Assembly (NCBI RefSeq): GCF_003386235.1
Contig: NZ_QRDZ01000024.1
Span: 105,405-129,404 of the forward strand
Direction: 5' to 3'
Length of the DNA: 24,000 nucleotides
DNA from: Cohnella phaseoli
Lineage (GTDB): Bacteria > Bacillota > Bacilli > Paenibacillales > Paenibacillaceae
Of the stretch, positions 1 through 24,000 are shown piece by piece. Position numbers and translations under genes: made by a program. The notes under the pieces were generated by a model, which had not been told where the DNA came from, did no database searches, and was given only the letters and a program-made list of their open reading frames with translations. Every line of letters starts with the position of its first letter. Positions within the stretch are counted from its first letter, which is position 1.

Positions 1-381
1 CTTAAGATTATGCATCGACATACCGTAGCCGGCCACCGATGGAAACTCGCTCCTCTTGGCGGCCAAGTACTGTTGAAGCTGCTCGCAGCTTCGCGCGAAT
101 TGGACAAGATGGCCGAAGTCCTGCTCGGTCAGCACATATCCCGTGCCAAGCAGCGCCGTCAGCGTCTCCATCCCTTCCAACGAAGGAACGGGCGGATGGG
201 CGCCTCTGGCCATCAGTCGGCTCGCTTCCTCCGTCTCCGCCAGCTTGCGCCGTATGATCTCGATATCCGCCATCGGCTGCAACCGCTCGATTCTCTTTTT
301 CCCCAAATAAGTCACGGCGTAATTCATGAGCGAGGCGATCGCGCGAGGATACTCTAGTTTGTTCAAGGAATGCTGTCTCAT
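1..381 (-). CDS. MutS2-family (MutS-related ATPase) protein, N-terminal 127 codons only; gene continues past the left edge
   Basis: Missing from the ORF track because no stop lies in the window. ATG at 381-379, AGGAGG at 390-395 (8-nt spacer), frame open to base 1. Translation MRQHSLNKLEYPRAIASLMNYAVTYLGKKRIERLQPMADIEIIRRKLAETEEASRLMARGAHPP... follows the N-terminal pattern I recall for Bacillus MutS2 (LEF/Y..., A.S.LGK, L.P, L.E..EA, G..P). Family call is from recalled pattern only. Confidence 0.5.
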   Translation of the reverse strand, partial: MRQHSLNKLEYPRAIASLMNYAVTYLGKKRIERLQPMADIEIIRRKLAETEEASRLMARGAHPPVPSLEGMETLTALLGTGYVLTEQDFGHLVQFARSCEQLQQYLAAKRSEFPSVAGYGMSMHNLK

Positions 382-401
382 TGGTTAAACCTCCTGTAAG
401 G

Positions 402-458
402 AAAATAAAAAAAGCAGGCCGCGAGGACATGCGCCAACGGCGCAAGCTCGCAGCCTGC
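402..458 (-). terminator. Strong intrinsic terminator/attenuator hairpin abutting the RBS of the 1..381 gene
   Basis: Minus-strand RNA GCAGGCUGCGAG (458-447) pairs with CUCGCGGCCUGC (425-414): a 12-bp stem with one G-U. It encloses a second helix UGCGCC/GGCGCA and is followed by U7-A-U4 (413-402). The U-tract ends 6 nt before AGGAGG. Confidence 0.75.
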
Positions 459-517
459 CTGAGAAAGCCTCGAAGAGAGACGCGCGATCCGACGGGCGCA
501 AACCCGAAAAATCGCGC

Positions 518-544
518 AAAAAAACCGTACCCTGATGAGCACGG
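518..544 (-). terminator. Weaker intrinsic terminator (first of two in tandem)
   Basis: Minus-strand CCGUGCUC (544-537), loop AUCA, GGGUACGG (532-525): 8 bp including two G-U, followed by U7 (524-518). Confidence 0.55.
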
Positions 545-753
545 CAGATCTCCCCGATAGCTTCGCTTCGGAAGGGGCGGTCTTGTCCGGTTCCTCACTG
601 GTTATCCCGGTCGCACGCGCCATCCGTCAACAAACAAACCTTCGTCATTCAAGGCTCGTTGCTTCTTGTTTGGACCGTTAGCGACCTATTGAATAATTCA
701 GTTCAGAACCAATACCAACATTAAAATTTCCCCTTTGAAACGGAATTACTTTT

Positions 754-782
754 ATCATAGTCTACAGGCCGTTCCGAGTCAA
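754..782 (-). promoter_or_regulatory. Sigma-A type promoter, TTGACT-N17-TATGAT
   Basis: Minus-strand -35 TTGACT (782-777), exact 17-nt spacer, -10 TATGAT (759-754). It begins 17 nt after the stop of the yqxA-like gene. Predicted start near 747. Confidence 0.6.
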
Positions 783-798
783 CCCGTGCGCCGAAGCT

Positions 799-1194
799 TT
801 ATCCGAGCACTTTGTCGAACAAGGAAACGACCATGCGAATGCCGTTGCGGGACAGGTCGTGCAGCACCTCGGCCGTTCTGCCCGACATCCGGTCGACGAT
901 CGGCTCGCGATCCGCTCGCGGGATGCCGGACTGTGCTCCGTCTTCCCCCTCTGCCTGTCCCTCATTGGCCGCCGAAGACGGGGTGCTTTGCTCCCGGGAT
1001 TTCTCGCCTTGCCGAGGCTCCTTTACGGGCAGCGTCCAGTCTTCGTCGCCGACAGGCTGCTCGACCGTCGCGCCCTCCGTCTCCCACGGGCCCTTGACAT
1101 TCTCGATCCCTTTGGACGACAGCTCCATGCCGTACAGAACGGCGAATCCGAGAATTCCGGCCAAAATCAGCAATCTGAAAAAATCTCTGCGCAT
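799..1194 (-). CDS. Small membrane-anchored protein, YqxA-like (DUF3679-type), immediately downstream of spoIIP
   Basis: 131-aa ORF with AAAGGAGGA 7 nt upstream of the ATG, starting 15 nt after the spoIIP stop. The N-terminus MRRDFFRLLILAGILGFAVLYGM is one TM helix, followed by a charged low-complexity tail. It occupies the position of yqxA in B. subtilis. Call rests on position and N-terminal pattern. Confidence 0.6.
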   Translation of the reverse strand: MRRDFFRLLILAGILGFAVLYGMELSSKGIENVKGPWETEGATVEQPVGDEDWTLPVKEPRQGEKSREQSTPSSAANEGQAEGEDGAQSGIPRADREPIVDRMSGRTAEVLHDLSRNGIRMVVSLFDKVLG

Positions 1195-1209
1195 CCAGGC
1201 GTCCTCCTT

Positions 1210-2454
1210 TTATTTTTGCGGCTTGTCCGCTTTAATTGCCTTCTCGTCGTTCCAATACATTTCCGCAATGATTTTCGCCAGCGCATCCGCGGTGCGGTAG
1301 CACTCCTCAAGCGTATTGTCTACGCCGCCAATCTCGATCAGGACGCTGCCGGGAGACACGGATTGGTTGTATTCGCCGTTGCCGTTGGCCGCCGTCTTGC
1401 CCCACACCCCTCTGGACAAGCCCGGGTACTGCTTCTCCAGCCGTTCGTGAATGCGATTGGCGAAGTCTTCGTTCTCGCGCCAATTCGAATTGCGGTGTCC
1501 GATAATAAAGTACACCTGAGCGTAATCCTTGCCTTTGATCGTCGCCGTCGTCTTCGAGCGCCTCTGCGAATCGCGGTGGATGTCGAAGAAAAATTGCAGG
1601 CTGTCATTATCCGCCATCGCCTGACGCACGGTCTGCAAAGAATATTTATACGAATAATTCCAATTATAGCCCTGAATCGAGGTCGGATAATCCTTCGGCG
1701 AGTGAACCGCTCCGATTCCGCGCTTTTCCAGCTGGCTAGTAAGCCGTTTGCCGACCAAAGTGACGTTGATTTTCCCCGAGTTCGGATCCTTCGTCCCTTT
1801 CTTAAGCTCCGGGTAATAGGATTCGCGGTTATGAGAATGGTAGATGAAGGCGATTTTGCGCCCATCCGTCGTTGGCGCTCCTTCCTCCGGCGGCTTACTC
1901 TCGGTCGGCTGGGGAGAAGCCGTGGGCTCCTGATCGGGAACCGTCTCCGGGAAATTGTCGGGATCGTGCGGATCGGTGGCCGGCTCTCCATGCTCCCCGT
2001 CCGGCTCTTCCTCTCCGAGCGGGCCGTGATCCTCCGGCGCTTCCGGCACTCCCGAGCCCGGTCGAAGCAGCACGGAGCGATCTCTGTCCATGCCCGGAAG
2101 CTCCAATGAAAGCAAGCTCTTCGGATTGTCGGGATTGATGTCGGTCATGAATCGCAGCAGGAACGAGGCCATGCGTCCGCTCTCGAACGGCGAATCCGCC
2201 GTAGTTTCCATATGGGGCAACTCCATTGCAATCAACGATTGAAAAAATTGTCCAGACAACGAAGCCGCCATACCCTTCATCGATTGCAGCGGCGAGACGG
2301 CGAGCTTGTTTTGCAGCATGCCCCCGAGTCCCAATAAAATAAACAACACCATTGAGCTTGCACTCAGCAAAATAAAAGCGCGTCCCGTGATCAGAATTTT
2401 GCGCCACTTCGCGCGCAGAAGCGACCAATCCGTCGCTGCGTTCATCCGTTTCAT
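1210..2454 (-). CDS. spoIIP: Stage II sporulation protein P (SpoIIP, engulfment amidase/endopeptidase)
   Basis: 414-aa ORF with GGGAGG 9 nt upstream. It has an N-terminal TM segment, an acidic Pro-rich linker and a C-terminal domain with SpoIIP hallmarks (IAFIYHSHNRESYYPEL, FFFDIHRDS, NQSVSPGSVLIEIGG). Sits next to gpr as in B. subtilis. Confidence 0.93.
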   Translation of the reverse strand: MKRMNAATDWSLLRAKWRKILITGRAFILLSASSMVLFILLGLGGMLQNKLAVSPLQSMKGMAASLSGQFFQSLIAMELPHMETTADSPFESGRMASFLLRFMTDINPDNPKSLLSLELPGMDRDRSVLLRPGSGVPEAPEDHGPLGEEEPDGEHGEPATDPHDPDNFPETVPDQEPTASPQPTESKPPEEGAPTTDGRKIAFIYHSHNRESYYPELKKGTKDPNSGKINVTLVGKRLTSQLEKRGIGAVHSPKDYPTSIQGYNWNYSYKYSLQTVRQAMADNDSLQFFFDIHRDSQRRSKTTATIKGKDYAQVYFIIGHRNSNWRENEDFANRIHERLEKQYPGLSRGVWGKTAANGNGEYNQSVSPGSVLIEIGGVDNTLEECYRTADALAKIIAEMYWNDEKAIKADKPQK

Positions 2455-2801
2455 GTTGCTCTACCTCCCGGTGCCTTCGTCTTGCGAAGACGCCTTCTCT
2501 TTTTTCCCAGGTACCTTATCCTATGAGATAGCCGGGAATGCTAGAACCGGGAGATTGATAGAGACTGGTAGAATAAGAGAAGAGGCTGTCCCCTAAGCAG
2601 AGTTGTACAAGATGATCGATCAGAAAAAGTGCATGCATCTCCTGGAGACTGCCTCATACGTTCCTGAAATTACCTCTTAACGGGTTTACCCATTCCCATT
2701 TCGGGCTCGTATAGCAACGGAAGGAGATACATGCACGGCAACATTCTCAAACGATCATCTTTTTGTACGACTCTTTTTACTTATGGGATAGCCTCTGGCT
2801 G

Positions 2802-3806
2802 TCAGTGCGTATAAGCGGCCACATTGTCGGTGTCGACAGCTTCGTGAAGGGCGGCGTTCAGCCCGCTGGCGATGACATTGGCGATATCTTCGATAAACTT
2901 GTCGATCTCCTTGGGCGTCACGAGCAAATCGTGACCAAGCGGATGAAGTACCTCCCGCACGAGCTGCAGCCGTTCATTATCGGCCATCTTGCCGAAAATG
3001 CCGAACATCGGATCGGTGTTGTCCGTATGCTGCTTCATATGCTCGAGCACCATGTCCATCGTATTGTTCACAATTGTCGACGCGTACACGACGGTCGGAA
3101 CGCCGATTCCGATGCAGGGCACGCCGAGAATATCCTTGGTCAACCCTTTGCGCTTGTTGCCGATGCCCGAGCCGGGGTGAATGCCTGTATCCGCAATCTG
3201 AATCGTCGTATTGACCCGCTCAAGGGATTTGGAGGCAAGGGCGTCAATGGCGATGACCAGATCGGGCTTCGCCTTCTCCACTATACCCAGCACGATGTCG
3301 CTCGATTCGATGCCCGTCGTGCCCAGCACCCCCGGCGCCACGGCGCTGACCGCCCGATAACCCGGACTTACCTGGTCCGGCATCAGCTCGAAAAAGTGCC
3401 GCGTTACCATCATATTTTCCACGACGATCGGTCCGAGGGCGTCCGGCGTAACGTTCCAGTTGCCCAACCCGACGACGAGCACGCTATGCTTGGGGGTCAC
3501 CCCGATTCGCTGCAGGAAAGCTTCGAACTCCTTCGCCATCGAGGTGGCCACCTTATCCTGAAGCTCGGTGTCGCCTTGCCGCATTCCGGGCACTTCCAGC
3601 GTGACGTAGTGTCCAACCATTTTGCCGATCCGTTGCGCGGCTTGATTATCCTTGATTTCCATCCGGGTAACGGTGATGCCGTCCTTGCTCTCCGCCTCCG
3701 ACCACAGGCCCGGAATATCGGGCGTCTCCTGCCCTTGAGCGGCGATTTCCTTCGCTTCCAGCGCCAGATCGGTACGTATGCTGTACATCGATAAATCCTT
3801 GTCCAT
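2802..3806 (-). CDS. gpr: Spore germination protease GPR
   Basis: 334-aa ORF. The N-terminus ...[14 protein letters not shown] and motifs [12 protein letters not shown] and [14 protein letters not shown] are typical of GPR. Divergent from rpsT as in B. subtilis. The start could instead be the Met 6 codons downstream. Confidence 0.92.
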
Positions 3807-3856
3807 CGGGTGTATCGAAGCCCCTTTCGCTTGCGGATTGTGGTGGGAAAACAGCC

Positions 3857-3885
3857 TTGCTTTTTACCCCCTTGCATGATAGAAT
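3857..3885 (+). promoter_or_regulatory. Sigma-A promoter for rpsT, TTGCTT-N17-TAGAAT with TG extension
   Basis: -35 TTGCTT (3857-3862), 17-nt spacer ending in TGa, -10 TAGAAT (3880-3885), about 50 nt upstream of the rpsT start. Confidence 0.6.
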
Positions 3886-3936
3886 GTTACAAGTTGTGTG
3901 GAGAAATACTTTCTGTTTGATCTGGAGGTGAAAAGA

Positions 3937-4209
3937 ATGCCAAACATCAAATCCGCAATCAAACGTACCAAAACGAACGAAGCTCGCCGCCTGCGCAATG
4001 CTTCGGCTAAATCCGCTCTTCGTACGGCTGTTAAACAAGCCGACGCAGCGGTAATTGGAACGGACGTGAACGCTGCTCAAGCAGCATACGGCGCGGCTCA
4101 GAAGAAGCTGGACAAAGCGGCAACCAAAGGCCTCATTCACAAAAATGCAGCCGCTCGCAAAAAGTCCCGTCTCGCCAAAAAGCTCAACGCATTGTCCGCG
4201 CAAGCTTAA
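3937..4209 (+). CDS. rpsT: 30S ribosomal protein S20
   Basis: [33 protein letters not shown]... is the canonical S20 N-terminus. GGAGGTG lies 7 nt upstream of ATG 3937. The track start at 3898 adds 13 non-homologous residues and has no SD. Confidence 0.96.
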
Positions 4210-4261
4210 GGCTGCGCCTGACGCATATGCGGCCGGCCGCCCCTCGGCGGCAGCCATGAAG

Positions 4262-4306
4262 AAGCCATCCTCGGCAGGTTTGTCCTGCTTATAGGATGGC
4301 TTTTTT
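4262..4306 (+). terminator. rpsT intrinsic terminator
   Basis: AAGCCATCCT (4262-4271) pairs with AGGATGGCTT (4293-4302), with an inner GCAGG/CCTGC helix, followed by a T6 run (4301-4306). Confidence 0.85.
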
Positions 4307-4374
4307 GGTTTGATTTCATGTTATGTCCGGATGTGGAACGCAACAACGGCAATCAGGCAGAGATTGGAAGGTAC

Positions 4375-5406
4375 TCAGCTCGCTCCACGCGAACCGGTAC
4401 GCAGCAGAAACAGTTCGAGGCCCAGCGTCTTATCGATTTTGCCCGACTTCATCGCATAGTCCAAATCCGCAAGCTCGCCGAGCAGCGCAGCCAACCGCTC
4501 CATGCTGAACTTGCGCGCCTGCTCGGCCGTAATTTTCGCTGCATACGGATGCAGGCCGATCTGGGAGGCCATCTGCTGCGAGGAGTAGCCTTGGCCACCC
4601 AGCTCCTTCACGTAGAGCATGTTGCGGAATTGGCGGACGAGCAGCGCCATTAGCTTAATCGGCTCCTCCCGCTGCTTCAGCAGTTCGTGATACAGCGAGA
4701 TCGCCTCAGCGGTTCGGAGCGCGGCCAGCTGCTCCGTCAGCTTAAACACATTCTGCTCCGTCGCCATCGGCACGAGCTCCCGGATCGCCGAGGATGAGAC
4801 TGTCCCTCCCTGTCCCGCATGCAGACACAGCTTGTCCGTCTCCGCCGCCAGTGCGCGCATATCGGTGCCTACGCGGCGCAGAAGCTCGTCTGCGGCGTCA
4901 GCTTCCATTGTGCGCCCTTGACTAGCCGCCCGCTTGACAATCCAGCGCAGAAGCTCTTCGGGCTGCAGTGCGGCGAACGGAACGACGCAATCTTTCGCCT
5001 TGGCCGTCTTGACCGTTTTTTTGCGTTCGTCCAGCTTCTCCAGCGGCACGGTAAAAACAAGCACCGTCGATTCTAACGGCTGCTCCATATAAGCGATAAG
5101 CCGCTCGGGGCGATGCTCGATCTTGGCGGATTCCTTGCCCGCGGCGAACAGAACCTGATCCCGTACGAGCACGATTTTGCTCGGTACGAGAAACGGCAGC
5201 GTCTCGGCCTCGTCGATCACCGTATCGACGGGTGTCTCCCCGGTATCGAAGCGAACGATCGCCATCTCCCTATGCTCCGGCTGTACGAGCTTCTCCTGCA
5301 GACGTTCGATAAATTCGTTCATAATATAGGATTCGGTTCCGTAACAAACGTACACCGACGAAATCTGGCCCTGATTAATCGTGCGAAAAGCTTGCTTGGC
5401 GTCCAT
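4375..5406 (-). CDS. holA: DNA polymerase III subunit delta (HolA)
   Basis: 343 aa from ATG 5406, which has AAGGAG 7 nt upstream; the track start at 5439 has no SD. Size, the N-terminal ...VYVCYGTESYIMNEF pattern and the position between rpsT and comEC match B. subtilis holA (yqeN). Confidence 0.85.
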   Translation of the reverse strand: MDAKQAFRTINQGQISSVYVCYGTESYIMNEFIERLQEKLVQPEHREMAIVRFDTGETPVDTVIDEAETLPFLVPSKIVLVRDQVLFAAGKESAKIEHRPERLIAYMEQPLESTVLVFTVPLEKLDERKKTVKTAKAKDCVVPFAALQPEELLRWIVKRAASQGRTMEADAADELLRRVGTDMRALAAETDKLCLHAGQGGTVSSSAIRELVPMATEQNVFKLTEQLAALRTAEAISLYHELLKQREEPIKLMALLVRQFRNMLYVKELGGQGYSSQQMASQIGLHPYAAKITAEQARKFSMERLAALLGELADLDYAMKSGKIDKTLGLELFLLRTGSRGAS

Positions 5407-5664
5407 GCTGCCGCTCCTTGCTTCTTTGTTTCCTCTCATTGTACTACAAAGGCGCGGGAGTTCACACCTCGTCGTCGCAAGACAAGGGGACCGTGCCTTA
5501 TGCAGGCGCGATCCCCTTGTTCTCGGACATCTATATCAACGTCCGCCGGCCGGCCCATGGTACCGGCGCGAACGAGCGTGACGATAGTCCGGAGACGATC
5601 GTCGGCTTCTACCGTATACTATACGCGGCCGTACCCTAAAGGGTGACAGCCGCGCAGCCGATCG

Positions 5665-6675
5665 TTATTTTTGGGATTCCGTTAACGTCTCCGTGTCGAA
5701 CTGCCATTCCGTCGCATTGCCGTCGGCATCGATCACCGTAAAGCTCAGCACGGTCCCTTCCTCGTTCCAGGTCAGTTGACCGATGCTGCCTTCTCTGGGC
5801 TCCGAGTGGTATAGCAATTCGCCGTTCTCGATTTTGTATACCTCGAACGTCCCGCTTCCCGTTACGGAGACGGCCTTCCACTTGGCGTCCGGGGAATCGG
5901 CCTGTTCCGCAGGAATGGCCGCCAGCCCCGCCATCTCGGGATCTTCTTCTCCCGTTAAGGTTTGCCGCTGTGTCACTTCAACCTCCACGGGCTCTTTATC
6001 TTGCACATTCCCAGAGCCTCCCGTAACGTCCTCATCGTTCGACATGTTGTTGTTACGCATCTCTGCCGACGGTTGCGGAACATCTTCCTTGGACGAGGGC
6101 GATATGCTCTTAGGCTGGATCTCGGCGCCGTACTGGTCCTGTGCCTGTGCGCCGCCCGACGTTTCCGACATGGAATATAAACCGGCCTCCGGCGCGGAAG
6201 CCGCTTCCTGACGCGCTTCCGGAGCCGACGCCAAATCCGGCATTGCAGCTTGGTCCTGACTGCCTCCGGACTTCAGCCACTCTCCTGGAGAGCTGAATAG
6301 AAGAAAGCCTACGACAATCCCCGCGGCGACGACGCCCGATATTTTGCGATAAAAATTCCGGCTTGGCCGTTGCGAACGGGCAGACGTCGGCGCCGGCGAT
6401 GCGGCGGCTGGATCAACTGCAGCTTCGTTCGCTCCGGATGTCGCGCCCTCCGCATGGAGTCGCTCAAGCTCCGGAAGAATCGAATCCACGATGCTGAACT
6501 TCGGCACGACGCGTGGCAGCTGCTCAAGCTCGCTGGATAGTTTGCGGAGCCTGGACAGCATGGCGGCGCAGTCCGAGCAGCGATCGGCATGATCCATCAT
6601 GAGCGATATTTCATGCTGCTCCAGATCGCCGTCAATGTGGCGCTGCATGAGTTCCATCACCTCTTCGCATTTCAT
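5665..6675 (-). CDS. Membrane-spanning zinc-finger anti-sigma factor (ZAS type)
   Basis: N-terminal H-x3-C-x2-C motif (DHADRCSDC), a central TM helix (ISGVVAAGIVVGFLLF), a low-complexity linker and a small C-terminal extracytoplasmic domain. Its ATG overlaps the sigma gene stop (ATGA at 6672-6675), indicating translational coupling. Confidence 0.82.
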   Translation of the reverse strand: MKCEEVMELMQRHIDGDLEQHEISLMMDHADRCSDCAAMLSRLRKLSSELEQLPRVVPKFSIVDSILPELERLHAEGATSGANEAAVDPAAASPAPTSARSQRPSRNFYRKISGVVAAGIVVGFLLFSSPGEWLKSGGSQDQAAMPDLASAPEARQEAASAPEAGLYSMSETSGGAQAQDQYGAEIQPKSISPSSKEDVPQPSAEMRNNNMSNDEDVTGGSGNVQDKEPVEVEVTQRQTLTGEEDPEMAGLAAIPAEQADSPDAKWKAVSVTGSGTFEVYKIENGELLYHSEPREGSIGQLTWNEEGTVLSFTVIDADGNATEWQFDTETLTESQK

Positions 6676-7220
6676 CCCCGGACACCACCTTTCTGATAAT
6701 CATGGAGTAAAATTTGCAATTGCTGCCGGGCTCTAAATAAGTAGGATTTAACAGTATTAAGCGGCAAATTCAAAGAATCGGCAATTTCGTTATAAGAAAA
6801 ATCTTGAAGATACCTGAGAACGACAACGGTACGATGGTGCTCGGGAAGTTTACCGATGGCTTCTCTGATTTCTTCCGCGGCATAGGCGGACAGCACTTCA
6901 GTCTCCACGTTATCCCCCGCCTGGAAAACCATCTCGTGTTCCTCGATGGATACGGACGGCTTTTTGCGCCGAAACTTGTCGATGCAGATATTCGTAACGA
7001 TTCGCTGCACCCAGGTGCGAAACTGCGCCTTTTCCTCATAGGATCCGATTTTCGTATATATTCGAATCAACGCATCCTGCGACGCATCAAGCGCATCCTG
7101 CTCGTTATTCAGCAAATAATAGGCGGTGCGATACACTTGATTCTCGATTTCGCGGAGTAGCGTAACGAGAGCTTCCCGGTCGCCCGCTTGTGCGGCTTTG
7201 ATCAGAGCCGGCTCCACCAC
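6672..7220 (-). CDS. ECF (sigma-70 group 4) RNA polymerase sigma factor
   Basis: 182 aa with a GTG start and GGAGGAGGA 6 nt upstream. Region 2 (DALDASQDALIRIY, FRTWVQRIVTNICIDKFRR) and region 4 (YNEIADSLNLPLNTVKSYLFRARQQL) are recognisable. Confidence 0.9.
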   Translation of the reverse strand: MVEPALIKAAQAGDREALVTLLREIENQVYRTAYYLLNNEQDALDASQDALIRIYTKIGSYEEKAQFRTWVQRIVTNICIDKFRRKKPSVSIEEHEMVFQAGDNVETEVLSAYAAEEIREAIGKLPEHHRTVVVLRYLQDFSYNEIADSLNLPLNTVKSYLFRARQQLQILLHDYQKGGVRG

Positions 7221-7248
7221 AGAAGATCCTCCTCCCCTGCACCTCTAC

Positions 7249-7276
7249 AGACGCAAGCGTCCGAATAAAGGTTGCA
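7249..7276 (-). promoter_or_regulatory. ECF-type (probably autoregulatory) promoter, TGCAAC-N17-CGTCT
   Basis: Minus-strand TGCAAC (7276-7271), 17-nt spacer, CGTCT (7253-7249), about 30 nt upstream of the sigma gene start. It fits the AAC...CGT architecture of ECF promoters. Confidence 0.55.
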
Positions 7277-7431
7277 ATCCCTCAATGGAAATTTTCAGCA
7301 AATAATGATACATACTCTCTAAGTCTAGCAAAAATGCGTGGAAAGTCACAATGTTTTATGTTGGATAAATGGAACTTGCGTGCAAATCGATCGGTCTAAT
7401 AGGGTGGAGGCGATCCCACGGGGCTCGATAG

Positions 7432-10116
7432 CTAGCGTTCGGGTGCAGAGGAGACCATCATTCTTCGCCGCATCGCTCCGTCCGAAGAGATTCGATACTG
7501 AACCTCTCCGTCGGTATCGGTTCTCCAGATCAGGCTTCCCGCGCTTTCAAGGCGCTGCAGCACCGCCGGACTCGGATGCCCGTAAAAATTGTTGCGTCCG
7601 ACGGAAATGACCGTCTCCCTCGGCTTCCAGTAATCGACCCACAAGCCGGTCGTCGAGGTTTTGCTTCCGTGATGACCGGCTTTGAGCACGTCGATGGCGA
7701 TACGACGACGGCCTTGAGCGTTTACGGCCTTCTGCCCGGCGGCATGGCCCGCTTCCATGATCGAGTTCCCGTTGTCGGCACCCTCCGAATCTACGATCGC
7801 ACTGCCTAGGGCAGCGTACTCCGCATCCACGATCGCCATCTCTCCCCCCGCCTCTAAATCCCCGGGAAGCAGAAATCGACGTCCGTACAGCGTTGCCAGA
7901 ATAACGACACTCCGGTCATTCTGTTCGTCTCTAATCTCTACCGAAGCGTCAGAGTCGGCGTCCCTAGACTCAGAGGAAAGAATTCGAAGGACGGCGGAAG
8001 CATCGATCTGCCATTCGCCCGGTTTATTAGCGCCGTAGACCGGAATGCTCTTGTTTGCCGCCATTTGCATAAGCGCCAAAGCTCCGGGCGAATCTTTCAA
8101 CGTACCGTTGAACAGCAGCGCGCGTACTGGAATATTGTCAAGCACTGCACTCGCGCCTCCGATATGGTCCGCATCCATATGAGTGAGCACAAGCGCGTCG
8201 AGCTGCCCGACTCCTCTGCGAAGCAGCAGCGGAACGAGCAGTTTCCTTCCGACCTCATACGGATCGCTCCGTTCCCGCCATTCCTCTCCGGGCTTACGGA
8301 AGCTGACCGTTCCTCCCGCGTCGATCAGAATATGCTTGCCGTAGCCCGTCCGAATAAGAATACTGTCGCCCTGCCCAACGTTAAGGAAAGACACTTGAGC
8401 TTCGCGGTCCAGCCAGGCCGGTTGCGCTCCCCATACGAGCCATGCGGCGAGAGCCGCTCCAAACCCGGCGCGCCTCAGCAAGGATCGGACTTTTTCCGCG
8501 CGATTCGCGCCAGGCAAAGAACGATCCAGCGGTATAGTTGCCTCCCCCTCCGACAATCTCTCCTGCCCGCTCCACCACTCGCGCTCCCGAAGTCGACGAG
8601 AACGGCGCCTCATCCCCGCAAGGGCAACTCCCATTAGCGCGTATGCGCATACGACCCAAGCCAGCGAGGGCTGCGGCCATACCGTCCTCCATCCGGAAAA
8701 ACCGCTTAGCCAGTCCACGGCCACAAACGTCAAATCGTTGCCCAGCGTCGCCAGCTTAGCCGGCCATATTCCGAGCGGATACCAGATCGCGCCTAATACG
8801 ATTGAGGCCATACCCAAGGGCATTACGATAACGCTTATAAAAGGAACTAACGCAAAGTTAGCCGGAAGAGACAGCAAATGCATCGAGTGGAAATAGTAGA
8901 CCGAAACCGGAAAGGAAACGATTTGCGCCGTCACGGTAACGGAAATCGCTCCCTTCAGCCAGCCCCAATTAATCGAAATTAGCTCGGATACCGCCGGCAC
9001 AAACAAGATCAATCCCCCCGTAACGATAAAGGACAGCTGAAAGCTGACGTCTTCGATCAGCAGCGGATTCCAGATCAGCATGACCATCGCCGCGGCGAAC
9101 AGCAGATGAAGACCGTCCTTCAATGCGTTGCGTCGAGCTAGAGTGAGCGCGATCATCGCCATCAGACAGGCACGTACGACAGACGGCGACGCTCCTGTCA
9201 GCAGCATGTAAACCGGCATCATCGCAATGGTCAATTCAAGCGACCGTTCGCGAGTCAGTCTCAACAAGCTGCCGATTTGCAGCAGCAAATAAACAATAAC
9301 AGCTACATGCAGCCCTGATATAGCGAGAATATGCGTCAGCCCGAGCCGCGCGAATTGATCGAACTGGATCGGATCAAGATCGGAGCGGATGCCAACGACC
9401 AGGCCCTTCATATATCCCGCATCCCCGTTAGGAAATAGGCGATCAGTCAGTTTGCCGATCTGTTCTCTCACGTCGTCCAGCAGACGCAGCGGCTTTATCC
9501 AGAGGGGAGGCGGCCCGTTGTCGATCTCGACCCTATCGGCACCTTTAACGGAAAGCTGCCAGAAGACGCCTTGTTTCATTAGATAACGGCGATAATCGAA
9601 TGCTCCGAAATTGCCGGCCTCACCGGGAAGCTCCATCATACCGGACACTTGAACGCTGTCCCCCCGCTTCCATGCGGCTGCCGTTTGCTGCTCCGACAGT
9701 GCGGCCAGCTTTACTCGGACGATGACTTCCAGTTTCACTCGTCTCTCCTCAAACCCGTCTCCTTTGATCGTTGCAGCTTTTAATCTGAATGTCGCCAAAT
9801 CGCCGTCCACTTCCACAACGGAGACGAGCCTGCCCGCAAGCTCGACCGCTCCGCCGCTTTTCGCAACCTCGTTATCAACTCGAACGTCCGGAAGAAAACT
9901 CTGATCCGTCCACGCGCGCTCTCCATAAGCAAGCACCAATGCCGCTGCGCAAATAAGCGCAAGCTTGGGCGTCGCCATCCCGGCAACAGCCAGACCCAGC
10001 AAGGCTATCAGCAGCGCTGCCAATGCCCATACGGCCTCTTTTCCGGAGAACAAGGATAGTAGCGCAGTTCCTGCGATCCAACAGCTGGCGACCGCAATCA
10101 ACGGCCTTTGATTCAT
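7432..10116 (-). CDS. comEC: DNA internalization competence protein ComEC/Rec2
   Basis: 894-aa polytopic membrane protein with an N-terminal OB-like region, a competence (transmembrane) domain and a C-terminal metallo-beta-lactamase domain (VLTHMDADHIGG ... KAGHHGSKTS). AAGGAGGAGG lies 7 nt upstream of the ATG. Confidence 0.93.
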   Translation of the reverse strand: MNQRPLIAVASCWIAGTALLSLFSGKEAVWALAALLIALLGLAVAGMATPKLALICAAALVLAYGERAWTDQSFLPDVRVDNEVAKSGGAVELAGRLVSVVEVDGDLATFRLKAATIKGDGFEERRVKLEVIVRVKLAALSEQQTAAAWKRGDSVQVSGMMELPGEAGNFGAFDYRRYLMKQGVFWQLSVKGADRVEIDNGPPPLWIKPLRLLDDVREQIGKLTDRLFPNGDAGYMKGLVVGIRSDLDPIQFDQFARLGLTHILAISGLHVAVIVYLLLQIGSLLRLTRERSLELTIAMMPVYMLLTGASPSVVRACLMAMIALTLARRNALKDGLHLLFAAAMVMLIWNPLLIEDVSFQLSFIVTGGLILFVPAVSELISINWGWLKGAISVTVTAQIVSFPVSVYYFHSMHLLSLPANFALVPFISVIVMPLGMASIVLGAIWYPLGIWPAKLATLGNDLTFVAVDWLSGFSGWRTVWPQPSLAWVVCAYALMGVALAGMRRRSRRLREREWWSGQERLSEGEATIPLDRSLPGANRAEKVRSLLRRAGFGAALAAWLVWGAQPAWLDREAQVSFLNVGQGDSILIRTGYGKHILIDAGGTVSFRKPGEEWRERSDPYEVGRKLLVPLLLRRGVGQLDALVLTHMDADHIGGASAVLDNIPVRALLFNGTLKDSPGALALMQMAANKSIPVYGANKPGEWQIDASAVLRILSSESRDADSDASVEIRDEQNDRSVVILATLYGRRFLLPGDLEAGGEMAIVDAEYAALGSAIVDSEGADNGNSIMEAGHAAGQKAVNAQGRRRIAIDVLKAGHHGSKTSTTGLWVDYWKPRETVISVGRNNFYGHPSPAVLQRLESAGSLIWRTDTDGEVQYRISSDGAMRRRMMVSSAPER

Positions 10117-10136
10117 TTTCGCACCTCCTCCTTGAA

Positions 10137-10190
10137 CACAAAAAACACCTCCCCGCAGAGCATTACGCTCGGCGAAGAGGTGCTTCCTCT
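10137..10190 (-). repeat. Direct repeat copy A: terminator hairpin + U6, 6 nt upstream of the comEC SD
   Basis: CAC-A6-CACCTCCCCGCAGAGCATTACGCTCGGCGAAGAGGTGCTTCCTCT. On the minus strand CACCUCUUCGCCGAGC (10182-10167) pairs with GCUCUGCGGGGAGGUG (10161-10146) around a 5-nt loop, followed by U6 (10145-10140). Identical to 10824-10879 except for A-run length. Confidence 0.9.
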
Positions 10191-10353
10191 AACTTGTATT
10201 GCTGAAAAAGCCAAAGATAGCTTAGTTCCGGATGCGGATGACGAGAAGGATAGCCGGGTGACAATCCGGATCTCCTAACCGCGATTACTCGCAGGGCGTG
10301 GGCTGCCTGTTCCCACCTCTGCTCCTTCTCTACTCCATTTTATGCATGTATCT
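10191..10353 (-). promoter_or_regulatory. Unclassified structured 5' leader RNA candidate between the 10360-10388 promoter and terminator copy A
   Basis: Hand fold: perfect 8-bp helix GAGAAGGA (10330-10323) / UCCUUCUC (10250-10243) encloses three hairpins. These are GUGGG/CCCAC (10316-10298), CUGCGA-GUAA-UCGCGG (10294-10279, GNRA loop) and CCGG/CCGG (10269-10054 is not meant; span is 10269-10254). No ORF with a convincing start. Not recognisable as any riboswitch class I know. Confidence 0.35.
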
Positions 10354-10359
10354 CACTTC

Positions 10360-10388
10360 ATTATAGCTAAGAAAATTTTCCTGTGCAA
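10360..10388 (-). promoter_or_regulatory. Near-consensus sigma-A promoter, TTGCAC-N17-TATAAT, facing comEC
   Basis: Minus-strand -35 TTGCAC (10388-10383), exact 17-nt spacer, -10 TATAAT (10365-10360). It starts 9 nt after the stop codon of the 10397-10792 gene. Confidence 0.65.
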
Positions 10389-10396
10389 CTCGGTAA

Positions 10397-10792
10397 TTAG
10401 CCTAATTCTACCGTTCCTTGCTCGGGATCTTCATATACTTTCAGGTAGCCTTTGGTTTTATAATGATGCCATTTTTCTTCAGACATAATAAACAAAGTTC
10501 GCGCAAAATAATTCCCGCTGACTGATATACGCACCGCTACCAATACTCGTTTGCGTACACTTTCAATCTCCTTGATATACTGGATTGAGCCGTCACTGGG
10601 ATGCAACGAAACATAATTAGGACAAAGTATAATTTCCTCGAGTAAGTGACCAAAGCTCGCGTAATCGCTCCCATGCTTTGCGATCATGTGGCATACATTC
10701 TGCCTGCCGCAAAAAATAGGAGTTCCAGTCGGAACAGATAAGCCGAGCAAATCTATTTCTCTTTGCTTAATCTCTCCCACTTTTTCCGCCAA
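10397..10792 (-). CDS. Hypothetical 131-aa protein; resembles small PBECR-type (phage Barnase-EndoU-ColicinE5/D-RelE-like) nuclease proteins
   Basis: TTG start with TAAGGAGGA (10808-10800) 7 nt upstream, and an in-frame TGA 10 codons upstream. Clearly AT-richer than its neighbours. The pattern ...IFCGRQNVCHMIAKHGSDYASF...IILCPNYV...SIQYIKE...VLVAVRISVSGNYFARTLF matches the H-x4-H...DY...P(D/N)Y(I/V)...V.V.(L/R) layout I recall for these nucleases. Family call is from recall, not a search. Confidence 0.55.
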   Translation of the reverse strand: MAEKVGEIKQREIDLLGLSVPTGTPIFCGRQNVCHMIAKHGSDYASFGHLLEEIILCPNYVSLHPSDGSIQYIKEIESVRKRVLVAVRISVSGNYFARTLFIMSEEKWHHYKTKGYLKVYEDPEQGTVELG

Positions 10793-10823
10793 ATGCTCGT
10801 CCTCCTTACTCGCAACCTCATTT

Positions 10824-10879
10824 CACAAAAAAAACACCTCCCCGCAGAGCATTACGCTCGGCGAAGAGGTGCTTCCTCT
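10824..10879 (-). repeat. Direct repeat copy B: terminator hairpin + U8 downstream of comEB
   Basis: Same sequence as 10137-10190 but with A8 instead of A6. Lies 23 nt after the comEB stop. The U-tract ends 18 nt before the SD of the 10397-10792 gene. Weaker similarity continues to about 10892 (TGTATCGCT versus TGTATTGCT at 10195-10203). Confidence 0.9.
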
Positions 10880-10901
10880 CCTGCTGTATCGCTATTGTAA
10901 A

Positions 10902-11414
10902 CTATGAACCGTCTTGAACCTCGGTGTCCGCGGGAGGAGTGTAGTTGTCCAGCTTGCGGAAAATCAGCCCCCGCTGCTCCATCAGCGCGGCGACCTTGTC
11001 ATAATCCTTCGGATACGGCCTGTAGTAGACGATTTCCGCAATGCCGCTGTTCGCGAGCATGTTCGCGCAAGTCCAGCAAGGCTGATCCGTCACGTATACG
11101 ACGGAGCCTTCCCGATCGACGCGGTCGGTGAACAACAGCAGGTTTTGTTCCGCATGAATCGTCCGAATGCAGCGCTGCTTCTTGATCATTTCCGTGGAGC
11201 CCGCCGGAGCGGGCTCGAACTCTTCCACGATCATGCAGCCTGCTTCCGAGCAATCCTGCACGCCCATCGGAGCGCCGTTGTAAGCTGTACCCAGCAGCTT
11301 TTTGCCCTGCACGAGCACCGTGCCCACATGGCGTCTTGGACAGCGCGAACGGGTCGAAACCATAAAAGCGATGTCCATAAAATACGTATCCCAGTCTTTG
11401 CGCAAGTCTGTCAC
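10902..11414 (-). CDS. comEB: dCMP deaminase ComEB
   Basis: Cytidine/deoxycytidylate deaminase zinc motifs HAEQN and PCWTCANML. The N-terminus KDWDTYFMDIAFMVSTRSRC aligns with B. subtilis ComEB ISWNQYFMAQSHLLALRSTC. The track start is GTG 11414; TTG at 11405 has better spacing to AGGAAGG. Confidence 0.92.
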   Translation of the reverse strand: MTDLRKDWDTYFMDIAFMVSTRSRCPRRHVGTVLVQGKKLLGTAYNGAPMGVQDCSEAGCMIVEEFEPAPAGSTEMIKKQRCIRTIHAEQNLLLFTDRVDREGSVVYVTDQPCWTCANMLANSGIAEIVYYRPYPKDYDKVAALMEQRGLIFRKLDNYTPPADTEVQDGS

Positions 11415-11443
11415 CTTCCTGCTTGCGCTCCGGCGCTTGCCAA

Positions 11444-12751
<1,308 letters not shown>

Positions 12752-12828
12752 TTAATTTGAATGATTTGATAGATTTCCCTCCCATTCTCTCATAAATTAT
12801 GGTCAAAGTAAAAGCTATCCTCGGGTTT

Positions 12829-13386
12829 TTATTTTGCTGCTGCGACATGGACGAGACCTGACAGATGTTCGAAAACTTTGGGGCCGATTCCCTTAACGTC
12901 CAGAAGCTGCTCCACCCTGCGGAAACCGCCGATTTTATCCCGATGCGCGAGGATGGCCTTCGCCTTCGAGGGACCGATGCCCGGCAGCGCATCCAAATCG
13001 GCCTCCGTCGCTCTGTTCAAGTCCAACGTTCCTGGACTGGCTTCGCGAGGAGTTTCTTCGCCGACTTCGGCAGCGGGACTAGAGGATGCAGGGCTGGGCG
13101 TTTGGCTGGAAATCGGGCTCGGCGGCTGGCTCGGTTGGTCAGTCGATTGGTCAGTTCCTTGTCCCGCCGTCAAATCGGCCGCTGCCTGCCTCTCCTCGCC
13201 CTCGACTTCCGAAGGAGAGGCAAGCGAGCCAATCGCTTCCTGCAAAGCTTCGTTGACCGGTGTCCAGCCCTCAATCCCCTGCTCCCTAGACTCGCGGAAC
13301 AAGACAAAGCACAGAAGCGCAACCGCAATGGCAAACAGAGCGGCGGCCCATGTTTTCCGCATGCGAAACATGTTATTTTTATGCAT
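12829..13386 (-). CDS. comEA: Competence protein ComEA (membrane-anchored helix-hairpin-helix DNA receptor)
   Basis: 185 aa from ATG 13386, which has AAAGGAGGA 9 nt upstream; the track start at 13542 adds 52 implausible residues. TM anchor (AAALFAIAVALLCFVLF), Ser/Pro linker, and C-terminal HhH LDLNRATEADLDALPGIGPSKAKAILAHR...VKGIGPKVFE. Confidence 0.9.
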   Translation of the reverse strand: MHKNNMFRMRKTWAAALFAIAVALLCFVLFRESREQGIEGWTPVNEALQEAIGSLASPSEVEGEERQAAADLTAGQGTDQSTDQPSQPPSPISSQTPSPASSSPAAEVGEETPREASPGTLDLNRATEADLDALPGIGPSKAKAILAHRDKIGGFRRVEQLLDVKGIGPKVFEHLSGLVHVAAAK

Positions 13387-13566
13387 ATTTTTGTATCCTC
13401 CTTTGCTTTTTTCGCATAAATATATGAAAAATCGTTCATGACGGCCAAGCACGCTTTCATACAATGAAATGCGGATGCGAATGCCGACGCCTTCTATACG
13501 ATGGCGGGAGCGATTGTTCCCGAAAGCTTGACGGATTGCCAAAACCTTGCTGTAGGAGGGACCAGG

Positions 13567-14400
13567 ATGAAGATCGGCTTCATCGGGGCCGGTAGCATGG
13601 GAAGCTTACTGGTGGGAGCCTTCGTACGCTCCGGCGCGATGCGGCCGGACGATATCGTCGTCAGCTCCCGTACGCCATCCAAGCTGTCCGCTCTGGCCGA
13701 GCAGTATCCCGGCCTTCATATCGCCGCTTCGAACAGGGAAGCCGCGATTGGGGCCGATTATTTGTTTTTGTGCGTAAAGCCGTTGGATTTCCGAAGGGTG
13801 CTGGAAGAGATCGCACCCGTATTGACCGCGAGGCAAATCGTCGTCTCGATCACAAGCCCCGTGAAAGTCGCCTCATTGGAAGAGCTGACGCCCAGCAAAG
13901 TGGCCAAAATTATCCCCAGCGTCGTGAACGCCGTCGGCAGCGGAGCCTCGCTCGTCATGTGGGGCACCCGACTGACCGAGGACGATAAACAGGAGCTCTG
14001 GCAATTGTTTTCCTCCATCAGCCGTCCGATTTGCGTCCCGGAAGACGAAGTTCGCGTCGCATCGGACTTGTCCAGCTGCGGGCCGGCTTTTATGGCATGC
14101 CTGCTGGAACAGTTTATCGATGCCGCCGTTCTATCTGCGGGAATGGAACGGGAGACGGCAACCGCCCTCGCCTGCGAAATGATGCTGGGAACCGCCCGTC
14201 TGATGCTGGAGCTTCCCTGTACCCCGGCAGAACTTCAAGCGCGAGTGTCTGTACCGGGCGGCATAACGGCCGTCGCGCTGGAGTCGCTGCGCAAGTCGAC
14301 GCGAGGAGCGTTCTTGCAAGTGTTGTATACGACGCACGAGAAGTTTGCCGAAGATCTCGACCGCGTTGATTCCTCCCTTTTTCCCCGCGAGCGCACATAG
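13567..14400 (+). CDS. comER: Late competence protein ComER (pyrroline-5-carboxylate reductase-like)
   Basis: 277 aa from ATG 13567, with GGAGGG upstream. Rossmann motif MKIGFIGAGSMG. Divergently transcribed from comEA as in B. subtilis. Confidence 0.8.
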   Translation: MKIGFIGAGSMGSLLVGAFVRSGAMRPDDIVVSSRTPSKLSALAEQYPGLHIAASNREAAIGADYLFLCVKPLDFRRVLEEIAPVLTARQIVVSITSPVKVASLEELTPSKVAKIIPSVVNAVGSGASLVMWGTRLTEDDKQELWQLFSSISRPICVPEDEVRVASDLSSCGPAFMACLLEQFIDAAVLSAGMERETATALACEMMLGTARLMLELPCTPAELQARVSVPGGITAVALESLRKSTRGAFLQVLYTTHEKFAEDLDRVDSSLFPRERT

Positions 14401-14453
14401 CCGCGGGGTCGGAGGGCTGCCTTCACGCTCCCCTCTCCACCGTTATATAGGCT

Positions 14454-14502
14454 AAAATAAAAACGCCGCCTGCTCCGTCATAATGACGGAGTCAAGCGGC
14501 GT
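14454..14502 (-). terminator. leuS intrinsic terminator
   Basis: Minus-strand compound hairpin (ACGCCGC/GCGGCGU outer helix, CUCCGUCA/UGACGGAG inner helix) followed by U5-A-U4 (14463-14454), 40 nt after the leuS stop. Confidence 0.85.
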
Positions 14503-14541
14503 GTGCTTCACGCTGCAATCGTTCTATTGTTTGTTTCGAGG

Positions 14542-16977
14542 TTAATTGGCGACAATGTTGACGAGCTTGCCTTTGACCGCGATCACCTTGCGAATCGTCT
14601 TGCCGGCAATCGCCTCTTGCACCTTCTCGGCTTCCAGCGCCTGCGCCTGCATGCCCGCTTCGTCCAGATCGGCGGCGATCTTCAGACGTTCGGCGATTTT
14701 GCCGTTTACCTGCACGACGATCTCGACTTCCGCATCCACCGTAAGCGCTGCGTCGTACTGCGGCCAAGAAGCGTAAGTGACGGACTCGGAATGGCCAAGC
14801 TTCTCCCACAGCTCTTCCGTAATATGCGGCGCGATCGGGGACAGCATTTGCACGAAGTCCTCCATCGCTTTTTTCGGCAGCACTTCCGTTTTGTAAGCTT
14901 CGTTGACGAAAATCATCATCTGGCTGATCGCCGTGTTAAAGCGCAAGCCCTCGTAATCCTCGCCGACCTTCTTCAGGCTCTTGTGCCAAATCCGACGGAA
15001 CGCATCGTCTCCGTCGACTTCCTGGATCTTGGCGTTCAAGTTGCCGTTATCGTCGACGAACAGACGCCATACGCGAGCGAGGAAGCGGAACACGCCTTCC
15101 ACGCCGTTGGTATTCCAAGGCTTTGTCGCTTCCAGAGGTCCCATGAACATCTCGTACATCCGCAGCGTATCGGCGCCGAATTCGCCGACGATGTCGTCCG
15201 GGTTAATGACGTTGCCGCGGGATTTGGACATTTTCTCGTTGTTCGTGCCGAGAATCATCCCTTGGTTAACGAGCTTGTGGAACGGCTCCTTCGTGCTCAC
15301 GACGCCGAGATCGTACAGCACCTTATGCCAGAAACGCGCATACAGCAAATGAAGAACCGCATGCTCCGCGCCGCCGATGTACAGATCGACCGGCAGCCAC
15401 TCGCGCTGCTTCTCCGGCGAGCAGATTTCCTTGTCGTTCTTCGGATCGATGAAGCGCAGATAATACCAGCAGCTTCCCGCCCATTGCGGCATCGTATTCG
15501 TCTCGCGGCGGGCTTGGCGGCCGTTGCGCGGATCGACGACGTTGACCCATTCCGTCACATTGGCAAGCGGAGACTCGCCTGTACCGGAAGGCTGGATCGC
15601 GTCCACGTCCGGCAGCAGCAGCGGCAAATCCTCTTCCGGAACGGTGTCCATCGTGCCGTCCTCGTAGTGGAGTACCGGAATCGGCTCGCCCCAATAACGC
15701 TGGCGGCTGAACAGCCAGTCGCGCAGACGGTACGTGACTTTGCCTTTCCCCGTGCCCGCCTGTTCCAGGTGGGCGATCATCGCTTGGATCGCTTCCGCAG
15801 TTCCCATACCGTTCAGGAACTCGGAATTAACCAGCTTGCCGTCGCCCGAATAGGCCGCTTCCTCTACGTTCCCGCCCGCCACGACTTCCTTGATCGACAG
15901 ATCGAATTTCTTCGCAAACTCCCAGTCGCGCTCGTCGTGGCCCGGAACGGCCATGATTGCGCCCGTGCCGTAGCCGCCGAGCACGTAGTCGGCGATCCAG
16001 ATCGGCACCTTGACGCCGTTCACCGGATTGACGGCATAAGCGCCGGTAAATACGCCGCTCTTGTCTTTGGCCAGATCCGTTCGCTCCAAGTCGCTCTTGC
16101 GAGCCGCTTGCTCGACGTACGCTTCGACGGCCGCTTGCTGCTCGGCGGTCGTAATCGAACCGACCAGTTCATGCTCGGGAGCGAGCACGCAATACGTCGC
16201 TCCGAACAGCGTGTCTGGACGCGTCGTGAATACGGTCAGCGCCGCGCCATGGCCGTCGATGGCGAACGTCACTTCCGCGCCGGTCGACTTGCCGATCCAG
16301 TTGCGCTGCATATCCTTGATGCTTTCCGACCAGTCCAGCTCTTCCAAATCTTCAAGCAGGCGTTCGGCGTACTCGGTAATTTTGAGCATCCATTGGCGCA
16401 TCGGCTTGCGGATCACCGGATGGCCGCCGCGCTCGCTCAGCCCGTCAATGACCTCTTCGTTGGCCAGCACCGTGCCGAGCGCCGGACACCAGTTAACCGG
16501 CACTTCCGCCACGTAAGCGAGCCCTTTTTTGTACAGTTGGATAAAAATCCACTGCGTCCACTTATAATAGTCCGGGTCCGTCGTGCTAAACTCCCGGTCC
16601 CAATCGTAGGAGAAACCGAGCGACTTGATCTGGCGACGGAAATTGTCGATGTTCTCGAACGTAATTTCGCGCGGATGACGCCCCGTCTGCAGCGCGTATT
16701 GCTCGGCCGGCAAGCCGAACGCGTCCCAGCCCATCGGGTGCAGCACGTTGAAGCCCTTCATCCTCTTAAAACGGCTGACGATATCGGTCGCCGTATAGCC
16801 TTCCGGGTGGCCGACGTGAAGTCCCGCCCCCGATGGATAGGGGAACATGTCAAGCGCGTAGAATTTCGGCTTGCCCGCATCCTCCGTCGTCTTAAACGTC
16901 TTGTTCTCGTCCCAATATTTTTGCCACTTCGGTTCGATTTTCTGCGGCTGATAACCTTGACCTTGCTCCTGTGCCAT
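14542..16977 (-). CDS. leuS: Leucine--tRNA ligase
   Basis: 811 aa with class I signatures ([21 protein letters not shown]) and a typical LeuRS N-terminus [20 protein letters not shown]. Preceded by a Leu T-box. Confidence 0.97.
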
Positions 16978-16999
16978 GTCGATTAACTCCCTTTGTCAG

Positions 17000-17286
17000 A
17001 AAAAATAAAAAAGCTCCCGCCCCCAGCGTTGTCGCTAGGGACGAGAGCGTCATCTCCCGTGGTACCACCCTAGTTGACGGCAATCCTGCTTGGATGTCCG
17101 CCCACTCTGCCTCGTAACGAGAGGTAACGCCTTGCCTACTTGATCCATATTCGCATAAGCGAAGAGAAATCCGTTCGGTTCGGAGGCTCCAAGGCGAGTT
17201 CGTCGCAGTCGCTAACCGGCTCGCACCTTCCGCCGGCTCTCTGAATAACGTCACGCGATTACTGTTCCTTTTCATAGCCAAAGTAT
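17000..17286 (-). promoter_or_regulatory. T-box riboswitch leader (tRNA-Leu, specifier CUC) controlling leuS
   Basis: Minus strand shows AGUA and AGAGAG boxes, a distal-loop GGUGCGA, and a specifier loop GAA-CUC-G (CUC at 17198-17196). The T-box sequence AACUAGGGUGGUACCACGGGAG lies at 17075-17054. A terminator hairpin (17047-17013) plus a U-run (17012-17000) ends about 10 nt before the leuS SD. Confidence 0.9.
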
Positions 17287-17292
17287 GCCATG

Positions 17293-17321
17293 ATTATAGC
17301 CATTCGCGCGATCCGTGTCAA
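17293..17321 (-). promoter_or_regulatory. Consensus sigma-A promoter of the leuS T-box leader, TTGACA-N17-TATAAT
   Basis: Minus-strand TTGACA (17321-17316), 17-nt spacer, TATAAT (17298-17293). Confidence 0.8.
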
Positions 17322-17384
17322 GCAGATGCGGATAGACGCCGACGTCTCGACAAAGTCTCTAACTGCGGCTCGATGAAGCAACCG

Positions 17385-18008
17385 CTATTTGCCCGCCGCT
17401 CCGTTCAAGAACAAAGCCACGATGGATGCCGCCAGATGCTCTGGGGAGAACACCTCTTCGCCGATTCGTTCGCGGCTACCGATCATCAGCAGGGAGGAGA
17501 ACGCGTGGGACAGCAGCATCGGATGACCTTGCGGAATCTCGCCGCTTTCCATCGCTCTCGCGAATTCTGCCGCCAGCACCTCGTGAATCCGATACTCCGC
17601 CCGGCGAATTTCGGCGCGCTGCTCCTCGCCGAGCGAAGGATAAGCCTCCCGCATCAAGCTTTCGAATTCAACATGAGCCTGCGATTTCGTCATTTTGGAT
17701 AGGGCGATCTGTGCAAGACGTTCGCGCAAGCTTCCGCCGGCCTGGATGATCCGTTCGGTAATGGCGCTAATTCGCAGCATCATTTCCGTTACGGCGGCGG
17801 TAAACAGCACCGCTTTATTCTCGAAATAATAGTAGACGGACGCCTTCGTAACTCCCGCCCGTTCGGCAATCATATTGACGGAGACCGGCTCATACCCTAA
17901 TTCCATAAACAGGACGGATGCGGTCAGCAGCACCTTGTCTCTCATCGACGGATGGTCCGCTCCGCTCTTCGGTCTTCCGGGGGCGCGCTTGGCGCGTTTC
18001 TCGCTCAT
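17385..18008 (-). CDS. TetR/AcrR family transcriptional regulator
   Basis: 207 aa from ATG 18008, with GAAGGAGGGG 6 nt upstream; the track start at 18140 runs through the AT-rich intergenic region. N-terminal HTH ...LLTASVLFMELGYEPVSVNMIAERAGVTKASVYYYFENK. Divergent from the MMPL gene. Confidence 0.88.
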   Translation of the reverse strand: MSEKRAKRAPGRPKSGADHPSMRDKVLLTASVLFMELGYEPVSVNMIAERAGVTKASVYYYFENKAVLFTAAVTEMMLRISAITERIIQAGGSLRERLAQIALSKMTKSQAHVEFESLMREAYPSLGEEQRAEIRRAEYRIHEVLAAEFARAMESGEIPQGHPMLLSHAFSSLLMIGSRERIGEEVFSPEHLAASIVALFLNGAAGK

Positions 18009-18040
18009 CGCTTTCCCCTCCTTCGGTTGAAATTTTCTCG

Positions 18041-18108
18041 TTGCATAATTAACCTTCCGGTATATATAATTAATTTGCATTCCAATTAAATTATATCCGA
18101 AATTCGGA
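18041..18108 (+). promoter_or_regulatory. Divergent TetR/MMPL control region: candidate promoter TTGCAT-N18-TATAAT flanked by inverted repeats
   Basis: -35 TTGCAT (18041-18046), -10 TATAAT (18065-18070). The imperfect inverted repeat TGCATAATTAA (18042-18052) / TTAATTTGCA (18070-18079) brackets the promoter. A perfect palindrome TCCGAA-A-TTCGGA lies at 18096-18108. Confidence 0.45.
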
Positions 18109-18160
18109 GCGCGCACAGCTTTGAATAGAAACTGCACCATTCAAAGGAGGATCATTCGTT

Positions 18161-20383
18161 ATGAGCAATAAGAAAAGCGGCTACGGAAATTGGGTCGCCG
18201 GCAAGAGAAGCAAGTGGATTACGCTGCTGGTCTGGATTGCCGCAGCCGGCCTGCTGAGCGCGCTGCTCCCGTCCGTAAACAGCCAGGAAATCAACAATTC
18301 CCCTAATCTGAAATCCGGAAAGCCTTCCGTGCAGGCGGATGCCGTCGCCGCGCGCGAATTCCCGAGCGGCTCCGACATTCCGGCGCTCGTCGTGCTGCAT
18401 AAGGGCAGCGGGCTCACAGAAACCGAGTTGGATGTCGTCCGCAAGCTGACGGAGAAGCTAAGCGCCTCGCCCGTGCCGCACCAGACGGCCGTCCCGCCAT
18501 TTCACACTCTGCCTCCGCAAGCTCTGCAGAGCCAGTTGTCCGAAGATGGGAGTACGTTCGTACTTCCCGTTCTGTTCGCCAAAGACGCGGGCGCGGAGAA
18601 TTTAAAGGAGGGCGTAACCGAGCTTAAGCATGAGTTAGTCGCCATCGCCGGAGCCGATCCGTTCGCCGAACCCCGCGACTCCGCGGACAAACTAAGCGCG
18701 CGAGTGACCGGACCGGTCGGCATCCAGATCGATGCGACGGGCCTGTTCAAGGACGCAGACGTCAGTCTTCTGATCGGAACCGTGCTGCTCGTGCTTATTT
18801 TGCTTTTGCTCATCTATCGGTCGCCGATTCTTGCCCTTCTGCCTCTCGTCGCGGTAGGCTTCGCATACGGAGTCATCAGTCCGCTGCTCGGTTGGATGGC
18901 TAGCAAAGGCTGGATCGTCGTCGACGGCCAAGCGATCTCGATTATGACCGTTCTATTGTTCGGAGCCGGTACGGATTATTGTTTGTTTCTGATTTCCCGC
19001 TTCCGCCAGCTGCTGAGGACCGAGACGAGCAAAACCAGAGCGCTGCTCGCCGCCGTCACCGGCTCGTCGGGCGCGATTGCAATGAGCGGCTTAACCGTCG
19101 TCATTGCGCTTTTGACGCTTCTCGTGGCGGAATACGGAGCTTATCAGCGGTTCGCAATACCGTTCAGCTTGGCCATTCTGATTATGGGTATCGCCAGCCT
19201 GACGCTCGTTCCGGCAATGCTCGCCATTCTCGGCCGGGCCTCCTTCTACCCATTCGTGCCTAGAACGCCGGAGATGCAGCGGGAACGCGCCGCACGCAAG
19301 GGCAAACCGGCTCCCGCCGCTCCCAAAGAGCCTCGCAATTGGGCCGGTCGAATCGTAACGGGCAAGCCTTGGACCGTGCTGTTCGTCTGCCTTCTGTTTC
19401 TCGGCGGGTTGGCGGCCGTTACGCCGCAAATCAAATTCACCTACGATCTGCTGTCGTCTTTTCCGAAGGATATGGAGTCCAGGGAAGGGTTTGCCGTAAT
19501 CGGCGAGCAGTTCTCTCCGGGCGAGCTGGCGCCGGCGAAGATCATCGTCGATACGCAAGGCAAGCCCGTCGCCCTGGGTGAGAAGCTGGCCGACCTGCCC
19601 TACGTCGATGTCTTATCTGAGCCGCAGACGGGCAAGTCCGATCCGAACATCGTCGCGTATGAGGTTCAGTTCGATCTGAATCCGTACTCCATTGAGGCGA
19701 TGAACCATATTCCCGAGCTGCGGAAGGTTGCGGAGCAAGCATTGGCGGAGTCCGGCGTCGCAAATCCGCAGGACGGCGTCTGGATCGGCGGTCAGACGGC
19801 GGAGCAGTACGACAACAAAACGACGGGAGAACGGGATACGAGGCTTGTCATTCCGATCGTTATCGGGCTGATCTCTTTGCTCCTGCTGCTGTATTTACGC
19901 TCGGTCGTCGCAACCGTCTATCTCGTGCTCACCGTCATCGTTTCCTTTTTCTCCGCGCTGGGGCTCGGTTGGCTGGTCGTTCACTACGGGATGGGGGCCG
20001 AGGCGATACAGGGGGCGATTCCGCTGTACTCGTTCGTTTTCCTGGTCGCGCTGGGCGAGGACTACAACATCTTCATGATCTCGAGCATCTGGCAAAAAAG
20101 AAAACGGATGCCGCTTAAGCAGGCGATCAAGGAAGGCGTTGGCGAGACGGGTTCCGTCATCACATCTGCGGGGCTTATTCTCGCCGGAACGTTCGCCGTG
20201 CTGGCCACGCTGCCGATTCAGGTGCTCGTTCAATTCGGCACGATTACCGCAATCGGGGTGCTGCTGGACACGTTCGTCGTGCGCCCGTTCCTCGTACCGG
20301 CCATTACGCTGCTACTCGGGCGCTGGGCGTTCTGGCCGGGCAAGCTGGAGCCGGTTGGGGAAAAGGATTCCGCCTTGAAGTGA
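18161..20383 (+). CDS. MMPL-family (RND superfamily) membrane transporter
   Basis: 740 aa with two blocks of about 6 TM helices separated by soluble domains, and the typical MMPL motifs GAGTDYCLFLISRFR and ALGEDYNIFMISS. AAAGGAGG upstream of the ATG. Resembles B. subtilis YdfJ/YdgH-type proteins. Confidence 0.88.
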   Translation: MSNKKSGYGNWVAGKRSKWITLLVWIAAAGLLSALLPSVNSQEINNSPNLKSGKPSVQADAVAAREFPSGSDIPALVVLHKGSGLTETELDVVRKLTEKLSASPVPHQTAVPPFHTLPPQALQSQLSEDGSTFVLPVLFAKDAGAENLKEGVTELKHELVAIAGADPFAEPRDSADKLSARVTGPVGIQIDATGLFKDADVSLLIGTVLLVLILLLLIYRSPILALLPLVAVGFAYGVISPLLGWMASKGWIVVDGQAISIMTVLLFGAGTDYCLFLISRFRQLLRTETSKTRALLAAVTGSSGAIAMSGLTVVIALLTLLVAEYGAYQRFAIPFSLAILIMGIASLTLVPAMLAILGRASFYPFVPRTPEMQRERAARKGKPAPAAPKEPRNWAGRIVTGKPWTVLFVCLLFLGGLAAVTPQIKFTYDLLSSFPKDMESREGFAVIGEQFSPGELAPAKIIVDTQGKPVALGEKLADLPYVDVLSEPQTGKSDPNIVAYEVQFDLNPYSIEAMNHIPELRKVAEQALAESGVANPQDGVWIGGQTAEQYDNKTTGERDTRLVIPIVIGLISLLLLLYLRSVVATVYLVLTVIVSFFSALGLGWLVVHYGMGAEAIQGAIPLYSFVFLVALGEDYNIFMISSIWQKRKRMPLKQAIKEGVGETGSVITSAGLILAGTFAVLATLPIQVLVQFGTITAIGVLLDTFVVRPFLVPAITLLLGRWAFWPGKLEPVGEKDSALK

Positions 20384-20433
20384 ACCGACGCCGGGCGGAA
20401 GATAGTATTGCCAAAACGATGATCTAATCGGCT

Positions 20434-21714
20434 TCAGATCCGCCGTATCGTTTGGTTCCGGTGAGGACCGACCGATACGGCGGTTATTTTTACGTCGACA
20501 GCCGACTCGATGTAGGCAACGTAGCTTCTGGCTTCCTCGGGCAGCTCGTCAAACGAACGGCAAGTGGAAATGTCGCTTTGCCACCCCGGCAGCCTCCAGA
20601 GAACCGGCTTCGCTTTCTGCAGCTGCGGCAACGTCGGGAAATCCTCGCCGACTGTTCCATCAATCTCGTATCCGACGCATACCGGAATTTCCTCCAAGTA
20701 GCCCAGTACGTCCAGGTTCGTAAGCGCGACCTCCGTCGCTCCCTGTATGGCACAGCCGTAACGCGTCGCCACGACGTCGAACCATCCCACCCGTCTCGGA
20801 CGGCCGGTGACCACCCCATATTCTCCGGCGTCTCCTCCTCTGCGCCGAAGTTCTTCGGCTTCCTCCGCAGCCAGCTCGGAGACGAACGGCCCTGCTCCTA
20901 CGCAAGAAGAGTAGGCTTTGACAACGGCCATTACATTGGAAATCGCATACGGCGGCAAGCCTGCTCCGACCGCGCCATGACCGGCAAGAGTCGAGGAGGA
21001 CGTCGAATAGGGATAAATGCCGTGATCCGGGTCTCGCAGCGCTCCGAGCTGCCCTTCAAGCAAGATCGACTCCCCGTTCGCGTACGCGCGTTGGAGCAAC
21101 TTCGTCGTGTCGCATACATACGGAACCAGTTTTTCTCCGAGTTCGACAAGCTGATCGACCAAGTCGCCCACTTCCAAGGCCGATCGGCCGTACAAATGCT
21201 CAAGCAGTACGTTTTTGGCTGCGAAAGTCCGTTCCAGCTTGCCTCGCACAATATCCGCATGAAGCAAATCGGCAACCTGGATGCCAAGCTTGGCGTATTT
21301 ATCCGCGTAAAACGGGGCGATGCCATTCCTCGTCGAACCGAAGCTTTGCGCGCCGAGTCTTATCTCCTCCAGCTCATCCAACAGCCGATGCACGGGAAGC
21401 ACGATTTGGGCCCGCTCCGACAAGCGGACCGTCGGTCTGGCCACTCCGCGCTCCTCCAACCGCTCAAGCTCGGACAGCATGCGCTCGGCGTCCAGCGCGA
21501 CTCCGGGTCCGATGACATTAACGGTCTGCGGATGGAATACGCCGGAAGGAAGCATTCGCAGAGCAAACTTCCCGTAATCGTTAATGATCGTGTGTCCGGC
21601 GTTGCTTCCTCCTTGATATCTGACCACGTAAGATGCCTTCTCCGCGCAAAGATCGGTCATTTTCCCCTTGCCCTCGTCTCCCCAATTCGCTCCTACAATT
21701 GCCGTAACCGTCAT
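20434..21714 (-). CDS. purA: Adenylosuccinate synthase family protein (divergent PurA, possibly a paralogue)
   Basis: 426 aa, colinear with PurA: GANWGDEGKGK P-loop, YVVRYQGGSNAGHT, TGRPRRVGWFD, SVGPHR. Several substrate-site motifs deviate (see finding). GGAGG lies 9 nt upstream of the ATG. Confidence 0.85.
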   Translation of the reverse strand: MTVTAIVGANWGDEGKGKMTDLCAEKASYVVRYQGGSNAGHTIINDYGKFALRMLPSGVFHPQTVNVIGPGVALDAERMLSELERLEERGVARPTVRLSERAQIVLPVHRLLDELEEIRLGAQSFGSTRNGIAPFYADKYAKLGIQVADLLHADIVRGKLERTFAAKNVLLEHLYGRSALEVGDLVDQLVELGEKLVPYVCDTTKLLQRAYANGESILLEGQLGALRDPDHGIYPYSTSSSTLAGHGAVGAGLPPYAISNVMAVVKAYSSCVGAGPFVSELAAEEAEELRRRGGDAGEYGVVTGRPRRVGWFDVVATRYGCAIQGATEVALTNLDVLGYLEEIPVCVGYEIDGTVGEDFPTLPQLQKAKPVLWRLPGWQSDISTCRSFDELPEEARSYVAYIESAVDVKITAVSVGPHRNQTIRRI

Positions 21715-21768
21715 TTTCCTCGGCCTCCACTTTTGTTTTCTCTGTACAAGGCTTATTATAGAGGCAGT

Positions 21769-21785
21769 ATTATTATAAAAATAAT
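21769..21785. promoter_or_regulatory. Candidate LysR-type binding site, ATTAT-N7-ATAAT (contains T-N11-A)
   Basis: Dyad in the 104-bp divergent intergenic region between the PurA-like and LysR genes. TTATTATA also occurs twice (21753-21760 and 21770-21777). Confidence 0.4.
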
Positions 21786-21824
21786 TGATATTCCTAATAC
21801 CCGATATAAACGGAGATTATGCCT

Positions 21825-22751
21825 ATGGATATGAATACGGAATGGTATCGCGTTTTTTACCGAACTGCGCTTTGCGGCAGCTTGTCCAAGGCGGCGGAAA
21901 CGCTGCACATTACGCAGCCGGCAGTCAGCCACACGATCAAGCAGCTTGAGCGTCAGCTCGGGACGCCCTTGTTCTTCCGCACGCCGAAAGGCGTTGTGCT
22001 GACCCATGAAGGAAAAGCGCTGTTTGCCTATGTCGAACAAGCGTTTCGAATGATGGAAGCCGGGGAGAAGAAGCTCGCGGAAATGCGCGACCTCGAAAGC
22101 GGGGAGATCCATATCGGAGCGAGCGACACGCTGTGCAAGCACTATCTGCTGCCCTACCTGAGAAAATATCGCGCAGCTTATCCTAAAGTGCGGATACACG
22201 TCACCAACCGGACTACCGACGAGACGCTCGGATTGCTGAAAAACGGCCACATCGACTTCGGACTCGTGAATCTTCCGGTCGACGACGACAAAATCGAGAT
22301 CAGAGAAAGCTTGACCTTGCATGAATGTTTGATCGGGGACGTCGGCTTCTCGCCGGACGGAGGAAAATCTCTGACGCTTGCGGAGCTGCAAAACTATTCG
22401 CTTATTCTGCTGGAATCCGGCGGCAGCATCCGGCGGTTCCTCGACCGGTATGCCTTGTCCCACGGGGTCGTATTGAATCCTGAGCTTGAGCTGGGCAGCA
22501 TCGATCTGATCGTGCAATTCGTTCGCAACGGGTTCGGACTCGCCTTCGCGGCGCGGGAATTTATCGAGGAGGAATTGGCGTCCGGACAGGTTGCCGAAAT
22601 CCCGCTGCTCCCTCCCCCGCCGCCCCGTCGAATCGGCATCGTAACGCTGAAGGGAACTCCGCTGTCCGCCGCTTCGAAGCGGTTTATTGCGCTGCTTCCA
22701 TACGAAAAGGCTGCTTCCAAGTCCGGCGGAACCTCAGTTCCGACCGATTAG
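21825..22751 (+). CDS. LysR family transcriptional regulator
   Basis: N-terminal HTH YRVFYRTALCGSLSKAAETLHITQPAVSHTIKQLERQLG plus a C-terminal substrate-binding domain. Three in-frame ATGs (21819, 21825, 21831); 21825 has the best spacing to GGAG. Confidence 0.9.
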   Translation: MDMNTEWYRVFYRTALCGSLSKAAETLHITQPAVSHTIKQLERQLGTPLFFRTPKGVVLTHEGKALFAYVEQAFRMMEAGEKKLAEMRDLESGEIHIGASDTLCKHYLLPYLRKYRAAYPKVRIHVTNRTTDETLGLLKNGHIDFGLVNLPVDDDKIEIRESLTLHECLIGDVGFSPDGGKSLTLAELQNYSLILLESGGSIRRFLDRYALSHGVVLNPELELGSIDLIVQFVRNGFGLAFAAREFIEEELASGQVAEIPLLPPPPPRRIGIVTLKGTPLSAASKRFIALLPYEKAASKSGGTSVPTD

Positions 22752-22775
22752 ACTTGAAAGCAGCCTTATCTTATC

Positions 22776-23567
22776 CTATTCCGGCTTGCGAGCGACGTAA
22801 AACAATCTTTCCGATTCCGCATTGGGCTTGTCCCAATTGAAATCGGCGACGCGATGCAGCAGCTCGAAGCCGGCTTGCTCCAGTTCCCTGGCAATCCAAT
22901 CCGGATCGTACGCCCTCTGCACATGGGACTCCTCGAAGCGGCTGTATAGCGCGCCCGTGCCTGGAGCCGTCGCGTCTTCGCGAATAAAAAACGTCAGCGA
23001 ATGCTCAATCTCCATCCGCTCCTCGTCGTAGTCGCTCGTCCACAAGTACGCCACATCCGGCTCATCGTAGACGAACGGCTGCTCCTCCGCATACCGTTCC
23101 AGTTGACGCGGAGAATGAACGTCGAACAGGAACAGTCCGCCCGGCGCAAGCCCCTGGTAAGTCTGCCGAATCGTCGCCGAGACGTCCTCCGGCTCCGTCA
23201 GGTAGTTCAGACAGTCGCAGAAGCTGATAACCGCGTCCGCCGGATGGGGCAGCTCCCAATCTCGCATATCCTGCTGCAGCCAGCGAATCGTTCCGGGCTC
23301 ATCCCGATAGCCGCTGCGGCTTGGCGGCTCATCCCATTTGCTGCGGGCGACCGAGAGCATCTCCGCGGAAATGTCGATGGCGAATACGCTAAAGCCCGAG
23401 CGGGCAAGCGGAATCGACAGATTGCCCGTGCCGCAGCCAAGGTCGACGACCGTCTTAGGAATGCCGTAACGATCCCAGCATTTGCGAGCGAAGCTCAGCC
23501 AGTCGGAATACGGCATCTCCTCCATCAGACGGTCGTAGACCGCCGCGAATTGACGATAAGTGCGCAT
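22776..23567 (-). CDS. Class I SAM-dependent methyltransferase (YqeM-like)
   Basis: 263 aa with motif I VVDLGCGTGNLSIPLA, and post-I and motif II regions (FAIDIS, VISFCDCLNYL). B. subtilis has the methyltransferase yqeM next to comER. Confidence 0.85.
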   Translation of the reverse strand: MRTYRQFAAVYDRLMEEMPYSDWLSFARKCWDRYGIPKTVVDLGCGTGNLSIPLARSGFSVFAIDISAEMLSVARSKWDEPPSRSGYRDEPGTIRWLQQDMRDWELPHPADAVISFCDCLNYLTEPEDVSATIRQTYQGLAPGGLFLFDVHSPRQLERYAEEQPFVYDEPDVAYLWTSDYDEERMEIEHSLTFFIREDATAPGTGALYSRFEESHVQRAYDPDWIARELEQAGFELLHRVADFNWDKPNAESERLFYVARKPE

Positions 23568-23630
23568 TGCTGCAACTCCAGTCCTTAAGTTAAAATTTCC
23601 GCTCGCCGGCTAGTTGCCCGCATGCGAAAA

Positions 23631-24000
23631 TTAGTCCTTGTTCTCATCCTCGGTCAAGCCGTCCGCGGACTTCAAGTGCGTCCAGTTGCCCTTCTGCTCA
23701 ATGAGTCCATCCTTCATCAGCTTGCCAAGCGCCCGCTTAAACGCAGACTTGCTAAGCTGAAAGCGCCGCTGAATATCCTCGGCATTCGTCTGGTCGGAGT
23801 AGGGCATAGCGCCGCCCGGACGCTCTTTCAGAAACGCCAAAATCCGGTCCGCATCCTCCAGCCGGCCGACTTCCTTCGTCGCCTTGACGCTGAGCGACAC
23901 CCGTCCGTCTTCGCGGACTTGCGTGACGCGCGCGCGGAATTTCTGTCCGACGCGCAGCGGATGAATCATGGCGCTCTCGTTGATGTATCCGAGCGCCCCA
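23631..24000 (-). CDS. S1 RNA-binding domain protein, CvfB/YitL family, C-terminal part (gene continues past the right edge)
   Basis: The frame is open from the window edge (GALGYINESAMIHPLRVGQKFRARVTQVREDGRVSLSVK = end of an S1-like domain). It is followed by a winged-helix-like tail (LSKSAFKRALGKLMKDGLIEQKG). Family call from recalled pattern. Confidence 0.65.
   Translation of the reverse strand, partial: GALGYINESAMIHPLRVGQKFRARVTQVREDGRVSLSVKATKEVGRLEDADRILAFLKERPGGAMPYSDQTNAEDIQRRFQLSKSAFKRALGKLMKDGLIEQKGNWTHLKSADGLTEDENKD

Follow-up and report, generated by a model that had tools for sequence, protein, structure and literature searches.

In Bacillus subtilis the genes comEB and comEC are contiguous, and the earlier note on this DNA, which was made from the sequence alone, took this arrangement as the yardstick for the corresponding junction of Cohnella phaseoli, where AT-rich DNA lies between two copies of a terminator hairpin. 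The yardstick proved inappropriate for Cohnella, in which a terminator normally separates comEB from comEC. The locus raises the question of how this terminator came to be present twice, where the DNA enclosed by its copies originated, and what the gene and the RNA encoded there do. The features of the locus within the window, i.e., the whole stretch of 24,000 nucleotides that was analyzed, are compiled in Table 1.

Table 1. Features at and around the comEB–comEC junction (positions in the window).
Feature	Position	Strand	Description
comEC (894 aa)	7432..10116	-	Downstream of cassette; Pfam Competence, DUF4131, Lactamase_B
Terminator copy 1, comEC side	10127..10190	-	Repeat family D1; hairpin and U6 at 10137-10190
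Foreign cassette (633 nt)	10191..10823	-	Absent from empty-site alleles; low GC
Decayed remnant of sRNA terminator	10205..10231	-	Aligned with hairpin and T-run position of relatives
Skipping-rope sRNA	10243..10330	-	Rfam RF02924 match 10247-10326; outer helix to 10243-10330
Sigma-A-type sRNA promoter	10360..10388	-	TTGCAC, 17 nt, TATAAT
PBECR3-family predicted RNase gene (131 aa, TTG start)	10397..10792	-	Pfam PF18812
Terminator copy 2, comEB side	10816..10879	-	Repeat family D1; hairpin and U8 at 10824-10879
comEB (dCMP deaminase, 170 aa)	10902..11414	-	Upstream of cassette; Pfam dCMP_cyt_deam_1

The duplicated terminator and its empty site

A repeat search of the window identified the two terminator copies as a direct repeat of 64 nt with 94% identity and a distance of 689 nt. 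The hairpins with their U-runs comprise 54 nt in copy 1 and 56 nt in copy 2, exactly as the earlier note had described them, and differ solely in the length of a homopolymer (A6 versus A8 on the plus strand); positions 10127–10136 represent an extension of copy 1 with weaker similarity, which reaches into the ribosome-binding region of comEC. The window (24 kb) contains exactly two occurrences of a 37-nt core of the repeat; 100 dinucleotide-preserving shuffles yielded no match. On the minus strand each copy forms a long hairpin with a subsequent U-run (copy 1: −33.4 kcal/mol, z = −6.6; copy 2: −34.4 kcal/mol, z = −6.3), consistent with the proposed reading of both as intrinsic terminators.

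The hairpin is the native comEB terminator, and most of the fetched relatives of Cohnella type have one copy of it at the corresponding junction. Both genes were located in 43 Cohnella-type relatives, 35 of which have a comEB–comEC spacer of 81–151 nt, and each spacer of the relatives whose junction was read contained one orthologous terminator, in Cohnella with the hairpin AGAGGAAGCACCTCTTC... between the two genes (ComEB orthologs within this genus share 79–96% protein identity). When a metagenome collection was scanned for a 44-nt hairpin pattern, matches were obtained in five contigs and each was located at the comEB–comEC junction. Since it is confined to this one site, the hairpin is not a generic dispersed REP-like element, an alternative that the earlier note had raised.

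Within the species, the presence or absence of the cassette is polymorphic. Besides the window, filled alleles (approximately 99% identity) were found in L001, L092, L094, and L101. The two-terminator arrangement recurs in L092, L094, and L101 (with a U9 run in copy 2 of the latter), and in L001 until the contig ends inside the second copy; its recurrence in independent assemblies demonstrates that it is not an assembly artefact. The alleles of L096 and L102 (the latter a complete 8.9-Mb genome; CP072117.1) are empty and contain a single terminator. The filled arrangement is accordingly not common to all relatives; had it been, with matching divergence, this would have spoken against an insertion according to the earlier note. 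The flanks of these alleles are 98.5–99.5% identical, and the ComEB protein of L102 is identical. Alignments of the window to both alleles skip from 10190 to 10816, and in the empty site a single terminator joins the upstream (comEB-side) flank of copy 2 to the downstream (comEC-side) flank of copy 1. This exact single-terminator junction is the empty site that the earlier note had proposed to look for and also the product that it had predicted for recombination between the repeats, and it bears out the suggested insertion of foreign DNA at the comEB terminator with duplication of the latter. Read from these sequences, the terminator was single before the event and now stands on both sides of a 633-bp insert. 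The SNP haplotypes are mosaic and too few for insertion and deletion within the species to be put in order; the history may comprise either one old insertion and repeated precise losses or repeated targeting of one site. A recent exchange by which the filled allele would have passed between the species and C. cellulosilytica was rejected because identity is not locally raised at the 3′ end of comEB; a short recombination tract between the two species may exist.

The shape of the hairpin, taken alone, would be compatible with generic REP-like copies or an artefact of assembly, in which case the flanking position of the two copies would be coincidental. This explanation can practically be dismissed, as the matches of the collection-wide scan were restricted to the comEB–comEC junction, the hairpin is orthologous across the genus, and the arrangement was recovered in independent assemblies. 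An attC site of an integron gene cassette was rejected as well, because the hairpin is a property of the host site that is present in the empty alleles and across the genus, and no integron integrase was detected by Pfam in the window region examined.

The cassette has a G + C content of 44.1% compared to 56.4% for the window, and the GC3 of its ORF is 41.7% versus 63–73% in the neighboring genes, so that both total and third-position composition agree with the AT-rich character that had been ascribed to the DNA between the copies. The ORFs and Pfam matches of the cassette include no recombinase or integrase gene or fragment, and no transposase domain is present because the only ORF encodes a PBECR3 protein, as had been anticipated by the statement that integrase and transposase are lacking. 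No inverted repeats were found at the cassette ends in the repeat search. An origin as a transposon or insertion sequence was rejected given the lack of a transposase and of terminal inverted repeats and the length of the duplication (51–64 nt), the target-site duplications of such elements being short and of fixed length. In view of its composition and of the small plasmids on which homologs are located, the cassette is best described as plasmid-type DNA of foreign origin.

The predicted RNase and the skipping-rope RNA

The one gene that had been recognized in the cassette is real and intact, and can be specified as a PBECR3-family predicted RNase. It matches Pfam PF18812 with an E-value of 2e-15 and 57.2 bits (gathering cut-off, 30) over profile positions 2–114 of 115, is preceded by the ribosome-binding site AAGGAGG at 10801–10807, and encodes a protein that aligns to its homologs from residue 1. 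The reading frame is intact in all five filled assemblies. No exact match to the protein of the window was found, as residue 131 is a different one in other strains, and the closest PBECR3 relative outside the species has an identity of 67%. Residues H35, H40, R88, R98, and T99 are invariant in the alignment of PBECR3 homologs (T99 in 14 homologs, with S104 nearly so), and H35, T99, and S104 appear to match the catalytic roles given in the PBECR paper (Iyer et al., 2017; PMC5512222). In the AlphaFold2 model (pLDDT 91.7), H35 is located in a predicted helix formed by residues 30–56. A Foldseek search with this model retrieved no PDB match with E ≤ 0.001; the best match was the BrnT RNase toxin (3u97) with a probability of 0.99, a weak E-value of 0.037, TM-scores of 0.38 (query) and 0.58 (target), and 20% identity over 79 aligned columns. 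According to the model, BrnT would be the closest solved fold, and the cassette protein would share a small metal-independent RNase fold with BrnT/BrnA and the RelE-fold type II toxins, from which the cassette differs by this low similarity and by the lack of a protein antitoxin gene.

With the families PBECR3 and PBECR2 (PF18812 and PF18810) the cassette protein has in common the HMM score above the cut-off, the conserved histidines, arginines, and threonine, and the solo, small form, which the PBECR authors had noted on mobile elements (Iyer et al., 2017; PMC5512222). It differs in that searches of 50,697 phage records and of IMG/VR yielded no member of its subfamily, which occurs on small plasmids and chromosomes, and in its invariable pairing with a structured RNA, a connection that is absent from PMC5512222. 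A phage origin was rejected on the basis of these searches and the lack of a PHROG family, and a known defense system was rejected because neither PADLOC nor NCBIfam yielded a match for the RNase. A promoter scan revealed no recognizable promoter for the RNase gene itself, and given this absence the gene could be a silent remnant.

Beyond the gene, cmscan identified a skipping-rope RNA (RF02924) with 42.3 bits compared to a gathering score of 36.7, an E-value of 5e-07, and coverage of the full model (1–80). This score is at the low end, most other copies reaching 50–59 bits. Compensatory changes were present in 17 of the 23 predicted RNA pairs in a 10-sequence alignment including the window. 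The outward-facing consensus promoter that had been noticed in the cassette was recovered by reading of the sequence and by the scan; it is close to the consensus and directed towards comEC on the minus strand, with the −35 element at 10388–10383 and the −10 element at 10365–10360, and the predicted transcription start of the sRNA lies near 10353. An equivalent TTGCAx-17/18-TATAAT was found in the same place in all six Paenibacillaceae loci compared. The “foldable leader” of the earlier note is indeed structured but not a leader, being instead a skipping-rope sRNA according to Rfam, which has its own promoter and is conserved in homologous loci. Five of these loci (L002, L006, L007, L008, and L010) contain a GC-rich hairpin and a T-run at the position of the terminator remnant of the cassette. 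The 60-nt stretch with this remnant folds at just −8.6 kcal/mol (z = −0.96), and copy 1 of the host terminator with its strong hairpin and U6 begins 14 nt past the T-run of the remnant.

Skipping-rope RNAs were described as multi-hairpin RNAs with covariation that are followed by a terminator and located, in either orientation, near one specific protein gene, and were highlighted, together with a small number of other bacterial RNAs, as complex enough to hint at a sophisticated biochemical role (Weinberg et al., 2017; PMC5737381). The cassette RNA shares with them the score above the gathering threshold, the multi-hairpin architecture, the covariation, the subsequent terminator, and the single protein-gene neighbor. 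It deviates in its low-end score, in its location in a chromosomal competence operon instead of a plasmid, and in that its own terminator has decayed and the duplicated host terminator substitutes for it. Since promoter, structured RNA, and terminator follow one another on the minus strand with comEC behind them, and no space is left for another promoter ahead of comEC, the RNA could also be viewed as a cis-acting leader or riboswitch of this gene with copy 1 as expression platform. We regard this as very unlikely, because elsewhere the RNA has its own terminator and is then followed by unrelated, often oppositely oriented genes, is encoded on the strand opposite to the PBECR gene on Bacillus plasmids, and was deemed an improbable riboswitch by its discoverers (PMC5737381), and because the empty alleles express comEC without it.

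A type I antitoxin, i.e., an antisense sRNA acting on the RNase mRNA, was rejected because the best duplex was no better than shuffled controls (−91.9 kcal/mol; shuffle mean −86.3, sd 5.9; equaled by 34 of 200 shuffles). Type III toxin–antitoxin systems (ToxIN, CptIN, TenpIN) are found on plasmids and consist of an endoRNase and a tandem-repeat RNA upstream of it, with a terminator between the two. By analogy, the cassette would resemble them in its combination of an endoRNase-type protein and a non-coding RNA, a terminator that limits protein expression, an abundant RNA, and the occurrence on plasmids. Its RNA, however, forms one structured unit that has a separate promoter and lies downstream of the gene, without any tandem array, and the predicted fold of its protein is BECR/RelE-like and not that of ToxN.

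Distribution of the module on plasmids and chromosomes

The PBECR gene adjoins a skipping-rope RNA at a distance of approximately 30–130 nt in all 10 independent contexts examined, and the order of gene, promoter, and RNA is repeated in every Paenibacillaceae homolog locus examined. A locus with the RNase but without the RNA was not found among these contexts. C. cellulosilytica possesses an RNA without RNase at its comEB–comEC junction (L014), and this orphan RNA shows structure-preserving changes. From the constant retention of the RNA, the existence of the orphan, and the lack of an RNase without RNA, we infer that the RNA is the indispensable partner. Long flanking direct repeats were not found at the PBECR/skipping-rope loci L002, L006, L007, L008, and L010. 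The terminator duplication was therefore rejected as a general feature of the module and regarded as a one-off event.

The RNA also lies beside a homologous gene on small plasmids, namely pTA1060 of B. subtilis and plasmids of Clostridium and Fusobacterium. The small plasmids with homologs are rolling-circle or mobilizable plasmids, most of them being typed as mobilizable, and on a C. botulinum plasmid a tyrosine recombinase adjoins the PBECR gene. The usual upstream neighbor of the module resembles replication initiators and DnaD-like loaders according to PHROGs. An HTH_36 neighbor gene is present in most relatives and absent from the cassette, in which the RNase is still intact, and this again points to the RNA as the indispensable partner. 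The plasmid setting leaves some room for an explanation that we consider possible but clearly less probable than a selfish role, namely that RNase and sRNA serve another plasmid function, such as the processing of replication or copy-control RNAs or anti-defense, and that the chromosomal copy is an inert hitch-hiker. Besides the replication-like neighbor and the plasmid location of the homologs, this explanation would be in line with the position of the RNA of pTA1060 (6191–6260) approximately 90 nt from the mapped single-strand origin (sso; 6349–6549), with the attack on host or CRISPR RNAs proposed by the PBECR authors (PMC5512222), and with the lack of a PADLOC match for the module. However, pTA1060 has a separate Rep protein, and its sso was mapped separately and is distinct from the RNA, so that an identity of skipping-rope with the plasmid single-strand origin was rejected. 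Furthermore, the chromosomal module persists without HTH_36 and with an intact RNase frame in five assemblies, and the orphan RNA of C. cellulosilytica persists with changes that preserve its structure.

Probable capture at a landing site for mobile DNA

Mobile DNA of at least four kinds has repeatedly landed at the comEB terminator of Cohnella, which represents a hotspot: group II introns and AT-rich islands were seen at the comEB–comEC junction in addition to the cassette and an island with an integrase. In L013 the orthologous terminator is broken up by an island with a tyrosine integrase, and islands are located at the junction in L014 and L016. Mobile elements are known to integrate at competence genes (Croucher et al., 2016, PMC4774983; reviewed in PMC12378983). 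The Cohnella insertions likewise represent repeated entry of mobile DNA into a DNA-uptake operon, here at one junction, but they are intergenic and leave comEC intact, and any effect on transformation would be transcriptional.

The islands also bear on the possibility that the terminator copies represent the attL and attR sites of a site-specific integrative element that used the comEB terminator and later lost its integrase and most of its cargo by deletion. Support for such an element may be seen in the integrase island that breaks into the orthologous terminator in L013, the islands that L014 and L016 carry at this junction, the tyrosine recombinase beside the PBECR gene of the C. botulinum plasmid, and the direct repeats of approximately 60 bp that flank integrative elements such as ICEBs1, as described in a passage of PMC4595007. 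As with these repeats, target copies of 51–64 nt flank foreign DNA and recombination between them restores the target, but the cassette lacks a recombinase and is only 633 bp long. The possibility is nevertheless rather unlikely, as an integrase, whole or fragmentary, is missing from these 633 bp, the element of L013 disrupts the terminator without a full copy being rebuilt at the visible junction, the deletion must have stopped within approximately 20 nt of attL, and the island ends of L013 and L016 have no sequence in common with the cassette.

We consider it likely that a fragment of a plasmid-type accessory module consisting of the PBECR3 RNase and the skipping-rope sRNA was captured, as a selfish pair, at the native comEB–comEC terminator. 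The module is probably plasmid-derived, selfish, and similar to a toxin with an RNA antidote, the toxin function being presumed. The incoming DNA would have brought its own copy of the terminator and thereby caused the duplication, most likely by homology-facilitated illegitimate recombination or by att-type or Campbell-type integration followed by trimming, although this mechanism is deduced from the outcome and several mechanisms fit. In the resulting arrangement copy 2 would end comEB transcription, so that the promoterless RNase gene would be reached only by read-through. The strong promoter would yield abundant sRNA, which would now be terminated by copy 1 owing to the decay of the sRNA terminator, and comEC would keep its normal place directly behind a terminator. 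RNase and RNA would act as a selfish pair, with the RNA as partner or antidote of the RNase.

With the identification of PBECR3/PBECR2, a predicted BECR-fold RNase, the protein partner of the skipping-rope RNA can now be named. More tentatively, and with much less confidence than in the capture itself, PBECR3/PBECR2 and skipping-rope might constitute an unrecognized class of toxin and structured-RNA antidote apart from types I and III, with the cassette as its minimal two-part form; its capture would then reflect a conflict between mobile elements and transformation, and the duplicated terminator would allow reversible, scar-free loss. As a minimal unit of two parts, the pair persists even without its usual neighbor gene, and the sister species has retained an RNA-only remnant. 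One intrinsic terminator inside the competence operon is documented as a recurrent landing site for mobile DNA. As near-isogenic natural strains with a filled (GCA_040392865.1) and an empty (GCA_017671885.1) site are available, the idea of a toxin and its antidote as well as effects on comEC expression and transformability are directly testable.

The duplicated comEB terminator and its alleles

Positions 10127–10190 and 10816–10879 were recovered by a repeat search of the window as a direct repeat of 64 nt with 94% identity and a distance of 689 nt. There are exactly two occurrences of a 37-nt core of this repeat in the window, as against no match in any of 100 shuffled sequences. The sole difference between 10137–10190 and 10824–10879 is the length of an A-run on the plus strand, A6 in the former and A8 in the latter. 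All genes around the repeat are encoded by the minus strand, on which both copies fold into a long hairpin that runs into a U-run, with −33.4 and −34.4 kcal/mol and z-scores of −6.6 and −6.3 for copy 1 (comEC side) and copy 2 (comEB side), respectively. The DNA between the copies has a G + C content of 44.1% compared with 56.4% for the window, and GC3 is 41.7% in the cassette ORF versus 63–73% in comEB, comEC, and the PLP-enzyme gene. The description in an earlier note of a duplicated hairpin changed in its A-run alone, of two terminator-like copies, and of AT-richer intervening DNA is thus confirmed.

Features of the comEA-comEC region, in the direction of transcription (window positions)
Feature	Position	Strand
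comEA	13542–12829	−
Cys/Met-metabolism PLP-enzyme gene	12751–11444	−
comEB (dCMP deaminase)	11414–10902	−
Terminator copy 2	10879–10824	−
AAGGAGG ribosome-binding site and TTG start	10807–10790	−
131-aa ORF	10792–10397	−
Promoter TTGCAC-17-TATAAT	10388–10360	−
Skipping-rope RNA (Rfam match)	10326–10247	−
Small decayed terminator	about 10231–10205	−
Terminator copy 1	10190–10137	−
comEC, with ribosome-binding site ahead	10116–7432	−

The PLP-enzyme gene separates comEA and comEB, unlike in the B. subtilis comE operon, an order common to the Cohnella relatives examined. Directly downstream of comEC (5665–7220, minus strand) lie genes for an ECF sigma factor and a putative zinc-finger anti-sigma factor. 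A T-box leader (17034–17284, minus strand; 113 bits) upstream of the leucyl-tRNA synthetase gene (14542–16977, minus strand) forms with it ordinary Bacillales backbone.

A scan for ComEB in one genome per species yielded 80 loci, the closest of which were all from Cohnella. Both genes were found in 43 Cohnella-type loci, and 35 of these have a gap of 81–151 nt between comEB and comEC; in relatives whose junction was read the spacer held one hairpin with the same AGAGGAAGCACCTCTTC start and a T-run at its end. When a metagenome collection was scanned with a 44-nt hairpin pattern, only five contigs were hit, each at the comEB-comEC junction, which argues against the dispersed REP-like element considered in the earlier note. 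Two terminator copies are present in L092 and L094 (99.2–99.7% identity to the window), and a single one in L093 and L095, which represent another species (about 87% identity). The locus L096 (98.5–99.5% identity) also has a single copy, flanked like copy 2 on its comEB side and like copy 1 on its comEC side, and its alignment jumps directly from window position 10190 to 10816. A ComEB identical to that of the window is encoded by two isolate genomes, one of which carries the cassette between two terminators (L101, GCA_040392865.1; “filled”), the other a single terminator (L102, GCA_017671885.1; CP072117.1, 8.9 Mb; “empty”). The assemblies that diverge by about 1% or less comprise five filled and two empty ones; together with the absence of the cassette ORF from all 80 ComEB loci, this contradicts an arrangement shared by all relatives. 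The hairpin is native to the host as its comEB terminator; the insertion is present in some strains of the species and absent from others. The single hairpin of the relatives and the predicted empty sites, found in L096 and L102, support the proposal that a foreign module was inserted at the comEB terminator with duplication of the latter. The U-run of copy 2 (10824–10831) varies among strains, with U8 in the window, U9 in junction 1 of L101, and U6 in copy 1 and the empty alleles; this variation resembles homopolymer slippage and might affect read-through into the downstream gene.

A predicted PBECR3 RNase gene and a skipping-rope RNA

The single cassette gene recognized previously stands and is now identified as a member of the predicted-RNase family PBECR3 of Pfam (2e-15, 57.2 bits), with a weaker match to PBECR2. 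The homologue alignment starts at residue 1 and has invariant H35, H40, R88, R98, and T99. The best solved-structure match of its confident AlphaFold2 model (pLDDT 91.7) was the BrnT ribonuclease toxin, with a probability of 0.99 but an E-value of only 0.037. This RNase subfamily had no match in phage records or IMG/VR. In most Paenibacillaceae loci, a gene of about 305 aa with an HTH_36 domain, whose product resembles replication initiators or DnaD-like loaders, is located directly upstream of the RNase gene. Since this gene is missing from the cassette and roughly 20 nt ahead of the RNase start (AAGGAGGACGAGCA) are still similar to its 3′ end in the relatives, the cassette appears to be what is left of a larger plasmid-type module after trimming.

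The outward-facing consensus promoter of the earlier note was retained, but the supposed foldable leader is a skipping-rope RNA (RF02924; 42.3 bits versus a gathering score of 36.7). A promoter scan detected no recognizable sigma-A-type promoter ahead of the ORF, whereas that of the RNA is strong and conserved. The succession of RNase gene, TTGCAx-17/18-TATAAT promoter, skipping-rope RNA, and own terminator is common to five Paenibacillaceae loci (L002, L006, L007, L008/9, and L010/11). The RNA also adjoins the homologous gene on plasmids of B. subtilis (pTA1060), B. velezensis, C. botulinum, and Fusobacterium; on the two Bacillus plasmids it lies on the opposite strand. It was found beside an RNase-family gene in 10 of 10 independent contexts, and in an alignment of 10 RNAs, 17 of the 23 predicted pairs had changed in a compensatory manner. 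Among the loci examined, the RNA was the sole component always accompanying the RNase, and no RNase without the RNA was found. The discoverers of skipping-rope RNAs noted a “compelling association” with a nearby protein, whose domain is not named in their main text (PMC5737381); the PBECR-family gene encodes this protein. With the cassette cargo, this known but uncharacterized RNA-protein pairing gains a new chromosomal member.

In Paenibacillaceae (L002:6510–6660, L006:6460–6610, L007:5030–5180, L008:1700–1850, L010:2100–2250), the RNA core is flanked by conserved 5′ (GCATACACTGCTTA) and 3′ (AAGTGTTATGA) segments. These appear complementary, so that the RNA may in nature extend beyond the 80 nt of the Rfam model; both segments are lost from the copies in the window and in C. 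cellulosilytica (L014). On pTA1060 (L097), the RNA (6191–6260) has the PBECR gene on one side and on the other the single-strand origin, mapped experimentally to 6349–6549, inside which an Rfam “Bacillus-plasmid RNA” match (6354–6409) falls.

Origin and age of the insertion

Insert and one repeat together comprise 689 nt and could be placed at any point within the repeat. Terminator duplication is a feature peculiar to the window locus. Transposition was excluded by the lack of a transposase and of terminal inverted repeats and by the duplication length of 51–64 nt. The earlier note had left the mobilization mechanism unclear, and we infer four routes compatible with the structure. By homology-facilitated illegitimate recombination, a donor with the cassette immediately before the terminator, an order seen in L014 and, with another island, in L016, would have been anchored at the right end through homology in the terminator and comEC and joined at the left end just past the recipient T-run, where both sequences read T-run-GTG. 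Alternatively, site-specific integration could have duplicated att and been followed by internal deletion, a circle bearing one terminator copy could have integrated in a Campbell-type manner, or template switching could have occurred at the hairpin during repair.

In L014, the skipping-rope RNA survives alone, without the RNase, directly 3′ of the comEB stop codon and is followed by its own small terminator, a decayed native terminator copy, and an AT-rich island. This island (4725–8510), which includes a gene for the nucleoid-associated protein NA37, displaces comEC by more than 4 kb. Over 110 nt, the RNA region shares 89% identity with that of the window, about level with comEB (90%) and the PLP-enzyme gene (86%). 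Both RNAs have derived features absent from other copies, and the first ~10 nt past the RNA terminator match (CAGCAATACA against CACAAATAAA). We read the left junction of L014, GGTTCGTA joined to AATGCGGAGTCG, as the product expected of a deletion from the comEB stop (GGTTCATAG) to GCATAAAATGGAGTAG of the cassette. Between L014 and the window, identity did not rise locally at the 3′ end of comEB. In a neighbor-joining tree of the PLP-enzyme gene and comEB, the window species falls outside a clade in which L014 is nested among single-terminator species. Two histories are about equally likely. Either a single insertion took place long ago and was then lost precisely, several times over, via the repeats, while a different deletion in L014 eliminated copy 2 and thereby locked in the RNA, or insertion into this terminator happened on more than one occasion. 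The former would require gene conversion or selection for the perfect identity of the copies, because orthologous terminators differ between species at about 3 of 51 positions. Within the species, SNPs form a mosaic, which does not order insertion and loss in time.

Other mobile DNA has landed at the comEB terminator, too. Some bacterial group II introns target terminators, and the introns found shortly downstream of the orthologous terminator, before comEC, in L012 (4637–4731) and L036 (4648–6440) fit this habit. In L013 (4545–5190), the terminator is broken after AGAGGAAGCACCTCTT by an island whose tyrosine integrase is truncated. L016 (4520–5940) has a related island end, and there 1.4 kb of inserted AT-rich DNA, with a gene for an SDH-type protease, separate the comEB stop from an intact terminator. 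AT-rich islands adjoin the terminator in both L014 and L016. That mobile elements insert into competence genes in a targeted way has been described (PMC4774983; PMC12378983); at the Cohnella junction the coding sequences are intact. Enlarged comEB-comEC spacers of several other Cohnella species are filled with tandem units of 50–52 nt (L048:4919–5113, L043:4703–4927, L029:2424–2500) or about 113 nt (L034:4603–4917).

Proposed function and consequences

The RNase gene and the RNA are now each bounded by a strong terminator. The RNA has a strong promoter and the RNase none, the RNA is always retained and occurs alone in L014, and no RNase was found without it; for these reasons, we infer a selfish pair, in which the abundant structured RNA would bind or restrain a low-expressed RelE/BrnT-like RNase. 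The cassette lacks the upstream tandem repeat array that by definition characterizes type III toxin-antitoxin systems, and the RNA lacks the antisense complementarity of type I systems, which rules out both classes. The pair may instead have a role in plasmid maintenance or against the host with no toxicity involved. In the filled allele, comEC is preceded by a predicted constitutive promoter and one terminator, whereas it normally lies behind one comE-operon terminator, and this new layout could have a side effect on comEC. The main value of the locus is that its natural filled, empty, and RNA-only alleles make the function of skipping-rope RNA testable.
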